DNA of 64,000 nucleotides, taken from the NCBI GenBank assembly GCA_020850325.1, contig JADZEW010000010.1, positions 5,759-69,758 of the forward strand, in the 5' to 3' direction. How positions within the stretch are numbered: position 1 is the first letter of the stretch; each line of letters starts with the position of its first letter. A model generated the notes under the pieces. It was not told the DNA's origin. It did no database searches and saw only the letters and a list, made by a program, of their open reading frames with translations. A program made the translations under genes and the position numbers. Source of the stretch: Methanoregulaceae archaeon (GTDB lineage Bacteria; Armatimonadota; Fimbriimonadia; Fimbriimonadales; Fimbriimonadaceae). Below are positions 1 to 64,000 of this stretch, in pieces.

Positions 1-119
1 TCCGCGATTTCGCGGGCAATGTACTGGAGGGTAGCGGTATCGAGCCCCGATCCCAAATCTCCGGCGAGGGCCTCGCCGCTCAACTTCACTAGGACTCGAC
101 GAAACGCTCTTCTGGACAC
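1..119 (-). CDS. pyrH: UMP kinase, 5' part (runs off window edge)
   Basis: Minus-strand translation from GTG at 119 gives [39 protein letters not shown], the canonical PyrH N-terminus (VLxKLSGEAL). Confidence 0.8.
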
Positions 120-137
120 GGAGTCCAGTTTACCGAC

Positions 138-1169
138 TCATCCCCCCATCTTTCGACCGAGGAGCGAGGTCAACTGGGTGAGATCATCCATCAACTGAGC
201 GAATCCATCGGGCGTAAGCGATTGCGAGCCGTCGCTCATCGCTTCCGTCGGATTCGGATGCATCTCGACCATCAAGCCATCCGCGCCCACCATCAGCGCC
301 GCTTTGGCGAGCGCCGGAACGTACCGGGCAACGCCGACGCCGTGCGAAGGGTCGACGATTACCGGCAAGTGCGAATACTCCTTCAGCACCGGCACCGCGT
401 TGAGGTCGAGCGTATTGCGGGTGTACGATCGATCGATCGGCAGCACCCCGCGCTCGCACAGAATCACATTCGGGTTGCCCTGATTCAGCACGTACTCGGC
501 GGCCAGCAGGAATTCGTCGATGGTCGCGCTCGGGCCGCGCTTGAGGAACACAGGTTTGCCGCTCTTTCCGGCTTCGATGAGCAGAGGGAAGTTCTGCATG
601 GAGCGCGCGCCGATCTGGAGGATGTCGACGTACTGCGCGACCAACGGCACCATGTCGCTGCTCATGACCTCGCTGATCGTGACGAGCCCAAACTCGTCGC
701 CGATCGACTTCATGATCTTCAGCCCTTCCTCGGCGAGGCCCTGGAAGGCGTATGGCGAGGTGCGCGGCTTGAACGCTCCGCCGCGGATCACCTGAGCGCC
801 TGCCCGCTTCACTTGCTCAGCGGCGGCGCGGAACTGTTCGTACGATTCGATCGAGCACGGACCGGCCATCATGGTCAGCGTCGTGGGGCCGATCTCCACC
901 CCCTTGACCCGCACGACGGTCGACTCACGCTTCCACTCTCGTGAGGCGAGTTTATAGGGCCGACTAACCGGGGTGACTTTGCTGACGCCGGGCAACGAAC
1001 CGAGCAGACCTTCTAGCGATTCCCGAATCTCCGCAGGAATTGCGCTGGGTATGCCGACGGCCACTCTGTCGCCGGGGAGAACAAGCGGTTCCAGGCCACG
1101 GTGCCGGATCGCTTCGCATACGCCTTCGATCTGCTCTTCGGTTGCCCCGAATTGCATGAGGACGATCAT
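138..1169 (-). CDS. aroF: 3-deoxy-7-phosphoheptulonate (DAHP) synthase, type I-beta with N-terminal regulatory domain
   Basis: 343-aa ORF. KDSA/DAHP-synthase core (MAGPCSIES, RGGAFKPRTSPYAFQG, VDPSH) preceded by a ~80-aa ferredoxin-like N-terminal domain. Confidence 0.9.
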   Translation of the reverse strand: MIVLMQFGATEEQIEGVCEAIRHRGLEPLVLPGDRVAVGIPSAIPAEIRESLEGLLGSLPGVSKVTPVSRPYKLASREWKRESTVVRVKGVEIGPTTLTMMAGPCSIESYEQFRAAAEQVKRAGAQVIRGGAFKPRTSPYAFQGLAEEGLKIMKSIGDEFGLVTISEVMSSDMVPLVAQYVDILQIGARSMQNFPLLIEAGKSGKPVFLKRGPSATIDEFLLAAEYVLNQGNPNVILCERGVLPIDRSYTRNTLDLNAVPVLKEYSHLPVIVDPSHGVGVARYVPALAKAALMVGADGLMVEMHPNPTEAMSDGSQSLTPDGFAQLMDDLTQLTSLLGRKMGG

Positions 1170-1211
1170 TGGGGTTGAGGATACCAGTCGGGCAGGTTCG
1201 CCGACCCGAAC

Positions 1212-1994
1212 TCAGGCAGAATCTGGCGATGTGACGGGGAGAATGCCCCGAATGTCGGGAGCCACCAGCCCGTCGCATCCGACCGGCGCTTCGTGGGTTA
1301 CCCCGGTCAGCACCAGAAGGCTGCGCGTGCCCGCCCGCCGGGCGGCTTCGATGTCGGTGTCGATGCGATCGCCGACGACCCAGGTCTCTTCGCGCGTCGC
1401 GCCGACGTCCGCCATCAGATGCTCGATCAGGAACGGCTCCGGCTTCCCGGCGACCTGTGGCTCTTGACCTGTCGCCGCGATCACCGCCGCCACCAGCGAG
1501 CCGGCGCCGGGGATGAGACGCCCGTTCTCGATGGGATACGTAGCGTCTTTGTTCGTGGCCACAAATCGTGCGCCGTCCAGGATCGCGCCTTGGCAGCGCG
1601 CAAGCGCGTCGTACGTCGCTGTCCGGCACATGCCGACCACGACCACGTCGATGGGCTGGCCGGAAGCCGGTTCGGTGGCGAGCTCGACTTCCACACCAAC
1701 CGCCTCGAGCGCCTGCACCAGGCCAGATTCCCCAAGCACGAGGGCTCGCCTCACAAGGCCCTGCAGCATCCACGCAGCTCCCATCGCCGAAGTCACCACC
1801 CACTCGGGTTCGGCGGGGATGCCCATCGCTCGCAGCTTGGCGGCGGATGCGTCGGGCGGAGCCGTTGAGTTGTTCGTGAGATAGCGGATAATGAACCCGC
1901 GGCGAAGCAGCTCCTGGACCGCCTCTCGGGCACCATCGACCGGCGCCGAACCGCGATACAGCGTCCCGTCTAGGTCCAGAATGATGAGTTTCAC
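1212..1994 (-). CDS. HAD-IIA (NagD-like) sugar phosphatase
   Basis: GTG start at 1994 overlaps the upstream stop (GTGA). Motifs ILDLDGTLY, GKPEP, VGDRIDTDI. The longer track ORF (to 2234) is an upstream extension overlapping the next gene. Confidence 0.85.
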   Translation of the reverse strand: MKLIILDLDGTLYRGSAPVDGAREAVQELLRRGFIIRYLTNNSTAPPDASAAKLRAMGIPAEPEWVVTSAMGAAWMLQGLVRRALVLGESGLVQALEAVGVEVELATEPASGQPIDVVVVGMCRTATYDALARCQGAILDGARFVATNKDATYPIENGRLIPGAGSLVAAVIAATGQEPQVAGKPEPFLIEHLMADVGATREETWVVGDRIDTDIEAARRAGTRSLLVLTGVTHEAPVGCDGLVAPDIRGILPVTSPDSA

Positions 1995-2995
1995 GACTGT
2001 CGGGCGACCACGAAGTCGGCGGCCGCGGCAAGCAGTTCGCGGGCCGAAGTTGCGGGCAGAACAGTGAGCGCGTCTTTCGCTTGGGTGATCGCGTCGGCGG
2101 CGGCTTGTTCGGCCTCGCGGAAGGCCCCGCGCGCTTCCATAAGGGCGATAATCTCCGGCACGTAGGCGATGGCGTCCGCCTGGCCGAATCCAGCCGAGAT
2201 GCGCGCTCGCTCGTCTTCGCCTAGATGCGGCCAAAGCGCGATGAGCGGCAACGTCGCGCAGCCCTCGTGGTAGTCGGTCGCGGCTGGCTTGCCGGTCTTG
2301 GCGTGGTCTCCGCGGTAGTCCAGCAGATCATCGACCAACTGGAAGGCCATGCCCACGTGGTGGCCGAACGTGCCCAGGGCAACCTCCTCAGCCTCGCTCG
2401 CTCCGGCAATCCTCGCTCCGACCCGGCAGCAGCACTCGATGAACGAAGCCGTCTTCATCCGCAGGATCTCGGCGTGCTCCTCGTAGCTAAGGTCAACCCG
2501 TCCGCGGATTTCCAGCTCACGAACTTCGCCCTCGGCGAGATCGACCACCGCGCGCGAAACCCGGCGGATTACGTCGAGATCGCCGTCTTCGGCGAGGACG
2601 GACATGGCTCGGCTGAGCAGTACGTCGCCCGAGAGAATAGCGGCGGTGCTGCCATGGACCGCGCTGGCGGTGGGCTGGCCGCGGCGGGTGGCGGCATCGT
2701 CGATAACGTCGTCATGGATGAGGGTCGCCATGTGGATCATCTCCATGCAGGCCCCCAGCCGCCGTGCCCGAGCCGGATCGAAGGGACGGCCGATGCTCTT
2801 GGCCGCGAGCCATACGAACGCAGGTCGCAACCGTTTCCCCCCCGCCTGAAGCGTGTGCGCGCCGATCGTCTCGACCAGAGCCACGCGAGAGCCAACGAGC
2901 ACACGCAGCTCCGCTTCGACCTCGGCAATGTGATCGCCGATCTGCCGCAGCGTGGCGTCATCGACGCGCCCCGCGAACGCCGCGGCCGCGGTCAT
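1991..2995 (-). CDS. trans-polyprenyl diphosphate synthase (hepta/octaprenyl type)
   Basis: Both Asp-rich motifs are present: LIHDDVIDDAATRRG and FQLVDDLLDY. 334 aa. Confidence 0.9.
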   Translation of the reverse strand: MTAAAAFAGRVDDATLRQIGDHIAEVEAELRVLVGSRVALVETIGAHTLQAGGKRLRPAFVWLAAKSIGRPFDPARARRLGACMEMIHMATLIHDDVIDDAATRRGQPTASAVHGSTAAILSGDVLLSRAMSVLAEDGDLDVIRRVSRAVVDLAEGEVRELEIRGRVDLSYEEHAEILRMKTASFIECCCRVGARIAGASEAEEVALGTFGHHVGMAFQLVDDLLDYRGDHAKTGKPAATDYHEGCATLPLIALWPHLGEDERARISAGFGQADAIAYVPEIIALMEARGAFREAEQAAADAITQAKDALTVLPATSARELLAAAADFVVARQS

Positions 2996-3717
2996 GGCTT
3001 CACCCCCAAATGCATGGCGATGTTGCCGAAAAAGAAGTCGCGAATCTTCACGTCGCGGAATCCCGCCGCCTCCATCGAGGTCCGGAGTTCCTCGCGGGTC
3101 TTAAAGCGCTGGGTGCTCTCGGGCAAGTAGGTGTAAGCCTCTCGCTGGCGGAAGATCGCGCCGAGGATCGGCAGCCCGCGACGGGTGAGCAAGTTAGAAA
3201 CCGCGCGGACCAGCGCCGACTTCGGCACCGCCATATCCACGGAAACGAACCTTCCACCGCGCTTCAGCACGCGGAAAATCTCGGCATGGGCGGCATCGAC
3301 ATCGGGCACGTTTCGGATGCCCCAGCCGACGGTGACCGCGTTAACCGATTCGCTTCGCAAAGGTAGGCGTCCGGCGTCGCCCAGCGCCCGTCCGGCCTGC
3401 TCATCCTTCGTTGACGATCGCTCGAGCATCGGCAAGCAGAAGTCAAGGCCGATCAGTTTGCCCTGAGGGCCAATGGCTTGCCGCAACGGCATGAAGAAAT
3501 CGCCTGTCCCGCAGCAGATGTCAGCAACGGTGTCGCCCGGCTTCAGTTGGAGAGCATCCACGGCGGCTCTTCGCCAGCGGTGATGCCCGCGCAGGCTCAT
3601 CAGGGAATTGCAGACATCGTAGGTCGGCGCAATCGCCGCAAACATCCGTTGCACGGCGGCGCGCTTCTCTTGCCCTTCCGCGACCCACGTCGCAGAATCC
3701 GATGCCCGGACGGCCAT
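2992..3717 (-). CDS. ubiE: demethylmenaquinone/ubiquinone C-methyltransferase
   Basis: UbiE/MenG family. N-terminal VQRMFAAIAPTYDVCNSLMS and SAM motif VADICCGTGD. 4-nt overlap with the polyprenyl synthase gene. Confidence 0.9.
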   Translation of the reverse strand: MAVRASDSATWVAEGQEKRAAVQRMFAAIAPTYDVCNSLMSLRGHHRWRRAAVDALQLKPGDTVADICCGTGDFFMPLRQAIGPQGKLIGLDFCLPMLERSSTKDEQAGRALGDAGRLPLRSESVNAVTVGWGIRNVPDVDAAHAEIFRVLKRGGRFVSVDMAVPKSALVRAVSNLLTRRGLPILGAIFRQREAYTYLPESTQRFKTREELRTSMEAAGFRDVKIRDFFFGNIAMHLGVKP

Positions 3718-3743
3718 AACACTCTATATACCCCGGCGGTGGT

Positions 3744-3771
3744 CGAAGTTTCAGAAACGAGTGAAACTTCG
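3744..3771 (-). terminator. 9-bp perfect hairpin between PadR/HAAS operon and ubiE (possible terminator/attenuator)
   Basis: cgaagtttc (3744-3752) pairs with gaaacttcg (3763-3771), with a 10-nt loop. No U-tract follows, so terminator function is uncertain. Confidence 0.3.
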
Positions 3772-3782
3772 GAGCCCTCGCT

Positions 3783-4835
3783 CTAGGTTAGTTGTCGCAA
3801 CCATCGGCGACGACGGAGCGCAGACTGGGTCCCAAGGACCGCCAAGACCGTCCCGTTGATCAGCAGAGCGAGCAGAGAGCCCAAGCCACTGATGAGCATA
3901 AGTGCCCCGCCCAGCGCCTGCCATTGGCTCCAGGGCGTCGACGGAAGCAAGTTGGATAGTGCACGGCGCTCGACCAAGACGTGGTCTCGCTGGATTTCAA
4001 GAAATCGTAAGTACATCTCTAGGTTGTTAGCCCAAACTAAGCGGGCTTCGGCCTGAGTATCAAACTCCGCCAGCGCCAGATAGATCTCGCCGCGAACCGG
4101 ATTAAACGAGCCTGAGCGAGGGTGGCCTGGCAGGGTTCTCCGGCCGGCAGATGAGGTCGGCGCCAACCAAGGATCATTGCCTATAAGTTGATCGAGCAGA
4201 CTGGGATCGCTCGTCTGCTGCCACTGACGCATCTTTGCGGTGTCAGTCTCGTAGGCCGCAAGCCACCCGTCGATGTCAGCCAGTTCCCTACCCAGCGTCG
4301 GCGTGAAAACATGCCCGACTTCACTTCCGATTCGGAACGGTCGAGTGGTGAATGCCATGAACACGGAAAGGACGAACGTGAAGGCCAATGCAAGGGCAAT
4401 GGTCGGTACGGCGACCCATCTGCGGCTCCGAATCGCAAGGTAGCCGATGAGCGGCAGGGCCAGTGCTGAGCCCCAAAGCAACCACGAAATCAAGGCTGTT
4501 TCGTGAACTCGCGGAGACTCGATGATGGCCAGGAGAAAGGCAATCGAGAGTAAAGAGCCTAATGAAGTCGCCAGCAAGACTCCCCGCCGAACGGTCCTTG
4601 TCGTCACTCCCGTTCCACCCAAGGCACTTGCGGCGATTCCCTGCGGATCACCGAACTCGCGAACTGCGGTTCGCTCGGCGCTCCGTGGGGACGCGCCTTG
4701 CTGGGTCAGTTCCAAAATCCGCTCATCGAGATGTGCCCGAACCTCGGCGAGGAAGCTTTCGACCCGATCCGAATCGAGCTTGCCTTCTAGATGCCGATTG
4801 AGTTCGACGAGATACCAGTCAACGTAGTTAAGCAC
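3783..4835 (-). CDS. PadR-associated membrane protein (DUF1700/HAAS-like N-terminus, multi-TM)
   Basis: N-terminus (LNRHLEG...ESFLAEVRAHLDE...EFGDPQGIA) matches the DUF1700/HAAS pattern. Several hydrophobic segments follow. 8-nt overlap with the padR gene. Confidence 0.7.
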   Translation of the reverse strand: MLNYVDWYLVELNRHLEGKLDSDRVESFLAEVRAHLDERILELTQQGASPRSAERTAVREFGDPQGIAASALGGTGVTTRTVRRGVLLATSLGSLLSIAFLLAIIESPRVHETALISWLLWGSALALPLIGYLAIRSRRWVAVPTIALALAFTFVLSVFMAFTTRPFRIGSEVGHVFTPTLGRELADIDGWLAAYETDTAKMRQWQQTSDPSLLDQLIGNDPWLAPTSSAGRRTLPGHPRSGSFNPVRGEIYLALAEFDTQAEARLVWANNLEMYLRFLEIQRDHVLVERRALSNLLPSTPWSQWQALGGALMLISGLGSLLALLINGTVLAVLGTQSALRRRRWLRQLT

Positions 4836-5169
4836 CCTCTGGCACCTCCTTGCGGGCCCGGGCAGACATCACGCGAGTCACGGCTTCAGAGAACTCCTGC
4901 CACTTTGTTCGATGAATCTCGAGTGCCTGGCGACCCAGATCGGTGAGAACATATCGCTTGCGCGGCGGCTTGCCGTCTTGCATCTCCCAGTCACCAGCCA
5001 CCAATCCCTCGTCCTCCATTCGGTGGAGGATCGGATACAGTTGTCCTTCGCCCAGTTTCAAAAGGCCCTCAGATTCAGCACGGATGCTCCGCACAATCCC
5101 GTATCCATGAAGAGGCGCGTCTTGAAGAGCCGCGAGGATGATCGCCTCGAGATCAGTCTTGAAAGCCAT
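4828..5169 (-). CDS. PadR family transcriptional regulator
   Basis: 113 aa. Winged-helix PadR signature (LHGYGI...GQLYPILHRMEDEGLV...RKRYVLTDLG). Confidence 0.9.
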   Translation of the reverse strand: MAFKTDLEAIILAALQDAPLHGYGIVRSIRAESEGLLKLGEGQLYPILHRMEDEGLVAGDWEMQDGKPPRKRYVLTDLGRQALEIHRTKWQEFSEAVTRVMSARARKEVPEGA

Positions 5170-5219
5170 AACTTAATATACATCATGTCTTGATATATAT
5201 CACAGTGATCGGGAATATT

Positions 5220-5606
5220 TTACGAAACTGAACGCAGGAGCTCGTCGTGGCCGAAGTAGAAGTGCTGCGAGACCGTGCCGGGTTTGAGCCAAACCAGCGC
5301 GGACGGCAAGTCGGGGAGGAGCTGAGAAAACACCCGGCGGGCTTCTTCGGGAGACAGCAATCCGCCATCCTCCCTCACCACGAACACATGCAGAAGGTCG
5401 TCCTCGCCCTCGAACTGGTAACGGAACGGACCGATCGCCCCCCCGAACGGATTCTCTTCGAGAGCGATCGCCTGCAAAGCAAAATCCCCCCCGCCCAGAG
5501 AGCGAGAGGGATCGAAGCGAGGGAGCAAGATGCGTCGATCATCGCGCACCGCAGCCAACACCGCTTCGATCACGGTGTCGCGATGACGACGCTCGGCTTC
5601 GGTCAT
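5220..5606 (-). CDS. hypothetical protein (128 aa), last gene of the yidC-jag transcription unit
   Basis: ORF starts 2 nt after the jag stop, with clean coding-like composition. No recognisable family. Confidence 0.5.
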   Translation of the reverse strand: MTEAERRHRDTVIEAVLAAVRDDRRILLPRFDPSRSLGGGDFALQAIALEENPFGGAIGPFRYQFEGEDDLLHVFVVREDGGLLSPEEARRVFSQLLPDLPSALVWLKPGTVSQHFYFGHDELLRSVS

Positions 5607-5608
5607 GC

Positions 5609-6469
5609 TCAGTCTGCGGGAGCGATGACGACGCGCCGATTGGGCTCTTCGCCTTCGCTATACGTGGAGACTCCAGGCATCTCGGAGAGCGCCTTGTGCA
5701 CCAAGCGACGCTCGAACGCGGGCAGCGCATCGAGCACGGCTTCCTCGCCGCGCTCGAGGACCGCTTCCGCGATCTTCTTGGCCAGGTCGGTCAGCTGCTG
5801 CTCGCGACGGGCTCGGAAGTCGTTGCCGTCGAGGACGGTGCGAACGCCGTTGCCCCACTGCTGGGTCGCCACGATGTTGATCAGATACTGCAGCGAGTTC
5901 AGGACTTCGCCGTGCTTGCCCACCAGGTAACCGGCATCCTTGCCGTCGAGCCGGACGTTCACGTACTTGCCCGCGACTTCGGTGGACTGGACATTCACGT
6001 CTAGCTCGGCCCGGTCCATCAGGTCGTTCAAGAGCGTGACGAAGTGGTCGGCATCTTCGGCGGTCGCTACCGGCTCGTTCCCGGCGGGTGCATCGGCCTT
6101 GGGCTCCGCCTTGGCGGCGGCCTTTGCCGCGGGCTTTGCCGGAGCTTCGGCCTCGGCGGGCTTGGATCGGCCGCGCGGCGTGCGAGCAGGTTTAGCCGGC
6201 TTCTCGGGTTCGGGTTCCGGCTCGGGAGCGGCTTCGACCACGGGCGCGGGCGCGGGTTCGGCCTTGGCCTTGCCACGCGGAGCGCGGGCGGGCTTCGCCG
6301 GAGCGGCCTCAACCACTTCGGCTCGAATGCGAACATTCGACTTGCCGAAGAGGCCCTTGGTCTCTTCCAGAACCTGGACGTTGAGCTGATCGACGCTCAC
6401 CCCAAGCTGCTTGGCGGCTTGGGCTTTGGCTTCGTCGAGTGACTTTGCGGTGATTTCGGTGACTTGCAT
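5609..6469 (-). CDS. jag: Jag/KhpB RNA-binding protein (Jag_N, KH, R3H) with long A/P/E/K-rich linker
   Basis: ATG at 6469 is preceded by GAAGGAAGAG, so the track's TTG start at 6484 is likely too long. Jag_N (ITAKSLDEAKAQAAKQLGV). C-terminal KH/R3H (GYLVGKHGEVLNSLQYL, ERRLVHKAL). Confidence 0.9.
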   Translation of the reverse strand: MQVTEITAKSLDEAKAQAAKQLGVSVDQLNVQVLEETKGLFGKSNVRIRAEVVEAAPAKPARAPRGKAKAEPAPAPVVEAAPEPEPEPEKPAKPARTPRGRSKPAEAEAPAKPAAKAAAKAEPKADAPAGNEPVATAEDADHFVTLLNDLMDRAELDVNVQSTEVAGKYVNVRLDGKDAGYLVGKHGEVLNSLQYLINIVATQQWGNGVRTVLDGNDFRARREQQLTDLAKKIAEAVLERGEEAVLDALPAFERRLVHKALSEMPGVSTYSEGEEPNRRVVIAPAD

Positions 6470-6487
6470 ATTCTCTTCCTTCAAACC

Positions 6488-7813
6488 TTACTTCTTCTTG
6501 CGCTTCGGCTGGTGGCGCTGAGGCACACCGGTCTTCGCGGGAGGGTTCTTGACAACGCCGTTCATGGCACCGGGGATCGCTCCACCGGCGGCGGACACTT
6601 TCTTCTGCAACGGGGCGACCGGCAGCCGATATGAATACAGGGACTGCGCGGTCGCGAGCACGTTCGTGAACGTCCAGTACAGCACGAACGCGCTGGGGAC
6701 CGGCCAGAAGAACATCATCACGCCAAAGATGCCCGAGATCGAAACACCCATGATCCGCTGCTGGCGTGCGTTCATCGGGTCCGAGACCGGCATCAGCAAC
6801 GCCGTCGCGACCATCGAGATCGCGTACAGCGTGAGCAGGATGTAATCCTTCTGTCCCAGGTTCGCGGCAACAAATCCGCTCGTGCTCTGGCTCAAGGCCG
6901 GGTTAATCCACAGGAACAACCCGTTCTCAAACTCGAACCGGTAGTGCAGCATCGCCTGGTAGATCATCAAGAACAACGGCAGCTGCAGCAACATGGGGAA
7001 GCACCCGGAGGCGGGGTTGATGCCGTACTGTGAGTACAGCCCCATCATCTCCTGGTTCATCTCCTGCTGCTCTTGCATGGCCAGCGGCTTGCCGTCCTTG
7101 CGCTTGTACTTCTCCTTGATCTCATTCATTAAGGGCGAGAGCTGGCTCATCTGCCGGCCGAACATGATCTGCTTCTGCGTGAGCGGAAACACCACGGCCC
7201 GGACAACGATGGCCAAGAGGAGACAAGCGAAGGCATAGCTGATCGCGGGGACGGCTCCCGTTGCGCGCACGAGCATGTCGATCAGCTGATAGCCGGGAAA
7301 GAAGCCCCACACCGGAGTCGTCCGGCCAAGTTCGCTCGAAATCTGGCGGACCTTTTCCTTCAGTTCCTTGGGCGAAATCTCTGACGCGGGAAAGTCCTTG
7401 TGAGAGGCGATCTTGACCGGCGCATTCCACAGCGGGTGCTCCGGCCCAAGCTTGCGCTCCCAAGCCTGCAGCGCATCGTTGGTCGTGATCACGCGGTTGA
7501 TGTCCTGGCGTTGGATCGCGGACTTGTATTGGGTGTCGGCGACGAGGACCAACCCCTCAAGCCGCAGCTTCTCTTTCTGCTCCTCGGTGAGCTTGGGGTC
7601 CTGATCAATCGACTTCGTATAGTCGGGATAGGTGCGCAGGGCGATCGTCTGGTCGAGGATCTTCGCGTTGTTGGTCTGCATCTCAAGCTGCAGCTCGGCG
7701 AAGGGCTTGGCGGGAGCCCGGCTCGGCCCCACGATCAGCAGGTTGTAGCCGAGAAAGATCACGGCGGTCCATAGCAGGATGGACATGAAACTACTGCGAG
7801 GTCTTTGTTGCAT
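6488..7813 (-). CDS. yidC: membrane protein insertase YidC
   Basis: 441 aa. 60-kDa IMP core (GCFPMLLQLPLFLMIYQ, PSAFVLYWTFTN), basic C-tail, conserved position after yidD. Confidence 0.93.
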   Translation of the reverse strand: MQQRPRSSFMSILLWTAVIFLGYNLLIVGPSRAPAKPFAELQLEMQTNNAKILDQTIALRTYPDYTKSIDQDPKLTEEQKEKLRLEGLVLVADTQYKSAIQRQDINRVITTNDALQAWERKLGPEHPLWNAPVKIASHKDFPASEISPKELKEKVRQISSELGRTTPVWGFFPGYQLIDMLVRATGAVPAISYAFACLLLAIVVRAVVFPLTQKQIMFGRQMSQLSPLMNEIKEKYKRKDGKPLAMQEQQEMNQEMMGLYSQYGINPASGCFPMLLQLPLFLMIYQAMLHYRFEFENGLFLWINPALSQSTSGFVAANLGQKDYILLTLYAISMVATALLMPVSDPMNARQQRIMGVSISGIFGVMMFFWPVPSAFVLYWTFTNVLATAQSLYSYRLPVAPLQKKVSAAGGAIPGAMNGVVKNPPAKTGVPQRHQPKRKKK

Positions 7814-7824
7814 ATGAAAGCGGT

Positions 7825-8034
7825 TTAAGGAACGGGGTCATGCCCGCCGGGGCGGAACGGGTGGCATCGCATGATACGTCGAAAGCCCATCCAAGAGCCC
7901 TTGAGCAGCCCGTATTTTTGAACGGCCTGAAGGGTGTACTCCGAGCAACTGGGGGTGTACCGGCATGTCGGGGGCATCCATCGGGTAGATCGTTGGTAGC
8001 ATCGAATTAGGAAGACTCCGATCGATTTGCCCAT
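7825..8034 (-). CDS. yidD: membrane protein insertion efficiency factor YidD
   Basis: 69 aa. IRCYQRS...CRYTPSCSEYTLQAVQKYG...RIMRCHPF signature. Overlaps the rnpA 3' end. Confidence 0.93.
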   Translation of the reverse strand: MGKSIGVFLIRCYQRSTRWMPPTCRYTPSCSEYTLQAVQKYGLLKGSWMGFRRIMRCHPFRPGGHDPVP

Positions 8035-8360
8035 CTCCGTGCGGTCTCTTCAATCCCCTGGCGTAGCTCGTTTCGAAGCCCATCGAACGTCACATTCGCG
8101 GCCTCGGCCTTGGCCTGGATGATCACATCGAGGCCGGGAGGTAGGAGCGGTGTCAACTCTCGAAAGGCGGATTGGAGCCGCCTCCTAACTCGATTGCGCT
8201 GGGGACGGTTCCCAATCGCTCGGCTGGTGGCGAAACCAACGTGTTCTGATCCGGACAACGAGAAGATGCGGAGAGTGGCGGTTGACACTCGTTGTCCTTC
8301 GCGGTAAACAACTTCGAATCGGCGCTTTGTCGGCCCGGAGCGATACGCCCGGTTGAGCAC
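8007..8360 (-). CDS. rnpA: ribonuclease P protein component
   Basis: 117 aa, GTG start 2 nt after the rpmH stop. RNase P protein RNR-like motif (AIGNRPQRNRVRRRL). Confidence 0.9.
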   Translation of the reverse strand: MLNRAYRSGPTKRRFEVVYREGQRVSTATLRIFSLSGSEHVGFATSRAIGNRPQRNRVRRRLQSAFRELTPLLPPGLDVIIQAKAEAANVTFDGLRNELRQGIEETARRWANRSESS

Positions 8361-8362
8361 GA

Positions 8363-8497
8363 CTAATGCGCCAGGCGCTGTCGTCCCTTGGTGCGGCGTC
8401 GCTTCAGCACGTTACGGCCGTCCGTGGAGCGCATGCGCACTCGGAAGCCGTGGGTTGTCTGTTGATGCCGCTTATTCGGCTGGTAAGTTCGTTTCAT
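8363..8497 (-). CDS. rpmH: 50S ribosomal protein L34 (absent from the ORF track, too short)
   Basis: Hand translation of the minus strand gives [47 protein letters not shown] at 8497, TAG at 8363-8365. Confidence 0.95.
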
Positions 8498-8640
8498 GGT
8501 CCTTTCCTCGCGGTTCGTCTAGACCGCAGAGGATACCCGATTTGCGTTCTGAACCTGCACGGGGTTTCTGCACTTCGAGGGCAGTGGGTCTTTCGACATG
8601 GCTGCACCAACCAGGGGGGAACCGCAGAAGTCCTACTGTT

Positions 8641-8871
8641 GTGAACGCTCCTGTTGTTGCCGCTTCCAAGACAAAGGCCATTCTCGTGATGCTGTCGGGG
8701 CTGCTCTACGGCGCATCTCCGATCGATCTGATTCCGGACATCGTTCCACTCCTCGGATGGTCCGACGATGCGGTTGTGCTGCTAACGGCGGGCGTCATCG
8801 CGTTTCGGTTGCTTCGGCGGCAACGTCAGGCGATGAAAGCCCGCACCAGCGCCGGCACACTGCCGTCGTAG
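8641..8871 (+). CDS. DUF1232 (YkvA-like) small membrane protein
   Basis: C-terminal part of ORF 8353..8871 carries LLYGASPIDLIPDIVPLLGWSDDAVVL, the DUF1232 signature. The upstream part is antisense to rpmH/rnpA. Start uncertain (GTG 8641 or ATG 8689). Confidence 0.65.
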   Translation: MNAPVVAASKTKAILVMLSGLLYGASPIDLIPDIVPLLGWSDDAVVLLTAGVIAFRLLRRQRQAMKARTSAGTLPS

Positions 8872-9806
8872 CCGATCACGTGCAGGATGTCCGGGGATTC
8901 GATCTCGCCAAAGAGTGCGCGCGGACCTAGCCCAACTACGACCAACCGGCAGGACTTCTTCAGAAGATGCTCCGGGCTGGAACGGGCATTCCATGTATCC
9001 GCGTCGGTGATCATGATGATCGCATCGAAAATCCCCTCCTGCGCGAACGGAACCGAATGATCCACCCAGCCGCCATTCGAGGGCAGTTCGGTTACGGGTG
9101 CGGATAAGGGAAATGATCGATCGGAAAAACCGATGAGGGTCGCTTGAGTCAAGCCCGCCAGCGCGTTGGCTAACTCGGTCGCGACCGCCGCGTGAGCTCC
9201 GTGCATCGACGTTGACGCGTCGATCGCGATCAACGTGCTTCGTTCAGTCGGTTCCAGCCGCTCGGGTTCAGTTGGCTTCACTTTTTCCTCGACGGATGGC
9301 GCATGGCCCTCCCCCGTTGTGATCCACTGGAACAGCTGTTCGTGCTCCGGCGATGGAGCGGCGGGATGAGCCAGTCGCAACAAGTCTCGATGCGACCAGC
9401 CGGCCATTTCGGGGCAAGTGACAATCTCGCGCGACAGTTCATCGACGCTGCGCACGGTGTACCAGCGGCCCACCGCCGTGCGGAGCCCGCGACCCCAACC
9501 TCGCAGCCCGCGACAGGCATCGCAAAAGGCGAACAACTCGGCAGACGTGCTTAGAAACGATGGCATCGCAGCGAGCGCATCGCGGCGGGTTGGGGCGTCG
9601 CCCAACGAAGCCGCCATCGCCAGAGCATAGGCCTGGGCGGACTTCCGACCCTCGCCGAGGATCATCGTCACCGCGTCGGGACCGAGATCGCGGATCGCCG
9701 CCGCCGTGTGGATAGCATCTTCGGGGGCGTAGGTGAACTCGCCAGTTCGGCAGAGGGTCCCTTCCGTGCCGAGCGCGAGGAATCTTTGGAATCGCGTGAT
9801 CTCCAT
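8826..9806 (-). CDS. short Ro60-like protein (TROVE N-terminal half plus small vWA domain)
   Basis: RFQRFLALGTEG, GWGRGLRTAVGRWY and GWSHRDLLRLAHP align with the Ro60 motifs RFLCFGSEGGTYY, WGRALRKAIADWY and GWSHKDLLRLSH (recalled from memory). C-terminal vWA with MIDAS DASTS. ATG 9806 preferred over the track's TTG 9839. Confidence 0.8.
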   Translation of the reverse strand: MEITRFQRFLALGTEGTLCRTGEFTYAPEDAIHTAAAIRDLGPDAVTMILGEGRKSAQAYALAMAASLGDAPTRRDALAAMPSFLSTSAELFAFCDACRGLRGWGRGLRTAVGRWYTVRSVDELSREIVTCPEMAGWSHRDLLRLAHPAAPSPEHEQLFQWITTGEGHAPSVEEKVKPTEPERLEPTERSTLIAIDASTSMHGAHAAVATELANALAGLTQATLIGFSDRSFPLSAPVTELPSNGGWVDHSVPFAQEGIFDAIIMITDADTWNARSSPEHLLKKSCRLVVVGLGPRALFGEIESPDILHVIGYDGSVPALVRAFIA

Positions 9807-10363
9807 GAGCGGATGGCAGAAGCAAAGAGGGTCCGCCAAGGCTAGGCAAGGTCTCGGCCTTCCGGCGTTTTCATCTGTTGCCCTGAGTAACCAGATGATA
9901 GCGCGTTCACAGCGTTCGGCCCCACCTCGGCGGACCGGGGAAGGTGTTAGACAGCTCTGTCTACGACGGGGAGTGGCGCATCCTCAAAACGCGGGACGCG
10001 ACGACGGGTCAAAGGAGAAGCGAACTTCTCAACGACGATCTTTCAAGTGGGGCGCCATGACGGCGCAAAGAGCGACGTCGGGCCCTAGAGGACGGGCTTC
10101 ATGTTCGCTGAGATAGTAGCCCATCGGCGCGGTGAATGTCAACCGATGGGTCCTTGGTCCGGGTTGCTCAGAACTTGGGGATCCCCAAGTCGGCGTTGTG
10201 ATGGATGACACGCGCCCAAAGTCGTAGCGACGGGATGATACGTGCCCGTCGGCGAACTATTACTGGACTGGACCAGCGGCACGTATCATCCGCTGGCTAC
10301 GAGAGCTTCAGGCGATGTGCATTTCGGCTACCACCACGGCTCGAGCGGCCACTTCCTCACGCG
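9807..10363. other. ~550-nt non-coding, densely structured intergenic region upstream of the Ro-like gene
   Basis: No credible ORF. At least 10 perfect stems: 9871-77/9892-98, 9948-54/9957-63, 10015-20/10025-30, 10052-56/10062-66, 10094-98/10118-22, 10120-27/10143-50, 18-nt palindrome 10173-10190, 10228-34/10245-51, 14-bp stem 10233-46/10278-91, and 10273-79/10290-96. Confidence 0.7.
10152..10277 (+). ncRNA. candidate Y-RNA-like ncRNA (closing helix UUGGUCCGG / CUGGACCAG)
   Basis: A 9-bp helix (10154-10162 with 10268-10276, 2 G-U pairs on the + strand) encloses two hairpins. The 5' arm UGGUCCG matches the conserved Y RNA 5' core. Adjacent to the TROVE gene. Strand and ends are unverified. 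Confidence 0.25.
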
Positions 10364-11587
10364 TCACCACTTTGGGAGAGGCTTGCCCACCGACAGATAC
10401 TCAAAGCGCCGCTCGCTTGAAGCCACGACGTTCCCCGCGCGGTCCAGATTCTCGGTCGTCAACGAGTGGATGAGATGGGTGTCGCGGCGGATGATCGCGG
10501 TAATGCGTATTCCCGACGAGCGCAACTCCAGAATCGAGCCGCGCATCTTGCCGACGGTGATCTCTCCGCGCACCCGAGCCTGCAGGTCGGGCTTCCACAT
10601 TGTCGAGAGCGGGTTGCGCCCCTGCAGCCAGCGATGGAGCATCGGCTCGATCTCCAGTCCTTGCTGGGCGAGCGCGGTCTCCACCTCGCGGAGCTTGGCC
10701 TTGCGGGACTGCGGCGCCGAGCCCCGCTTGGTGTATCGCAGCGTGCCGCCCGACCACTTCCACTCGCCACGCGCATTGATCTGCCGCGCCGCGCCATCGT
10801 TCAGCCAAACCTGAGTCACTCCCGAGCTGTCGGTGACTCGGTAGTTCGCGTAGCGCAGCCGACCGTGGGCGGCAAACGTCGCATTCAGCAAGTTGCTTGT
10901 GGCCGAATCGGTGGCCTTCGGATACGGCGGCGACTCGTAGAACTCGCTGACGCGACGGTAGTTGGACGGTACCGCGAACGACCCCGGCGAAGAGCTCCAC
11001 TTTGAGTACGTCCATCGCAATCCCGCTGCGCCGCTGCGGATCGCCACGGCAGCCAGCCGGCCGGTGGACTTGGAGAAGGTGATCTCGAACCGACCGGTTG
11101 GGGTGGTAGCGATCGCCTGACGGTTATCGCCGCGCTCGGTGATCTTCCAACCCCGTAGCTCACGCAGCGGACTGAGGAAGAGATCAAGCCCGACCGAGTC
11201 GGCAGCGATGCGGATGGGCTCGTCGAGCGCGATCGCTGACTGGAATCGCTCGGTCAAGGTGCCCTTGGCGACCACCTTGCGCTGCAGCATCTGGTGCGTA
11301 AGGTGATCGATGCCGTAAAGGGTGCCCCCGTTGAGAACGAACGACTGATCGACCGGGCCGGACTTTGCAGTCGGCACCATGCGCGCTCGATACCGCAGCC
11401 GATCCGAGCGGCGATAGCCCACTTCATAGGTGCCGCTGCGGTTTTGCTCGGTGCCGGTGGAACTGAAGGCGACCGAAAACGCTCCCGAGGTCGCTCGCTT
11501 GTGAACGGCCAGGCACCGATCCGCAAGTTGGTCGAAGGTGACCGCCGGAGCGGCAACCATAAGGATTCCCAAAGAGAGCATGGTCAT
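10364..11587 (-). CDS. secreted protein with two LolA-like (lipoprotein-carrier-fold-like) halves, coupled to ABC importer
   Basis: Signal peptide MTMLSLGILMVAAPA. Both halves show a LolA-like sequence pattern (pattern-level inference). ATG overlaps the permease stop (ATGA at 11584-11587). Confidence 0.6.
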   Translation of the reverse strand: MTMLSLGILMVAAPAVTFDQLADRCLAVHKRATSGAFSVAFSSTGTEQNRSGTYEVGYRRSDRLRYRARMVPTAKSGPVDQSFVLNGGTLYGIDHLTHQMLQRKVVAKGTLTERFQSAIALDEPIRIAADSVGLDLFLSPLRELRGWKITERGDNRQAIATTPTGRFEITFSKSTGRLAAVAIRSGAAGLRWTYSKWSSSPGSFAVPSNYRRVSEFYESPPYPKATDSATSNLLNATFAAHGRLRYANYRVTDSSGVTQVWLNDGAARQINARGEWKWSGGTLRYTKRGSAPQSRKAKLREVETALAQQGLEIEPMLHRWLQGRNPLSTMWKPDLQARVRGEITVGKMRGSILELRSSGIRITAIIRRDTHLIHSLTTENLDRAGNVVASSERRFEYLSVGKPLPKW

Positions 11588-12432
11588 GGCTTACCCAATC
11601 CGGCGGGTGTCCGGTTCCGCCCCAGCAGTCCCGCCAGAGCGACCAGCGTGGCGATGTACGGCAGGCACAGCCACAGTTCGCGCGGGGCGGAGATGCCCAG
11701 CACCTGCGTGCCTTGAAGCTGAATCTGGAGCTGGTAGAAGAATCCAAAGGCGATGCAGGCAGCAAGCGTGGGCAGCGGGCGCCACCCTCCCAGGATCAAC
11801 GCGGCGAGCGCGATAAAGCCGCGCCCTGCGGTCATGTTGTCGACGTAACTGCCCGCGTTGCTGACGATCAGCGCACCCGCCAGTCCGCACAGCACCCCGG
11901 TCGCGATCAACGCCATGAGTCGAGTCCGCTGGGGAAACACCCCCATTTGCCGCGCCTTTTCCGGATCGCTCCCCACCGCGAGCAACCGCAATCCACCTCG
12001 CGTGTGGCGAACGTACAGCCAGACGAGGAACGGCAACACCAAGGCGAAGACCCAGAAGGCCATCAGCGGCAGCTTCGGGAATCCGGCCTGGTCGGGGTCG
12101 GTGAATCGCTTGTCGAGGAAGTTCGCCGCGCCGAAGGCGATTGCATTGATGGCCATTCCGCTGACGATGGGGTCAAGGCTGTATCGTTGAGTCAGCAGCC
12201 AATGGAACATGCTGAAGAGAATCGACGCACCGATGCCCGCCGCGACCCCGATCACCGGCTGGCCAGTCGCAATGGTCACCAGCCAAACCGTAATCGTCGC
12301 AATAAGCATCTTGCCCTCGAGCGCGATGTTGATCACGCCGCTACGCTCGCTGAAGTAGCCGCCGATCGCCGCCAGAATGAGCGGCGTACCGAGGATGACC
12401 GTGCCTTCGAGGAGCAGTCGGAGATCGTTCAT
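11584..12432 (-). CDS. ABC transporter permease (BPD_transp_2; CUT2/BMP nucleoside-sugar type, second permease)
   Basis: 282 aa, multi-TM, similar to YufQ/NupQ-type permeases. ATGA overlaps at both ends. Confidence 0.85.
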   Translation of the reverse strand: MNDLRLLLEGTVILGTPLILAAIGGYFSERSGVINIALEGKMLIATITVWLVTIATGQPVIGVAAGIGASILFSMFHWLLTQRYSLDPIVSGMAINAIAFGAANFLDKRFTDPDQAGFPKLPLMAFWVFALVLPFLVWLYVRHTRGGLRLLAVGSDPEKARQMGVFPQRTRLMALIATGVLCGLAGALIVSNAGSYVDNMTAGRGFIALAALILGGWRPLPTLAACIAFGFFYQLQIQLQGTQVLGISAPRELWLCLPYIATLVALAGLLGRNRTPAGLGKP

Positions 12433-13418
12433 GACTCCTTCACCGGCACCTTGCGATAGCGGATCGCGGCAAAGATCACAATAAGCAGCCCGAGGATAAC
12501 AAAGCTGATTCCCTTAGGAACCCCGTTCATCACCTGGATGGTCGTCGACCCCTTGGCCAGGATCGCAAAGAGCGCGGCAGACGGGAAGAGGATCAGCGGA
12601 TTGCTCCCCGCGAGCAACGCCACGCCGAGGGCATCGAATCCATATCCAGAAGAGAACCCGGCGAAGAACCTGCCCTCGTAAGCCACGACCTGCAGGGCAC
12701 CAGCAATTCCCCCTATTGCCCCGGAGATCGCCATCGCTCGGATCGTGACCTTGGGGGCATCGATCCCGGCGAGCGTCGCCGCTTTGGGGTTAGCCCCGGC
12801 GGCCTGGAGTTCGTAGCCAGGAACGGTGCGCCCCAGCCAACGCCAAATGCCGATCACGAAAAGCACCGCCACGAGGAGGGCAGCGGAAATGCGGGGATCC
12901 TGCCAAATCGCGGGGAGCATCAGCGCCGGATCGATCGAGGCGGTCGTCGTGCCTTGCTGGTTGGGATCTTTAAATGGCCCCGCAACGGCGGCGGTGGAAA
13001 GCTGCCCGGCGATGTTGTTCAGCATGATTGTGCTGATCACCTCGTGCCCGCCGCGCATCGCCTTGATCCACCCGGCGGGGTACGCCCATAGCGCCCCCGC
13101 CACAGCCGCGGCCAGAATGCCGACGATCAGCCCCAACCACCCGGGCATCCGGAGAGCAACCACCGCGCACACGAACGCCCCCACGGTGAACTGGCCCTCG
13201 ACCCCGATGTTGAACAGCCCCGCACGGAGCGCAAAGAACACCGCCACCCCCGCGATGAGCAATGGAGTGAAGTGCTTCATCGTGCCCTCGAGCGCCTTGG
13301 CGGAGCCGAGCGAACCTTGGATCAGCGACTGAGCGGTGTCCGCGGGAGCCGCCCCGGCAACCACCAGAGCTCCATAAACGAGGCCAACCGCGATGGCGAG
13401 CAACGCCCAAATCTTCAA
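12429..13418 (-). CDS. ABC transporter permease (BPD_transp_2; CUT2/BMP type, first permease)
   Basis: 329 aa, multi-TM, YufP/NupP-like. TTG start overlaps the ATPase stop (TTGA at 13415-13418). Confidence 0.85.
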   Translation of the reverse strand: MKIWALLAIAVGLVYGALVVAGAAPADTAQSLIQGSLGSAKALEGTMKHFTPLLIAGVAVFFALRAGLFNIGVEGQFTVGAFVCAVVALRMPGWLGLIVGILAAAVAGALWAYPAGWIKAMRGGHEVISTIMLNNIAGQLSTAAVAGPFKDPNQQGTTTASIDPALMLPAIWQDPRISAALLVAVLFVIGIWRWLGRTVPGYELQAAGANPKAATLAGIDAPKVTIRAMAISGAIGGIAGALQVVAYEGRFFAGFSSGYGFDALGVALLAGSNPLILFPSAALFAILAKGSTTIQVMNGVPKGISFVILGLLIVIFAAIRYRKVPVKES

Positions 13419-14908
13419 GAGGCGACTCCCACCATGTGGCGGCCGATGACCGCCCGGTCGCGGCTGTTCGGCTGGGTGACCACGCCCCCGTTCATCACGA
13501 TAATCCGGTCACAAAACTGCAGAAGCTCGTCGAGGTCGAAGCTAACCACGAGCGCGCCCGCCCCCTTCTCGCACTCCTCATAGATTCCGTCGTACACGTG
13601 GCGGGTGGCGTCGATATCGAGGCCCCGTGCGGGCTGAAACGCGAGGATCAGACGCGGGGTGAGGAACAACGCGCGCCCGGCGACGAACCGCTGCTGGTTG
13701 CCTCCCGACAGGCTGGACATCGGTTGGCGGATGCCCCCATGCTTCGTGTTGAACCGACGGGCCATCTCGTTCGCGGCTTGGTGGCGGGCCTCGTCATTGA
13801 CGATGGTGCCGACCGCTAGGGGTGGGAACCGCTGTAGGCCCAGGGCGGCGTTGAGTTCAAGCGACCACTCTTCGATGACGCCCTCTTCGTGCCGGTCCTC
13901 CGGAATCAGCCGCAGGCCCATCCGCAACCGCTCGGCGATCGAATGCTCATGGAGCGACCAGTTGCCGAGAATGATCTCGCCATGCCTCAGCTTGGACGTG
14001 CCCATGAGCGCCTGAAACAGCTCGCGCTGGCCGCTACCATCGACCCCGGCGATGCCGACAACCTCACCCTTGTGAAGGGCGAACGTGGCCGACTTGACCG
14101 CGTCGTCTCCGCGATGCCCGGCGACGGTCAGGTTCACGACCCGAAGCAAATCCTCGGCGTTGTCTGGCACCGACCGAACGCTGGGCGCGGGCATCGCGTG
14201 GCCGACGATCAGCTCGGCGAGTTCGGCGGGGTTGGTCTCCGCGACCGGCTTGGCGGTGATGAACTTGCCACCGCGGAGCACGGTCACGTCTCGGCAGTGC
14301 TGCATCACTTCGGGCAACCGGTGGGTGACGACGATGACCGTCGCGCCGTCCGCGACGAGTTGCTTCAGGCTGCCGTAGAGCGCATCGCTGTCGGCGGGCG
14401 AAAGCATCGCCGTCGGCTCGTCGAGAATCATGATCTCGGCCTTCCGCCACAGGAGCTTTAGGATCTCGAGCTTCTGCGCGCCAGCGGGACTGAGCGTGGA
14501 GGCTTCCGCCGACCAATCGAACTCAAACCCCATCCGCTGCGCCAGTTCGGTGGCCCTCTGCTCGGCGACACGTTTGTCGATGGTCCAGCCCGGCTCGGCA
14601 CCGAGCATCAGGTTGTCGAGACAGCTGAGGTCGGGGATGATGCTGTAATGCTGGCTGACCATACCGATCCCTGCTCGGATCGCCCCCGCGGAGTTGCGGA
14701 ACTTCGCCGGCTGGCCCTTGACTTCGAAGGTCCCGTCGGTGGCGTGGATCGCCCCGTACAGAATGCGCATGAGCGTGGTCTTGCCCGCCCCATTCTCGCC
14801 CACCAACGCATGGATCGTCCCCGCCTCGACTTCGAGGTGGACCTCGTCGAGGGCACGTACCGCGCCGAACGACTTGCCGATGCCGCGCATCCGCACGGCG
14901 AGATTCAT
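13415..14908 (-). CDS. ABC transporter ATP-binding protein with duplicated NBD (CUT2 type)
   Basis: Start MNLAVRMRGIGKSFG at 14908 (ATGA overlap with the upstream gene). Walker A GENGAGKTT, signature LSPAGAQKLEI, second NBD with LSGGNQQRF. The track ORF to 15226 is over-extended. Confidence 0.9.
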   Translation of the reverse strand: MNLAVRMRGIGKSFGAVRALDEVHLEVEAGTIHALVGENGAGKTTLMRILYGAIHATDGTFEVKGQPAKFRNSAGAIRAGIGMVSQHYSIIPDLSCLDNLMLGAEPGWTIDKRVAEQRATELAQRMGFEFDWSAEASTLSPAGAQKLEILKLLWRKAEIMILDEPTAMLSPADSDALYGSLKQLVADGATVIVVTHRLPEVMQHCRDVTVLRGGKFITAKPVAETNPAELAELIVGHAMPAPSVRSVPDNAEDLLRVVNLTVAGHRGDDAVKSATFALHKGEVVGIAGVDGSGQRELFQALMGTSKLRHGEIILGNWSLHEHSIAERLRMGLRLIPEDRHEEGVIEEWSLELNAALGLQRFPPLAVGTIVNDEARHQAANEMARRFNTKHGGIRQPMSSLSGGNQQRFVAGRALFLTPRLILAFQPARGLDIDATRHVYDGIYEECEKGAGALVVSFDLDELLQFCDRIIVMNGGVVTQPNSRDRAVIGRHMVGVAS

Positions 14909-15771
14909 CCGGCGGACTTCCTCCGAAGCACCTCGAAAAGCGCAGCCGTGGTCCATTCGCCGTGGCCCTCGGCATCGAGTTCGGCGAGCAGCTGATCCAC
15001 AACCTCGGTTCCCGGAAGCACCGCTCCGACCGTCTCCGCCGCCTCGAAGCAGTAGCCAAAATCCTTGCGCTGGTTCTTCACCGAGAATCCGGGCGACCAA
15101 TCCTTGGCGATGATTTTGGGGCCGTAGTTGTCGAACGCCCAGCTTCCCGCCGCGCCACCCGCGAGGAGTTCTCTCGTTTGGGCGAGATCCAGTCCCGCCG
15201 CTTCGGCAAACGCGAGCGACTCGCAAAGCGCCATCAATGCGCCGCCGACCGCGATCTGATTGGCCATCTTCATCATCTGGCCCGCGCCGGCCTCGCCGAC
15301 GAACTCGGGGCGCTTCGCATAGGCCCGCAAGAATGGAAGCGCACGGTCGTAATCCTCATGGCGACCGCCGCAGAAGATGGTCAGCGTGCCCTTCTGGGCG
15401 CCCATGCTGCCGCCGGTGATCGGGGCGTCGAGGAAGCTGAAGCCTAGGCTGGTGAGGTCCGCGTGGATCTCCCGTGCCCCCGCTGGCGAGATCGTGGAGT
15501 GATCGACGAAAAGCGTGCCCGGCTTCGCGTGCGGAGTCATGGCGGCGATGCACGCTGCGACATCCTCCGTCCGATTGACGCACAGCATGACGACATCGCA
15601 CTCACGGCCCATTTCAGCGAGATCCTCGGCCAGATGGGCTCCCTGCTCGCGAACCGGGTCAGCTTTCTCGGGCGTGCGATTCCAGACCACGACATCGAAG
15701 CCGTGCCGCACGAGGTGTCCCGCCATCGGCGCACCCATCGTTCCCAACCCCACAAACCCCACCCGACTCAT
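14905..15771 (-). CDS. beta-hydroxyacid dehydrogenase family oxidoreductase (3-hydroxyisobutyrate/tartronate-semialdehyde reductase-like)
   Basis: Start MSRVGFVGLGTMGAPMAGHL (Rossmann GxGxxG) at 15771. HIBADH-family C-terminal domain. Confidence 0.85.
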   Translation of the reverse strand: MSRVGFVGLGTMGAPMAGHLVRHGFDVVVWNRTPEKADPVREQGAHLAEDLAEMGRECDVVMLCVNRTEDVAACIAAMTPHAKPGTLFVDHSTISPAGAREIHADLTSLGFSFLDAPITGGSMGAQKGTLTIFCGGRHEDYDRALPFLRAYAKRPEFVGEAGAGQMMKMANQIAVGGALMALCESLAFAEAAGLDLAQTRELLAGGAAGSWAFDNYGPKIIAKDWSPGFSVKNQRKDFGYCFEAAETVGAVLPGTEVVDQLLAELDAEGHGEWTTAALFEVLRRKSAG

Positions 15772-15824
15772 CGCCGGTGAGATTACCCGTGGGTTCGATT
15801 CCGGTTCGGCGGTAACCTCCCGCC

Positions 15825-16814
15825 ATGGCCCACCGATTTGCCCCCGAGGACTTCCCCGCCGAGCCCCTGCGAGGCCTTCGAGTCGCCGTGCTGGGATACG
15901 GAAATCAGGGCCGCGCGCAAGCGCTGAACTTGCGCGATTCGGGGGTCGATGTGATGATCGGCCAGCGCGAGGGAGGTTCCGCCGACCGGGCACGCGCCGA
16001 CGGGTTTGCCGTCCACTCGGTCGCCGACGCAGTAACGGCGTCCGACGTGATGATGCTGACCCTGCCCGATGAACGGATGGGGGAGGTCTTCGCCGCTGAC
16101 ATCGCGCCCCACCTCAGAGCCGGACAAGCCCTGTTGTTCAGCCACGGCTTCGCGATCCGATTTGGACTCATCCAACCCCCCGCAAATGTCGACGTCGCTT
16201 TGGTGTCGCCGAAGGGGCAGGCCAGAGGGGTGCGCGAGCGGTACCTCGCGGGTTCCGGAGTGCCCGGGTTAGTCGGCGTCCATCAAGACGCCACCGGGCA
16301 AGCTTTGGAGATCGCGCTCGGCTACGCCGCCGCGTGCGGCTACGCGCGGTCGCTGGTGCTAGAGACCACCTTCGCCGAAGAAACGGAGACCGACCTCTTT
16401 GGCGAGCAGGCGGTGCTGTGCGGTGGGATCATCGAGCTGATCAAGGCGGGTTACGACACGCTGGTCGAAGCTGGCTACCAGCGTGAGATGGCGTACTTTG
16501 AGTGCGTCCACGAGACGAAGCTGATCATCGACCTTCTGGTGGAGCGAGGGCTCGCCGATATGCGCCGCGCGATCAGCGACACCGCCGAGTGGGGCGGCTA
16601 CCTGGCGGGTCCGCGGTTGGTGGATGAAGGCACCCGAGAGGAGATGCGCCAGCTGCTGGCCGCGATCCGAGACGGGTCCTTCGCGGCGGGATGGGTTTCC
16701 GAGGCCGAGCAGGGAAAGCCGACGCTCCACGGATTTCGAGATGCGGAAACGCGGTCGGGGTTGGAAGCGGTTGGTGCGGATTTGAGAACGGAGATGGAAC
16801 CGCGGTTCCGATGA
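15825..16814 (+). CDS. ilvC: ketol-acid reductoisomerase
   Basis: 329 aa class I KARI (VAVLGYGNQGRAQALNLRDSG, FSHGF, LFGEQAVLCGG). Confidence 0.95.
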   Translation: MAHRFAPEDFPAEPLRGLRVAVLGYGNQGRAQALNLRDSGVDVMIGQREGGSADRARADGFAVHSVADAVTASDVMMLTLPDERMGEVFAADIAPHLRAGQALLFSHGFAIRFGLIQPPANVDVALVSPKGQARGVRERYLAGSGVPGLVGVHQDATGQALEIALGYAAACGYARSLVLETTFAEETETDLFGEQAVLCGGIIELIKAGYDTLVEAGYQREMAYFECVHETKLIIDLLVERGLADMRRAISDTAEWGGYLAGPRLVDEGTREEMRQLLAAIRDGSFAAGWVSEAEQGKPTLHGFRDAETRSGLEAVGADLRTEMEPRFR

Positions 16815-16817
16815 CCC

Positions 16818-16894
16818 GGGAGGGCGCTGCTCCGTCAGCGCCAAGCAACACCAGATCGCGCCAGCAGTAGGCGGCGACAAAGCGCCGCCCTCCC
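16818..16894 (+). terminator. GC-rich alternative hairpins downstream of ilvC
   Basis: 7-bp stem 16870-76/16883-89 (loop acaaag) competes with the 9-bp long-range pair gggagggcg (16818-26) / cgccctccc (16886-94). No T-tract follows. Confidence 0.3.
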
Positions 16895-17034
16895 AAGGAC
16901 GCCCTCTTCCCCGGACAATCACCCGCGGAGAGGGGAAATCGGAGCTCCGCGAACCTAAATCCGCCAAACCTAAAGTTCATTGTCAGGTTTGAACCCTGAG
17001 GCTGGCAAAGTTACCTGCCGAAGCTGATGGTGGG

Positions 17035-17757
17035 ATGAACCGCGGAATTTATGCGACGGCCACCGGAATGCTCACCGCCCAGCAGGCGATGGACGTGCTG
17101 ACCCATAACCTCGCGAACGTTTCCACCAACGGATACAAGCGGGACGGGCTGGCGTTCAACGATGCCTTGGTGCGCGAGCTGAACTGGGACGGCAAGCCGA
17201 TCGGTTCGCTCGGTGCCGGGGCTTCGCCCATCGAGCAGTACACCAGCTTCGAGGCGGGCAGCATCAACGAGACCCGCAACCCCCTCGACGTGGCGATCCT
17301 CGGCGAACGCGGCATGTTCGCGGTCCGCGCTCAGGGCCAGATCGCATACACCCGAAACGGTGCTTTCAGCCTCGATCCGCAGCGCAGGCTGGTGACCCAA
17401 GAAGGTCACCCGGTACTCGACCCGCAAGGGCGAGACATCGTGTTGCCCGAGGGACAGATCGCCATCGCCACTGACGGCTCGATCCTGGTGGGTGGCGACC
17501 CACAGGCCCAGATTGGAGTTTTCGACGCCGCCGGCTTTAGGAAGCTCGGCAGCACTTTGTTCAACGCCAGCGGCCCGGCAACCCCGGTCGCCGCCCCGAC
17601 CCTGAAGAGCGGTGCGCTCGAAGGCTCGAACGTCAACGCGGTGGAGTCGATGGTTCAAATGATCCAGCTCAGCCGCCAGTTCGAGATGAGCCAGCGCTCG
17701 ATCGTCTCCCAAGACGAACTGACGCAACGACTGATTCAAAGCCTCCAAGACAGGTAA
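17035..17757 (+). CDS. flgF: flagellar basal-body rod protein FlgF
   Basis: 240 aa. N-terminal AMDVLTHNLANVSTNGYK and C-terminal LEGSNVN rod-protein motifs. Confidence 0.9.
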   Translation: MNRGIYATATGMLTAQQAMDVLTHNLANVSTNGYKRDGLAFNDALVRELNWDGKPIGSLGAGASPIEQYTSFEAGSINETRNPLDVAILGERGMFAVRAQGQIAYTRNGAFSLDPQRRLVTQEGHPVLDPQGRDIVLPEGQIAIATDGSILVGGDPQAQIGVFDAAGFRKLGSTLFNASGPATPVAAPTLKSGALEGSNVNAVESMVQMIQLSRQFEMSQRSIVSQDELTQRLIQSLQDR

Positions 17758-17844
17758 CTCGGCCGGACCCTGAGGTGACTCAGGGAGCCTCTCAGCGCGA
17801 TGGATTGCGCGCTGAACCTGCTCACGGATGGCGAAGATACGAAC

Positions 17845-17912
17845 TGTTGAGTGTTGAATGTCGAGTGTCGAATGTGGTCGATTAACCACATTCAACATCC
17901 CACATCCCGCAC
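17845..17912. repeat. REP-like imperfect hairpin repeat, family A, copy 1 (flgF-flgG spacer)
   Basis: The G/U-rich arm gtgttgaatgtcgagtgtcgaatgtgg (17851-77) pairs with the C/A-rich arm ccacattcaacatcccacatcccgcac (17886-912). About 20 Watson-Crick plus 2 G-U pairs out of 27. Shares tgagtgttgaatgtcga and cacatcccacatccc with copy 2. Confidence 0.75.
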
Positions 17913-17936
17913 GCTCCAAGGAGAACCTCGCCGAAT

Positions 17937-18722
17937 ATGATGCGATCGCTAAATACGGCGGCCAGTGGAATGGTCGTCCAACAAAGAAATCTGGATGTCA
18001 TCGCGAACAACTTGTCGAACGTCAACACGACGGGCTTTAAGTCGCAGCGAGCCGAGTTCCAGGACTTGATGTACCAAACCACGCGCGCCTCGGGTGCGCA
18101 GTCGGGAACCGCCCAGCAGCCCACATCGGTGCAGGTCGGTCTCGGTTCGCAGTTTGTTTCGACGTCCGGCAACTACGGCCAGGGCGCCATCCAGCCGACG
18201 AACAACCCCTACGACCTCGCGATCACCGGCGACGGCTTCTTCAAGGTCGACATGCCCGACGGCACAACCGCCTACTCGCGGGATGGCAGCTTCAAAGTGA
18301 ACGCCAATGGCGAACTGGTGACCAGCGACGGCTATGCACTATCGCCAAGCATCACCGTGCCGAATGGCGCGACCGCGCTATACGTCTCGGCCAACGGATC
18401 GGTGAGCGCCCGCGTGCCTGGGCAAGATGAGCCGCAGGAACTCGGCACCGTGAGCATTACGGTCTTCCCGAACCCGGCGGGCCTGACCCGCATCGGCCAG
18501 AACTTGTATCTGGGCGGGGGCGCGAGCGGCACCGGCGAGGACAAGACCCCGGGCCAAGAAGGGGCCGGCACGATCGTCCAGGGCGCCCTCGAAAGCTCTA
18601 ACGTCGAGATCGTGTTCGAGATGGTGCGGATGATCACCGCGCAGCGCGCCTACGAGATCAACTCCAAGGCGATCCAAACCTCAGATGAGATGCTCGGCAT
18701 CCTGAACAACCTTAAGCGATAA
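17937..18722 (+). CDS. flgG: flagellar basal-body distal rod protein FlgG
   Basis: 261 aa. NLDVIANNLSNVNTTGFK, GALESSNVEIV, AYEINSK. Confidence 0.95.
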   Translation: MMRSLNTAASGMVVQQRNLDVIANNLSNVNTTGFKSQRAEFQDLMYQTTRASGAQSGTAQQPTSVQVGLGSQFVSTSGNYGQGAIQPTNNPYDLAITGDGFFKVDMPDGTTAYSRDGSFKVNANGELVTSDGYALSPSITVPNGATALYVSANGSVSARVPGQDEPQELGTVSITVFPNPAGLTRIGQNLYLGGGASGTGEDKTPGQEGAGTIVQGALESSNVEIVFEMVRMITAQRAYEINSKAIQTSDEMLGILNNLKR

Positions 18723-18725
18723 GCC

Positions 18726-19883
18726 ATGAACTTCCTTTCCCTCCTGGTGACTTGGGTGGCGGCGATAACGCCGATCACGGTCAGCGTCGAAGGCGACGGC
18801 TACCTGCGCCTGCTGCGCGAAGGGCGTGCGGTCTACGCCAAATCGGCGACCTTGACCGTCCTCGCCGATGGCCGGCTGGGCACAACCGCCGGCGACCCAG
18901 TTCTGCCGACGCTGAGCGTTCCCGCGGGCACGCAGTCGCTCGAGATCGACCTCGAAGGAAACGTGATTTCAGTGGGGGCTTCCCGCGCACCCATCGGCCG
19001 GTTGGTGCTCGCTCTCTTTCCTGCTGGAGCGTCGCTCCAGGACCGAGGCGGCGTTCTCCTCGCTGCCGACCGCCCGAAGCTCGGCAATCCCGGTGAGGGC
19101 TCGAACGGCGTCACCCGTACGGGCAAGCTATCCGCACAGCTGCCCACGACGAGCGGCCAATCCGCCATCCCGATCGCCACTGGCAAGGCCCGCGTGACCG
19201 CCCGCGCCGAAGCTGAAGTCTCTGGCAATACGGTCCGACTGGGCGACTTGGCGACGATCGAAGCGCCCGAGCCGCTGCGAGCAACCCTTGCCCAGCTGGA
19301 CCTCGGCGACACCCCCGCCTTTGGCGTACGACGGGTCTACGACCGCACCCGCATTGCAGCTCGGCTGAAGTCTGCCGGCATTCCCGTCGACTCGGTCGAG
19401 TTGATCATCCCCGCTAGCGTGAACGTCACTCGGCGGGCCCAAACGATTCCCCACTCGGCCTTTATTGCCGCCGCTCAAAAGGCACTGACCGAGAATCCGG
19501 CCGCCGCCGCGCAGTATGCGAGCGATGAGGTCGCGCCCGACTTCAAGGCCCCGGTCGGTGACGCCCGTCTCGTGGTCGAGAATGTCAGCGGGCTGAACAC
19601 CAGCGCCTGCTCGATCAAGATCGCGGTGTTCGTCGATGGTAAGCGCATCAACTCGCGCACCGTCCGACTTACCGCCACCGCTTTGCCCGAGATGATCAAA
19701 GCCGGCTCGCCGGTCAAGGTTCGGATCATCGCGGGAGGGGCGCTGGTCGAGATGAGCGGCATTGCCCGCACCGCCGGCAAGGTCGGCGATCAGATTTCCG
19801 TTGAAGTGCGGCCCGACGGGGCCGAGAAGACCCTGCACCTGGCGCGCATCATCGCCGCCGGCGTCGTGGAGGTGAAGTTATGA
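18726..19883 (+). CDS. flgA: FlgA (P-ring assembly chaperone, SAF/ChapFlgA C-terminus) with N-terminal rod-protein-like core domain
   Basis: The C-terminal ~200 aa are FlgA-like (NTVRLGDLATIE, IKAGSPVKV...GKVGDQISVE). The N-terminal ~130 aa align with the FlgF/FlgG core in this same window (GDGY..Y.K....DG.L....G.PVL..L.VP.G...L.I...G.V...IG.L.L..F). Confidence 0.8.
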   Translation: MNFLSLLVTWVAAITPITVSVEGDGYLRLLREGRAVYAKSATLTVLADGRLGTTAGDPVLPTLSVPAGTQSLEIDLEGNVISVGASRAPIGRLVLALFPAGASLQDRGGVLLAADRPKLGNPGEGSNGVTRTGKLSAQLPTTSGQSAIPIATGKARVTARAEAEVSGNTVRLGDLATIEAPEPLRATLAQLDLGDTPAFGVRRVYDRTRIAARLKSAGIPVDSVELIIPASVNVTRRAQTIPHSAFIAAAQKALTENPAAAAQYASDEVAPDFKAPVGDARLVVENVSGLNTSACSIKIAVFVDGKRINSRTVRLTATALPEMIKAGSPVKVRIIAGGALVEMSGIARTAGKVGDQISVEVRPDGAEKTLHLARIIAAGVVEVKL

Positions 19884-20476
19884 AACGCATCTGCATTCTG
19901 ATTCTGGCAACGCTGGCCGTAGCGGCTGGCGCACAAGATCCGACCAAGGGCACCAACCCAGGCTCGCTGTGGTCGAACAAGGCCCCCGACATCCTGGCCG
20001 ATCGTACGGCTCGGCGGGTCGGCGATGTGGTCACGATCCTCATCACCGAAACCTCGTCCGCAACCTACAGCGCGGCTACCAACGCCACCAAGAACGACGC
20101 GACCTCGATCGCGAAGGGACTGGGACCTATCCTCGGCAACCTGATTCCCAACTTGAGGATCGGCGCGGACTCGAAGGTGGATGGCCAAGGTCAAACGAGG
20201 CAGTCCGGTGAACTCAGCGCCCGCATCGCCGTGGTGATCAAGGAGGTGCTTCCGAACGGGACCATGCTCGTCGAGGGCACCAAAGCGATCACGACCAACA
20301 AGGAGACCCAGAACATCATGATCTCAGGCCTCATCCGACGCGAGGACATCCGCCCTGACAACACGATTCTCAGCGTCCACGTCGCCAACGCCCAAATCAA
20401 AACCGATGGCAAGGGCATGATCGCGCAGCGCCAGCGCAAGGGCATCTTGACCTGGCTGCTCGACTGGATGTTCTAG
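19880..20476 (+). CDS. flgH: flagellar L-ring protein FlgH
   Basis: 198 aa. GSLW, DRTARRVGDVVTILI, NGTMLVEGTK...ISG motifs. ATGA overlap with flgA. The signal peptide lacks a lipobox Cys. Confidence 0.92.
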   Translation: MKRICILILATLAVAAGAQDPTKGTNPGSLWSNKAPDILADRTARRVGDVVTILITETSSATYSAATNATKNDATSIAKGLGPILGNLIPNLRIGADSKVDGQGQTRQSGELSARIAVVIKEVLPNGTMLVEGTKAITTNKETQNIMISGLIRREDIRPDNTILSVHVANAQIKTDGKGMIAQRQRKGILTWLLDWMF

Positions 20477-20483
20477 GAGAACC

Positions 20484-21695
20484 ATGAAGACTCTTGTGAC
20501 TCTGTTGCTTTCGATTGCTCTGGTCGGCCTAATGTCGGCTCAGACCGCGACGACCAAGAACGACGACCCCGGCGCCGCAGCGAGACAGCAGCAACTCGAG
20601 TTGCTCCGCCAAGCCGAAGAGGCGCGTCGGAAGGCGATCATCGACGCCGAGCTCAACGGTATCGAGGTGCGCGTCAAGGACGTAGCCCGGTTCCGTGGCG
20701 TGCGCAACAACCAGCTTCAAGGCATCGGGCTCATCGTCGGCCTCAATGGCACCGGCGACACTAAGAACACGCCGTTCACCGCCACGCTGCTCGCCAATGC
20801 GATGCGCGAAAGGACGGTGATCGACCCCAAGCAGCTGAAGTCAAAGAATGTGGCGGTGGTCTTTGTCACCGCTGAACTGCCTGCCTTTGCCTCACCCGGC
20901 AACCGCATCGACATCTCCGTACAATCCGGAGGCGACGCGACCTCGCTCCAAGGCGGCTACCTGCTCCGAACTCCGCTCTACGGCCCTGCCGATGCCGAAA
21001 CCGCCTACGCGGTGGCGATGGGCCCGGTCAGCATCGGCGGATTCAACGTCTCAAGCGGCGGCTCCAGCGTGCAAAAGAACCACACAACCGTGGGTCGGCT
21101 ACCCGAGATGGGCATTGTCGAGCAGTCGGTCGCAACTGAGATCGTTTTCGCTGGCAAGCTCTATCTCGAGCTTCATCAGGCCGACCTCACGACGGCCCAG
21201 CGCTTGGCGGCCAAGCTCAACGAGACTCGCCCCGAGTACGCGGCGATGGCGCTCGATGGCGGCACCGTCCAGCTGAATCTGCCCGAAGGCAAGTCGCCCG
21301 TCCAAGCGATGAGCGACATCGAGGGCATCCGGTTTATGAGCGACACCGAGGCGACGGTCGTGATCTCCGAGAACACCGGCACGATCGTGATGGGCGGCAA
21401 CGTCCGGCTCGGCCCGGCGGTGGTGGGCAAAGGCAGCCTGACCATCCGCATCGAGCAGGAACTGCTGATCTCTCAGCCCGGCCCGTTCAGCCGCGGCACG
21501 ACCGTGGTTGCAGAACAGACCCGCGTCGAGGCTCAGGAAGACCCTGCGCAGGTGACAATGATGGGGCCGACGACGACGGTTGCCGACCTTGCCCGCATCT
21601 TCCAGGCGCTGAGAATCAGCGCCACCGACATGATCGCCATCCTGCAGGCCCTGCGAGCGCAGGGCGCCCTCAAGGCGAGGATTCGAGTGCAATGA
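20484..21695 (+). CDS. flgI: flagellar P-ring protein FlgI
   Basis: 403 aa. VRNNQLQGIGLIVGLNGTGD, TPLYGPAD, ILQALRAQGALKA. Confidence 0.95.
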   Translation: MKTLVTLLLSIALVGLMSAQTATTKNDDPGAAARQQQLELLRQAEEARRKAIIDAELNGIEVRVKDVARFRGVRNNQLQGIGLIVGLNGTGDTKNTPFTATLLANAMRERTVIDPKQLKSKNVAVVFVTAELPAFASPGNRIDISVQSGGDATSLQGGYLLRTPLYGPADAETAYAVAMGPVSIGGFNVSSGGSSVQKNHTTVGRLPEMGIVEQSVATEIVFAGKLYLELHQADLTTAQRLAAKLNETRPEYAAMALDGGTVQLNLPEGKSPVQAMSDIEGIRFMSDTEATVVISENTGTIVMGGNVRLGPAVVGKGSLTIRIEQELLISQPGPFSRGTTVVAEQTRVEAQEDPAQVTMMGPTTTVADLARIFQALRISATDMIAILQALRAQGALKARIRVQ

Positions 21696-21985
21696 GACTA
21701 GATGGACTTTCCAAAGCCGCCGCGGCCGCATCCACGGCCGCCCCGAAAATCGCCGAACTGCGCAAGGCTGGCGAAGGCATCGAGGCCATGTTCGTCCGGC
21801 AGCTCATGAGCGAGATGCAGAAAGGCACCAAGCTCTTCGGCGAAGGCCAAGCAGGCAGCGTCTACGGCGACCTCTTCAATGAGGCGCTCGCTAAGCAAGT
21901 CGCCGGACGAGGCGCCTTCGGCATCGCCGACATGATGGTAAAGCAAGCCGCTCCGCGGATCGTGGCGGAAGCGATGAAGAAGTGA
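21692..21985 (+). CDS. flgJ: flagellar rod-binding protein (FlgJ N-terminal domain only, no muramidase)
   Basis: 97 aa. Rod_binding pattern GIEAMFVRQLMSEMQKG...YGDLFNEALAKQVAGRGAFGIADMM. Confidence 0.85.
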   Translation: MRLDGLSKAAAAASTAAPKIAELRKAGEGIEAMFVRQLMSEMQKGTKLFGEGQAGSVYGDLFNEALAKQVAGRGAFGIADMMVKQAAPRIVAEAMKK

Positions 21986-21995
21986 ATGACGAATG

Positions 21996-22080
21996 CTGAG
22001 TGTTGAATGTCGAATGTCGCTTGACTAACGTTCCAGCCACATCCCACATCCCACATCCCACAAACCACATACCCAACCCA
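21996..22080. repeat. REP-like repeat, family A, copy 2, with (CACATCC)x3 heptamer run (flgJ-flgN spacer)
   Basis: tgagtgttgaatgtcga (21997-22013) is identical to copy 1 (17848-17864). Right arm has three perfect CACATCC units at 22038-22058, then caca and a C/A-rich tail. Confidence 0.75.
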
Positions 22081-22083
22081 ACC

Positions 22084-22584
22084 ATGAAAACAGCAACTAA
22101 CCCAACCCATGTAACCAAGGACCTCCAGAGACTCTGGTGGGACTGGCTGGCGACCGCTGAGCGGCTCACCCGGTCACTGCACGAGCAGACCGCGGCGCTG
22201 ACGCTACGCGACGCCAATAGAGTCGCCCGGATTCAGCCGGAACTCGACACCATGCTCGAGCATATGCGCGAGATCGACGATGCCGCGGCGGCATGCGCCT
22301 TGAAGCTGGCCGAAGAGCTGGGAACCGAACCCAATCTTCGAAGCTTGGTGCGTGTTCTGGAAAAGACCGAAGCGCAGCAGGCCCAGTCGATCGCGAACCG
22401 CGTTATGGCGGCGGCCCGGAACGTCCAGCACGTTCTCGATAAGAACCGAAAGTTGATCGAGAACGAGATGGAGTTCATCCATGGCACGGTGGCGTTGGTT
22501 GCCAAAGTCGCCCAAGAGCAAAACGAACAGTATCCGCAGAAGCGAGCCCACCACGCGGCCGTTCTCGTGGACCAGGCAGCCTAA
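22084..22584 (+). CDS. flgN: FlgN-like flagellar export chaperone
   Basis: 166 aa, helical, FlgN-type pattern, positioned directly upstream of flgK-flgL. ATG 22084 was chosen because the 5' part of the track ORF lies inside the repeat. No obvious SD sequence. Confidence 0.65.
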   Translation: MKTATNPTHVTKDLQRLWWDWLATAERLTRSLHEQTAALTLRDANRVARIQPELDTMLEHMREIDDAAAACALKLAEELGTEPNLRSLVRVLEKTEAQQAQSIANRVMAAARNVQHVLDKNRKLIENEMEFIHGTVALVAKVAQEQNEQYPQKRAHHAAVLVDQAA

Positions 22585-22598
22585 AGGAGAGAACCCAG

Positions 22599-23975
22599 AT
22601 GCCAAGCCCATTCGGCGGATTGAACATGCTTGGGAACGCGCTCCGCGTGTTCCAGCGAGGGCTCGAGGTCACGGGGCACAACATCGCCAACGTGAACACC
22701 CCGGGCTACTCGCGGCAACGGATGGAGTTGGGGACCAACCGACCTGACACGGTGTTCGGCAACCGGCCGTACCTTGTTGGAACGGGCGTCAACGTCCAGA
22801 CGATCAGTCGGGCGCGCAGCCTCTTCCTCGACCGTCAGGCGAACAACGCAACGTCGGAGTTTGGTCGATACGAGACGCTCGCCATGAACCTCCAACAGGT
22901 CGAAGGGGCATTCCCCGAGCCCGGGGATAACGGCATCTCGGCGGCGCTGAACAAATTCTTCGACGCGTGGTCGGCCCTCGCCTCAAACCCCAATGATCCT
23001 GCGGCTCGACTCCAGGTTCAGTCGGCGGGGCAATCCCTCACGATGCGGGTGAGGAACACCTTCGCGGCCCTGGATTCGCAAGGCACCGAAGTCAAACGCG
23101 AGATCACGGCGACGTTTGATCAGATCGACGGACTGACCGCGCACATCGCTCAGCTCAACGAAGAGATCGTCGCGCGCCAAGCGGGCGGCGGCATCGCCAA
23201 CGACCTGCTCGATGCGCGGGACGCGGCCATTGCCGAACTCAGCGGGCTGATTCCTGTGCAGACCTACGCTCAGCCGGATGGCATGATGACCGTGTACTCG
23301 GGCGAGCGGCTGCTCGTGCCGGGATCCCAGTCGATCCCCATTCCCCGCACGTACAACGCGGCCAATCTAACCCTCTCCGACAGACAACTGACGTCGAGTG
23401 TTGGATCGGGACGACTTGCCGGGCTCATGCAGACGCTACATAGCGTGCAAACCTACCAGTCGCGGCTCGACGACCTCGCGAATCAGATGCGAACGGAGAT
23501 CAATGCGGTCCATCGCACGGGTACGACGGTCGGCGGGGCTACCGGCATCGACTTCTTCAACGCCCCCAACCCGCAAACCGGAGCGGTCGACTTTGCGCTC
23601 AGCGCGGAGGTTGCCTCCGACCCGGCGAACATCATCGCGGGTGCCTCGGGCGCGGCGGGCGACGGTAGCATTGCGCTGACGCTCAGCCGGATGCGGGGCC
23701 AAGACCTCGCCGGACTGGGGGGCAAGTCGTTTGGCGCGTTCTATACGGAACTCGTCAGCCAAGTCGGAAGGGACTCGGCCTACTATGCCGCGAGCCTCGA
23801 CTCGCAAGGTGCGGTTCTCGATCAGATCGACCAGCAGCGCCAAGCGGTGATCGGCGTAAACCTCGACGACGAGATGACCCAGATGATGCAGTACCAGCGA
23901 AGCTACCAAGCGGCGGCGCGTGCCCTATCGGTGATGGACGAAGTTGCCGAAGATTTAGTGAACATGCTCCGGTAG
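22599..23975 (+). CDS. flgK: flagellar hook-associated protein 1 FlgK
   Basis: 458 aa. LEVTGHNIANVNTPGYSRQ N-terminus and SYQAAARALSVMDE C-terminus. Confidence 0.93.
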   Translation: MPSPFGGLNMLGNALRVFQRGLEVTGHNIANVNTPGYSRQRMELGTNRPDTVFGNRPYLVGTGVNVQTISRARSLFLDRQANNATSEFGRYETLAMNLQQVEGAFPEPGDNGISAALNKFFDAWSALASNPNDPAARLQVQSAGQSLTMRVRNTFAALDSQGTEVKREITATFDQIDGLTAHIAQLNEEIVARQAGGGIANDLLDARDAAIAELSGLIPVQTYAQPDGMMTVYSGERLLVPGSQSIPIPRTYNAANLTLSDRQLTSSVGSGRLAGLMQTLHSVQTYQSRLDDLANQMRTEINAVHRTGTTVGGATGIDFFNAPNPQTGAVDFALSAEVASDPANIIAGASGAAGDGSIALTLSRMRGQDLAGLGGKSFGAFYTELVSQVGRDSAYYAASLDSQGAVLDQIDQQRQAVIGVNLDDEMTQMMQYQRSYQAAARALSVMDEVAEDLVNMLR

Positions 23976-23990
23976 TTTGACTAGGTAACC

Positions 23991-24872
23991 ATGAGGATCG
24001 GCTTTGCCCACCAATACGATGTGTACCGCAGCGATATCTCGCGGGCGCAGGGGCAATTGTTCGACAGCCAACGTCGGGTGACCACTGGCAAAAAAATCCT
24101 CAGCCTCGGCGACGACCCGGTCGGCGCCGCTTCCGCGATCGGCTTGCGCCGCCTGCGCGCGGCATCCGAGCAATACGGCAACAATCTCCTGTCAGCCAAG
24201 GGCTTTCTGGGCATGACCGAGTCGACTCTAGGTGAGATGTCGACGCTCATCAACCGAGCCAACGAACTCGCGGTCGCGGGGGCCAATGGCACGCTCGAAC
24301 AATCGGCGCGTGAAGGCATCGTACGCGAGATCACGGAGATTCAGAAGCGGCTCGTGGATCTTGGAAACACCGAGGGTCCCGGACAGCGCAAGTTGTTCTC
24401 AGGACAGCGCACCGACGCGGTTCCCTTCGTGGTCGATAACGGCACGCTGACGTATGCTGGCGACGCGAACGATCTCACTGTCGAGATCAGCGCCACCGAA
24501 ACGCTCACCATCAGCACTCAGCTGGGCACGGCCCTTCCCGGAATCTACAACGACTTGAATCGGCTCAAAGAGCACCTGCAGGGCGGAGCTACCGGCTCCA
24601 TCAGCGGCGAGAGCATCCCGGCGATGCAGCAGGCCACGAGGCAGATCACCCTTCTCCGAGCGACCGTCGGCACGCGCATGCAAGCCGTCGAGCAAGGAGT
24701 TTCTCACCACACGCGACGCATGGACGAGCTGAGTTCGCAACTCTCTGACGTGGAGGACGTGGATATGTCCGAAGCGATCCTAGACTACAAGATGGCGGAG
24801 ACGGCCTATCAGGCGGCCCTGCAGTCGGTCAGCATGATCAGCCGCCTCAGTTTGATGGACTTCATGCGATGA
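23991..24872 (+). CDS. flgL: flagellar hook-associated protein 3 FlgL
   Basis: 293 aa. Flagellin-like N and C termini (TGKKILSLGDDPVGA, ETAYQAALQSVSMISRLSLMDF). Confidence 0.9.
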   Translation: MRIGFAHQYDVYRSDISRAQGQLFDSQRRVTTGKKILSLGDDPVGAASAIGLRRLRAASEQYGNNLLSAKGFLGMTESTLGEMSTLINRANELAVAGANGTLEQSAREGIVREITEIQKRLVDLGNTEGPGQRKLFSGQRTDAVPFVVDNGTLTYAGDANDLTVEISATETLTISTQLGTALPGIYNDLNRLKEHLQGGATGSISGESIPAMQQATRQITLLRATVGTRMQAVEQGVSHHTRRMDELSSQLSDVEDVDMSEAILDYKMAETAYQAALQSVSMISRLSLMDFMR

Positions 24873-25339
24873 ACACGCTAACGGTTTTAATGGGCACCCG
24901 ATTCGGAGCCGTAGAATTTGGGGAGCTCGATGTGTTGACGATTCAAGAGGGACTCATCGGGTTTCCGACGCTCACTCAGTTCCTGCTGCTATCTCATGGC
25001 GAACAAAGCCCCTTCCAGTGGCTTCAGTCAATCGATGAACCCGGCCTCGCATTCCTGGTGGTTGACCCCGCCACGTTTGTGCCCGACTATACGCCGGAGA
25101 TCGACGACGCCCAAGCAGAAGCGCTCGCCCTGTCCGAGACCACACCGCGCCTGCTTCGGACGACCGCACGCCTGATTGGCCAGCCAGCAGAAGAACTTTC
25201 GCTCAATCTGGCCGCTCCCATCGTCCTAAATCTGGAACATCGGATCGGAAAACAAGTCGTACTGGACAACGAGGCGTATAATATTCGGCATCGGGTGAAG
25301 CTGAACTCGAATGCGGAGTGCGAAGCGCGTGCCGCGTAG
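24869..25339 (+). CDS. fliW: flagellar assembly factor FliW
   Basis: 156 aa. FGAVEF..LDVLTIQEGLIGFP...FQWLQS...FLVVDP pattern. Overlaps the flgL stop. Confidence 0.92.
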   Translation: MNTLTVLMGTRFGAVEFGELDVLTIQEGLIGFPTLTQFLLLSHGEQSPFQWLQSIDEPGLAFLVVDPATFVPDYTPEIDDAQAEALALSETTPRLLRTTARLIGQPAEELSLNLAAPIVLNLEHRIGKQVVLDNEAYNIRHRVKLNSNAECEARAA

Positions 25340-25388
25340 AAGATAACAACCGATACGCTCAGGCCGACCGCTACGGAGGGCGAAGGCA

Positions 25389-25595
25389 ATGCTGGTCCTA
25401 ACGCGAAAAGTACAACAGAGTATTGTGATCGGCGACGACATCGAGGTCGTCGTTCTTGAAGTGCGTGGGGAGCAGGTCCGCCTAGGCATCCGCGCTCCGA
25501 AGGACGTTTCCGTCCATCGGAAAGAGATTTACTCCCAGATTCACGAGGAGAATGTCGGCGCGACCGAGGCCAAGCCCGACGACTTGCCGAAGTGA
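25389..25595 (+). CDS. csrA: carbon storage/translational regulator CsrA (FliW-partner type with C-terminal extension)
   Basis: [48 protein letters not shown] plus a 20-aa tail. GGAGGG RBS. Confidence 0.95.
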
Positions 25596-25604
25596 GTTTT
25601 GTTT

Positions 25605-25673
25605 CCTGAGGTCGACGGTTGCGTTGTCCCGCCGCGAAAGATCCGCGGGGACGAACCCACCCGCGGCCTCAGG
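25605..25673. repeat. GC-rich structured repeat, family B, copy 1 (csrA/mocA convergent junction; possible bidirectional terminator)
   Basis: Outer stem cctgagg (25605-11) / cctcagg (25667-73). Inner ccgcg/cgcgg stem. Core ccgcggggacgaacccacccgcggcctca is shared with 48574-48605 and partly with 52329-52350. Confidence 0.65.
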
Positions 25674-25722
25674 GAATACCTGTGATCACGATGGGAAAGG
25701 GTTGGTCGTACCCCTGCCGCAG

Positions 25723-26313
25723 CTAACTGGGCACGTCGATATCCGTAAGCCCACCCTCGCAGTCGACCCAAACGATCCGATCGCGCCACTGCTTCAGAAG
25801 GTCTCGCGCGCCAACATCGCCCCGGAGTGTGCAGAGTTCTCCGTGATACGCGGAGCCGAACACGATCGGGTGACCTATTCGGTCTGGCTCAGAGGCGTAT
25901 CGCGGCGCGACGATCCGCTCGGGTTCACCATCAAACGCTTCGATCAGCCGCTCGATGGTCGCTCCAGATAGCCCCGGCATGTCGGCGAGCGCAATCATAA
26001 TGCCGTCGCAAGGCATCGCATGCCTCACTCCGCACGCGACTGAGGTGCCCATGCCGTCCTCGAAGTCAGGGTTGAACACAACGTCGGCACGCGGGCAAAC
26101 TGCCGAAACTCGTTCGGCTTCATGCCCGGTCACCACGATCACCGGTAGTCCGGCATCTTGCAGCGTGCGCACGACCGTACCGACGATGGTCGAATCACCA
26201 TATGGCTGCAGCAACTTGTTCTCCGGGCCGAAGCGGCGCGACAGCCCCGCCGCAGGTACGACCGCGCGGACGATGCGCCCGTTCAGTGAGGGCACAACCC
26301 AACCCTCACCCAC
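25723..26313 (-). CDS. mocA: molybdenum cofactor cytidylyltransferase (MocA-like, NTP_transf_3)
   Basis: 196 aa. VVPAAGLSRRFG...NKLL, ALADMP motifs. Last gene of the selD-ior operon. Confidence 0.85.
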   Translation of the reverse strand: MGEGWVVPSLNGRIVRAVVPAAGLSRRFGPENKLLQPYGDSTIVGTVVRTLQDAGLPVIVVTGHEAERVSAVCPRADVVFNPDFEDGMGTSVACGVRHAMPCDGIMIALADMPGLSGATIERLIEAFDGEPERIVAPRYASEPDRIGHPIVFGSAYHGELCTLRGDVGARDLLKQWRDRIVWVDCEGGLTDIDVPS

Positions 26314-26330
26314 AAGACGTCGACCACGCG

Positions 26331-28373
26331 TTAGACCAGTTCCGACAGCCGGATCGGGAACTTGCGCACCTGCTTACCCGTCGCCGCAAACACCGCATTC
26401 GCGATGGCCGCTGGCACGGACGGATAACCTACTTCGCCCATGCCGCCAAACGCGCCGCCGCTGTCCTCGATGAAGATCTCCATCTTGGGCGTGTCGGACA
26501 TTCGCGTCCAGCCGTAATCGCTCCAATTGCTTTCCTCGACCGCTCCGCCGTCGATGTTGATCTCGGCGTAGAGTGCGGTCGCGATGCCGTCCATGAATCC
26601 ACCCTGAATCTGGGCCTCGACACCGCGCGGGTTGATCGTTGTGCCGGCATCGACCACCGCGACCATCCGGTCCACCTTGATCGTGTCGTCCTTCACCGTG
26701 ACTTCAACCACATGGGCGATCCGTGAGCCGTACCCTTCGAAGCAAGCGATACCCTGCCCCGAGCCCTTCGGCAGGGTCTTGCCCCACTGGCCTTTCTCGG
26801 CGGCGCTGATCAGCACTTTCAGCAGCCTCTCGTTTTTCAGGATGCTCTTGCGGAACTCGAACGGGTCCTTCCCCGCCGCGTGGGCAAGTTCGTCGATGAA
26901 GCATTCATTGGCGACGATGATCTGCGAGTGCTCGACCGAGCGCCACGCACCCGTCGGCACCGAGGATGGAACTCCCGCAGAGCGCAACCCTGCGCTGGGG
27001 ACCTCGTACGGCAAGTAGGTGTTCGTCCCGTAGTCGCCGCTGCCGCGGCCGGGCGCTTGCAGATACTGGTGGCTGAAGCCGAGCGGCTTTCCTTCCGCAT
27101 CGAGCGTCGCCGAAAGGACGTGCTCGCTCATCGGCCGGTAAAGGTCGTGCTGGATATCGCACTCCCTCGACCAAAGCAGCTGGACCGGCTTCTTCATCCG
27201 CTTCGAAATCTCGACCGCTTCGCCGATCCACTCGTTGGAGAACTTTCGGCCGAAGCCACCGCCTAGGAGCAGGTTGTGGATCTCCACCTTGTCGGCCGTG
27301 AGCCCGGTGGCTCGGGCGACGTTGTTCTGGGCGCTGTCCGGCGACTGCGAACCCGTCCACACCTCGACCCGGTCGTCCCGCACGTCGGCAACCGCGTTGA
27401 GGGTCTCCATCGTTGCGTGCGCTAGATACGGCAACTCGTAGTTCGCAGTCACCCGCTTCGCCCCCCCGGGCATCGCGTTGTGGTCCTTGGCCGCCGCCTT
27501 CAGCGCCTCGCGAAGGGATGCGGTGGAGTGTTTCGGTCCTTCCGTCCACTTCACCTCTAGTGCCTCACGCCCCTTCAATGCCGCCCAAGTGTTGCTCGCG
27601 ACCACAGCGACGCCGCTGGAGATCGCGAACACATCGACCACGCCTGGCACTGCACGGGCTTTCGCATCGTCGATGGTCTCCGACTTGCTGCCAAAAACCG
27701 AAGGTCGGAGACACACCGCATACAGCATGCCCTCGCGTCGGACATCTGCACCATAAACGGCCTTACCGGTAACGACGTCCAGGTTGTCCAGCCGGTTTTG
27801 AGGCTTGCCGATGATCTTGTACTCGGATCGCTCTTTGAGCTTAACGTCGGTAGGGATCGGAATGGCTTTGGCCGCGGTCGTGAGGGCTCCGTAGCCAAGA
27901 CTCTGGCCACTGGGGCCGAGGACCTTGCCCGCCTCGGTACGACATGCGCTGGGCTCGACGCCCCACTGTTTGGCCGCCGCCGCAACGAGCATCGCCCGAG
28001 CGCTGGCGCCCACGCGGCGCAGCTGCTGATTGGTGCCGCGGACGCTGCTGGAGCCGCCCGTTCCCATGCCACCGTAGGTGGCTCGGTCGCCCGGCGCCTG
28101 CGTCACTTTGACCATCGACCAGTCGGCGTCGAGTTCTTCAGCGACGAGCATCGCCAAGGTCGTACGCACGCCCTGGCCCATGTCCGAGCGCGTTATGCTC
28201 ACCGTGCAAACGCCATCGGGATCGATTTTTAGGAAGACGTTGGGGGCGAAGGGGTCTTGCGCCGAAGCGCTCTCGTCCGCGCAAGCCAACGTCGCGAATC
28301 CTCCCAGCATGAAACTGGCTCCGACACCTCCAACAAGCTGGAGAAAAGAACGGCGGCTAACTTCGGTCTTCAT
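26331..28373 (-). CDS. molybdopterin-binding oxidoreductase large subunit (IorB / membrane-bound aldehyde dehydrogenase type) with Tat signal
   Basis: Start [16 protein letters not shown] (twin-arginine) at 28373, in an ATGA overlap with the 2Fe-2S gene. Xanthine-dehydrogenase-family a/b-hammerhead and Mo-binding regions. Confidence 0.88.
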
Positions 28374-28831
28374 TTCATCTCCTTCGCGGCGGCCTTGATG
28401 GCCTCGCGAATCCGCGGGTAGGTACCGCATCGGCACAAAATCGCGTTCATCGCCTCATCGATCTGGGCATCGGTCGGGTTCGGCGTTTCCTTCAGAAAAG
28501 CGGCGGCGGCCATGATCTGCCCGGCTTGGCAAAATCCACACTGGGGAACGTCGTGCTCGACCCAGGCTTTCTGCAGAGGATGGAGTTCCCTCGCCCCCAG
28601 CCCCTCGATGGTGAGGACATCCTTGTCGCCGACATCGCTGATCGCGGTCTGGCAACTGCGCACCGACTCACCGTTCAGCATTACGGTGCAGGAGCCGCAC
28701 GATCCGATGCCGCAACCGTATTTGGTGCCGGTGAGCCCCATCAGGTCGCGAAGCGCCCACAGCAGGGGCATTTCGGCTTCGGCCTCGACCGTCTTCGTTA
28801 TGCCGTTGACTTTGATCTTGTAGGTGGCCAT
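28370..28831 (-). CDS. (2Fe-2S)-binding small subunit (IorA type)
   Basis: 153 aa. [12 protein letters not shown] and [11 protein letters not shown]...CRCGTY cluster motifs. Confidence 0.92.
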
Positions 28832-28893
28832 CGTTATCTATCCCTACTGCCGATGCTACACCATGCGCACCCATTCTGGGGCACTTTCTTGCC

Positions 28894-29877
28894 TTATCGA
28901 ACGACGATCCGGGAAGGGCCAGCCACGACCCGGCCGATGCAAGGCGCATCCAGGGTCTCCATGCTGAACAAGGCCAGGCCGCCGCTCGTTTGCGGATCGA
29001 GCACGATCTGTCGGACCGCCGCCGACACCGCCGAATCCTCGAGTGCATCGCCGATAAACGCCGCGTTCTTGCGTGCGCCACCAGTGACGTGATCCTCGGA
29101 GATCATCCGCATCACACCGGGAAGCAAAGGCAAGGACTCGGAGTCGATCTCGATGGTGACTCCGCTCGCGCGAGCGACATTGAACAAGTGTCCCGCGAGC
29201 CCAAATCCGGTGATGTCCGTGGCGCAACGTACGTTGGCGGCCTGGCCCAGATCGCGCCCGCGAGTGTTTAGTTCGCTCATCGCGGCGATGGCGGCGGCAA
29301 GTTCCTCGGGCGATGCGGCATCGAACTTGGCCGCAGTGGTGACGATGCCCGTGCCTAGCGGCTTGGTCAAGAAAACCTGGTCCCCCGGTAGAGCTCCGGT
29401 GTTGGCGAAGACCCGGTCGGGGTCGACGATACCGGTCACGCTCATTCCGAACTTCGGCTCGGTGTCCTCGACGCTGTGGCCCCCAAGCACGACGGCTCCC
29501 GACTCGACGGTCTTGTCGTACATCCCCCGCAACACCGCCGCCCACACCTCGGGGGGAGCCGCCGCAGGATCGAAGCACGCGACGTTCATCACAGTAAGCG
29601 GCTGGCCACCCATCGCATACACGTCGCTCAACGCATTGGCCGCGGCGATCTGCCCGTAGGCATAAGGGTCGTCCACCACCGGCGTGAAGAAGTCGATGGT
29701 TTGCACCAGGGCACGACCGTCGGGCAGGCGAAACACCCCCGCGTCGTCTCGATGTTCGATTCCGACAAGCAGGTCCGGGTGGGTCGTTTCAGGCAAGTAT
29801 CGGAGCACGTCCGACAGCTGGGCGGGGCCCAGTTTGCTCGCTCAACCCGCGCAGGAAACCAGGTGCGTCAGTCGCAT
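28894..29877 (-). CDS. selD: selenide, water dikinase SelD, selenocysteine-containing (in-frame UGA at 29842-29844)
   Basis: Minus strand from ATG 29877 gives MRLTHLVSCAG-U-ASKLGPAQLSDVLRYLP..., continuous with track ORF 28894..29808. The UGA aligns with the catalytic Cys/Sec of the SelD GxG(C/U)xxK motif. Confidence 0.9.
29803..29839 (-). promoter_or_regulatory. candidate SECIS stem-loop immediately 3' of the selD UGA
   Basis: mRNA reads UGA-GC-GAGCA-AA-CUGGGC-CCC-GCCCAG-...-UGCUC. Inner 6-bp stem (29818-23/29827-32) and outer 5-bp GAGCA/UGCUC stem, all within 40 nt of the UGA. The 3-nt apical loop is atypical. Confidence 0.4.
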
Positions 29878-29922
29878 ACCGCCGGAGTGTACCGACCCTC
29901 GCTCACGGTATCCTGAGGGCTG

Positions 29923-30582
29923 ATGCGATTGGCTCTTATCCTGGTGCCGGCCGCGCTGGCTCTCGCGGGAGCTGGCACGCTCCTCTACCTTCGTTCGCAA
30001 ATGTCGTTCGGCATACAGCCGCCCACCGAGGGGGTTCCGAAACACCCGGTCACCGACCCCATGAGGGAAGATGCGGAAGCGATGGCTCGTAAGCCCGCAC
30101 CCGACTTCGAGATCCCCGATCTGGACGGGAAAATGTGGACGCGGGAGGCCGCCCAAGGCGGCAAGCCCACGCTCATCTACTTCATCCTCGACGGCTGCCC
30201 GTGCAGCACCGATGCCGAACCGCTGATCCAATCGTTGCGCAAGACCCACGAGGGGCGCATCAACTTCGTCGGCGTCATCGATTCCGTTCCCGAAAAGGCG
30301 AAGAAATGGGTGAGCGACCACAACACCCGGAATTTGGTGCTGATCTCTCGCGACGCGGCGGTGATGAAGGCTTACGAATCCCCCCGATCGGTTTACTCGG
30401 CACTGGTGGACACCAAAGGTCGGATCATCAAGCAGTGGCCGGGCTATTCCAAGCGGATTCTCACCGAGATGAACGAAGAGATGGCCAAGGCAAGCGGCGT
30501 CCCCGCGCCGAAGTTCGATACGGCCTATGCGCCGGTCGAAGACTCGTCGGGATGCTCGTTCGAGATGGGCATCGGTAACTAG
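29923..30582 (+). CDS. membrane-anchored thioredoxin-fold (TlpA/redoxin-like) protein with C-P-C in place of CxxC
   Basis: 219 aa. N-terminal TM/signal, PDFEIPDLDGK...KPTLIYFILDGCPCSTDAEPL redoxin pattern. Divergent from selD with a 45-bp spacer. Confidence 0.7.
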   Translation: MRLALILVPAALALAGAGTLLYLRSQMSFGIQPPTEGVPKHPVTDPMREDAEAMARKPAPDFEIPDLDGKMWTREAAQGGKPTLIYFILDGCPCSTDAEPLIQSLRKTHEGRINFVGVIDSVPEKAKKWVSDHNTRNLVLISRDAAVMKAYESPRSVYSALVDTKGRIIKQWPGYSKRILTEMNEEMAKASGVPAPKFDTAYAPVEDSSGCSFEMGIGN

Positions 30583-30619
30583 CCTCGTGGCGCTCGGGCG
30601 GTAGACTCTCGCCTCAGCC

Positions 30620-32626
30620 ATGAAGTTCCCCATCTCGATGCTGCGCGACTTCGTCACGACTTCGCTTAACGCGGAGGAGGTGGGTGATTTGCTCACGATG
30701 GCGGGTTTTGAACTCGAAGGCATCGAGGAGGTCGAAGGCGAGGCGGTCCTCGACATCAAAGTCGTATCCAACCGTGGCGATGGCTTGAGCGTTTTCGGAC
30801 TCGCCCGCGAGGTGCTCGCCAAGGATCCTTCCAGCGCACCGACCGACCTCTACCGTCGCGCGGTCGAGCGCTTCCCCGCCGCCGATGCCGATTCGCCCGA
30901 GATTCGCGCCAAGACCGCGGTCGCGGTCGAGACGACAGACTGCACGCGGTACGCCTGCCGCCTGATGGAGGTCTCCAACGGCGATTCACCCGCGTGGCTT
31001 CAGAAGCGGATTCGACAAGCGGGCTGGCGTCCGCTCGGCGTGGTGGTCGACGTGACGAACTACGTCATGCTCGAACTCGGCCAGCCGCTCCACGCCTTCA
31101 ACCACATGACCCTTCGCGAAGGGCGGATCGTTGTGCGCAAGGCGAGGTCTGGCGAGAAGCTCCGCACGCTGAACGAAGTCGAACATGAACTGAACGCCGA
31201 TCAGATGATGATCTGCGATGCGCTGAAGCCGATCGCGGCGGCGGGCATCATGGGAGGCGCGGCCACCGAAGTCAACGCGGATACCCAATGGGTCCTGCTG
31301 GAGTCCGCGCACTTCGTGAACACCTCGGTGCGGCGCACCCGCAAGCAGATGGGGCTGTCGACCGAGGCCAGCTACCGATTCGAGCGTAGCGTCGACCCCG
31401 AGACCGTCGTCGCCGCCCTCAACCGATTCGCCGAACTGCTTGCCGATTGCGGCGGGCTCAAGCACCTGGTGCCGGGGGTGCTGGATGTGTACGCCGCTCC
31501 TCCCGCGCCACGGTCGGTCGAACTGCGGATGTCGCGGTGCGTGCGGTTACTCGGGATGCCAGTAACCGTCGAGGAAGCTAGGACTTACTTGGAGCGCCTA
31601 GGCTTTGGCGTGGAAGGCGATGGCGAGCCGTTCCGCGTTCAGGTGCCGACGTGGCGACCCGATATCGTGCGCGAGGATGACCTCGTGGAGGAAGTGGGCC
31701 GCGTCCACGGATTCGACAAGATCCCCGAGACCCTCCCGCATGGCGCAACGACCCAGGGCGGATTTCCCCCGCTTGAAGCTGCCATCGATCGCCTTCGCGC
31801 TCGGCTGATCGCGGCCGGATTCTCGCAGGCGATGAGCCACACCCTCCGCGATCGACATCCCCTCGATGCCGAGGGCGAGCGGCTCGGTCCGCGCCATCCC
31901 GGCTCGCCGGAGATTGCCTGGCTTCGGAACTCGGTGTTGCCCAGCCTGGCCGACGCCGCCCGCCGTAATGGGGGCCGAGATGTCCATCTGTTCGAGACGG
32001 GCCGCGTGTTCACTCCGCAAGAGCGGCGCACGGTGGGACTGCTCTCGCAGGGCGACTTGTTCACGCCCCACCGAGCGAACGAGGGAGTGCCCAAGGCCGA
32101 CTTCTACAGCGTGAAGGGCGTGATCGACGCGCTCTGCCCGGGCCTCACGTGGGGCATTCCCGCCACTCCTGATCCCCGACTCCACCCGACCCGCCAAGCC
32201 GAGGTCGCCGGGTTGGGCATTCTTGGCGTGCTGCACCCGGATACCGCCGAAGCCTGTGGTTTGCACGTCGACACCGTCGTCGCCGAGTTCGATTTGGAGC
32301 AGCTCGCGGCGAGTCTGATGGCCCCGATTGCCTACCGGCCGATCAGTCGGAATCCGGCCGTCCGGCGCGACCTCGCGATCCTCATCGACAAGTCCGTGCC
32401 GTTCGCGGACGTGCTGGGCGCGATCGAGCGTGGTGCCGGTGACTCCCTTGAGCGCCATTGGCTGTTCGACGTCTACGAGGGCAAAGGAATCCCCGAAGGC
32501 AAGCACTCGCTGGCCGTTGCCCTGCTGCTGCGCAAGATGGGCGAGAACTTTACGGACGAGGAAGCGAACCAGGTGCGGGAGCAAGTCGTTGCGGAGCTTG
32601 CCGGCCTCGGGGCGACGCTGCGATAA
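30620..32626 (+). CDS. pheT: phenylalanine--tRNA ligase beta subunit (short form lacking the N-terminal OB tRNA-binding domain)
   Basis: 668 aa. MKFPISMLRDFV start, B3/4, B5, FDX-ACB C-terminus (RDLAILID, LFDVYEGKGIPEGKHSLA). No pheS upstream. Confidence 0.92.
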   Translation: MKFPISMLRDFVTTSLNAEEVGDLLTMAGFELEGIEEVEGEAVLDIKVVSNRGDGLSVFGLAREVLAKDPSSAPTDLYRRAVERFPAADADSPEIRAKTAVAVETTDCTRYACRLMEVSNGDSPAWLQKRIRQAGWRPLGVVVDVTNYVMLELGQPLHAFNHMTLREGRIVVRKARSGEKLRTLNEVEHELNADQMMICDALKPIAAAGIMGGAATEVNADTQWVLLESAHFVNTSVRRTRKQMGLSTEASYRFERSVDPETVVAALNRFAELLADCGGLKHLVPGVLDVYAAPPAPRSVELRMSRCVRLLGMPVTVEEARTYLERLGFGVEGDGEPFRVQVPTWRPDIVREDDLVEEVGRVHGFDKIPETLPHGATTQGGFPPLEAAIDRLRARLIAAGFSQAMSHTLRDRHPLDAEGERLGPRHPGSPEIAWLRNSVLPSLADAARRNGGRDVHLFETGRVFTPQERRTVGLLSQGDLFTPHRANEGVPKADFYSVKGVIDALCPGLTWGIPATPDPRLHPTRQAEVAGLGILGVLHPDTAEACGLHVDTVVAEFDLEQLAASLMAPIAYRPISRNPAVRRDLAILIDKSVPFADVLGAIERGAGDSLERHWLFDVYEGKGIPEGKHSLAVALLLRKMGENFTDEEANQVREQVVAELAGLGATLR

Positions 32627-33944
32627 CCGCGATCCGCACGAGTGCGATGATCCCGACGACCGCGAACAGCGATCGGAATCCCATGCTGAAGTAGTGGTAG
32701 TGGTTGTATGCCTGGAACGGCTTCAGCCATGCCATCGGCATGAACGCGAAGAACGACATCGCGAATCCGCTCAGCAGCCACGCGAACTCCTGCCGTGACA
32801 GCCAGCGGAACCGCGCCGAAAGCGCAAGCGCCGGGTACGCCACGGCGTAGGCCAAAGCCGCCCAAAGCTGCTTCTGCTGAGTCATCAGCACGTTGAAAAA
32901 CCCTAAGTCGAGTTGATGGGCCAACGCATAGATCGTCCGCGCCGCAGGAAAGGCATAGTCCGCGAGCGTCATGAACACGTCGAGGCTGTTGCGGAATTGT
33001 TGGTCTTGGTATTCCGAGGTGCCTGCGGGCAACACCGCTCGGCGAATCCCCAGGTACGCCAAGAGCAAGAGCCACGAACCGATGGCCCATCCCCAGTGCG
33101 GCTTCCGTCCGAGCAGCCAAAACGTGACCGCGACCCCGATGTACAGCGCCGGAAGCATCACCGCCTGCTCGTAACTGGCGAGAGCGAGCGCGGTACACGC
33201 GTAGGAAGCAACCATCCACAAACCCACCACCCGCTTGGGAGAACTCTCCACGACCGTGGACCGCGTCGCGGGAACATCGAAAGGGGAGGGCTCCACGGGA
33301 CGACGAGCCGCAGTCAACCGCTCGTATCGGGCGTAAGCGGCAATGGCCATGAACCCAAAGAGGCTCATCGTGGTCGCGGTTCGGCCGGGAATCCAATCCA
33401 TGACCCCGCCGCGCACGCGCTCGATGCCCCCCACTTCAGGGGCAATCGCCAGCCCAACGAGGAGTGCCAATGCTGCCAGTCCCCAGTTGCGGCGAATCAA
33501 GCCACCAAGGAGACCCGCGGCTGCGAGAATGAGCGCCAGCGAGGAAAGCGTCTCACCGGCCAAAGGGAAGGCGGTCCAGAGCGCGAACAGCGTCGTTCCG
33601 CCGATAGCAACCGGCATCTCATCGGTCAGTTCGCGCAGCATCCAAAAGAGCGCGACGACGCAACCCGCACAAAGGAGAGCATTGGTGAACCCATACCCTG
33701 CCGGGCTCCACGGGTGGATCATCTGGTCGAGTTCGAACACCATGGTGACCATGGGCCGGTAGAAGTGGTTGAGCAGCGGCCAGTCGCCCGCCCACCAGCT
33801 CAGCGGATCGTTGCGCTCGGTCATCCGCTCGATCAGCACCCGGGTGTCGGTGTCCTGCAGCAACCCCGGATTGTTGGCGGCGGTCAGCAGGATGGGGATG
33901 CACAGGAGGGCCACCCATGCCCAACCGATGCGCCATCCCTTCAT
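32550..33944 (-). CDS. polytopic membrane protein, GT-C-like (TMTC/DUF1736-type N-terminal motif)
   Basis: 464 aa, more than 10 hydrophobic segments. NHFYRPMVTMVFELD....P.GYGFTNALL resembles the DUF1736/PMT_2-type motif. Function is inferred only. Confidence 0.55.
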   Translation of the reverse strand: MKGWRIGWAWVALLCIPILLTAANNPGLLQDTDTRVLIERMTERNDPLSWWAGDWPLLNHFYRPMVTMVFELDQMIHPWSPAGYGFTNALLCAGCVVALFWMLRELTDEMPVAIGGTTLFALWTAFPLAGETLSSLALILAAAGLLGGLIRRNWGLAALALLVGLAIAPEVGGIERVRGGVMDWIPGRTATTMSLFGFMAIAAYARYERLTAARRPVEPSPFDVPATRSTVVESSPKRVVGLWMVASYACTALALASYEQAVMLPALYIGVAVTFWLLGRKPHWGWAIGSWLLLLAYLGIRRAVLPAGTSEYQDQQFRNSLDVFMTLADYAFPAARTIYALAHQLDLGFFNVLMTQQKQLWAALAYAVAYPALALSARFRWLSRQEFAWLLSGFAMSFFAFMPMAWLKPFQAYNHYHYFSMGFRSLFAVVGIIALVRIAVIAASPRGRQAPQRLAPAPGSLPRP

Positions 33945-33981
33945 ATCGAAAGATTATGGGCGTGATACAATCTCGCACGCG

Positions 33982-35001
33982 GTGACCACCCTCGAAATCG
34001 TGCGCCAGAACCTCCTGTCGCCCATGGCGCTTTGTTTCGCCCTCGGATTCGCAGCCACGTTTCTCAAGAGCGATCTGCGCCTGCCCAGCGGCGCCTACGT
34101 CGTGCTCAGCAGCTACCTGATGCTTGCCATCGGGTTGAAAGGTGGGGTCGCCCTATCGCAAACCTCCATCGGCGATCTGGCGCTGCCGTTGGTCGTCACG
34201 ATCGTGATCGGCTCGCTCATCCCAATCGCGGTGTACAACATCGCCCGGCGGCTTGGTCGGCTGTCCCGGGCCGATAGCGGCGCGATCGCCGCCCACTACG
34301 GCAGCGTCTCCGCGGTCACCTTCATCGCCAGCCTCAGCTTCTTGGATGCGATTCGCGTTTCGTATGAGGGGTTCTTGCCCGCGCTGGTGGCGGTCATGGA
34401 GATTCCCGGCATCCTTGTGGCGCTCGTGCTTGCTCGTGCCCGTGAGGAAGCCGCTGCGGCCGCGCTGAACGCGACTTCGGACGAGTTCGATCCCGGCCCA
34501 TCGACTCGCACGGGCTTGAAGGAAGCCGTCCACGAGGTTCTGACGGGTAAGAGCATCGTGCTTCTCGGCGGCGGTGTGCTTGTCGGGGCGATCACCGGGG
34601 TGCAAGGGTACGAGAGTGTCAAGCCGTTCTTTGTCGCTCCCTTCGCCGGGGTGCTCTGCTTGTTTATGCTCGAGATGGGGTTGCTTGCGGCGGGACGACT
34701 ACGCGAGATCAAGGGCGCGGGTGCGTTTCTGGTGGCGTGGGGCATTCTTGGCCCCATCGCGCTGGGATTAATCGGTGCCTACTTCGGCACGTTGAGCGGA
34801 CTCAGCGTCGGCGGGGCGACGGTCTTCGCGACGTTGTGCGCGAGTGCGAGCTATATCGCCGCGCCCGCCGCGGTTCGCATCGCGCTTCCCGCGGCCAATC
34901 CGAGTATCTACTTAACCTCCGCCGTCGGCATCACGTTCCCGTTCAATCTGGCCGTCGGCATCCCGCTCTACTATCAGTTCGCGGGCAGGTTTGCGGGCTG
35001 A
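33982..35001 (+). CDS. SbtA-like (DUF897) sodium-dependent bicarbonate-type permease
   Basis: GTG 33982 was chosen to avoid the divergent gene. LSPMALCFALGFAATFLKSDLRLP...LMLAIGLKGG pattern, about 10 TM. Confidence 0.7.
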   Translation: MTTLEIVRQNLLSPMALCFALGFAATFLKSDLRLPSGAYVVLSSYLMLAIGLKGGVALSQTSIGDLALPLVVTIVIGSLIPIAVYNIARRLGRLSRADSGAIAAHYGSVSAVTFIASLSFLDAIRVSYEGFLPALVAVMEIPGILVALVLARAREEAAAAALNATSDEFDPGPSTRTGLKEAVHEVLTGKSIVLLGGGVLVGAITGVQGYESVKPFFVAPFAGVLCLFMLEMGLLAAGRLREIKGAGAFLVAWGILGPIALGLIGAYFGTLSGLSVGGATVFATLCASASYIAAPAAVRIALPAANPSIYLTSAVGITFPFNLAVGIPLYYQFAGRFAG

Positions 35002-35151
35002 GGGGTCATTGCCCGGATGGGTTCGGATTTGCTCGGGTTGGTTCGGGGGCAGGCAAGATCAGCTTGTACCCAAGCGTTCAGGATCCCCTACATACTTGCG
35101 ACATGGGTGAACCCAAACGGGGCTCCAACTCTTCTAAACTGTACAGCTTCC

Positions 35152-37668
35152 ATGCGTGTTCGCATCCCCCTGATCTGCCTCGCCTTGTCAGCCGGTGCTT
35201 CCGGCATGGCTCAGTTGCGCTGGCTGAATGGGCAGATTCGAGACCGGATTCAGATCACGGGATACCGTCAGTTAGGCTATCACTCGCATCAAGTCGAGGG
35301 GGACCGCGAATCGTTCAACTCGCTCACCTATTACGGCCAGGGCAATCGCCGCTTCACCGACACCGGACAGATCACGATCAGCGGACGCGACGTACTCGGC
35401 CTCTTCACCTTCGATGCGACCTTCACCGATAGCCGGTTCCGCGACCCGCAAAACGAGCGGTTCACCCTCGGCTTCCGAAGAGACGGTTGGACCGTGCAGG
35501 CCGGGGACATCATGGGTTCCCTGCTCAACACGAACAGCTTCGCTTCGCTGAACAACTCGCTGAAGGGAGCCAGCGTTCAATACAGCCGGGGGCGCTTCGC
35601 CGCCAAGGTGCTACGCACCGACACCAAGGCGTCTTCGCGTACCGTTTCGCTGCAGGGCATCAACTCCGCCGGCCCGTACTACCTGTCGTCCAGCCAAGTC
35701 ATCCGCGGAAGCGAGCAGGTGTTGGTCGATGGCGAGGTACTGGAGTTGCAGCGCGACTACACGATCAACTACGAGATCGGATCGATCACCTTCGTGAACC
35801 GGATCATCCCTCCGACGAGCACGATTCTCGTGACCTACGAAGCTCTCGACTTCAACAGTTCGACCGGCACCATCCAGGGACTCGGTGCGAGCTACGACTT
35901 TGGCAAGTTCGGCCGGTTCGGATTCACCACGATCGAGCAAACCTCGCGCAACCGCTCGGGGCTGAGCAGCCGCGTCGAGCAGTTCGAGGGTTTCGGCGCC
36001 GCCTCGACGCCGTACTTCCTTCAGTTTGAGCCGCTGAACTCGGCAGCGTTCCCGACCCGCATCCGTGTTGACGGCATCTTGCAGGTGGAAGGGGTGGATT
36101 ACCGCTTCGACACGAACAACAAGAGCATCTTCTATTTCAACCGCTTCATGCCCAGCACCAGCATCATCGAGGTGGTGTACTTCCCCCGCCCGACGTCGGT
36201 GGCCGAGGGAGATCGGCGGGTGATCGGCCTCGATTACCGCGTGCCGCTGGGTAAGCCGGGGAGCTACCTGTCCTATAGCCAAGCGCTCGGCAAGATGAGC
36301 AGCCCGGTGACTCCGCTCCAAGGCACCGCGAGGGGGATCGTCGGGGTGTACAAAGATGGCCCATGGACCCTCAATGGCTACTGGCGCAACGTGCCCGATG
36401 GCTTCGTCGGCGTAACCTCACGCGGATTCAACCGCAACGAAAAAGCGACTAACCTAAACCTCGAGTACGAGGCCAAGGGCTTCGGCTACGGAGCGAAGCA
36501 CGCCAATAGCTCGGTCAGCACGCGATCAACCAATGCGGATGGGTCGCTCACCTTTGGAAAGGGGCGACAAACGAACTCGACGGCCCATGCCCGCTACGGG
36601 TCCGAGCGCTGGCAGTGGAATCTGGAGCAGTCCCGGCGGACCAACACCACCTCGAGAAACGACTCGCAAGTCGACACCACGTCGTTCTTCGCAAGCCAGA
36701 AGCTGGCCAAGTTGGACCTGCGCTACGGCTTCGACCACCAAGCCGGCCGGGCGACGACCCAAACGGGAAGGTCGCTCCTTTCCCTGGATACGATTCGATT
36801 CGACGGCGACTACACCGCGTCTTCGGCTTGGCGATTCGGTTGGCGCACGTCGGTAAGTCGCATTAGCTTCGACAATCAGAAAGGCGACGGACGTGATCTC
36901 ACGTTCAATGCGAGCTACCGGCCCAACTCCCAGTGGTCGCTCGAAGCCGCCTATTCAGACAGCGACTCCGGCCAGCTGGCCGCCCTCAGTGGTTTCCAAG
37001 GCGACCTCGGCTATGACGACAACGGGTTTGTGAGCGGTCAGCCCGGCGGAGGATTCACCGCGGGCTCGACCCAGTTCAAGTATTGGACCCTACGTTCGCG
37101 CTTTGAATCGGGCTCACGGCTGGCTGTCGACTTGCGAGCCAGCAACTACCGGTCTTCGGGCTCGCTTTACTCGAATACCGAGACCACCACCCTTGCCGCC
37201 GGACTCGACTACGACCTCGGAGCGGGCAACTCAGTGTCGGTATCGCTCGACCAGACCCGCACGCGGTTCCTCGACTCGCCGAATCGAAGCGACACCCGAT
37301 CGCTCAGCGTGTCGCTGAATGGCCGTCCAGAAGGTCCGTGGAGCTATCGACTCGGCGCGAACACAATCCTGAGCGGTGGCACGAGCGCGTTTGCCCAGGA
37401 CAGCCAGTCGCTGGAGGGTTCCCTCGCTTACAAGATCGACGATCGGCAGACGGCTTACATGCAGTTCAACACCGGCCGCACGACCGGCTATCTTCCCCAA
37501 GCCCAAACCTTTCTTGGTGTGTTCTACGAGTACCGCCTTTGGCAAAATGTGTCGCTGATCGGCAGCTACAAGTGGCGGCGAGTGAACAACCTCGATCCAC
37601 TCTTCACCTCGGGGGCGTACCGATCGCGCGGGTTTGATATCGAACTGTCGTTCAGTTTTGGGCGTTGA
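35152..37668 (+). CDS. large outer-membrane beta-barrel protein (838 aa), unknown family
   Basis: Signal peptide MRVRIPLICLALSAGASGMAQ. Alternating beta-strand-like Y/S/T/G/N-rich C-terminal ~500 aa ending ...FDIELSFSFGR (aromatic near the terminus). Confidence 0.7.
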   Translation: MRVRIPLICLALSAGASGMAQLRWLNGQIRDRIQITGYRQLGYHSHQVEGDRESFNSLTYYGQGNRRFTDTGQITISGRDVLGLFTFDATFTDSRFRDPQNERFTLGFRRDGWTVQAGDIMGSLLNTNSFASLNNSLKGASVQYSRGRFAAKVLRTDTKASSRTVSLQGINSAGPYYLSSSQVIRGSEQVLVDGEVLELQRDYTINYEIGSITFVNRIIPPTSTILVTYEALDFNSSTGTIQGLGASYDFGKFGRFGFTTIEQTSRNRSGLSSRVEQFEGFGAASTPYFLQFEPLNSAAFPTRIRVDGILQVEGVDYRFDTNNKSIFYFNRFMPSTSIIEVVYFPRPTSVAEGDRRVIGLDYRVPLGKPGSYLSYSQALGKMSSPVTPLQGTARGIVGVYKDGPWTLNGYWRNVPDGFVGVTSRGFNRNEKATNLNLEYEAKGFGYGAKHANSSVSTRSTNADGSLTFGKGRQTNSTAHARYGSERWQWNLEQSRRTNTTSRNDSQVDTTSFFASQKLAKLDLRYGFDHQAGRATTQTGRSLLSLDTIRFDGDYTASSAWRFGWRTSVSRISFDNQKGDGRDLTFNASYRPNSQWSLEAAYSDSDSGQLAALSGFQGDLGYDDNGFVSGQPGGGFTAGSTQFKYWTLRSRFESGSRLAVDLRASNYRSSGSLYSNTETTTLAAGLDYDLGAGNSVSVSLDQTRTRFLDSPNRSDTRSLSVSLNGRPEGPWSYRLGANTILSGGTSAFAQDSQSLEGSLAYKIDDRQTAYMQFNTGRTTGYLPQAQTFLGVFYEYRLWQNVSLIGSYKWRRVNNLDPLFTSGAYRSRGFDIELSFSFGR

Positions 37669-38182
37669 CCCGTTGACACTTTCGGCGGATTCGCTGCAGC
37701 GCGTTGTCCACCCGTTTAACGCCGCAGCTCAGCTGGTCCGAAATCTCGGCATAGCTGAGTCCCAGTCGGAACGCGGCAATGACTTGCCGCTCGAGAACGG
37801 TAAGCGGGATCCCATCGATCTCGAACGGAAACTCGATTGCGTGGCTTTGCGCGGCTGGACTCGCGGCGAGACTCGGTAGTTCGACGTGGCGTTTAGCGCG
37901 GTCCGATAAGGATATCAGTCGCCGGCGAACGCACACCTCGGCAAACGCCGCGAAGCCGTTCGCGCGATTCTCATCGAATCTACGGATCGCTCGGAGGACG
38001 CTTAGCACGCCTTCTTGCACAAGGTCGTCGCGATCGACTCCGGGTCGAGCAAAGGTACGGGCTCGGGCCTCGATCAACGGTCGATAGCGCCGAACAATGG
38101 CCTCTTGGGCATGACGATCCCCTTGCTTGGCCTGCCGCAACAACTCCACTTCCCTCTTTTCTGCCATGCAAGTACTTGGCAT
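37652..38182 (-). CDS. sigma-70 family sigma factor, sigma-H (Spo0H)-like
   Basis: Region 2 (DLVQEGVLSVLRAIRRFD...FAAFAEVCVRRRL) and region 4 HTH (LSYAEISDQLSCGVKRVDNALQRIRRK). Confidence 0.85.
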   Translation of the reverse strand: MPSTCMAEKREVELLRQAKQGDRHAQEAIVRRYRPLIEARARTFARPGVDRDDLVQEGVLSVLRAIRRFDENRANGFAAFAEVCVRRRLISLSDRAKRHVELPSLAASPAAQSHAIEFPFEIDGIPLTVLERQVIAAFRLGLSYAEISDQLSCGVKRVDNALQRIRRKCQRVNAQN

Positions 38183-38273
38183 TCGTCACCCAAGCAATCA
38201 GTCTAAGCGAAGTCTCGGGCGTTGTCAAGGCTCCGAAGCTAACTTTCCCGCATTTTTCATGCGCCCGATGATG

Positions 38274-39104
38274 TTAGTCACGGCCTGGGCGGGGCATCCG
38301 AAACAGGAACCCCAGCAACATGCCCAGGATCGCGAGGCCGCCCCCGACCGCCGCCACGCGGACGATTCCCGACGTCACCAAGCCGACTGCGGCGGCCCCT
38401 GCTACGGTGCCCCCGATCAGCGCCCACGTCAGCACCAATCGGCCCCAGAACCGCGCACGCAGATCCACACCCTTCAGCCGATCCAGCAGATACGGGCGGC
38501 GACACCCGGAACAAAATAGCGTTCCCGGGATGTTCGACGTTCGGCAAGCGCGACACTCGTGCGCATTGGCGGGAAAGGGCTGGATCGGCAGGCGTCGCCA
38601 CTCGTTTACCATCCGCTCCTCGGCTCGAAACTGCTCGCGCATCGAAGTGTTGCGGACTTCGTCTCTCTTGGTCGACAGCATCGTGAGGGCCACATCGCCA
38701 ATGGCGATCGCGTCGGCGTGGAAGCCTTGGGCGCCTAGCCACCGAGCTGCCTCGAAAAGAGCAGACGGATTGTCGGCCTTCTGCTCCAGCGCCCGTATCG
38801 CTCGCTCAAACCGCTCGATGTCGTACTCGCGCAACTCGACGATGGCCATCTGCCGCTCGGCAAACGGAAAGAGCACCATCAGCGCGACAATCGAAAGAAG
38901 GATGATCGCGGGAAGCATCGGGTGGGGTGGCCACACGCAAAGCCACAAGAGCCCGATCAGGACGATCAGCGTGCCGAAGCCGGGGATTGCCGGCAGTTCG
39001 CCATCGATCATCCGGTAGACGACCAAGAGAAAGCAGATCGCAACGATCACCGCAGAGGGAATCGTGACGAGGAACTGCTCGAATCGGGCCATCCCCTCGG
39101 CCAT
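38274..39104 (-). CDS. membrane protein with cytoplasmic helical domain and zinc-ribbon (CxxC..CxxC)
   Basis: 276 aa. 3 N-terminal and 2 C-terminal TM segments. CRACRTSNIPGTLFCSGCRRPY. Confidence 0.6.
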   Translation of the reverse strand: MAEGMARFEQFLVTIPSAVIVAICFLLVVYRMIDGELPAIPGFGTLIVLIGLLWLCVWPPHPMLPAIILLSIVALMVLFPFAERQMAIVELREYDIERFERAIRALEQKADNPSALFEAARWLGAQGFHADAIAIGDVALTMLSTKRDEVRNTSMREQFRAEERMVNEWRRLPIQPFPANAHECRACRTSNIPGTLFCSGCRRPYLLDRLKGVDLRARFWGRLVLTWALIGGTVAGAAAVGLVTSGIVRVAAVGGGLAILGMLLGFLFRMPRPGRD

Positions 39105-39106
39105 GG

Positions 39107-39508
39107 TTACTCACCCAGGAGTTGGCAACGCAAGCTGAAGTGGTCGTCGATCACCCAGCCTTCGGTGATCTGGCCGTTCTGCACGAGGAAGAACCCCATA
39201 ACCTCGATGCGGATATGCTGCCCCGTGGGCGCGATGCCGAGGAACTCGCCTTCGTGGAATCCGGCCGTCCGCCACCGAACCGCGACCATGTTTTCTTCGG
39301 CGACGACGTCGTGGACCACTACGTTGAACGGCGGGAAGGCGGTCCGCCACTTCGAGACGTACGTGGCAACGCCCTCGGGACCGTTAAGAACGCCATAGGG
39401 CACGCGAATCACCGCGTCGCTGGCGACTAAGTCGCGCAGCAACACTTCGTCGCCTGTCCCGAAAACGGCTTCCAGGTAGGCCTTAACAACAGACTTTTCC
39501 GCGGTCAT
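39107..39508 (-). CDS. SnoaL-like / ester cyclase family protein
   Basis: MTAEKSVVKAYLEAVF...DAVIRVPYG...FHEGEFLGIAPTGQHIRIEVMGFFLVQNGQITEGWV, typical of the ester-cyclase NTF2-like fold. Confidence 0.75.
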   Translation of the reverse strand: MTAEKSVVKAYLEAVFGTGDEVLLRDLVASDAVIRVPYGVLNGPEGVATYVSKWRTAFPPFNVVVHDVVAEENMVAVRWRTAGFHEGEFLGIAPTGQHIRIEVMGFFLVQNGQITEGWVIDDHFSLRCQLLGE

Positions 39509-39717
39509 CACGACTCGTATGGGAACAGGACGGGCTGACAGCACCGGCAAGTTTGACTGGAATCACATCAATTCTACTTCTAAACTGCCAAGGCCTCTTC
39601 TTCTGACAGTTTAGCCGTGAAACCCTGCCTTGGCGTTTCCGGGGTCAGGAAAAGGTTGCAGCTAAATTAAAATCAAATGGTGTCCAAACTTTCGCATCGG
39701 CAGGTTTAGAATGGGAC

Positions 39718-40845
39718 ATGAATCCACTAAGTGATGCTCGGAGGCGGGTTAACGGACTTACCGTCGTACTCGGCATTGCCACCGTCCTTGCTTGCGGAGG
39801 CTCTGGCACCGAGAAAGTCCTTCCGGCCTTCGGATGGAGTCTGACGCCAGCTGCGGCCGAAGTCAGCCATGGTAGTCCTTCTACGCGGACCATCAAGCTG
39901 AAGCTGGAGAGCAGCGGTGGCGAGCACTTCGTTAGGGTCACACTCAAGGAACCCCCTCCCACTGGATGGACGGTGTCCCTACCCACGGACCCGATCCACC
40001 TTGATCCGCCAGCAATCCAAAACGTGGATGTCAACGCGGTTGTGACGATTCCGGCCGGGGTCGCGCCCGGAACGTTTCGCCTGCTGACGTTTGTGGGAAC
40101 CCAGACGAACGGCCCAAACGCCGGAACTCAACTTGAGACGCCCCCAGTGAAGGTCAACGTGGCCAATGGCGTCACCCAAGTGCGGATAGTTGGGGGCATT
40201 TTCTCAGATAGTGTACGTGAGATCCCCCTCGAAGTCACATGGGCGGAGGCCAGTTCCTGGTCGACCCTCATGGGGATCAAGGATTTCGATTTTGAGCTCC
40301 CAGATTTCGCTGGCCCCGGTGAAGCCGTGGTCTGGTTCACCCCGAAGAGCGGAGGCATCAGCCTCGACCCCGGCGACGTTGACATGGTCACGATGAAGTT
40401 GCTTCCAACCTCCAACAAGGTGGATCGCATTTTCAACGTGAGGCCGTTCTTTGCTCACTCAAGTGGAGAATATGGCGTCAACGTGTCATTGAATTCCACC
40501 CGCGGATCCAAGGGCGTCTATGAGATCTTGGGTATCGATTACGGAATCGGCGTCTATATGGCGGATCCGGATAAGACGACCAACTACACGGTGGAGTTTA
40601 CACAGGTCCCGCCAGGACGCCTTAGCTTCAGTACGATCAACGTACCCGGGCGCTTTACGGCAACAGTCACCCCCTCATTTGTCGATCTTAACGCGGGCGG
40701 CACCGGGTCGGTGCGAGTCGACGTAACCCGCATCGCCTCAGGGTTGAACGAGGACACGGAGGAGTTCATTCTGCGCGCGAACCACGAGGATCCCGCGTAC
40801 AACCAGACGGTAAAACTCCCGATCCAATCGTGGGTCGGGAGATAG
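39718..40845 (+). CDS. lipoprotein, probable Ig-like beta-sandwich repeats, unknown function
   Basis: Lipobox VLACGG after a basic/hydrophobic leader. 375 aa, T/V/P-rich beta-type sequence. Confidence 0.6.
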   Translation: MNPLSDARRRVNGLTVVLGIATVLACGGSGTEKVLPAFGWSLTPAAAEVSHGSPSTRTIKLKLESSGGEHFVRVTLKEPPPTGWTVSLPTDPIHLDPPAIQNVDVNAVVTIPAGVAPGTFRLLTFVGTQTNGPNAGTQLETPPVKVNVANGVTQVRIVGGIFSDSVREIPLEVTWAEASSWSTLMGIKDFDFELPDFAGPGEAVVWFTPKSGGISLDPGDVDMVTMKLLPTSNKVDRIFNVRPFFAHSSGEYGVNVSLNSTRGSKGVYEILGIDYGIGVYMADPDKTTNYTVEFTQVPPGRLSFSTINVPGRFTATVTPSFVDLNAGGTGSVRVDVTRIASGLNEDTEEFILRANHEDPAYNQTVKLPIQSWVGR

Positions 40846-40884
40846 CGACGGGCTCGCCGCCTCGCCCCTATATGGAAGCGCGGC

Positions 40885-41466
40885 TCAGGCCATTGGAAAC
40901 GACTGGACGGTCACGATGGTCGGCCCGGCAGAGGTTGCGGCCATCCGGATCAACTCCACTTCGCGAATCGGTAACGCACCGACACTACCGATTTGCGCCA
41001 TCCTCACCGCGCGACCCAGTGCGGAACGGTTGGATTCGCTCTCCTGCTTGAGCCGACCGATGGGCACGTGAGCTTGAAACTCCCGCAACTCCTGATACGG
41101 AACCAGCGGGGATACCGCGCTCTCGATCGCCCGCTGGAGCTGCGCAAGACCAACGACGTCGCCACTGATGCCGATCCAAAGGAGCCTCGGCTGAAGGTTG
41201 TTCGGGCTGCCTCCCAGACCCTCTAGGTGCAGATCCAAGGCCCGATGAGCGGGCACGATCGAACCAAGAGTCGAGGCAACCTGCGCCATTTGGCCAACGC
41301 CGATCTCGCCAAGACTGAACAAGGTCAGCGCCAACTCATTGCTGGGTGTCCATCGCACCAGGTCGGCGCCGGCCCGGCGTCGGATCTGCAACTGCAACTC
41401 CGCCAAGTCCGCTTGTAAGGCAGCGGGGATGCGAATCACGATCGAGCAGCGGTTCAGGACATCCAT
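40885..41466 (-). CDS. 2H-phosphoesterase (LigT/ThpR-like) with degenerate catalytic motifs
   Basis: 193 aa with the LigT layout. Motif 1 is ALTL (expected HxTx) and motif 2 is HVPI (expected HxTx). Confidence 0.65.
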   Translation of the reverse strand: MDVLNRCSIVIRIPAALQADLAELQLQIRRRAGADLVRWTPSNELALTLFSLGEIGVGQMAQVASTLGSIVPAHRALDLHLEGLGGSPNNLQPRLLWIGISGDVVGLAQLQRAIESAVSPLVPYQELREFQAHVPIGRLKQESESNRSALGRAVRMAQIGSVGALPIREVELIRMAATSAGPTIVTVQSFPMA

Positions 41467-41469
41467 CTT

Positions 41470-44166
41470 CTATTGGGTCCGTAGTTGAATCCAGTCGAGA
41501 TAGACTCGGCCGGGACGCGCCGACCTCCAGTTCAGTCGCATCCGAACTTGGCCGTTCGGCCCGACGAATCGAGCAGGGTTCGGGACAAGCACTGACGCGA
41601 GTTGATCGGCCGTCGATGCGGCCCGGGAGTCGACCGTCACAAACTGCTGGGTCGTGTGGTCGAGCAGGGCGATGGTTTGGATAGGTCCTGACTGCTGGGT
41701 CCTTGCCTCGAGTTTGATTTCGAGTTGGGTCGGGTTCTGAACTGGCGAAATGCTCACCGTCTCGAAGACCGAAGGCTGGTTCACGACGGAGGGCGGTGGG
41801 CCGACTTCGAGGTAACGGTCATCGCTTACGTAGGTCGACGACAGCGTCCCGCTGCGAAGTCTCCAGGTGATCAGGCTGAACGAATCGATCTTGAACACGT
41901 CCCAGTTAGGGTCGACGGACGCCGAGTAGATGCCGCGACCGTACGTCGCCAGCAAGATCGTCGAGGCGTCTCTCCAGAAGATCTCCTCGATCGGCACCGT
42001 CCCCGGACCGTCGGTGGTCACGGACCACGTCTGCCCATTGTCGGAACTCGTAAACAAGCCAAGGTCGGTGCCGGCACAGAGCCAGCCTGATTTCGTGGGG
42101 TGCATTGAGATGCAGTTGACCGAAGCGGGGATCAACCGCCCGCTGGCGATGTCGGTCCAGGTCATACCGCCATCGGTGGTTTCGAAGATGCTGTCATCGT
42201 GGAACCCCATGAACGACGCATAGACATGGTTGGCATCGCTCGGGTCAATCGCGATCCGCGAAACCCATCGGCTCGGCAAGGGGCCGTTCAGGTCGACCCG
42301 AGTCCACGTGGGATTGGCAGAAGTTGCATCGACCGTTTTGTAGATCTGGCCGTTGTTATGGCCCACCCAAACGACATCCGAGTTGCCCACCGCTACCGAT
42401 ACGGTCGAGATGTTGTAGGGGTCGTTCCCGGCAAAGTGGGCGTTGCCCTTTCCGTCACCGACATCCCGTCCCGGGGGCGCGATGGAAGCCTTTATGACGA
42501 ACCAGTCGGGAGAGGCCGCTTTGACGTTGTTCGAGCGCCACAGCCGTTTCGTGCCGACAAGCATTCGGTTCGGGTTGTTTTGATCGATCACGAAGTGGTT
42601 GATGAAGTTGGAGTTCGCGGCATTGCCGGCATCGGTGATCGGGTTGGCGGTGTTGTAGATGTAGCTCGTCGTGGAACCGCCGTTGGTCGAGCGGAACTGA
42701 TACGCCCAATAGACGCAGCCGTAGAAGTAGTTAGGGTCGAGCGGGTCGACCGCCGAGTAGCCGCCATCTCCGCCTGCGGATTGAGTCCAGTTATTGATGT
42801 TGCCGGTGTAGAGCCGGGTGCCGTTGTCTTGGGTGCCTCCCATGATCCGGCCCGATTGCGGGCTGATGGCCGCCCCGTAGAACTGAGTAATCCCGAGCCC
42901 CGGGTAGAAAAACAGATTGGTGTTGGTTCCGGCGGGATCATTGATCCGATACAGCCCACCGTCCGTTCCCACAAACACGGTCTTGTTCGTGGTGCCATCG
43001 TATTGCGGATGCGAGACGAACTCGTGGATGTCAGGGTGGATGTTGTTGAAGGCCTGGCCCCGGCTCGCCCCTCCATCGGTGGATCGATAAAGATAGACCC
43101 CACCATAAAGGATGTTGTTTGAGTTCACCGGATTCACCCAGAGTGCGCTGTTGTAGGCTTCGTAGGTGCTGATCGCAGTGGCCCCGCGCAGGCTGTAAGT
43201 GAGGCCGCCGTCGGCGCTCCGCCACACGCGGATCGAGCCTCCCTCGCTGACGGTCGCGTAAATCGTCGAGGGGTTGCTTGCCGAGTAAACCAACTCCGTT
43301 CGGTGAGCGGTAATGCTCGGCGACCGAGTCCAAGTCAAGCCTCCATCCGTGCTGTAGAAAGCTCCCTCGTGGTGGCTCCCGGCAACGGCTCGGTTGCCGT
43401 CGGTCGGATGGAAGTCGACATCGTACATCCACTCGCCGGCGTAGACCTGGGTCCAGTTCGTGCCCGCATCCACTGATCTCCACAGTCCCGTGCTGGATGC
43501 GCAAAGGAGGATGTTGGAGTTCGTCGGATGGATCGCCAAGCGGTTGACAAAGTAGAAGTTGGGGTTAGCCGTCGAAGCGACTTGGGTCCAGCTCACGCCG
43601 CCATCGGTCGACTTGAAGATGCCGGCACCGCGAATGCAGGCGGTGTTGGTCGTCCCCTCCTCCGTTTCGAAGAACCCCTCGCCCGTACCGACATAGAGCA
43701 CGTTGGGGTTCGACTTATTGAGCACCATGCAGTTCACCGCGATGCCCGGCAGGAAGTCGTCCATGGGTTGCCACGTCGCGCCCCCGTCGGTGGTCTTCCA
43801 CACGCCGCCACTCGTGGCGCCGATCCACATCGTCGACGGTACGGTGGGATGAATGGCGATCGCCCGAATGCGTCCGCCGACGTTCGTCGGTCCGAGGAAG
43901 GTCCAGCTAGCCGGACCCACCCCTCCGCGGCCCTGACCCTGTTGACGGACTAACTCATCTCGTGCTGACTTGGCCCGCATCCACGCATGATCCGGCAGCT
44001 GCCCATCCTCGCTGAGTCGCTTTTGGTAGCGGAACATCGCGTTCGCGAGCGGTTGATCGTAACCGACCTTAGGCGCGGGCAACCGATTCGGCGGTGGCGA
44101 CAGCAGTGCGACAACGCACGCCGCACCCAAGCAAAATGCCAACCCCGAACCTATCAGACCCTTCAC
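41470..44166 (-). CDS. secreted BNR/Asp-box (sortilin-VPS10 / GH74-like) beta-propeller repeat protein
   Basis: 898 aa, signal peptide. More than 10 repeats of S.DGG.TW type (TTDGGATW, STDGGVSW, SVDAGTNW, STDGGLTW, SADGGLTY, TTDGGMTW, SSDNGQTW). Confidence 0.8.
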   Translation of the reverse strand: MKGLIGSGLAFCLGAACVVALLSPPPNRLPAPKVGYDQPLANAMFRYQKRLSEDGQLPDHAWMRAKSARDELVRQQGQGRGGVGPASWTFLGPTNVGGRIRAIAIHPTVPSTMWIGATSGGVWKTTDGGATWQPMDDFLPGIAVNCMVLNKSNPNVLYVGTGEGFFETEEGTTNTACIRGAGIFKSTDGGVSWTQVASTANPNFYFVNRLAIHPTNSNILLCASSTGLWRSVDAGTNWTQVYAGEWMYDVDFHPTDGNRAVAGSHHEGAFYSTDGGLTWTRSPSITAHRTELVYSASNPSTIYATVSEGGSIRVWRSADGGLTYSLRGATAISTYEAYNSALWVNPVNSNNILYGGVYLYRSTDGGASRGQAFNNIHPDIHEFVSHPQYDGTTNKTVFVGTDGGLYRINDPAGTNTNLFFYPGLGITQFYGAAISPQSGRIMGGTQDNGTRLYTGNINNWTQSAGGDGGYSAVDPLDPNYFYGCVYWAYQFRSTNGGSTTSYIYNTANPITDAGNAANSNFINHFVIDQNNPNRMLVGTKRLWRSNNVKAASPDWFVIKASIAPPGRDVGDGKGNAHFAGNDPYNISTVSVAVGNSDVVWVGHNNGQIYKTVDATSANPTWTRVDLNGPLPSRWVSRIAIDPSDANHVYASFMGFHDDSIFETTDGGMTWTDIASGRLIPASVNCISMHPTKSGWLCAGTDLGLFTSSDNGQTWSVTTDGPGTVPIEEIFWRDASTILLATYGRGIYSASVDPNWDVFKIDSFSLITWRLRSGTLSSTYVSDDRYLEVGPPPSVVNQPSVFETVSISPVQNPTQLEIKLEARTQQSGPIQTIALLDHTTQQFVTVDSRAASTADQLASVLVPNPARFVGPNGQVRMRLNWRSARPGRVYLDWIQLRTQ

Positions 44167-44247
44167 CCCTTTACTTTAGCGGAACATCGCCCGAACTCCA
44201 AATCCACCGCCTCACCCAACACTTGGGTGCGATGCCCATAATGAGAC

Positions 44248-44967
44248 ATGTCTTCACTCGACTTGCGCCGCCTCCATCAGCTTCACCTTATCGATGCGGC
44301 CATCACCGAGATCAAGAACCGCGCCGCCGCGCTGGACCCCGGGCGCAAGATTCAGGCATCGCTCCAGCAGGTCCAGGCCCAACTCGATGAGTCCAGCGAA
44401 AGGCTGCGGGCGCTTCAGGGAGAGCAGTCCGACCTGGAGTTGAAGCAGAAGGGGATCGATGCCAAGCTGCAGAAGACGGATAAGGAGATCTACGGCGGCT
44501 CGGTGGTGAACGCGCGGGAAGTGGAGAACCTCGAAAAGGAGATCGCGAACCTCAAACGGCAGCGGGGCGAGATCGACGAGCGCCTTCTCGAACTCTGGGA
44601 GGTGATCCCGCCGACCCAGAAGGAAGTTGGCGACCTTGAGGCCCAGCGAGCGAAGCTCAAGCAGGATCTGGCCGTCCACCAGAAGAAGGTGATGCAAGAG
44701 AAGGAGCAACTCGAAGCCGCGTTCCGGCAGCGGCAGCAAGAGCGCCCGGCGGCGCTGGCTCAGGTACCGAAGCCGCTCCTCGTGCGTTACGACGCCATCC
44801 GACAAAAGGCAGCGGGAATTGGCATGGCGGATGTCGTTAGAAACGGCTTCTGCGGAAGCTGCGGCACCCACCTTCCCGAGAAGCTCATCGAGAGCGCTCG
44901 CGAGGGTCGGGTCGTCACCTGCGAGTCCTGCCATCGCATCCTGTACCTGTCGGAGGGGCTGATTTGA
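44248..44967 (+). CDS. coiled-coil zinc-ribbon protein (COG1579/DUF164 type)
   Basis: 239 aa. Long coiled coil, then CGSCGTHLP...CESCHRILY. Confidence 0.8.
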   Translation: MSSLDLRRLHQLHLIDAAITEIKNRAAALDPGRKIQASLQQVQAQLDESSERLRALQGEQSDLELKQKGIDAKLQKTDKEIYGGSVVNAREVENLEKEIANLKRQRGEIDERLLELWEVIPPTQKEVGDLEAQRAKLKQDLAVHQKKVMQEKEQLEAAFRQRQQERPAALAQVPKPLLVRYDAIRQKAAGIGMADVVRNGFCGSCGTHLPEKLIESAREGRVVTCESCHRILYLSEGLI

Positions 44968-45641
44968 GGTTGCTGCGATTGTTGCCTTTGCTGGCCCTCG
45001 TGGGTTGTGCGAAGCTGCCCGAGACTCCCGTCGGCGCGGCAGGTACGCGCCTCGCGTTTACAATCACGCTTGCACGTGAAGTGAACGAGAACTACGTCTA
45101 CATGGTCGCATTGCGCCCTTCGACCGACCCCAACCCTCCTGAGCAGGGACCGATCCCGGTCATCGCGCCACCGTGGGGCAACGGTTTTGTCGCGGGCACC
45201 GTCACCCACTTCGTCAGTTGGGCAAACATCCAGTCTCCTCGCTACCTGCTCTACCGATTCCGGGATGCGGCGTTGATCGACTACTTCGCCCTGGGCGCGC
45301 CCGTGAACTACGTTGATGTGCTGCCGGGCGGAAAAGTGCTTAGATTCGAGATCGACCTCACCCAGATCGCCCCGAGTGCGGCGGTTGCCGAGACGTACCA
45401 GTCGCTTCAGTTCAACATCTTGACCAACGACCGGATCCCTCAAGGTGGAGCCGGCACGAAGAACTGGGACGCATTGGGCGATGGACGCCTGCCGAGCGAG
45501 ATCAACACCCCGATAACCATCTCGTTGCGCACGAGTGGCACCTACGACAATGCGCGCTACTTCGATCTCGAGCCGAACGGCGATGTCGCTGACCCGGATC
45601 TCGACATCGTCGATTGGAAGGTCGAGGTCCGACGGCTCTAA
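44964..45641 (+). CDS. lipoprotein, unknown function
   Basis: MRLLRLLPLLALVGC lipobox. 225 aa. ATGA-type overlap with the upstream gene. Confidence 0.6.
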   Translation: MRLLRLLPLLALVGCAKLPETPVGAAGTRLAFTITLAREVNENYVYMVALRPSTDPNPPEQGPIPVIAPPWGNGFVAGTVTHFVSWANIQSPRYLLYRFRDAALIDYFALGAPVNYVDVLPGGKVLRFEIDLTQIAPSAAVAETYQSLQFNILTNDRIPQGGAGTKNWDALGDGRLPSEINTPITISLRTSGTYDNARYFDLEPNGDVADPDLDIVDWKVEVRRL

Positions 45642-45643
45642 AC

Positions 45644-46582
45644 GTGGCACGCGTTTCGATCCTCCTCACCTGCTATAACCACCTCCGCTTCCTGCCGGAA
45701 GCCCTGGCCAGCATCACCAGCCAGACGTTCACCGACTACGAGTTCATCGCGATCGACGATGGCTCAACCGACGGCACTCGCGAGTGGCTGAGCGAGCAGA
45801 CCGTGCCCATGAAGCGCATCTTCAACGAGCAGAATCTCGGCACGTACGGGTCGCTCAATGTGGCGCTCGCCGCCGCGACCGGTGAGTTTGTGGCGGTCCT
45901 GAACGACGACGATGTTTGGCGACCCGAGAAGTTGGCTCGACAGATCGAGGTGATGGATGCGCACCCCCACGTGGGCATCGTCCATACCGATGGCGACTTC
46001 ATCGATGGCGACGGAAACGTGATTCCTGGGTCGCCACTCGGTTTCGCCTTTCCGCGGTTCGAAACCGGTGACATCCTCGCCGGTCTGCTTTACGAGAACA
46101 AGATCATCGCTTCGGCGGCGCTGGTCCGGCGGCAGATTCTGGTCGACCTGGGCGGGTTCACCGAGGCGTACTTTGGCTCGGGCGACTGGGAGATGTGGCT
46201 CCGGGTGTGCGAAGGTTGGGCGGCGGGGTTCGTCGCAGAACCGCTGACGCGCTACCGGGTTCACGGTGCAAACGCCAGCCACAAGTTGGAACGCATTTGG
46301 CGAGACGATCAGAAGCTCCGCGAGTGGATCGTGTCTCGCGAGCCCGTCTACCGTCTGCGCAAAGAGCCCTGGCAAGACGCCTTCCGCGATCCGGCGGTGC
46401 TCGATCGGGGAATGGCCCACAACTGGGCGGCGCTCGGCACGGTGCGCACGCTCAACGGCGATGCCAAAGGCGGGCGGGCGGCTTACGCCCAATCGATCCG
46501 GCGGCTGCCCTTGCGCGCGAAGAGCTACCTGCGATGGATGGCGACCTTCCTGCCCAAGCCTTGGTTCCGCAAGCTGCTTTGA
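45644..46582 (+). CDS. family 2 glycosyltransferase
   Basis: GTG 45644 follows the upstream stop by 2 nt. VSILLTCYNH...IAIDDGSTDGT...LNDDD. Confidence 0.85.
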   Translation: MARVSILLTCYNHLRFLPEALASITSQTFTDYEFIAIDDGSTDGTREWLSEQTVPMKRIFNEQNLGTYGSLNVALAAATGEFVAVLNDDDVWRPEKLARQIEVMDAHPHVGIVHTDGDFIDGDGNVIPGSPLGFAFPRFETGDILAGLLYENKIIASAALVRRQILVDLGGFTEAYFGSGDWEMWLRVCEGWAAGFVAEPLTRYRVHGANASHKLERIWRDDQKLREWIVSREPVYRLRKEPWQDAFRDPAVLDRGMAHNWAALGTVRTLNGDAKGGRAAYAQSIRRLPLRAKSYLRWMATFLPKPWFRKLL

Positions 46583-46599
46583 CCGTGCTACCATCTGCC

Positions 46600-47538
46600 A
46601 TGCCCACTGTCCTCCGTATCGGCGCTCGCCCGGAACTGTGGCCCGAATCCGCCCGCGAGGCGCTCAAGCAGGGTCCGGTGATCATGGTCGAGCCCAACGA
46701 GGAGCTGGCCAAGGCACTTGTAGGCGAAGGCGTTTCGATTGGCGGTTGGGGTGATTTCACTCAGGATGCGGTGCTTGTGATCCCCGCCACGCCGATCGAG
46801 GAGTTGATCACCCTCGTGGATCGGCTGCTGGGTCCAGGCGGTTGCCCGTGGGACCAAGCCCAGACCCACGAATCGCTAAAGCGGCACCTCCTTGAAGAGG
46901 CGTACGAGGTGATCGAAGCGATCGACCGAAGCGACGCGATTGCCCTGCGCGAGGAGATTGGCGACCTTCTGCTCCAGCCCGTCATGCATGGGCAGATGTC
47001 CGATTCGTTCACGACGCAAGAAGCGGCCCGAACCGTGGTCGACAAGCTGATTCGCCGCCACCCGCACGTGTTCGGCGATGTCGATGCGGACGACGCCGAG
47101 ACCGTCCTGCGCAACTGGGATCGCATCAAGCAGAACGAGAAGGGTGAACAACCTCAGTCGCTCCTTGCGGGCGTGCCCAAAGCCATGCCCGCGCTGCTCC
47201 GCGCCTACGAGATCAGCAAGCGCGCGGCGCGCGTGGGTTTCGAGTGGCCCGACCTCGACGCGGTATGGGACAAGCTCCGCGAGGAGGAAGCCGAGCTCCG
47301 CGAGGCGCTAGCCGCGGGCGACGCCCGTGCCGCCGAGAGCGAGATGGGCGACCTCCTGTTCACGATCGTCAATGTCGCGCGCTGGCTGAAGATCGAGCCC
47401 GAGGATGTCCTGCGGCAGATGCTGGATCGATTCACCGAGCGATTCCAAGCGATGGAGCGGACCGCGCCGCGGCCATTGAACGAACTTACTCCTGAGGAAT
47501 GGGACCAACTGTGGGTCGCCGCGAAGCGAGCGGTGTAG
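46600..47538 (+). CDS. mazG: nucleoside triphosphate pyrophosphohydrolase MazG (tandem MazG domains, short N-terminal extension)
   Basis: GGCPWDQAQTHESLKRHLLEEAYEVIEAI, EEIGDLLLQ and second-domain EMGDLLFTIVNVARW. The track ORF from 46195 is over-extended into the GT2 gene. Confidence 0.9.
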   Translation: MPTVLRIGARPELWPESAREALKQGPVIMVEPNEELAKALVGEGVSIGGWGDFTQDAVLVIPATPIEELITLVDRLLGPGGCPWDQAQTHESLKRHLLEEAYEVIEAIDRSDAIALREEIGDLLLQPVMHGQMSDSFTTQEAARTVVDKLIRRHPHVFGDVDADDAETVLRNWDRIKQNEKGEQPQSLLAGVPKAMPALLRAYEISKRAARVGFEWPDLDAVWDKLREEEAELREALAAGDARAAESEMGDLLFTIVNVARWLKIEPEDVLRQMLDRFTERFQAMERTAPRPLNELTPEEWDQLWVAAKRAV

Positions 47539-47543
47539 ACTGA

Positions 47544-48527
47544 ATGCTTATGGGGGCCGAGACTGCCGACGCCTTGGTGAAGGAACTCGAAGCGGCGATC
47601 GATGCTGCGGCCGCCCGGTTGGGTACGCGCGCCGTCAAGCCCGGACACCGGGTGCCGTTCCACTGGCCGCCCCACCCCGTCAGCGGTGCCTACCACGTGT
47701 TGCCCAGCGAATGGAAGGGCCGAATCGAAATGGAAATGGGCGACGAGACCTTCGAGGTCCTGGTGGCGACCACGCCGGATGGGGTCTTTGGGCGCTGCGA
47801 TACCCTTTGGCTCGATGTCCGCGGGGACACGCAGCCTGCCATGACGGCCGCACTTGCCGAAGCCGCCGAGCCCCTTTTTCGGCGACAACGGATCATGGCT
47901 GAGTGTCTGGGCGTCGAGGGGAGATTCAAGGGCCAGATCAGCGAACTCGGCTACAGCGACTTGCTCCGGCTGCTGTTCTGCCCCGATCGAGACGTCGCCA
48001 ACGACGCGCGCATCCAGATCGAGACCCACGCCAGCCTGGGAATCTTTGCCCCGGCCCTGATCGCGGTCCTCAACGACCGCCGCCACCCGCACCGCCGGTC
48101 GGCACAATGGTGCGTGCTCGATCTCTTCGAGGACTTGGAGAGCTTTTGCCACACGCAGGACGAGAAGGACGCGGCGATCCGGGCGATGCACGACCTGATC
48201 TGGTCGGCCGAGGACGATTTTGCGCGGACGACGTTTAAGGCTGGCGTTGTTCTGGGCGGGCACCTGCCCGGCGAAGTCGGCGGCCCGGTGTTGCTTGGGT
48301 GTTTGCAGTCGCCCAGCCGCATCGGCCGTCGCGCCGCGATCCACGGGCTGTTCCACGTCGTTGAGTGGCAGCCGGAGTTCCGCGCCCAGGCGGTTGATGC
48401 ACTGCGTTCCACCGCGGAGCACGACCCTGAGCCCCAACTTCGGCAGTACGCTGCCGAGATGGCGGCGGATATCGAGGCCGGTAACTACGACCACCACCTC
48501 GAACCGTTCTTCGATGACGAGGTGTAA
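47544..48527 (+). CDS. hypothetical protein (possibly HEAT-like repeats)
   Basis: 327-aa ORF with coding-like composition. No firm family. Confidence 0.5.
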   Translation: MLMGAETADALVKELEAAIDAAAARLGTRAVKPGHRVPFHWPPHPVSGAYHVLPSEWKGRIEMEMGDETFEVLVATTPDGVFGRCDTLWLDVRGDTQPAMTAALAEAAEPLFRRQRIMAECLGVEGRFKGQISELGYSDLLRLLFCPDRDVANDARIQIETHASLGIFAPALIAVLNDRRHPHRRSAQWCVLDLFEDLESFCHTQDEKDAAIRAMHDLIWSAEDDFARTTFKAGVVLGGHLPGEVGGPVLLGCLQSPSRIGRRAAIHGLFHVVEWQPEFRAQAVDALRSTAEHDPEPQLRQYAAEMAADIEAGNYDHHLEPFFDDEV

Positions 48528-48554
48528 GCGATACATCCCCCTTGTGGCGGTTGT

Positions 48555-48609
48555 GTCGTCCCGCCGCAACAAAGAACCGCGGGGACGATTCAACCCGCGG
48601 CCTCATGGG
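48555..48609. repeat. GC-rich structured repeat, family B, copy 2 (convergent junction upstream ORF/rlmI)
   Basis: gtcgtcccgccgcaacaaagaaccgcggggacgattcaacccgcggcctcatggg parallels copy 1: same tcccgccgc...ccgcggggacga..c.acccgcggcctca frame with a different loop. Confidence 0.6.
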
Positions 48610-48622
48610 ATTCGTGCGAGGT

Positions 48623-49786
48623 CTACTCCATCCGAACCCAGGCGCACTTCAGATAGCCGCTCTCGGGGAAGGCCATCGCGGTCGGGTGGTCGAGGTCCTG
48701 AAGCGTGATCTCCTCGAGAAACGCCCGCCGGCCGCGGTCGGCGGCGGCGAGCCGTACCGTCTCAATCAGCTCACCCAGGCCGAGTTGATAGCTGCACGAG
48801 CACACGACCATGCGCCCGCCGGGCACAAGGCGCGGAAGCCCGTTGAAAACCAGCTTCCACACCGCCCACTTCAGCGAGTTCCGCTCGCCCTTGCCCTTGG
48901 CGATCGCCGGAGGGTCAAGGACGATCCAGTCGTAAGTCGGCCCGGACTCCTCGAGCCAATCGAACACGTTCGCCTCGATGAACTCGGCGTGAACGCCGTT
49001 CCGCTCCGCATTGCGCCGGGCCGCCTCGATCGCGACGGGCGAGATGTCCACCGCGGTGACCTCGGCTCCCGCTCGGGCCGCGTAGTGCGAAAACGTGCCG
49101 GTGTAACAGAAGGCATCCAGCAGCCGCTCCCCTGGCTTGATGCGCTCGGCCAGGCGGCGGCGCGTCCCTCGCTGGTCCAGATAAAACCCGGTCTTCAGTC
49201 CCTCAACCACCGGAGCCTCGAACACGAATCCCGATTCCTGAACCAAGACAGGCTCGGGAAGGGTGCCGTATCGCAGTTCGGCGTGGGGCTCCAACCCCTC
49301 TTCGCGGCGGCCCTCCATATCGCTTTTGTCGTACATCGCGACGGGGTCGAATCGCTCGAGGAGGACCGGCTCCCACACCTCGCGGAGCCGCTCCATGCCC
49401 GCATTGCGAACCTGCACCACCAGCGTCCGGTCGAACCGATCCACGATCAGACCCGGAATGCCATCCGCCTCGGCAAAGAACTCTCGGAGCGAGTCGGTTT
49501 CGCGCACCCCGACTCGCCGTCGGGCCGCCTCATCGAGGCGGCGACGGAAGAAGTCGGCATCGATCGGCTCGTCTTGAAGCGACAGCACCCGGAATGGAAA
49601 TCGGCTGTTCGGGTTGAACAAACCCAGCGCAAGGAAGTCGCCGTGACAGTCGAAGAGTCGCGCGATCTGTCCGGGCAGGGAGGGAACGGCGTCGAAAACT
49701 TCCTCCCGCTGCACCCACGGATAACCGTTTCGGATCTTCTTTTCGCGCCCTCGGGCAAGGTGAACAGCGGGACGCGGATCGGCCAT
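48623..49786 (-). CDS. rlmI: 23S rRNA m5C methyltransferase RlmI-like (PUA plus class I SAM MTase)
   Basis: Start MADPRPAVHLARGREKKIRNGYPWV at 49786. LLDAFCYTGTFS, VLDPPA motifs. The 893-aa track ORF is a read-through artefact. Confidence 0.88.
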   Translation of the reverse strand: MADPRPAVHLARGREKKIRNGYPWVQREEVFDAVPSLPGQIARLFDCHGDFLALGLFNPNSRFPFRVLSLQDEPIDADFFRRRLDEAARRRVGVRETDSLREFFAEADGIPGLIVDRFDRTLVVQVRNAGMERLREVWEPVLLERFDPVAMYDKSDMEGRREEGLEPHAELRYGTLPEPVLVQESGFVFEAPVVEGLKTGFYLDQRGTRRRLAERIKPGERLLDAFCYTGTFSHYAARAGAEVTAVDISPVAIEAARRNAERNGVHAEFIEANVFDWLEESGPTYDWIVLDPPAIAKGKGERNSLKWAVWKLVFNGLPRLVPGGRMVVCSCSYQLGLGELIETVRLAAADRGRRAFLEEITLQDLDHPTAMAFPESGYLKCAWVRME

Positions 49787-49800
49787 GTGGGGATTGTGAC

Positions 49801-50310
49801 TCAGGGGAGGGTTACGACGTTGCCATCGACCGCGATGCCCTGCAGACCCGACGACGATTTGGGATCGCCGTTCGCGTTGCGCTTGCGGTCCTTCGGGCTC
49901 TCGAAGATGAGGATCGTGCTTTCCGCGAGGTCGCCTTTGAACTGCTCCGAGGCGGCTTTGTTCATGGCGTAGCCGAACTCGCCCGGCTTGGGCGCTTCCA
50001 TCGAAGGATTGACGAGCTTCTTGTTGGCTTCGTCCACCGTCAAGTCGTTCGTTTTCAGCATGGGTTGGATCGCGTCCATCCAGCCGTCCGCGTGGGGAAA
50101 CTGTCCTTCGTTGTCGTGATAGAGCAGGAGAGCGGTGCGGATCGCCTGCAGATTCTCGATACTGGTCGCTGTGTAGGTCCGTTGCTCGGTATCGCTCGGC
50201 AAGCCCACTTTCATGAGCGCGCGGATCAGCGGCGACAGCCAAATGCACAGGCCGATGATGACGGCCACGACTACGCCGAGGATGGCTCGTTTCGTCTTGT
50301 TGGTCGCCAT
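49801..50310 (-). CDS. membrane-anchored hypothetical protein
   Basis: 169 aa. Single N-terminal TM (AILGVVVAVIIGLCIWL), lower-GC, lysine-containing composition. Confidence 0.55.
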   Translation of the reverse strand: MATNKTKRAILGVVVAVIIGLCIWLSPLIRALMKVGLPSDTEQRTYTATSIENLQAIRTALLLYHDNEGQFPHADGWMDAIQPMLKTNDLTVDEANKKLVNPSMEAPKPGEFGYAMNKAASEQFKGDLAESTILIFESPKDRKRNANGDPKSSSGLQGIAVDGNVVTLP

Positions 50311-50347
50311 ATCCCATTTTAGCGGCTTCGCGATTCACAATAGGCCC

Positions 50348-51301
50348 GTGGACCCCGCGCGCATCCCTCTCATCCTCGCTCCGACCCCGCTTCACCGCCT
50401 CGACCGCATCTCCGCCGACCTCGGGCTCGAGGTCTGGATCAAACGAGATGACCTCACCGGCTTTGCGATGGGCGGCAACAAGGGGCGGAAACTGGAGTAC
50501 CTGCTCGCCGAAGCGATCGCCCAAGAGGCGGACACCATCGTCACTTGCGGTTCGACCCAGTCCAACTTCATCCGCCAGCTCGGTACGGCCTGCGCGATGG
50601 TGGGTATCCACTGCGTCGCCGCAACGATGGAACTTCCCTACGCGGCCGCTCATGGGGTCCCGCCGAGCGACCATGCCGGACACGGCGGCAACCTCATCCT
50701 CGACTACATCGTCGGCGTCGAGCTTCACCGCTTCCCCAACGACGACTGGGAGGTTCTGTATGCCCACGCAGAGGAGCTTGCCCAGCGTGCCGAAGCCAAG
50801 GGGCACCGCGTCTACCGGATTCCCGTCGGCGGATCCTGCGGCCTTGGAGGATACGCCTTCTATCGGGCGGCCGAGGAAGTCGGCAACGACTTCGATGCGA
50901 TCATCACGCCGTGCAGCAGCGGCAGCACCCACGCTGGCCTCGCTTATGCCTTCCACGGCACCAGCACGCGAGTCATCGGCGTCGCTTGCGACCCTGAACC
51001 CGAGATCATGGAGGACTTGGTCCGCATCGCCCACGAGATCGACGACATCACCGGACACGGACGGCGCTTGACTGAGGCCGACTATGAGTTTCGCCTGGAA
51101 TGGGCAGGGGAGGCGTACGGCGTTCCGTCGCCAGAGGGCGAGCAAGCAACCCACCGGCTGGCGTGCCGCGAAGGCATCTTCCTCGACCCGGTGTACACCG
51201 CCAAGGGGTTCGCGGGGCTGCTCGGCCTTGCGCCTGAACTGAGCGGCCGGGTGCTGTTTTGGCACACCGGTGGCCTGCCCGCGCTGTTCGCCCACGAGTA
51301 A
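50348..51301 (+). CDS. PLP-dependent D-cysteine desulfhydrase / ACC deaminase family protein
   Basis: GTG 50348. TPLHRLDRIS...IKRDDLTGFAMGGNKGRKLEYLL. Confidence 0.88.
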   Translation: MDPARIPLILAPTPLHRLDRISADLGLEVWIKRDDLTGFAMGGNKGRKLEYLLAEAIAQEADTIVTCGSTQSNFIRQLGTACAMVGIHCVAATMELPYAAAHGVPPSDHAGHGGNLILDYIVGVELHRFPNDDWEVLYAHAEELAQRAEAKGHRVYRIPVGGSCGLGGYAFYRAAEEVGNDFDAIITPCSSGSTHAGLAYAFHGTSTRVIGVACDPEPEIMEDLVRIAHEIDDITGHGRRLTEADYEFRLEWAGEAYGVPSPEGEQATHRLACREGIFLDPVYTAKGFAGLLGLAPELSGRVLFWHTGGLPALFAHE

Positions 51302-51313
51302 CATCTACCGCTT

Positions 51314-52288
51314 ATGGCGATCAAGTCGGTTCGGTGTTTGGAGTGGGCGGACGACCGCCTGCGTTTGCTCGATCAGCGGGTTCTCCCCCATCAAGAAACG
51401 TGGCTCGAATACCAAACGTGGCCGGAGGTCGCCGAAGCCATCCGCGACATGGTCGTGCGCGGGGCCCCCGCGATTGGAGTCGCCGCGGCGTACGGCATGG
51501 CCCTCGCCGCCAAGGCAGGAGAGGACCGTTCGGTAGCGCACGCCGGGCTTGCCGCCTCTCGGCCCACCGCCGTGAACCTGTTCTGGGCGCTCGATCGTAT
51601 CTCCGCCCTGCCGGACTGGAGCTTCGAAGCCGTGCTTCGCGAGGCGCGGATGATCGAGCTCGAAGACCTGCAGATGAATCTCGCGATCGGCAATCACGGC
51701 ATGCGGTTGATCCCCAACCCTGCGCGAATCCTTACGATCTGCAACACGGGGGCGCTGGCGACCGCGGGCCATGGCACCGCCCTAGGCGTCATCCGCTCGT
51801 GCGTGGCGGAAGGACAAGACGTCTTCGTTTACTCGTGCGAGACTCGCCCGCGTCAACAGGGGCTGCGTTTGACGGCCTACGAGCTGATGGCTGAAGATAT
51901 CCCCTTCGCGAGCATCGCCGATGGGGCGGCGGCCTCACTGATGCGGGCGGGCAAGATCGACTGCGTCATCGCCGGCGCCGATCGGATCGCCGCCAACGGC
52001 GACACGGCCAACAAGATCGGCACGTACATGCTCGCAGTTGCGGCGCACCACCACAGTATTCCGTTCTATATTGCGGCTCCAAGCAGCACCCTCGATCCCT
52101 CGCTGACCGACGGAGGACAGATTCCGATCGAGGAACGCGAGGCGTCGGAACTAACTCACATCGAGGGCGTGGGGGTGGCTCCGGTCGGGTGCCCGGTGTT
52201 CAACCCCGCGTTCGATGTCACGCCCGGCGAGTTGATCACCGCGATCATCACTGAAGAAGGCGTGTTTCGGCCGCCGTACTCGTTCTGA
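51314..52288 (+). CDS. mtnA: S-methyl-5-thioribose-1-phosphate isomerase
   Basis: 324 aa. LRLLDQRVLP, VRGAPAIGVAAAYG, RPTAVNL, ADRIAANGDTANKIGTY. Confidence 0.93.
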   Translation: MAIKSVRCLEWADDRLRLLDQRVLPHQETWLEYQTWPEVAEAIRDMVVRGAPAIGVAAAYGMALAAKAGEDRSVAHAGLAASRPTAVNLFWALDRISALPDWSFEAVLREARMIELEDLQMNLAIGNHGMRLIPNPARILTICNTGALATAGHGTALGVIRSCVAEGQDVFVYSCETRPRQQGLRLTAYELMAEDIPFASIADGAAASLMRAGKIDCVIAGADRIAANGDTANKIGTYMLAVAAHHHSIPFYIAAPSSTLDPSLTDGGQIPIEEREASELTHIEGVGVAPVGCPVFNPAFDVTPGELITAIITEEGVFRPPYSF

Positions 52289-52353
52289 GGCTTGTTGGTT
52301 GGTGTGGGCTTGTTCGTTGGGAGAAGTCCGGGGACGAACCCACCCGGACGCTC
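52284..52353. repeat. GC-rich structured repeat, family B, copy 3 (degenerate; mtnA/hypothetical convergent junction)
   Basis: ctgagg...gttg...gtccggggacgaacccacccggacg. The 17-nt core ggggacgaacccacccg is identical to copy 1. Confidence 0.5.
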
Positions 52354-52391
52354 CGTGGAGATTGAGTATCAGAAACCAGAAATCTCCACGC

Positions 52392-52808
52392 TTACTCCCG
52401 TCGCTTGGGTGCGCGCGGACCAAACCACACGAGATTCGCGTGGGGTTCCAGAACGTCGGCGAACTGCTGTACGAGGCTTCGAGCGTGCGACTCGAAGTGG
52501 TACGAACCGTCGATATCGCCTTGCCAAATCGTCTCGATCACCCAATCGGGCACAGGTAAGAACACGATGCGTTCCGGCGCGGGCACCTTGACGGTCACGA
52601 TGATCGGGGTGCTGGTGGGGCCTGAGTAGATGAACTCGAACCAGAGGGCATCTGGCGTATAGCGCGTTGTGCCGACCTGCGGTGAGCCCTTAGCCCGCGC
52701 TTCGGCCAGTTGGGTGGCATCCCAACTTCCCGACCCTGGATCCCGACCCGCTTTGAGGTCATCGAACAGGCTCAACCGAACCTTGGCGGCGTACGCGTTC
52801 AGGGTCAC
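52392..52808 (-). CDS. hypothetical protein (138 aa), divergent from fliC
   Basis: Clean ORF with no recognised family. Confidence 0.5.
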   Translation of the reverse strand: MTLNAYAAKVRLSLFDDLKAGRDPGSGSWDATQLAEARAKGSPQVGTTRYTPDALWFEFIYSGPTSTPIIVTVKVPAPERIVFLPVPDWVIETIWQGDIDGSYHFESHARSLVQQFADVLEPHANLVWFGPRAPKRRE

Positions 52809-52924
52809 CTGGTAAGTTTACTGTCCAGTAAGAATGCCGGTTCGCGAGCCGTCCTGTCATTTTTGCGGGGCGACAATCCCAGCGGGTTCGGGAATCCAAG
52901 ACGCGAACGGTTCGGCGACGCACA

Positions 52925-52997
52925 GCTATGGATGGAGCGGAGGGGTCGTTCAGCTCGCCTCGGGAGAACGCGGGCTATCACGGAGGAACATGGAATG
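52925..52997 (+). promoter_or_regulatory. fliC 5' leader with multiple GGA motifs (putative CsrA binding sites, one overlapping the SD)
   Basis: GGA at 52934, 52939, 52963, 52982, 52985 and 52992. cacGGAGGAacatGGAatg spans the SD and start codon. FliW-CsrA is encoded in the same window. Confidence 0.35.
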
Positions 52998-54443
52998 TCG
53001 TTTCGCGTAAACAATAACATTTCGGCGATGAACGCGCTGCGCAACGTCAACTCGACGGGCAGCGAGTTCAGCAAGTCGATCAACCGCCTTTCGACCGGTC
53101 TTCGCATCAACAATGCGAGCGATGACCCGGCGGGCCTGATCGTTTCGGAGAACTTTCGCGCCCAGATCCAGAGTCTCGGCCAGGCGGTCAGCAACAACCA
53201 GGCCGCTCTGAACTACGCCAAGACGGCGGAGGGTGCGCTCGACGAGGTTAACAAGCTGTTGCGTGATGCCCGGTCTCTGGCCGTGGCTGCGGGCAACACG
53301 GGAACGCTGGACGCCGCTCAGATTCAGGCGAACCAGGCCCAGCTCAGCTCGATCGTTGCGTCCGTGTCGCGCATCTCGAGTAACACCCAGTACGGCACCA
53401 AGAAACTCCTTGATGGCAGCGCCGGCGTCGTGGGTTCGGTCTCGAACGGAGCCAACGTGAACTCGATCGGCCTGAGCGGTCAGTTCAACTCGGCCGCGTT
53501 GACGACCAACTCGACGATTACGATTTCGGTCAGCACCGCCGCGGCCAAGGCTTCGACGGCATCGAAGGCATTCGCCTTTGGAACGACCACGATGTCCGCC
53601 GGCTCGTTCACGATCAACGGTACGACCTTTTCGACGACGGCGTCTGATACCGTCAACGATGTCGTAACGCGGATCAACAACTCGTCAAGCCAGACCGGCG
53701 TCCGAGCGACCTACACGACGGGTGGCGCAGTCACTCTGACCCAGGTTGACTTCGGTGCCAGCAAGCGCATCGACCTTTCGGACGCGAACGCGGTCCTTCT
53801 CGCTGCGGCGGGTAGTGCCAGCGCGACCGGTACCGATGCGGTTGCCAGCGTGATCATGGATACCAACGGCTCCGATGCCGGCGGTCTTGCCACGGTGACC
53901 TTTACGGGTGGCCGGTACGGCAACGGTGCGCTCACGCTGACCGACAACGACGGAAACTCGATCACCTTGACGGAAGCGGGTAACTCGGCAGCGGCCGCGT
54001 TCCAGGCCGGCCAGGTGAACGCAGGAGCCGCTCGGTTCCAAGTCGGTGCCAACTCGGGCCAGACAACGGCCCTTTCGCTCGGCAACTTCGCCGCCACCCA
54101 ACTTGGGCAGGGCGTGGTTTCCGGTCTGACGCTCAACAACCTCGACCTCACCACGGCCAGCGGTGCCGCGGATGCGCTCAAGGTTATCGACCAAGCGATT
54201 GGCGACGTGTCGAAGGCACGTGGCAGCATCGGCAACTTCATGCGCAACGTTCTGGAGTCGAACATTCGATCTCTGGGTGTGGCGAAGGAGAACCTCGCGG
54301 CTACGGAGAGCCAGATCCGCGACGTGGACATCGCCGATGAAATGACCAACTACACGAAGCTCCAGATCCTGCAGCAGTCCGGCCTTTCGGTTCTCGCCCA
54401 GGCCAACTCCTCGCCGCAGTCGGTTCTGTCGCTTCTTCGGTAA
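52995..54443 (+). CDS. fliC: flagellin
   Basis: ATG 52995 with a GGAGGA SD. MSFRVNNNISAMNALRN...LSTGLRINNASDDPAGL N-terminus and LQILQQSGLSVLAQANSSPQSVLSLLR C-terminus. T/S/A-rich central region. Confidence 0.95.
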   Translation: MSFRVNNNISAMNALRNVNSTGSEFSKSINRLSTGLRINNASDDPAGLIVSENFRAQIQSLGQAVSNNQAALNYAKTAEGALDEVNKLLRDARSLAVAAGNTGTLDAAQIQANQAQLSSIVASVSRISSNTQYGTKKLLDGSAGVVGSVSNGANVNSIGLSGQFNSAALTTNSTITISVSTAAAKASTASKAFAFGTTTMSAGSFTINGTTFSTTASDTVNDVVTRINNSSSQTGVRATYTTGGAVTLTQVDFGASKRIDLSDANAVLLAAAGSASATGTDAVASVIMDTNGSDAGGLATVTFTGGRYGNGALTLTDNDGNSITLTEAGNSAAAAFQAGQVNAGAARFQVGANSGQTTALSLGNFAATQLGQGVVSGLTLNNLDLTTASGAADALKVIDQAIGDVSKARGSIGNFMRNVLESNIRSLGVAKENLAATESQIRDVDIADEMTNYTKLQILQQSGLSVLAQANSSPQSVLSLLR

Positions 54444-54476
54444 GAAGAACGCCGAAAAGACAAGCTAACTCCAGTT

Positions 54477-54502
54477 GGGGTCCCGTCGAGCGACGGGGCC
54501 CC
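54477..54502 (+). terminator. hairpin downstream of fliC
   Basis: cccgtcg-ag-cgacggg core within ggggtcccgtcgagcgacggggcccc, followed by gATTATGTTTa (weak T-tract). Confidence 0.4.
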
Positions 54503-54573
54503 GATTATGTTTACAGGTGCAAGGTCTTTCGCCTCTCCGTTACAAGTGAAGCTGGTACCCTCTCCCGAGCCGT

Positions 54574-55209
54574 ATGTTTGGAGAACTCGAGCAGCTGATC
54601 CAGAACCTGGTCCGGGATTACGGAACGGGCGTGTACGCCATCTTGTTCGCCGTGATCTTCGCTGAGACCGGTCTCGTGGTTTGCCCTTGGCTCCCGGGCG
54701 ACTCGCTCCTCTTTGCCTTAGGCATCTTCTGCCGCCCGGGCGAGCACTCGCTGAACTTCTGGGCGCTCTCGACACTGCTGGTCGCCGCGGCCTTTATCGG
54801 TGATAACGTCAACTACCAAGTGGGCCGGCTCTTTGGGGAGAAACTGTTCAAGAACGAAAGCAGCCGATTCTTTAAGAAGAGCTACTTGGAGAAGACCCAC
54901 GCCTTCTTTGAACGTTACGGCGGAAAGACGCTGGTGCTGGCGCGGTTCGTGCCCATCGTCCGCACCTTTGCCCCGTTCGTGGCTGGCATGGGACGCATGG
55001 AGTTTCCTCGATTCCTCGCGTTCAGCTTCGGCGGAGCCTTGTTTTGGGTCTACTCGTGCATGGGGGCTGGCTATATGTTTGGTCAAATCCCCGCGGTCAA
55101 AGAGAACTTCGAAATCGTCGTGCTGGCGGTGATCGTGGTCTCCGTTGCCCCGATGCTGCTTAAGGTTCGCTCAGCCCGAAGGGCCGCTAAAGCTTCGGCC
55201 AGTGAGTAA
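54574..55209 (+). CDS. DedA family membrane protein
   Basis: 211 aa. GLVVCPWLPGDSLLFALG, VARFVPIVRTFAPFVAG. Confidence 0.9.
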   Translation: MFGELEQLIQNLVRDYGTGVYAILFAVIFAETGLVVCPWLPGDSLLFALGIFCRPGEHSLNFWALSTLLVAAAFIGDNVNYQVGRLFGEKLFKNESSRFFKKSYLEKTHAFFERYGGKTLVLARFVPIVRTFAPFVAGMGRMEFPRFLAFSFGGALFWVYSCMGAGYMFGQIPAVKENFEIVVLAVIVVSVAPMLLKVRSARRAAKASASE

Positions 55210-55263
55210 GGAACCCGCACTAGAGTCAACGGTTCGGTATTTATTGCCGGTAGTCTAGGAATC

Positions 55264-56361
55264 ATGATCGCCTTGATCGCTTTCCTCGGCCACACCGCGC
55301 CCCTCTTATCGACCTGCCTCACCCACCCCGTTCAGCAGGTTGCTCCGGCCCTCCCCGCCTCAATGGCAAAGTGGCCCTCGTGGCGAGCCGTTCCGCTGAA
55401 TCCGAAGGAAGAGCATCTGCGCAACGTTCGCAAACTCACCTTCGGTGGCCAGAACGCGGAAGCGTACTGGAGCGTCGACGGCCGGACGATCATCTACCAG
55501 ACCCGCCAACCCGAGTTCCCCGACGAGCAGGTCTTCCTCATGAACGCCGACGGATCGAACAAGCGACTGGTCAGCACCGGCCTTGGCCGATGCACCTGCA
55601 GCTACATCCTCCCCGACAACAGCGGCATCATCTTCAGCAGCACCCACGAGCGCAACCAGGGCGCTCAGAAGCCGCTCGACATGAGCAAGGGCTACCTGTG
55701 GATGGTCAACCCCGACTTTGCGCTCTACCGGGCCGACATGAACGGTAAGAACATCCGACCGCTCATCAAGAAGTCGGGCTACGTTGCCGAGACCACGGTG
55801 GCGCCGAATGGCAAGTTCATGACGTTCACCGGCAACTTCGATGGCGACATCGAAATCTACCGCGCTAACCTCGACGGATCGGGCATCCGCAGGCTGACGG
55901 ATGAGGTCGGCTACGATGGCGGCCCCTTCGTCAGCTGGGACTCCAAGAAGATCGTCTACCGCCGCGATACGATCGATAACGAGACCGAGCTCAAGGACTA
56001 CAAGGATCTCCACGCCCAGCACCTCGTTCGCCCCGGCAAGCTGGAGATCTGGATCATGGATGCGGATGGCCGCAACAAGCGCCAGGTCACCCGCCTGAAC
56101 TGCGCCTCGTTCGCGCCGTTCCTCCACCCGGACGGCAAGCGCATCATCTTCTCATCGAACTACGGCGACCCGCGGGGACGCGAGTTCGACCTGTGGATGA
56201 TCGACACCGATGGCCAAAATCTCAAGCGGATCACCCATACGCCGGAGTTTGACGGCTTCCCGATGTTCACCCGCGACGGCAAGAAGCTCGTCTGGGGGAC
56301 CAACCGCTTCGGTGAGGTTGCGGGAGAGACCAACATCTTTACCGCAGACTGGATAGACTAG
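55264..56361 (+). CDS. TolB-like PD40 beta-propeller protein
   Basis: 365 aa. Repeated PD40-type blades (..WS.DG..I.Y.., SPDG / HPDGKRIIFSS, FTRDGKKLVW). Confidence 0.8.
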   Translation: MIALIAFLGHTAPLLSTCLTHPVQQVAPALPASMAKWPSWRAVPLNPKEEHLRNVRKLTFGGQNAEAYWSVDGRTIIYQTRQPEFPDEQVFLMNADGSNKRLVSTGLGRCTCSYILPDNSGIIFSSTHERNQGAQKPLDMSKGYLWMVNPDFALYRADMNGKNIRPLIKKSGYVAETTVAPNGKFMTFTGNFDGDIEIYRANLDGSGIRRLTDEVGYDGGPFVSWDSKKIVYRRDTIDNETELKDYKDLHAQHLVRPGKLEIWIMDADGRNKRQVTRLNCASFAPFLHPDGKRIIFSSNYGDPRGREFDLWMIDTDGQNLKRITHTPEFDGFPMFTRDGKKLVWGTNRFGEVAGETNIFTADWID

Positions 56362-56366
56362 CGCGC

Positions 56367-57440
56367 GTGCTGACCCCGGATCATCGGATCGCCCTCTACA
56401 TGAAGGGGGCCCTTGGCGAAGATACCGGCAAGATGGGCTACGGCGTACTCCGCTATTCGCCCAATGCGGTCGTAGCCGTCGTCGATCCTAACCATGCGGG
56501 CAAGCACGTGAACGACGTCGTGCCTCCGGTGTACGGAGTCCAGAACCCCCCGGTTGTCGCCACCTTGGCCGAGGCCATCGCTCTGGGGGCAAACTCGCTC
56601 ATTCTGGGTATCGCACCCCTAGGCGGGCTGATTCCGGAAGACTGGTGGCCGGTGATCGGCGATGCCCTCAGTCACGACATGTTGGTCGTGAACGGACTGC
56701 ACGAGCCGCTTTGCCACCGATTTCCCGAGCACGCCAACCGCATTTGGGATATCCGCGTGGAACCCGCGGGGCTTAAGAGTGGGACCGGTGCCGCGGCCCA
56801 ACTTCCCAACAAGCGGGTTCTTTTCATCGGCACCGACATGGCGACGGGCAAGATGACCGCGGGCCTCGAGGTGTGGCGTCTTGCCCGGGAGCGCGGCATC
56901 CGCGCCGAGTTCGTGGCTACCGGGCAGATTGGGATTACGGTGACCGGGTCGGGGGTTCCGCTCGATGCCGTGCGCATCGACTACGCCTCCGGGGCCATCG
57001 AGCGCGAGGTGATGAAGCATGCCGATGCGGAACTGATTCTCGTCGAGGGACAGGGCTCCCTCGTTCATCCCGGGTCTTCGGCGACGTTGCCCCTCATGCG
57101 CGGCAGCTGCCCTACTCACCTCGTGCTCTGCGCGATTGCTGGTCGCAGAACGGTGCGCCGCTACGATCACCTGCGCATCCCGCCGCTCGGCGATCTGATC
57201 CAGCTGGCCGAGTCCGTGGCTTCGGCGTGCGGCACGTATCCGCGACCCAAGACGGTTGCCGTCGCGATGAACGGCTCCAAGGTCACTCCCGAAGAGGCGG
57301 AACGAGAACGAAGGCGGTTCGCGGATGAATCGGGATTGCCCGTGTTCGATCCGGTGCAAGATGGCGCGGCAGGACTCCTCGACGCGCTACTTGATACTTC
57401 CGAGCGTGATGCCCTTGGTGAAGTAGCGTTGCGTGAATAG
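56367..57440 (+). CDS. DUF1611 domain protein (DgcN-like)
   Basis: 357 aa, GTG start. YMKGALGEDTGKMGYGVLRYSPN...GTDMATGKMT...EGQGSLVHPG pattern. Confidence 0.75.
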   Translation: MLTPDHRIALYMKGALGEDTGKMGYGVLRYSPNAVVAVVDPNHAGKHVNDVVPPVYGVQNPPVVATLAEAIALGANSLILGIAPLGGLIPEDWWPVIGDALSHDMLVVNGLHEPLCHRFPEHANRIWDIRVEPAGLKSGTGAAAQLPNKRVLFIGTDMATGKMTAGLEVWRLARERGIRAEFVATGQIGITVTGSGVPLDAVRIDYASGAIEREVMKHADAELILVEGQGSLVHPGSSATLPLMRGSCPTHLVLCAIAGRRTVRRYDHLRIPPLGDLIQLAESVASACGTYPRPKTVAVAMNGSKVTPEEAERERRRFADESGLPVFDPVQDGAAGLLDALLDTSERDALGEVALRE

Positions 57441-58391
57441 GAACACGAACAGCAGCGGGGTCATGACGATCACCGCAGCGGTCATCTGTAGCGGCCAGTT
57501 CGTACCGCCGTACGAGTTCTTGAAGATCGACAGGCCGACCTCGAGCGTACGCATCTCGGTCGAGTTCGTGAAGATCAACGGGTTGAAGAAGTCGGTCCAC
57601 ACGCCGAAGAACGAGAACGCCGCCGCCGTGGCGAGAGCGGCTTTGCTCAGCGGCATGATGACCCGCGAGTAGATGAGGAAGTCGCTCGCGCCGTCGATGC
57701 GCGCCGCCTCATCGAGTTCAAGCGGAATCTGCAAGAAGAACTGGCGCAGCAAAAACACCGCGAACGCGCTGCTGACGCCGGGCACGATCAGCGCGGCAAA
57801 CGTATCGAGCCACCCCAAGTTGCGCAACAACAGAAACACGGGAATCTGCGTCACCGGCCCGGCGAACATCATCGACCCGATGAACAGCGCGAACAGCGGC
57901 TCGCGACCCCGAAAGCGGAGCCGAGAGAACGCATACGCCGCCAAAGAAGACACAAACAGCTGGGCGATCACAACCGTAAAGGTCACGACCACCGAGTTGA
58001 GGAAAAACCGGCTGACCGGCAGGGTCGGGTGGCCAAGCACGAACTGGTAGTTGGAAACGTGATATTGGGCGTTGCCGGCCTCGTCGCGGGGAATCAGTTC
58101 GGCGATCGGCGGGATCGGTGCCTTGGGCGGATGCAGCGATACCAGCACCATCCAAACAAACGGGGCCATCAAGAACACGGCTAGCCCGATGAGCATGCCG
58201 TACTGCATCGGCCGCCGAGTCTCGCCAAGGGCAACCACGGCGACGGCGATGATCGCGGCGAAAGCGAGAAAAGCGGCAAGAATCGGGGCGGTTTCGGGGG
58301 CTTCGGCGCGTTGGCCAAACACGCGCACGGCCAACAAACCGAACGCGACGGCCAGTATTCCTCCCCCGAGCCGTACCAGAAGCCTCGCCAT
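57387..58391 (-). CDS. carbohydrate-type ABC transporter permease (MalG-like), orphan, with N-terminal extension
   Basis: EAA loop LELDEAARIDGASDFLIYSRVIMP. Start MARLLVRLGG at 58391 avoids overlap with prfA. No partner ABC genes flank it. Confidence 0.8.
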   Translation of the reverse strand: MARLLVRLGGGILAVAFGLLAVRVFGQRAEAPETAPILAAFLAFAAIIAVAVVALGETRRPMQYGMLIGLAVFLMAPFVWMVLVSLHPPKAPIPPIAELIPRDEAGNAQYHVSNYQFVLGHPTLPVSRFFLNSVVVTFTVVIAQLFVSSLAAYAFSRLRFRGREPLFALFIGSMMFAGPVTQIPVFLLLRNLGWLDTFAALIVPGVSSAFAVFLLRQFFLQIPLELDEAARIDGASDFLIYSRVIMPLSKAALATAAAFSFFGVWTDFFNPLIFTNSTEMRTLEVGLSIFKNSYGGTNWPLQMTAAVIVMTPLLFVFLFTQRYFTKGITLGSIK

Positions 58392-58434
58392 GTCCAGATT
58401 GTAGCCGCCCCGCACGTGCCACAATTCCCCGTTC

Positions 58435-59499
58435 ATGCTGGAGAAACTCATCGAGATCGAACGTCGGTATGGCGACATTGAAGCCATGCTGCAAAACCCC
58501 GACGTGGCAACCAACCCCGCCGAACTACAACGGCTGGGCAAGGCTCGGGCGGAAATCGAGTCGATCGTGGGCGTGATCCGCGAGTATCAGAAGACAAGGA
58601 AGGATGTCGCGGACGCGGAGGCTCTGCTCGGTGACCCCGAAATGCACGACCTCGCCCAGGCTGAGTTCGATGAGGGCCGCGTCCGCATCGAGGAGCTCGA
58701 ATCCCAACTCAAGGTGATGCTCGTGCCCAAGGATCCCCTGGACGAGAAGTCGGTGATCATGGAAATCCGCCCCGCTGCCGGCGGAGCGGAAGCCGCGCTG
58801 TTCGGCTCAGAGCTCTTTCGCATGTACGCCCGCTATTGCGAGCGACGGCGCTGGAAAACCGAAATCATCGAGCATGAGGAAAGCGGCATCGGCGGCCTGG
58901 ATCGGGTCGTGTTCAAGATCGACGCTCCCGGCGCGTACTCCCAGCTAAAGCACGAAAGCGGTACCCACCGCGTTCAGCGCGTCCCCGCCACCGAGAGTTC
59001 GGGTCGCATTCACACCTCGACGGTCACCGTCGCGGTGCTCCCCGAGGCCGAAGACGTCGATGTGAAGATCCACAACGACGACATCGAAGTATCGACCTTC
59101 CGCGCCAGTTCCGCGGGTGGCCAGCACATGCAGAAGAACGAGACTGCGATCCGCATCGTGCACAAACCGTCGGGCATCGTGGTGACCTGCCAAGACGAAC
59201 GCAGCCAGCAGCAGAACCGGCTCAAAGCGATGGAAGTGCTCCGCGCCAAGCTGTTCCAGGCCGAGCAAGAGCGGCTCGACTCGGAGCGGGCGGGCATCCG
59301 AAAGGGCCAAATCGGCTCCGGCGACCGCAGCGAGAAGATCCGCACCTACAACTTCCCCCAGAGCCGCATTACCGATCACCGGATAGGGAAAGACTCCCAC
59401 AACATCATCGCGTTCATGGATGGCGACATCCAGGACATGATCGATGCGCTGGTGCAAGACGAGCAGGCCCGGCGGCTAGCGGCGGCGGAAGAGAGCTAG
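58435..59499 (+). CDS. prfA: peptide chain release factor 1
   Basis: 354 aa. RF1 tripeptide in RVQRVPATESSGRIHTS. GGQ in SSAGGQHMQKNET. Confidence 0.95.
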   Translation: MLEKLIEIERRYGDIEAMLQNPDVATNPAELQRLGKARAEIESIVGVIREYQKTRKDVADAEALLGDPEMHDLAQAEFDEGRVRIEELESQLKVMLVPKDPLDEKSVIMEIRPAAGGAEAALFGSELFRMYARYCERRRWKTEIIEHEESGIGGLDRVVFKIDAPGAYSQLKHESGTHRVQRVPATESSGRIHTSTVTVAVLPEAEDVDVKIHNDDIEVSTFRASSAGGQHMQKNETAIRIVHKPSGIVVTCQDERSQQQNRLKAMEVLRAKLFQAEQERLDSERAGIRKGQIGSGDRSEKIRTYNFPQSRITDHRIGKDSHNIIAFMDGDIQDMIDALVQDEQARRLAAAEES

Positions 59500-61832
59500 G
59501 CCTTCAGCACGGCGATCGTCACGCCCTGCCCGCCTTCGCCCGCCTCGCCTTCGCGATACGACTGCACGTCGCGGCAGCGGCGGAGATAGTCGTGGGTGAC
59601 TTGGCGAAGGATGCCGCCACCCTTGCCGTGGACGATGCGTACTTGGTGCAGCCCGGCCAGCACCGAGTCGTCGATGAACTTCTGTAGTTCGAGCAGCGCA
59701 TCCTCGGCGCGCAGAGCGCGCAGGTGGAGTTCGGATTCCGCATGCATGGCACGATCGAGCCCGAGCTTGACGCTGGCCTTGACGGGGCGCTTCGCGGGGG
59801 CGTTGATCGGAGTCAGCGCCGCCTGGGCCAGTTTGAGCTTCAGCGGACCAAGCTGCACCAGCGCCATCTCATCGGCGAGCAGTTCGAGCACGGTCCCGTC
59901 CTGCCGATAGCCCGCCGCGCGCACGAGCATGCCCTTCTCGAGGACCGGCATTTCGGTGATCGAGGTCGGCGTTCGATACTCTTCGGCCTTCGACTGCCCC
60001 TTGCCCTGCAGCGCCTTCAGCTTGCCGCGGACCTCGGTGAGCTTCTTCTCATCGACCGCCTTCTTCAGCTCCTCAAAGAGGGCGTTGGCCTCCATGCGCA
60101 GTTCGCGCAGCGTGCCTTCGATCGCCTCTTGCGCTCGGGCGTGGACGGTACGGCGTATCTCCTCTGCCTCGGCGAGTTTGGATTCCGCTTTCTGCTCCGC
60201 CGCTTTCAGTTCGTGTTGGCGACGATCGGCTTCGCCCTGGGCGATGCGGGCGCGCCGCTCGGCCTGCTCGAGCTTCTCGAGCATCCGACCAACCTCCGCC
60301 TGCGACTCGTCAAGGAGCGACTTCGCCCGATCGACGACCGTTTTAGGTATGCCGTAGCGCTCGGCGATCTTCAGCGCGTGGGAAGCTCCCGGCGATCCCA
60401 TCATCAGCCGGTACGTGGGCTGCAACGACTTCGGATCGAATTCCATCGCCGCATTCGTGAATCCTTCCGTCTCGTAGGCAAACGCCTTTAGCTCGCCATA
60501 GTGGGTGCTGGCCACGATGATCGCGCCGCCTTCGACCAGATGCGACAGGATCGCCTTCGCGAGGGCTGCCCCTTCCGCCGGATCGGTGCCCGCACCGATC
60601 TCGTCGAACAGCACGAGCGCCCCCGGGCGGAGCCCCTTGATCGCCGCCGAGATGTTCTTGAGGTGGCCGCTGAAGGTCGAGAGCGACTGCTGAAGGCTCT
60701 GCTCGTCGCCGATATCGGCCCACACCTGGCTGAACACGCCGAGCCGCGCCATGCGCGCAGGGATGAACAGCCCGGATTGGGCCATCATCACGAACAATCC
60801 CACCGCCTTGATCGCGACCGTCTTGCCGCCGGTGTTGGGGCCAGTAATCAGCAGAGCGCGCGAGCCCATGCCGACCTCGATGTCGAGCGGCGTCACCTTG
60901 GTCCCCTGGGCTTCGAGCAGCGGATGGCGACCGCCCTCCACGATCAGCCCCGGCGTTTCCGACTTCAAGGGCATCCCCGCCTTCTGCTCGAACGCGAGCT
61001 TGCCCTTGGCGAAGAAGAGGTCCAGATCCGCCGCGTGAGTGAGGCCGCTGTCGAGTTCGTCCGCGTGGTTGCCGACGATGGCCGAGAGCTTGGCGAGGAT
61101 GCGCGCGATCTCCTCCTGCTCGGCGACTTCGGCTTCGCGAACTTGATTGCCAAGCTGCAAGACATCTTCCGGCTCGATGTAGACCGTTTGGCCGCTGGAG
61201 CTGGTGTCGTGGACGATGCCGCGGATCCGGCTCTTGTACTCAGCGCGGACGGGCACGACATAGCGCCCCTCGCGGACGGTGTAGATCGGGTCACTGAGCA
61301 GGTCGCGATGCTTGGTGGTGTAGGTTTGGATGCGCTCGATGAGCTTCGACTGAAGCCCGCGCTTCCGTTGGCGGAGGGTTCCGAGGTGCGCGCTCGCGCC
61401 GTCTCGCACCTCGCCGGCACCGTCGATGGCGTCGTTCAGCGCGCGCTCAAGGTCGGGAAGACTCGGCAACCACTCGCCCCGCTGGACGAGCCGCGGCGAC
61501 GTCTCGCGCCGCGGCAACAGGAACTGCCGCATCGCCCGCATCGCCACCGTCGCATCGGCGATCTGCGCGAGTTCGACCCCGCCGAGGACGCCGCCCTTCT
61601 TGGCGCGGCGAAGCTGCGGTCGTCGATCTTGAACGGAAACGAGCGAAGGCGGAGTGGCTTGGCCGAGGAGTTCGTAAGCCTCTTGCGTGGTTTCGAGGGC
61701 CTCCCAGACTTCACTGGCGTCCGGCGAGGGGACTAGCTTGAGGGCAAGGGCATGCGCCAACTCGGTGTCGCAATGACGCGCGAGCTGGTCCAGCACTGCA
61801 TCGAACTCGAGCACGCGTCGACCGTAGTCCAC
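59496..61832 (-). CDS. mutS2: endonuclease MutS2 (MutS domain plus C-terminal Smr)
   Basis: 778 aa. Walker A GPNTGGKT, DEIGAGTDP. Smr domain (LHLRALRAEDAL..., RIVHGKGGGILR). Confidence 0.95.
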   Translation of the reverse strand: MDYGRRVLEFDAVLDQLARHCDTELAHALALKLVPSPDASEVWEALETTQEAYELLGQATPPSLVSVQDRRPQLRRAKKGGVLGGVELAQIADATVAMRAMRQFLLPRRETSPRLVQRGEWLPSLPDLERALNDAIDGAGEVRDGASAHLGTLRQRKRGLQSKLIERIQTYTTKHRDLLSDPIYTVREGRYVVPVRAEYKSRIRGIVHDTSSSGQTVYIEPEDVLQLGNQVREAEVAEQEEIARILAKLSAIVGNHADELDSGLTHAADLDLFFAKGKLAFEQKAGMPLKSETPGLIVEGGRHPLLEAQGTKVTPLDIEVGMGSRALLITGPNTGGKTVAIKAVGLFVMMAQSGLFIPARMARLGVFSQVWADIGDEQSLQQSLSTFSGHLKNISAAIKGLRPGALVLFDEIGAGTDPAEGAALAKAILSHLVEGGAIIVASTHYGELKAFAYETEGFTNAAMEFDPKSLQPTYRLMMGSPGASHALKIAERYGIPKTVVDRAKSLLDESQAEVGRMLEKLEQAERRARIAQGEADRRQHELKAAEQKAESKLAEAEEIRRTVHARAQEAIEGTLRELRMEANALFEELKKAVDEKKLTEVRGKLKALQGKGQSKAEEYRTPTSITEMPVLEKGMLVRAAGYRQDGTVLELLADEMALVQLGPLKLKLAQAALTPINAPAKRPVKASVKLGLDRAMHAESELHLRALRAEDALLELQKFIDDSVLAGLHQVRIVHGKGGGILRQVTHDYLRRCRDVQSYREGEAGEGGQGVTIAVLKA

Positions 61833-61965
61833 GCTCTGATTATGAGGGTTGCCCCTGCAATCTCGTAGCCGCGGGATGTATTCGTGCCCGCGATGAACCT
61901 GACTTTGACCTGCAGAAACGCCGGCACATTGGCATCCGGCGGCTACAAGAGAAGGAGTGGAAGGC

Positions 61966-63987
61966 TTAGTTCAGCCGATCCCCAAATGCGACGCCTCGGA
62001 ACGCGGGAACCTGGGTGAAGATCTCCGCCGCCACATCCTTCGCCCCGAAGTACGGCTTGGCCATGCCCACCCGCAGCGCAAGCTCCGCGCCGATGCGCCA
62101 CGCCGCCTTGGCCTCGCCCGGAGGCGAAAGCACCGCGCGCAGTTCCTGCAGCCGACGCTCGGCGTTGACGTACGTGCCGTCGCCCTCGGCGGGTTCGGCC
62201 ATCGGCAAGACAACACTGGCGAAACCCATCGCTTCCGACTTATGCGTGCCCTGGTAGACCACGAATCCAACCTGCTCTAGCGCCTTCTCCACCGTCGCCC
62301 GGTCGCCGAACGCGAATGGATCGGCTCCGGCGAGCCACAGCGACTCGATCGAACCGTCTGCGCACCCGGCGAGAATCGCCGCCGTACCGCGACCATCCGG
62401 CCCCGGTACCAAACCGAGATCGGCAAATCCTTGGTCGTTGGCGCCGAGCGCATAGCGGTTGAGTTCGCCGCCCAGCTGGCGGAGCGCTCGGAACGCATCT
62501 GCGCCCGATGCGGAATTCAACAGCGAGTCAGTGGTGACGATTGCGGTGTTCTCACCGAGCAGAGCGGCGGCTTCGCGGATTCGGGACTCATCGACTCCGC
62601 ACGCGGCGGCGGCCTGAGCCACCCCGGCCGCGTCATTGGCCCGCGCGGCAACCAAGCCCTTGGCGAGGTCAGCGTCGGTGCCCGGCGCATAGCGCAGAAC
62701 CACGTCGGCGAAGGAGTCGGCTTCCGTTTCTCCGTGATGCGCGACCACGACCCGCGCGCCGTGCTTGAACCAGGCTTTGCGAATGCGCAGGAAGATGATC
62801 GGGATATCGTCCGCCGGCGAGTTGCCAAAGACGAGGATCGACGGCTTCAGCTCGAGATCGGCGATCGCGGTCGGTGCGTTGCCCGCGGCCTCGTCGGGGG
62901 GCAGCGTGTGCGCCGTACGGCGGTAGTCCACGTTCGCTGAGCCGAACTTGCGGTGGAACAGGCGGTTCAGCAGATACGCACCCTCGTTCGAGAGGCTCGA
63001 CCCAGCGAGCATGGCCACCTTGTCGCCACCAACGCCGAACGCGCTGAGGATCGCGGCGTAAGCGGTCGGCCAATCGCACTCTTCCAGCCGGTCGCCCCGG
63101 CGGATGAGCGGGACCGTGAGCCGGTTGTCGGCATTGTAGTGCTCGTGGCCGAACTTGCCCCGGTCGCAGGTCCACTCTTCGTTGATCGCCTCGTTGGTGC
63201 GGCCGTTGACGCGCACTAGGCGGTTCACGCGGTAGTCAAACCAGGTCGCGCACCCGTTCGAGCACTCCAAACAAATCGAGGGTTTGGTTTCGAGGTCCCA
63301 CGGCCGCGCGCGGAAGCGGTACTCGCGGTTCGTGAGCGCACCCACCGGGCAGATTTCGATGACGTTGCCGCTGAACTTGCTGGTGAAGTCGCGCAGTTCG
63401 AAGGTCGACGGCTGCATCGAAGCGCCGCGGAAGCGGAAAGCGAGTTCCGAATCCCCCGAGATCTCTTCGGTGAACCGCACGCAGCGGCCGCACTGGATGC
63501 ACCGCTCCAGGTCGAGCGTCACGTACTTCGATAGTGGGAACGCCTTGTGCGCATGGCGCTTCACTTCAATGAACCGGCTCGTCGAAGGGCCGTAGAACAG
63601 CGTGTTGTTTTGGAGCGGGCACTCGCCGCCGCGGTCGCAGATCGGGCAGTCCAGCGGGTGGTTGATGAGCAGAAACTCAAGGACGCCCTTCCGGTCGCGG
63701 TGCACCATCTCGGTGTCGGTGAAGATCACCATGTTGTCCTGCGCGGGGAGGGTGCAGGCAGCTTGCGGCTTGGGCATTTTGCGGACGGAGCCGTCGGGTT
63801 GCTTGAAGCCCACCTCGACGAGGCACATGCGACACATGCCGACCGGCTTCATGCGGGGGTGGTAGCAGAAGATCGGGATTTCCAGGCCCAGCCGTTTGAC
63901 CGACTCGACGATCAACTCGCCCTTGGGGACGGCAATCTCGACATCGTTGATCACCAAGTTGACGGTCTCAGAAGCGACGGCGGCCAT
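61966..63987 (-). CDS. nuoG: NADH-quinone oxidoreductase subunit G
   Basis: 673 aa. N-terminal 2Fe-2S/4Fe-4S motifs (CRMCLVEV, HPLDCPICDRGGECPLQ, CIQCGRCVRF) plus a molybdopterin-oxidoreductase-like domain. Confidence 0.92.
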   Translation of the reverse strand: MAAVASETVNLVINDVEIAVPKGELIVESVKRLGLEIPIFCYHPRMKPVGMCRMCLVEVGFKQPDGSVRKMPKPQAACTLPAQDNMVIFTDTEMVHRDRKGVLEFLLINHPLDCPICDRGGECPLQNNTLFYGPSTSRFIEVKRHAHKAFPLSKYVTLDLERCIQCGRCVRFTEEISGDSELAFRFRGASMQPSTFELRDFTSKFSGNVIEICPVGALTNREYRFRARPWDLETKPSICLECSNGCATWFDYRVNRLVRVNGRTNEAINEEWTCDRGKFGHEHYNADNRLTVPLIRRGDRLEECDWPTAYAAILSAFGVGGDKVAMLAGSSLSNEGAYLLNRLFHRKFGSANVDYRRTAHTLPPDEAAGNAPTAIADLELKPSILVFGNSPADDIPIIFLRIRKAWFKHGARVVVAHHGETEADSFADVVLRYAPGTDADLAKGLVAARANDAAGVAQAAAACGVDESRIREAAALLGENTAIVTTDSLLNSASGADAFRALRQLGGELNRYALGANDQGFADLGLVPGPDGRGTAAILAGCADGSIESLWLAGADPFAFGDRATVEKALEQVGFVVYQGTHKSEAMGFASVVLPMAEPAEGDGTYVNAERRLQELRAVLSPPGEAKAAWRIGAELALRVGMAKPYFGAKDVAAEIFTQVPAFRGVAFGDRLN

Positions 63988-64000
63988 GTTCTCCGCAGGT

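What the first reader, a model, noticed from the sequence alone, without database searches (positions are those of the whole stretch)
8826..9839. Half-size Ro60 (TROVE-vWA) orthologue
The protein carries the diagnostic N-terminal Ro60/Rsr motifs: RFQRFLALGTEG, GWGRGLRTAVGRWY and GWSHRDLLRLAHP. It also has a C-terminal vWA domain with an intact MIDAS start (DASTS). It is only ~326 aa, whereas characterised Ro60/Rsr proteins are roughly 500-540 aa. The stretch that in Ro60 forms the second half of the HEAT-repeat ring is replaced by a ~25-aa E/P/K-rich linker (EGHAPSVEEKVKPTEPERLEPTERS), and the vWA domain is also short. A closed RNA-threading ring cannot be built from this monomer, so it may dimerise or act as an open clamp. 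It sits beside the rnpA/rpmH RNA-processing cluster rather than the usual rtcB/rtcA neighbourhood.
Basis: partly seen in the sequence, partly recalled or inferred. Interest (0 to 1): 0.62.

Follow-up and report, generated by a model that had tools for sequence, protein, structure and literature searches.

The report
Half-size Ro protein with Y-like RNA
One narrow group of Fimbriimonadaceae bacteria keeps a conserved half-sized version of the RNA-quality-control protein Ro60 that has lost half of its ring but kept its Y-RNA docking surface, and every copy is preceded by its own structured Y-like RNA, so it is a natural "minimal Ro particle" for asking what the ring is for.

Summary
The ORF at 8826-9806 (-) encodes 326 aa from the conserved ATG. 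It has the N-terminal ~165 aa of the TROVE/HEAT ring, a 28-aa linker where full-length proteins have about 154 aa, and a reduced vWA-like domain.

It is not a pseudogene or an assembly artefact:
- At least 13 length-conserved relatives (245-342 aa, down to 40% identity) form one well-supported clade.
- dN/dS is 0.07-0.24 in both domains.
- This genome has no full-length rsr.
- AlphaFold gives pLDDT 94 and pTM 0.90, and the model superposes on Rsr/Ro60 at TM 0.8.
- All RNA-platform residues, including the His needed for Y RNA binding, are invariant. The MIDAS site is incomplete in every member.

New here: every short gene has a conserved promoter and a ~290-nt structured RNA directly upstream. 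The RNA's 3' module (9827-9940, -) is a covarying Y-RNA-like stem-loop carrying the published Rsr-binding motif GNCGAAN0-1G. It is absent from Rfam and absent next to full-length rsr. A convergent DUF1232 gene is a third conserved partner. The rnpA/rpmH neighbourhood is not conserved and looks incidental.

Best reading: a ring-less mini-Ro RNP. It is a new variant of a known kind. RNA binding and expression are untested.

The parts
8826..9806 (-). mini-Ro coding sequence (326 aa; stop at 8826-8828). The longest open frame extends to the TTG at 9839.
   Evidence: ORF. The ATG start is shared by P0002-P0004. TROVE/Rsr/Ro60 matches. Purifying selection.
9312..9806 (-). N-terminal TROVE/HEAT part (aa 1-165, ten helices). 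It corresponds to Ro60 residues ~22-210 and carries the Y-RNA platform.
   Evidence: PDB alignment. AF2 helices at 3-164, mostly pLDDT >90. R102, R106, R109, R140, R144 and H147 are invariant in all 82 short and full-length sequences.
9366..9368 (-). Codon of His147, equivalent to Ro60 His187.
   Evidence: His187 is the His of LLRLSH, by counting in the alignment. The H187S mutant lacks Y RNA binding (PMC11277228). The residue is invariant.
9240..9311 (-). E/P/K-rich linker (aa ~166-189) standing in for the ~150 aa second half of the HEAT ring.
   Evidence: 28 aa against a median of 154 in 69 full-length proteins. Selection is relaxed, omega 0.5-0.7. pLDDT 77-91.
8829..9239 (-). Reduced vWA-like alpha/beta domain (aa 190-326).
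   Evidence: Pfam vWA_Ro60 hit below the cut-off. 2nvo alignment. AF2 strands and helices. Foldseek also finds vWA domains. 134 aa against a median of 174. Omega 0.12-0.24.
9207..9221 (-). DASTS, the D-x-S-x-S remnant of the MIDAS site. The MIDAS Thr is replaced.
   Evidence: All of D, S, S, T and D are invariant in 69/69 full-length proteins. No short form keeps the Thr, and only P0001-P0004 keep the last Asp.
9827..9940 (-). Y-RNA-like 3' module of the upstream RNA: a long closing stem, an internal loop and the hairpin CAUCYG/CRGAUG.
   Evidence: Covariance model R1. It hits upstream of every short gene. 16 of 29 pairs have compensatory changes and 94.6% of cells pair, against 27-51% when the partners are slid.
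9913..9923 (-). GGGGCCGAACG, an invariant 5' strand that contains the bacterial Y-RNA motif GNCGAAN0-1G.
   Evidence: Invariant in 13 copies. The motif and its proposed role in Rsr recognition come from PMC4201824. The CGAA motif is needed for phage Ro60 binding (PMC12135203).
9842..9850 (-). CUUGCCUAG, the conserved 3' strand that pairs with GGGC(C)GA to give the bulged helix.
   Evidence: Pairs G-U, G-C, G-C and C-G are invariant. Full-length-associated Y RNAs of the phylum share GGGCCGAAG...CUUGCCC.
10008..10106 (-). 5' module of the upstream RNA (four helices).
   Evidence: Conserved across subclades. MFE folding recovers the same four-helix layout in 8 of 10 copies, including G004, whose helices have different sequences.
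9941..10007 (-). Variable middle hairpins of the upstream RNA.
   Evidence: Alignment A3. MFE folds.
10113..10142 (-). Sigma-70-type promoter: TTGACA (10142-10137), 18-nt spacer, TACTAT (10118-10113).
   Evidence: Promoter scan. The -35 and -10 boxes sit at the same place in all loci while the spacer varies.
8641..8871 (+). Convergent DUF1232 gene (~76 aa). Its 3' end overlaps the mini-Ro 3' end by ~46 nt.
   Evidence: Pfam DUF1232 E=5e-11. The motif DLIPDxxPLLGWSDD lies next to 14 of 17 short-locus records but only 1 of 86 full-length loci. Gene calls.

Best explanation
The locus encodes a maintained, miniaturised Ro60/Rsr relative ('mini-Ro').

Shown:
- The protein keeps the ten N-terminal HEAT helices that carry the Y-RNA docking platform. 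These pack on a reduced vWA-like domain whose MIDAS site is incomplete.
- It has lost about 126 residues net, the second half of the ring.
- One conserved promoter lies ahead of a ~290-nt structured RNA that directly precedes the ORF. The RNA's 3' module is a Y-RNA-like stem-loop with the canonical Ro/Rsr recognition site (GGGC-C-GAA paired with UUGCC, a bulged helix).
- A convergent DUF1232 membrane-protein gene is a conserved third partner. Its role is unexplained.

Inferred:
- A monomer cannot form the closed toroid through which Ro threads the 3' ends of misfolded RNA.
- Mini-Ro binds the Y-like stem through the retained platform (R102, R106, R109, R140, R144, H147) and forms a ring-less Ro RNP.
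- The protein's job is reduced to holding, stabilising or presenting the RNA, and the RNA's other modules provide the effector function.
- The binding site ends ~20 nt before the start codon and is often followed by a U-rich tract. Binding probably also feeds back on the protein's own translation or on read-through.
For: A real gene under selection:
- 13 length-conserved relatives down to 40% identity.
- One clade with SH-aLRT 99.
- Omega 0.07-0.24 in both domains.
- Found in independent assemblies.
- No full-length rsr in this 98%-complete genome.
- Within the genus, four genomes have a short form and three a full-length gene. None has both.

Architecture:
- HMM and PDB coverage and segment sizes.
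- AF2 pLDDT 94.2, pTM 0.90.
- TM 0.80 to 2nvo and 0.79 to 9nen, normalised to the query, which requires both domains to superpose together.
- The 264-aa member also folds confidently, pLDDT 89 and pTM 0.86.

RNA platform kept:
- The basic residues and His147 (= His187) are invariant.
- In phage Ro60 the Y-RNA contacts are at residues 137-193, beside alpha8 and alpha10.

RNA:
- ~97% identical where the gene's DNA is 79% identical and dS is about 0.7.
- Present upstream of every short gene, and absent beside full-length rsr in the 47 loci scanned and in 151 family and 401 phylum genomes.
- 16 of 29 pairs covary.
- The invariant GCCGAACG equals the published motif GNCGAAN0-1G.
- Full-length rsr genes in related lineages (mostly Armatimonadota) have Y RNAs with the same stem signature just upstream, 15-fold enriched.
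- The promoter is conserved.
Against: - No expression or binding data.
- Rfam gives no Y RNA hit even at E<=10.
- The internal loop lacks the tRNA-like T and D arms of YrlA, and ARAGORN finds nothing.
- The recognition core never varies, so its pairing cannot be supported by covariation.
- The MFE z-score of the whole RNA is only -1.15.
- The covariation alignment was fitted to the model.
- The AF2 inter-domain geometry may be inherited from the full-length homologues in the alignment.
- The element lies just before the ORF and could be purely cis-acting.
- The DUF1232 link has no explanation.
- The G004 copy (163-176 aa, no vWA, no DUF1232) is a single sequence on a long branch and might be decaying.
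Confidence: 0.7

Rival explanations
1. The upstream RNA is only a cis-regulatory leader. Mini-Ro, or another factor, binds the stem next to the start codon to autoregulate translation or termination, as ribosomal-protein leaders do. No stable trans-acting Y-like RNA is made.
For: The 3' module ends ~20 nt before the ATG, and only 13 nt before it in the P0005 subclade. There is no obvious Shine-Dalgarno sequence, and U-rich tracts often follow the stem. RNA and ORF share a single promoter.
Against: About 290 nt with at least seven conserved helices is far more than an operator needs. The M. smegmatis Y RNAs are likewise encoded upstream of rsr and cut from one precursor (PMC4201824). This reading can also hold together with the main explanation.
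Confidence: 0.2
2. Mini-Ro rebuilds a closed ring by homodimerising or by pairing with another protein. It then still threads the 3' ends of misfolded RNA as canonical Ro does.
For: Phage Ro60-Yrl2 complexes can dimerise (PMC12135203). The vWA-like domain is kept under selection.
Against: - The monomer model is compact and confident, pTM 0.90.
- The vWA is progressively lost in sister subclades while the N-domain and the RNA persist (264-aa and 163-aa forms).
- The reported phage dimer contacts are alpha16 and alpha18, which lie in the deleted half.
Confidence: 0.12
3. The gene is a decaying remnant or an assembly-derived in-frame deletion of a normal rsr.
For: Isolated proteins such as P0194 and P0155 do look like recent internal deletions of otherwise canonical Rsr. 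The G004 copy has lost the whole vWA.
Against: The same length recurs in many independent assemblies. The clade is deep (40% identity), with omega 0.07-0.24 in both domains. The frames are intact, and the promoter and RNA are conserved.
Confidence: 0.02
4. The module's main role is membrane-linked or conflict-related, acting through the DUF1232 partner. TROVE-RNA binding would be secondary.
For: The DUF1232 partner is specific to the short form. The module is confined to one narrow lineage, diverges fast (47% identity against pheS at 94-96%) and sits in different contexts.
Against: No PADLOC match. The most conserved features are the RNA platform and the RNA itself. G004 keeps the RNA and the N-domain without DUF1232.
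Confidence: 0.06

Closest known systems
Ro60 / bacterial Rsr (TROVE + vWA; D. radiodurans Rsr 2NVO, X. laevis Ro 1YVP, human Ro60 9NEN)
   Same: The signature motifs are homologous (RGWGRGLR...WY and GWSHRDLLRLxHP). The basic platform and His187 equivalent are invariant. The N-terminal HEAT helices pack on a C-terminal vWA-type fold in the same relative arrangement (TM 0.8). A Y-type RNA is encoded just upstream.
   Different: The short form lacks about 126 net residues (the second half of the ring), ~37 N-terminal residues, a 6-residue loop and ~40 residues of the vWA. Its MIDAS site is incomplete, although MIDAS is invariant in 69/69 full-length proteins. No closed cavity is possible in a monomer. 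It scores 74 bits against the 900-bit cut-off of the Rsr equivalog model.
Bacterial Y RNAs (YrlA/YrlB, D. radiodurans Yrn1/Yrn2; Chen et al. 2014, PMC4201824)
   Same: A long closing stem has GNCGAAN0-1G on its 5' strand. A YUAY motif follows. The module is ~113 nt. It is encoded upstream of the Ro gene on the same strand, apparently as part of a longer precursor.
   Different: There is no tRNA-like T or D arm and no Rfam hit. The module is embedded in a ~290-nt RNA with an extra conserved four-helix 5' module. It lies immediately before the start codon. It is found only with the short protein.
Thermus phage phiLo Ro60 with Yrl1/Yrl2 (PMC12135203)
   Same: Both are a divergent Ro homologue with its own stem-bulge-stem Y-like RNAs that depend on a CGAA motif. 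The RNA docks on alpha8/alpha10 of the N-terminal half.
   Different: The phage protein is full-size (502 aa), forms a closed doughnut and has a Ca2+-binding MIDAS site.
Autoregulatory ribosomal-protein leaders (an analogy only)
   Same: A structured RNA mimicking the protein's normal RNA ligand sits in the protein's own 5' leader, next to the start codon.
   Different: No homology. Regulation here is only inferred.

Membership tests
Ro60/Rsr (TROVE-vWA) | TROVE signature motifs and homology to Ro60/Rsr | tested here: met
   1yvp E=3.3e-16, 2nvo E=1.1e-14. NCBIfam Rsr E=7.5e-21. Family-wide invariant residues are kept.
Ro60/Rsr (TROVE-vWA) | Complete TROVE domain, i.e. a full HEAT-repeat ring of ~350 aa | tested here: not met
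   Pfam TROVE covers 127-192 of 442. The Rsr model covers 31-208 of 531, at 74 bits against a cut-off of 900. The segment is 28 aa against a median of 154.
Ro60/Rsr (TROVE-vWA) | Closed toroid with a central cavity in the monomer | tested here: not met
   The residues that form half of the ring are absent. The AF2 model has ten helices, a linker and a small alpha/beta domain.
Ro60/Rsr (TROVE-vWA) | C-terminal vWA fold | tested here: met
   Alignment to 2nvo 451-529. AF2 alpha/beta domain. Foldseek hits to vWA domains. The domain is shortened by ~40 aa.
Ro60/Rsr (TROVE-vWA) | Complete MIDAS site (D-x-S-x-S...T...D) | tested here: not met
   Invariant in 69/69 full-length proteins. The window protein has D, S, S and the last D, but Val in place of Thr. 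Other subclades have lost more.
Ro60/Rsr (TROVE-vWA) | Y-RNA-binding residue His187 and the basic platform | tested here: met
   His147 aligns with His187. H187S abolishes Y RNA binding (PMC11277228). R102, R106, R109, R140, R144 and H147 are invariant.
Ro60/Rsr (TROVE-vWA) | Physical binding of Y RNA and of misfolded RNA | not testable with these tools
   Needs EMSA or a pull-down.
Bacterial Y RNA | Long stem carrying GNCGAAN0-1G near its 5' side | tested here: met
   GCCGAACG at 9920-9913 is invariant in 13 copies. Motif from PMC4201824. The stem covaries.
Bacterial Y RNA | Encoded next to the Ro/Rsr gene | tested here: met
   Directly upstream, on the same strand, in all loci with a short gene.
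Bacterial Y RNA | tRNA-like T and D arms (YrlA subfamily) | tested here: not met
   ARAGORN finds none. Rfam finds none at E<=10. The internal hairpin has a 12-14 nt loop with no T-loop consensus. Y RNAs of full-length loci L019 and L054 do show a T-arm.
Bacterial Y RNA | Match to a curated Rfam Y RNA model | tested here: not met
Bacterial Y RNA | A stable small RNA bound by Ro in vivo | not testable with these tools
DUF1232 (PF06803) | Pfam model above its gathering score | tested here: met
   42.6 bits against a cut-off of 23.

The most novel reading that the evidence does not exclude
The mini-Ro, its ~290-nt leader RNA and DUF1232 form a self-contained, fast-diverging accessory RNP module. 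In it, the ancestral Y-RNA docking surface of Ro has been naturally separated from the RNA-threading ring. The RNA would be the real effector (a new Y-RNA class with a non-tRNA-like effector domain and an extra 5' domain), and the protein its dedicated chaperone and autoregulator. Loss of the ring half appears to have happened more than once (P0156, P0239), which would make 'ring-less Ro' a recurrent functional state rather than an accident.
Probability: 0.3. Interest if true: 0.82.

Novelty: new variant of a known kind. Interest (0 to 1): 0.7.

Why it matters
Ro60 is a long-studied autoantigen and RNA-surveillance protein. Two of its activities are hard to separate experimentally because they share one rigid ring: docking Y RNA on the outer surface, and threading misfolded RNA through the cavity.

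This family is a naturally selected separation-of-function form:
- The docking platform and a dedicated Y-like RNA are kept under strong constraint.
- The ring half is gone and the MIDAS site is eroding.

It therefore offers a small, tractable system (a 326-aa protein and a 113-nt RNA module) for two questions: what Y RNA binding does on its own, and what the ring and the MIDAS site add.

It also adds:
- an unannotated RNA family with good covariation support;
- a specific, unexplained link to DUF1232;
- evidence that current models (Pfam, NCBIfam, Rfam) miss both the protein and the RNA. One source names a close relative (P0002) 'hypothetical protein', and the other short forms carry no name.

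Tried and rejected
- Pseudogene or assembly deletion: rejected.
- A second, full-length rsr in the same genome: none found.
- Functional link to rnpA/rpmH: rejected. Other subclades sit next to a UvrA-like gene and citrate synthase, or next to an aminotransferase. Synteny is not kept even within the genus.
- Rfam identification of the RNA: no hit at gathering score or at E<=10.
- tRNA-like element: none.
- Metagenome pattern scan: one extra hit (L112). It and the weak phylum hit L113 have no TROVE gene nearby and lie in what look like coding regions. I treated both as false positives and removed L113 from the covariation count, which did not change it.
- RNAalifold's local hairpin for the middle of the 5' module: rejected in favour of the long-range helix GACGUCG/CGUCGUY. 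The divergent G004 copy keeps the long-range helix and breaks the local hairpin.
That segment is absent from the closest relatives and is made of a dispersed short repeat.
- 'Empty site' comparison in same-genus genomes: not informative because the flanks are rearranged.
- Defence-system libraries: no match.
- Stein et al. 2005 could not be read. The contact map rests on secondary sources.
Full report
**Observation**

The open frame 8826..9839 (-) exists. Its close relatives all start at the ATG at 9806, which gives a 326-aa protein.

Profile and structure-database searches place the protein firmly in the Ro60/Rsr family, but only in two pieces:
- Residues ~6-181 align with X. laevis Ro60 22-210 (E=3.3e-16).
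- The tail aligns with the vWA domain: Ro60 364-422 and Rsr 451-529.
- The NCBIfam Rsr model is matched only over positions 31-208 of 531, at 74 bits against a cut-off of 900.
- Pfam TROVE is matched only over 127-192 of 442.

Against 69 full-length relatives:
- The stretch between the tenth helix and the first vWA strand is 28 aa, against a median of 154.
- The vWA part is 134 aa, against a median of 174.
- About 37 N-terminal residues and a 6-residue loop are missing.

**A maintained gene, not a remnant**

- The large protein collection holds 13 relatives of 245-342 aa, from 100% down to 40% identity. All other hits are 500-570 aa.
- An exhaustive profile search of 1.84 billion representatives gives four high-scoring short clusters. 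The score then drops sharply (343 to 192 bits) to ordinary TROVE proteins, with 2,881 hits in all.
- On a tree of the N-terminal domain, 14 of 15 short forms make one clade (SH-aLRT 99) on a long stem branch. The clade is nested among full-length proteins and is not sister to the full-length genes of the same genus.
- dN/dS is 0.07-0.15 in the N-domain and 0.12-0.24 in the vWA-like domain. It is 0.5-0.7 in the linker.
- The organism is a Fimbriimonadaceae bacterium. Its 98%-complete genome has no second TROVE gene.
- Within its genus, four genomes have a short form and three a full-length gene. None has both.
- A pheS marker shows that the 47%-identity P0005 subclade belongs to the same narrow lineage, at 94-96% pheS identity. 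The module is therefore taxonomically restricted but diverges fast.

**Structure**

- AlphaFold2 with an 82-sequence alignment gives pLDDT 94.2 and pTM 0.90. The model has ten helices (residues 3-164), a linker, and a small alpha/beta domain.
- Foldseek superposes the model on D. radiodurans Rsr (TM 0.80 normalised to the query) and on human apo Ro60 (0.79). Values that high need both domains to fit at once. The protein therefore looks like a sector of the Ro doughnut: the N-terminal repeats plus the vWA that normally closes the ring.
- The 264-aa member also folds confidently, with pLDDT 89 and pTM 0.86.

**What is kept and what is eroding**

- The family-wide invariant residues R102, R106, R109, R140, R144 and H147 are invariant in all 13 short and 69 full-length sequences.
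- H147 aligns with Ro60 His187. The H187S mutant cannot bind Y RNA (PMC11277228).
- In the phage Ro60-Yrl2 complex the Y-like stem docks beside alpha8 and alpha10. The binding residues lie at 137-193, inside the half that is kept here (PMC12135203).
- The five MIDAS residues are invariant in 69/69 full-length proteins. No short form keeps the Thr, only the window's subclade keeps the last Asp, and three members lack the motif altogether.
- Within the genus there is a graded series: 326 aa, then ~260 aa with most of the vWA gone (G003), then 163-176 aa with the N-domain only (G004).

- The ~290 nt between a sigma-70-type promoter (TTGACA-18-TACTAT, 10142-10113) and the ORF is ~97% identical between genomes whose genes are 79% identical in DNA, with dS about 0.7.
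- The element is alignable across all subclades.
- I built a covariance model of its 3' module, 9827-9940. It hits directly upstream, on the same strand, of every short gene examined.
- It does not hit beside full-length rsr in 47 loci. It hits no other genome among 151 of the family and 401 of the phylum.
- On 13 distinct copies, 94.6% of cells pair and 16 of 29 pairs show compensatory changes. With slid partners the figures are 27-51% and 2-8 pairs.
- The invariant core is GGGGCCGAACG ... CUUGCCUAG. It contains the motif GNCGAAN0-1G that Chen et al. found near the 5' end of bacterial Y RNAs and linked to Rsr recognition (PMC4201824).
- The core can form G-U, G-C, G-C, C-G, a bulged C, then G-U and A-U. 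This matches the GGUCCGA bulged helix of animal Y RNAs as I recall it. The 5' strand and the critical ninth nucleotide are confirmed.
- Full-length rsr genes in related lineages (mostly Armatimonadota) carry Y RNAs with the same signature (GGGCCGAAG...CUUGCCC, then YUAY) just upstream. The enrichment is 15-fold on the coding strand, and some have a plain T-arm. The layout is therefore inherited.
- The short form's RNA has a different internal module and an additional 5' module. The 5' module's four helices are recovered independently in 8 of 10 copies, including one with different helix sequences.
- Rfam has no match.

**Neighbours**

- A convergent DUF1232 gene overlaps the 3' end of the short gene. 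The same gene lies next to 14 of 17 short-locus records, against 1 of 86 full-length loci.
- The rpmH-rnpA-yidD-yidC-jag cluster is next door only in the window's subclade.

**Interpretation**

I read this as a ring-less mini-Ro RNP. The gene, its reduced architecture, the selection on it, the co-inherited structured RNA with a canonical Ro-binding motif, and the DUF1232 association are shown. That the protein binds this RNA, that the monomer stays open, and that binding feeds back on its own expression are inferred.

The main rivals are:
- a purely cis-acting leader, which is compatible in part with the main reading;
- a dimer that restores a ring.

The held literature describes no short or ring-less bacterial TROVE protein and no function for DUF1232.

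Noticed in passing
window 10085-10102 (-): A five-codon mini-ORF (AUG AAG CCC GUC CUC UAG, MKPVL*) starts 3-5 nt after the predicted transcription start. The AUG and the stop are kept in all subclades while the inner codons change (MKPIA*, MKPLA*, MKSPA*). G004 has an 8-codon version. It may be a leaderless leader peptide, or simply part of hairpin H1 of the RNA.
   Followed up: partly
window 10150-10363: A ~200-nt segment between the upstream 407-aa gene and the promoter is absent from the closest relatives (L098, L015) and partly shared with L102. Pieces of it recur at 13 other places in this genome, so it looks like an inserted short dispersed repeat. It includes the palindrome CTTGGGGATCCCCAAG.
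   Followed up: partly
L019:5706-5850, L054:5555-5700, L086, L035, L045, L047, L062, L093:7589-7665: Unannotated Y RNA candidates lie just upstream (in L093, just downstream) of full-length rsr genes in Armatimonadota, with a GGGCCGAAG...CUUGCCC closing stem. L019 and L054 contain a tRNA-like T-arm. L027, L054 and L085 have several copies in tandem.
   Followed up: partly
P0156 (L124:1064-2323), P0239 (L125), P0130, P0194, P0155: Other TROVE proteins lack the second half of the ring and seem to have arisen independently. P0156 (419 aa) keeps a full vWA with DxSxS. P0239 (343 aa) keeps the APKNDPA loop. P0194 and P0155 look like recent internal deletions of canonical Rsr. L124 has a 520-nt upstream gap containing GGGUCGAAAG...CCCUUGCCCC, but it gives no hit to model R1.
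   Followed up: partly
L009:1390-1920 (+) / L111 (genome G004): The smallest form is a 163-176 aa protein made of the N-terminal TROVE part only. It still has the promoter and both RNA modules upstream, with compensatory helix changes. It has no vWA and no DUF1232 gene; a cupin-like ORF follows instead.
   Followed up: partly
L114:1753-1820, L110, L115; L095:5700-5760, L104:2650-2720: Short tandem-like repeats flank the module in other subclades. GATTT/CAGATTT-type repeats lie between the RNA and the ORF in the 264-aa type. GGATGTG-type heptamer runs lie upstream of the promoter in the P0005 type.
   Followed up: no
window 9811-9830 (-), and the same place in the other loci: The closing stem of the Y-like module is often followed by a U-rich tract (AUUUUUG in L098, CUUUUC in L095). 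No Shine-Dalgarno sequence precedes the ATG. The tract could be a leaky terminator or attenuator.
   Followed up: no
window 10364-11587 (-): The 407-aa upstream gene has no Pfam match. It is 65% identical in G003 and only 27-33% identical in other same-genus genomes, so it is another fast-diverging gene.
   Followed up: no

What the first reader, a model, noticed from the sequence alone, without database searches (positions are those of the whole stretch)
9807..10363. ~550-nt ORF-free, hairpin-dense region next to the Ro-like gene with a Y-RNA-like closing helix
The spacer between the LolA-like gene and the Ro-like gene has no credible ORF. It contains at least 10 perfect stems of 5-14 bp.

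On the + strand, UUGGUCCGG (10154-10162) pairs with CUGGACCAG (10268-10276). That is 7 Watson-Crick plus 2 G-U pairs, and the G-U pairs become A-C mismatches on the other strand. The helix encloses about 105 nt that form two hairpins: the 18-nt palindrome at 10173-10190 and the stem 10228-34/10245-51.

The arm sequences resemble, from my memory of vertebrate Y RNAs, the conserved Ro-binding helix (5' GGCUGGUCCGA ... CUUGACUAG 3'), including the G-U pair after the CC. Bacterial Ro orthologues are known to be encoded next to their Y RNAs.

A 14-bp perfect stem (10233-46/10278-91) is mutually exclusive with two 7-bp hairpins (10228-34/10245-51 and 10273-79/10290-96). It also abuts the closing helix. 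This suggests a conformational switch.
Basis: partly seen in the sequence, partly recalled or inferred. Interest (0 to 1): 0.72.

Follow-up and report, generated by a model that had tools for sequence, protein, structure and literature searches.

The report
Y-RNA-like leader of a mini-Ro gene

Summary
The sequence facts are correct: the stems, the coordinates and the lack of an ORF. The proposed + strand Y-like helix (10154-62/10268-76) and its 'switch' are not supported. The helix has zero pairing probability in context. Its 3' arm lies in a segment (10191-10363) that is missing from most relatives.

The real feature is on the minus strand, the strand of the Ro-like gene. A sigma-70-type promoter (10142-10113) is followed by a ~300-nt leader (about 10106-9807) that runs to the start codon of a 326-aa mini-Ro (TROVE N-terminal part plus vWA).

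The leader is more conserved than the coding sequence: 96-73% against 79-53% nucleotide identity. It is present in all 15 mini-Ro loci found.

Its 3' module (9936-9830) has a well-supported fold: 98% of cells paired and 10 pairs with compensatory changes. The invariant inner closing stem, GGGC[C]GAA/UUGCCU, reproduces the Ro60-binding helix of Y RNAs, including the bulged C.

A covariance model built only from Y RNA candidates beside full-length rsr genes ranks this module first in 7 of 7 relatives tested. Scores are low: 12-19 bits, and 11 bits (E 1.6) in the window.

Best reading: a divergent, co-transcribed Y-like RNA partner or autoregulatory site of the mini-Ro. Binding is untested.

The parts
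10149..10160 (-). Conserved GGNCC-N2-GGNCC motif (GGACCAAGGACC) just upstream of the -35 box. It looks like an operator or UP element.
   Evidence: Alignments give CGGNCCNNRGNCCC at the same position in all clades. Function is inferred only.
10113..10142 (-). Sigma-70-type promoter: TTGACA (10142-10137), 18 nt, TACTAT (10118-10113). The predicted start of transcription is about 10106.
   Evidence: It is the only promoter-like site in 9700-10500, with 10 of 12 matches; shuffles give a mean of 0.2. Both hexamers are conserved in place while the spacer between them varies. The start site has not been mapped.
9807..10106 (-). A ~300-nt conserved, non-coding leader RNA that runs into the mini-Ro start codon.
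   Evidence: Leader identity to relatives is 96/94/85/74/73%, against 79/76/63/56/53% for the CDS. Frame-breaking indels rule out coding. It is present in all 15 mini-Ro loci.
10005..10106 (-). 5' module, nearly invariant. It contains: hairpin GCCC-N8-GGGC (10097-10082), which overlaps a 5-codon mini-ORF (10102-10085); stem CGACGUC/GAUCGUCG; hairpin GCGCC-loop-GGCGC (10066-10052); and hairpin GAGAAG-UUCG-CUUCUC (10030-10015).
   Evidence: RNAalifold gives these elements. Loops vary in length and sequence while the stems stay the same. There is almost no covariation because the module is too conserved, so the fold is tentative.
9945..10004 (-). Variable middle region with clade-specific hairpins, for example 9999-9976 and 9964-9947.
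   Evidence: Length and sequence differ between clades.
9830..9936 (-). 3' Y-RNA-like module. P1 is the closing stem (9936-9916 with 9849-9830). P1a is 9913-9911 with 9859-9857. P2 is 9898-9892 with 9877-9871, with a 14-nt loop GUUACUCAGGGCAA.
   Evidence: Model R1 scores 131.9 bits here and 75-79 bits in the untrained loci L120/L121. 98.2% of cells are paired, against 31-48% for slid controls. 10 of 28 pairs show changes on both sides, and 0 of 500 shuffles reach that.
9915..9922 (-). 5' strand of the candidate Ro-binding core, GGGC[C]GAA, with the bulged C at 9918. It matches the bacterial motif GNCGAAN0-1G and the vertebrate GGUC[C]GA.
   Evidence: Invariant in 14 of 14 distinct sequences. 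The motifs come from PMC4201824, PMC11277228 and the hY3 sequence in PMC13501136.
9844..9849 (-). 3' strand of the core, UUGCCU. It pairs with A-U, G.U, then C-G, G-C, G-C, G.U. The vertebrate counterpart is UUGACU.
   Evidence: Invariant except U to C (G.U to G-C) in L120/L121. Candidate Y RNAs at full-length rsr loci have the same (C/U)UUG(C/U)C(C/U).
8826..9806 (-). Mini-Ro gene, 326 aa. It has the N-terminal ~170 aa of the TROVE HEAT-repeat domain fused to a compact vWA domain. It lacks roughly the part equal to residues 211-363 of Xenopus Ro60.
   Evidence: Weak Pfam hits to TROVE and vWA_Ro60. PDB sequence hits to 1yvp and 2nvo at E of 1e-14 to 1e-15. AlphaFold pLDDT is 91.5. The best Foldseek match is Rsr 2nvo, E 7e-17, TMq 0.75. 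A family of 261-342-aa proteins exists.
10191..10363 (.). It is not part of the conserved RNA.
   Evidence: Absent in L081, L001 and L087. Conserved at 80% over 76 nt in L085/L086 only. Not repeated elsewhere in the window.

Best explanation
The spacer is the promoter and a ~300-nt structured leader of a mini-Ro gene, all on the minus strand. Transcription starts about 7 nt after TACTAT, near 10106.

The RNA folds into three parts: an almost invariant 5' module, a variable middle, and a 3' module of about 107 nt (9936-9830).

The 3' module is closed by an 18-bp stem. The inner end of that stem is GGGC[C]GAA paired with UUGCCU. This is the same bulged-C helix through which Ro60 proteins recognise Y RNAs.

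I propose that the 3' module is a diverged Y RNA. It descends from the Y RNA genes that sit directly upstream of full-length rsr genes on the same strand. The mini-Ro protein binds it.

Binding would either yield a small mini-Ro RNP after the leader is processed, or hold the protein on its own mRNA 13-62 nt before the AUG and so feed back on translation. Both could be true.

Shown here: the conservation, the fold of the 3' module, the sequence signature, the gene order and the Ro-like fold of the protein.

Inferred: the transcription start, binding by the mini-Ro, processing and autoregulation.
For: - Conservation. The leader is more conserved than the CDS. It is found in every mini-Ro locus across five clades with 38-79% protein identity, although the upstream gene differs.
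- Promoter. One promoter-like site, on the minus strand, is conserved in place.
- Fold of the 3' module. 98.2% of cells are paired and 10 pairs show compensatory change, while slid controls reach 31-48%. Model R1 finds the untrained loci L120/L121 at 75-79 bits.
- Signature. The core GGGC[C]GAA/UUGCCU is invariant. Against hY3, GGUC[C]GA/UUGACU, it keeps G.U, G-C, C-G, the bulged C, G.U and A-U, and replaces U-A by G-C.
- Literature on the signature. The bulged ninth nucleotide in GGUCCGA is critical for Ro60 binding (PMC11277228; PMC4726728). The core also fits the bacterial motif GNCGAAN0-1G (PMC4201824). A CGAA motif upstream of a phage Ro60 gene led to RNAs that bound that protein in gel shifts (PMC12135203).
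- Positional homology. Model R2, built only from candidates beside full-length rsr genes, finds 149 hits in 78 rsr loci. Of these, 146 are on the rsr strand, mostly in arrays just upstream of rsr.
- R2 on the mini-Ro loci. Its best hit in each of 7 mini-Ro loci is the 3' module in the correct register, at 12-19.2 bits. In the window it ranks second, at 11.1 bits.
- Protein. The model is Ro-like. It keeps the invariant His147, which aligns with His187 of Ro60. The H187S mutant is described as lacking Y RNA binding (PMC11277228).
Against: - No experiment or transcript data are available. The RNA ends, processing and binding are all unknown.
- The R2 score of the window copy is not significant on its own (11.1 bits, E 1.6). 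Typical Y RNA candidates score 21-73 bits.
- The 7+6-nt core pattern alone occurs 6 times in the window, against 4.2 expected. The sequence match carries weight only with its position, invariance and stem context.
- There is no Rfam hit. The same kind of Rfam scan also missed the obvious Y RNA arrays, so this says little.
- There is no tRNA-like domain of the kind YrlA RNAs have.
- The module is embedded in an mRNA leader rather than standing alone.
- The mini-Ro lacks about half of the HEAT ring, and I could not check which Y RNA contacts survive.
- The 5' module has no assigned role.
Confidence: 0.6

Rival explanations
1. A + strand Y RNA of about 120 nt is closed by 10154-62/10268-76, and a conformational switch involves the 14-bp stem 10233-46/10278-91.
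For: The complementary arms and stems exist as described. The isolated fragment 10150-10280 can form the helix.
Against: Pairing probability is 0.0 in any longer context. The 3' arm and the switch lie in a segment absent from most relatives, and that segment is decaying without compensation in L085. It is on the strand opposite to the Ro-like gene, whereas bacterial Y RNAs are on the same strand.
Confidence: 0.03
2. The leader is a cis-regulatory element that controls mini-Ro expression through something other than the mini-Ro, such as a small ligand, another protein or temperature. The Y-like core would then be a coincidence.
For: The structure abuts the start codon, 13-62 nt away. There is no obvious Shine-Dalgarno sequence in the linker. 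The invariant 5' module and the conserved loops have no Y RNA counterpart. The R2 score is weak.
Against: No Rfam riboswitch or leader family matches. The core, its bulged C and its place at the inner end of a terminal stem match the Ro site. R2 picks exactly this module in 7 of 7 loci. Y RNAs occupy the same position at full-length rsr loci.
Confidence: 0.22
3. One or two independent small RNAs with their own 3' ends are merely encoded next to the mini-Ro gene and are not functionally tied to it. The gene would then have its own promoter.
For: Several relatives have U-rich tracts after P1, for example AUUUUUG in L081 and CUUUUCAGUUU in L088.
Against: The scan found no terminator, and the U tracts are not general (L118). 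No second promoter-like site lies between P1 and the AUG. The linker is as short as 13 nt. The RNA and the mini-Ro gene co-occur strictly in 15 of 15 loci while the upstream neighbours change.
Confidence: 0.1
4. The conserved stretch encodes a small protein, or is conserved only as DNA (regulatory sites).
For: A 5-codon ORF (MKPVL*, 10102-10085) stays in frame in all clades, with one synonymous change and one MKPIA* variant. The antisense strand has stop-free runs of 56-99 codons.
Against: Close relatives differ by at least five indels that are not multiples of three. Ten base pairs show compensatory changes. No ORF here matches Pfam. The mini-ORF overlaps a hairpin, which explains the same pattern.
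Confidence: 0.03

Closest known systems
Bacterial Y RNAs (YrlA, YrlB, Yrn1; Chen et al. 2014, PMC4201824) and phage phiLo Yrl1/Yrl2 (PMC12135203)
   Same: Encoded next to the Ro60 homologue on the same strand, here directly upstream as in phiLo. A long stem is formed by the two ends of the module. The CGAA / GNCGAAN0-1G motif sits at the inner end of the 5' strand. The module is about 110 nt long.
   Different: There are no tRNA-like T and D arms, which define YrlA. The module is embedded in a ~300-nt leader that runs into the gene. Both strands of the core are invariant, whereas only the 5' strand is reported as conserved across bacteria. It scores low against a model of Y RNA candidates from rsr loci. 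Its partner protein is a half-size Ro.
Metazoan Y RNAs (hY1, hY3, hY4, hY5): the lower-stem Ro60 site
   Same: The inner helix keeps G.U, G-C, C-G, the single bulged C, G.U and A-U in the same order. One pair is compensated (U-A to G-C). The opposite strand carries extra unpaired nucleotides just above the site.
   Different: The opposite-strand bulge is 7 nt rather than 3. The helix below the core has a conserved purine-purine mismatch. There is no Pol III context and no La-binding oligo-U tail. No match to an Rfam family.
Ro60 / Rsr proteins (PDB 1yvp, 2nvo, 9nen, 9kop)
   Same: The N-terminal HEAT repeats and the vWA domain have the same fold (Foldseek E 7e-17). The GWSHRDLLRLAHP motif, including the His that aligns with H187, is kept. 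The DxSxS metal-site motif is kept in this clade.
   Different: 326 aa rather than about 500-540. The HEAT repeats that close the ring (about residues 211-363 of Xenopus Ro60) are missing, so a closed ring with a central cavity cannot form from one chain. The positions that align with K170 and R174 are not basic (T and M); what that means is unknown.
Autoregulatory mRNA leaders that mimic a protein's RNA target (for example ribosomal-protein leaders)
   Same: A conserved structured leader carries the protein's presumed recognition site just upstream of its own start codon.
   Different: No evidence of regulation is available here. The leader may instead be the functional RNA partner itself.

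Membership tests
Y RNA (Ro60-associated ncRNA, broad sense) | [quoted passage not shown] | tested here: met
   P1 has 18 pairs, 9936-9916 with 9849-9830. 97% of cells are paired and 7 pairs show changes on both sides. The true RNA ends are unknown, so the stem closes a module, not a mapped transcript.
Y RNA (Ro60-associated ncRNA, broad sense) | A Ro-binding sequence on the 5' strand: vertebrate GGUCCGA with a bulged ninth nucleotide, or bacterial GNCGAAN0-1G / CGAA. | tested here: met
   GGGC[C]GAAC at 9922-9914 is invariant in 14 distinct sequences. It fits GNCGAAN0-1G as GCCGAACG or GCCGAAG. The bulged C and the flanking pairs match hY3. The core pattern alone is not rare in the window: 6 found against 4.2 expected.
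Y RNA (Ro60-associated ncRNA, broad sense) | Encoded within about 4 kb of the Ro60 homologue, on the same strand. | tested here: met
   The module ends 24 nt before the mini-Ro start codon, on the same strand.
Y RNA (Ro60-associated ncRNA, broad sense) | A significant match to a covariance model of accepted or candidate Y RNAs. | tested here: inconclusive
   R2 (from 12 candidates at full-length rsr loci) gives the window copy 11.1 bits, E 1.6, rank 2 of 64 kb. Relatives score 12-19.2 bits and are the top hit in 7 of 7 loci. Typical hits score 21-73 bits. Rfam gives no hit, but Rfam also missed the rsr-linked arrays.
Y RNA (Ro60-associated ncRNA, broad sense) | Bound and stabilised by the Ro protein, and accumulating as a discrete small RNA. 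| not testable with these tools
   This needs RNA immunoprecipitation, gel shifts, northern blots or RNA-seq.
YrlA subfamily | A tRNA-like domain with conserved T and D stem-loops. | tested here: not met
   ARAGORN finds nothing in the window. There is no Rfam tRNA hit. The only UUCG-containing hairpin has a 4-nt loop, not a T loop. By contrast, candidates at rsr loci such as L013 2552-2703 show clear T and D arms.
Ro60 / Rsr (for the neighbouring gene) | A TROVE HEAT-repeat domain plus a vWA domain. | tested here: met
Ro60 / Rsr (for the neighbouring gene) | A closed ring of about 500-540 aa with a central cavity. | tested here: not met
   The protein has 326 aa. It aligns with residues 30-210 and with the C-terminal vWA of 1yvp/2nvo only. 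The confident model has 10 helices and then the vWA domain. The short form is conserved as a family of 261-342 aa.

The most novel reading that the evidence does not exclude
A minimal Ro ribonucleoprotein. It would consist of a half-ring Ro60 paralogue that has lost the cavity used to thread misfolded RNA but keeps the Y RNA-binding face. This protein is always encoded behind its own ~300-nt RNA, which carries a Y-type binding site plus a second, invariant domain of unknown function. If so, Y RNA binding can be separated in nature from the ring function. The RNA would act both as partner (perhaps tethering an effector through the 5' module or the P2 loop) and as a feedback sensor on the mini-Ro mRNA.
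Probability: 0.35. Interest if true: 0.75.

Novelty: new variant of a known kind. Interest (0 to 1): 0.6.

Why it matters
Ro60 and Y RNAs are studied as a ring-shaped RNA quality-control machine and as a major autoantigen. What the Y RNA does for the protein remains an open question.

A natural Ro that lacks the part closing the ring, yet is strictly linked to a highly conserved RNA bearing the Ro-binding helix, would be a simple system for asking what the Y RNA interaction does on its own. It would also show how bacterial Y RNA genes can become fused to the leader of the protein's gene.

In practical terms, the case shows that neither Rfam nor a tRNA-like search would find such RNAs. A small model built from rsr-linked candidates reveals large same-strand arrays of Y-like RNAs upstream of rsr in many phyla.

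Tried and rejected
- Rfam. I ran four scans: the whole window at gathering scores, 9600-10600 and 9800-9960 at E <= 10, and 16 related loci. There was no Y RNA or other relevant family. Because the scan of related loci also missed evident Y-like arrays, I treat Rfam silence as uninformative.
- Metagenome DNA scan. The 19-base conserved word GAAAGATCGTCGTNGAGAAG gave 20 loci, all chance matches lacking every other conserved block. The scan was wasted.
- BLAST of the spacer against plasmids found no match.
- Model R1 (the 3' module) against 79 full-length rsr loci found nothing, so the RNA in this form is specific to the mini-Ro family.
- 5' module. RNAalifold gives plausible hairpins, but the module is too invariant for covariation. 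I did not establish its fold or any long-range pairing.
- A repeat or mobile-element origin for 10191-10363 was checked: there is no other copy in the window. It may be a decaying palindromic element or the terminator region of the upstream operon, but there is no T tract.
- Literature on Ro60 residues that contact Y RNA. The primary papers are not held. My recollection of which mutant loses Y RNA binding was the reverse of what the held review states (H187S), so I use only the review.
- Coding potential of the leader was rejected on indels, compensatory pairs and the lack of Pfam hits.

Full report
**1. The observation**

The finding covers the 557-nt spacer 9807-10363. Both flanking genes are on the minus strand.
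- 10364-11587 encodes a 407-aa protein with no Pfam match, so 'LolA-like' is unsupported.
- 8826-9806 encodes a 326-aa Ro-like protein.

The spacer folds better than shuffled sequence, but equally on both strands: z = -3.25 and -3.22. No ORF in it matches Pfam. The descriptive part of the finding is therefore correct.

**2. The proposed + strand helix fails**

- Thermodynamics. The pairs 10154-62/10268-76 have probability 0.0 whenever the neighbouring 14-bp stem is included. They form only if the RNA is cut at 10150-10280.
- Comparison. I found the mini-Ro protein in public data and fetched its loci. In the nearest relatives the spacer is only about 360 nt long.
- The whole segment 10191-10363 is missing in L081, L001 and L087 and in all more distant clades. 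That segment carries the 3' arm, the 14-bp stem and the supposed switch.
- In L085/L086 the segment is 80% conserved over 76 nt. There the 14-bp stem has two mismatches that arose without compensation. It is not repeated elsewhere in the window.
Read on the other strand, it is a GGNCC-N2-GGNCC motif immediately upstream of a promoter -35 box. GGWCC is its own complement, so two copies of such a motif will always look like a helix. That is my explanation for the apparent pairing (inference).

**3. What is conserved**

The ~360 nt next to the mini-Ro start codon are almost invariant among relatives whose proteins are 79, 76 and 60% identical. They remain recognisable in clades with 38-48% protein identity.

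| Relative | Leader nt identity | CDS nt identity |
|---|---|---|
| L081 | 96% | 79% |
| L085 | 94% | 76% |
| L087 | 85% | 63% |
| L088 | 74% | 56% |
| L091 | 73% | 53% |

(All.)

The upstream gene differs between clades: the 407-aa protein, a UvrA-like gene or an aminotransferase. The conserved block always sits directly before the mini-Ro gene. Close relatives differ by several 1-2-nt indels, so the block is not coding.

At its upstream end is the only sigma-70-like site in 9700-10500: TTGACA, 18 nt, TACTAT, on the minus strand at 10142-10113. Both hexamers are conserved in place while the sequence between them varies. This is the pattern expected of a real promoter.

The predicted RNA therefore runs from about 10106 to the ATG at 9806, in the sense of the mini-Ro gene.

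**4. Anatomy of the RNA**

- 5' module (about 10106-10005). It is nearly invariant. RNAalifold proposes four elements: a hairpin GCCC-N8-GGGC, a stem CGACGUC/GAUCGUCG enclosing the hairpin GCGCC-loop-GGCGC, and a hairpin GAGAAG-UUCG-CUUCUC. Loop lengths and letters change while stems do not. There is too little variation to test the fold.
- Middle (about 10004-9945). It is variable.
- 3' module (9936-9830). This part is well defined. It has an 18-bp closing stem P1 with one conserved purine-purine mismatch, a 3-bp P1a, and a 7-bp P2 with a conserved 14-15-nt loop.

On 14 distinct sequences, 98.2% of cells form standard pairs, against 31-48% when partners are slid by 1-3 columns. Ten of 28 pairs show changes on both sides, and 0 of 500 shuffles reach that. 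The alignment was fitted to model R1's structure, so its pair counts lean towards that structure. An earlier count on a MAFFT alignment of 12 sequences gave 98.8% paired and 4 such pairs.

A covariance model of this module (R1) found the two most distant loci, which were not used to build it, at 79 and 75.5 bits.

**5. The Y RNA signature**

The inner end of P1 is invariant: 5' GGGC[C]GAA (9922-9915, bulged C at 9918) opposite 5' UUGCCU (9849-9844).

Human Y3, whose sequence I took from primers printed in PMC13501136, has GGUC[C]GA opposite UUGACU. The order of pairs is the same in both: G.U, G-C, X-Y, C-G, bulged C, G.U, A-U. The single difference, U-A to G-C, is compensatory.

[quoted passage not shown] They also state that the ninth nucleotide within GGUCCGA is critical (PMC11277228). 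Here the opposite strand carries 7 unpaired nucleotides just above the core.

The core also fits the bacterial motif GNCGAAN0-1G (PMC4201824). It fits the CGAA motif that was used to find two RNAs upstream of a phage Ro60 gene, both of which bound that protein (PMC12135203).

One caution applies. The bare 7+6-nt pattern occurs 6 times in the window against 4.2 expected. On its own it proves nothing.

**6. An independent test**

I searched the 79 loci with full-length rsr genes for the same descriptor.
- It hit 27 times on the rsr strand and 7 times on the other strand, mostly just upstream of rsr. The consensus was GGGCCGAAG ... (C/U)UUG(C/U)C(C/U).
- Several hits have clear tRNA-like T and D arms, that is, they are YrlA-type.
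- Twelve of them aligned into a stem-bulge-stem with 10 of 17 pairs showing compensatory change.

A model built from these twelve (R2) behaves as a Y RNA detector. It finds 149 hits at E <= 0.1 in 78 rsr loci. Of these, 146 are on the rsr strand, usually in tandem arrays upstream of the gene, at 21-73 bits.

Applied without filters to seven mini-Ro loci, the best R2 hit in every one is the 3' module in the right register, at 12-19.2 bits. In the 64-kb window it is the second-best hit, at 11.1 bits, E 1.6.

So the module is picked out consistently, but it scores below ordinary members. I call this membership test inconclusive for the window copy and supportive for the family as a whole.

R1 does not find anything at full-length rsr loci. 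Rfam finds nothing, but it also missed the arrays just described.

**7. The protein**

The 326-aa product belongs to a small family of 261-342-aa proteins. Its sequence matches the first ~180 residues of Ro60/Rsr structures and the end of their vWA domain.

AlphaFold gives a confident model, with pLDDT 91.5 and pTM 0.88. Its best structural matches are D. radiodurans Rsr and vertebrate Ro60: E 7e-17 to 1e-14, TMq 0.58-0.75.

The protein lacks roughly the part that corresponds to residues 211-363 of Xenopus Ro60, so one chain cannot close the ring.

The motif GWSHRDLLRLAHP is kept. Its His147 aligns with His187, and a held review describes H187S as the mutant that lacks Y RNA binding. I could not obtain the primary structural paper to check the other contacts.

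**8. Mechanism**

Most likely (confidence 0.6), the 3' module is a diverged Y RNA that has become part of the leader of a shortened Ro gene, and the mini-Ro binds it at the bulged-C helix.

The consequence is either a processed mini-Ro RNP, or feedback on translation because the site ends 13-62 nt before the AUG. Both may apply.

Established here: strand, conservation, fold, signature and synteny. Inferred: the start site, binding, processing and regulation. The role of the invariant 5' module and of the conserved P2 loop is open. By analogy with other Y RNAs they could bind an effector.

The rivals are these:
- a leader that senses something other than the mini-Ro (0.22);
- independent small RNAs (0.10);
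- coding sequence or DNA-only conservation (0.03);

**9. Novelty and verdict**

I found no description of a half-size bacterial Ro or of a Y-like module in a Ro gene leader in the held literature. I rate it as a new variant of a known kind.

The specific helix, strand and switch were not.

Noticed in passing
window 8641-8871 (+): A small DUF1232 gene (Pfam E 1e-11) converges on the 3' end of the mini-Ro gene and overlaps it by about 45 nt. The same convergent DUF1232 gene is called just downstream of the mini-Ro gene in most related loci (overlapping its 3' end in many), although the upstream neighbour changes. It may be a functional partner.
   Followed up: partly
window 10102-10085 (-): A five-codon ORF, ATGAAGCCCGTCCTCTAG (MKPVL*), begins 4-5 nt after the predicted transcription start. 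It stays in frame in all clades, with CTC to CTT in one clade and MKPIA* in L120. It overlaps the hairpin GCCC-N8-GGGC, so a leader peptide and an RNA hairpin cannot be told apart here.
   Followed up: partly
window 10149-10160 (-); second copy-like site 10265-10274 (+): A GGNCC-N2-GGNCC motif lies just upstream of the -35 box and is conserved in all mini-Ro loci. It looks like a binding site for a regulator. A similar GGACTGGACC lies about 105 nt further upstream in the window only.
   Followed up: partly
loci L002-L080, mostly positions 2000-3900 (upstream of rsr at 4001): Model R2 finds 149 Y-RNA-like elements in 78 loci with full-length rsr, 146 of them on the rsr strand. They often form tandem arrays of up to nine copies (L013 has 9; L009 and L064 have 6 each). 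They occur across Armatimonadota, Chloroflexota, Myxococcota and Proteobacteria. An Rfam scan at gathering scores of 13 such loci reported none of them.
   Followed up: partly
loci L120 1821-2615 and L121 210-995: Even shorter Ro-like proteins (264 and 261 aa, about 40% identical to the window protein) carry the same leader RNA and the same DUF1232 neighbour.
   Followed up: partly
window 8826-9806 (-), protein P0001: The identical protein is labelled 'Methanoregulaceae archaeon' at NCBI. The window, however, carries bacterial jag, yidC and rnpA genes (5609-8360), and the closest genome hit is a Fimbriimonadaceae MAG (L001). The archaeal label is probably a binning error.
   Followed up: no
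window 10222-10246 / 10278-10302: A 25-nt, 88% complementary inverted repeat lies just after the stop codon of the 407-aa gene. It has no T tract and is not conserved beyond L085/L086. It may be a decaying palindromic element or a terminator-like structure for the upstream ABC-transporter operon.
   Followed up: partly
locus L120 1759-1820: Between the Y-like module and the start codon, L120 has an extra perfect 11-bp hairpin (GAUUUCAGAUU/AAUCUGAAAUC) and repeated AUCUGAAAUC words that the other clades lack.
   Followed up: no
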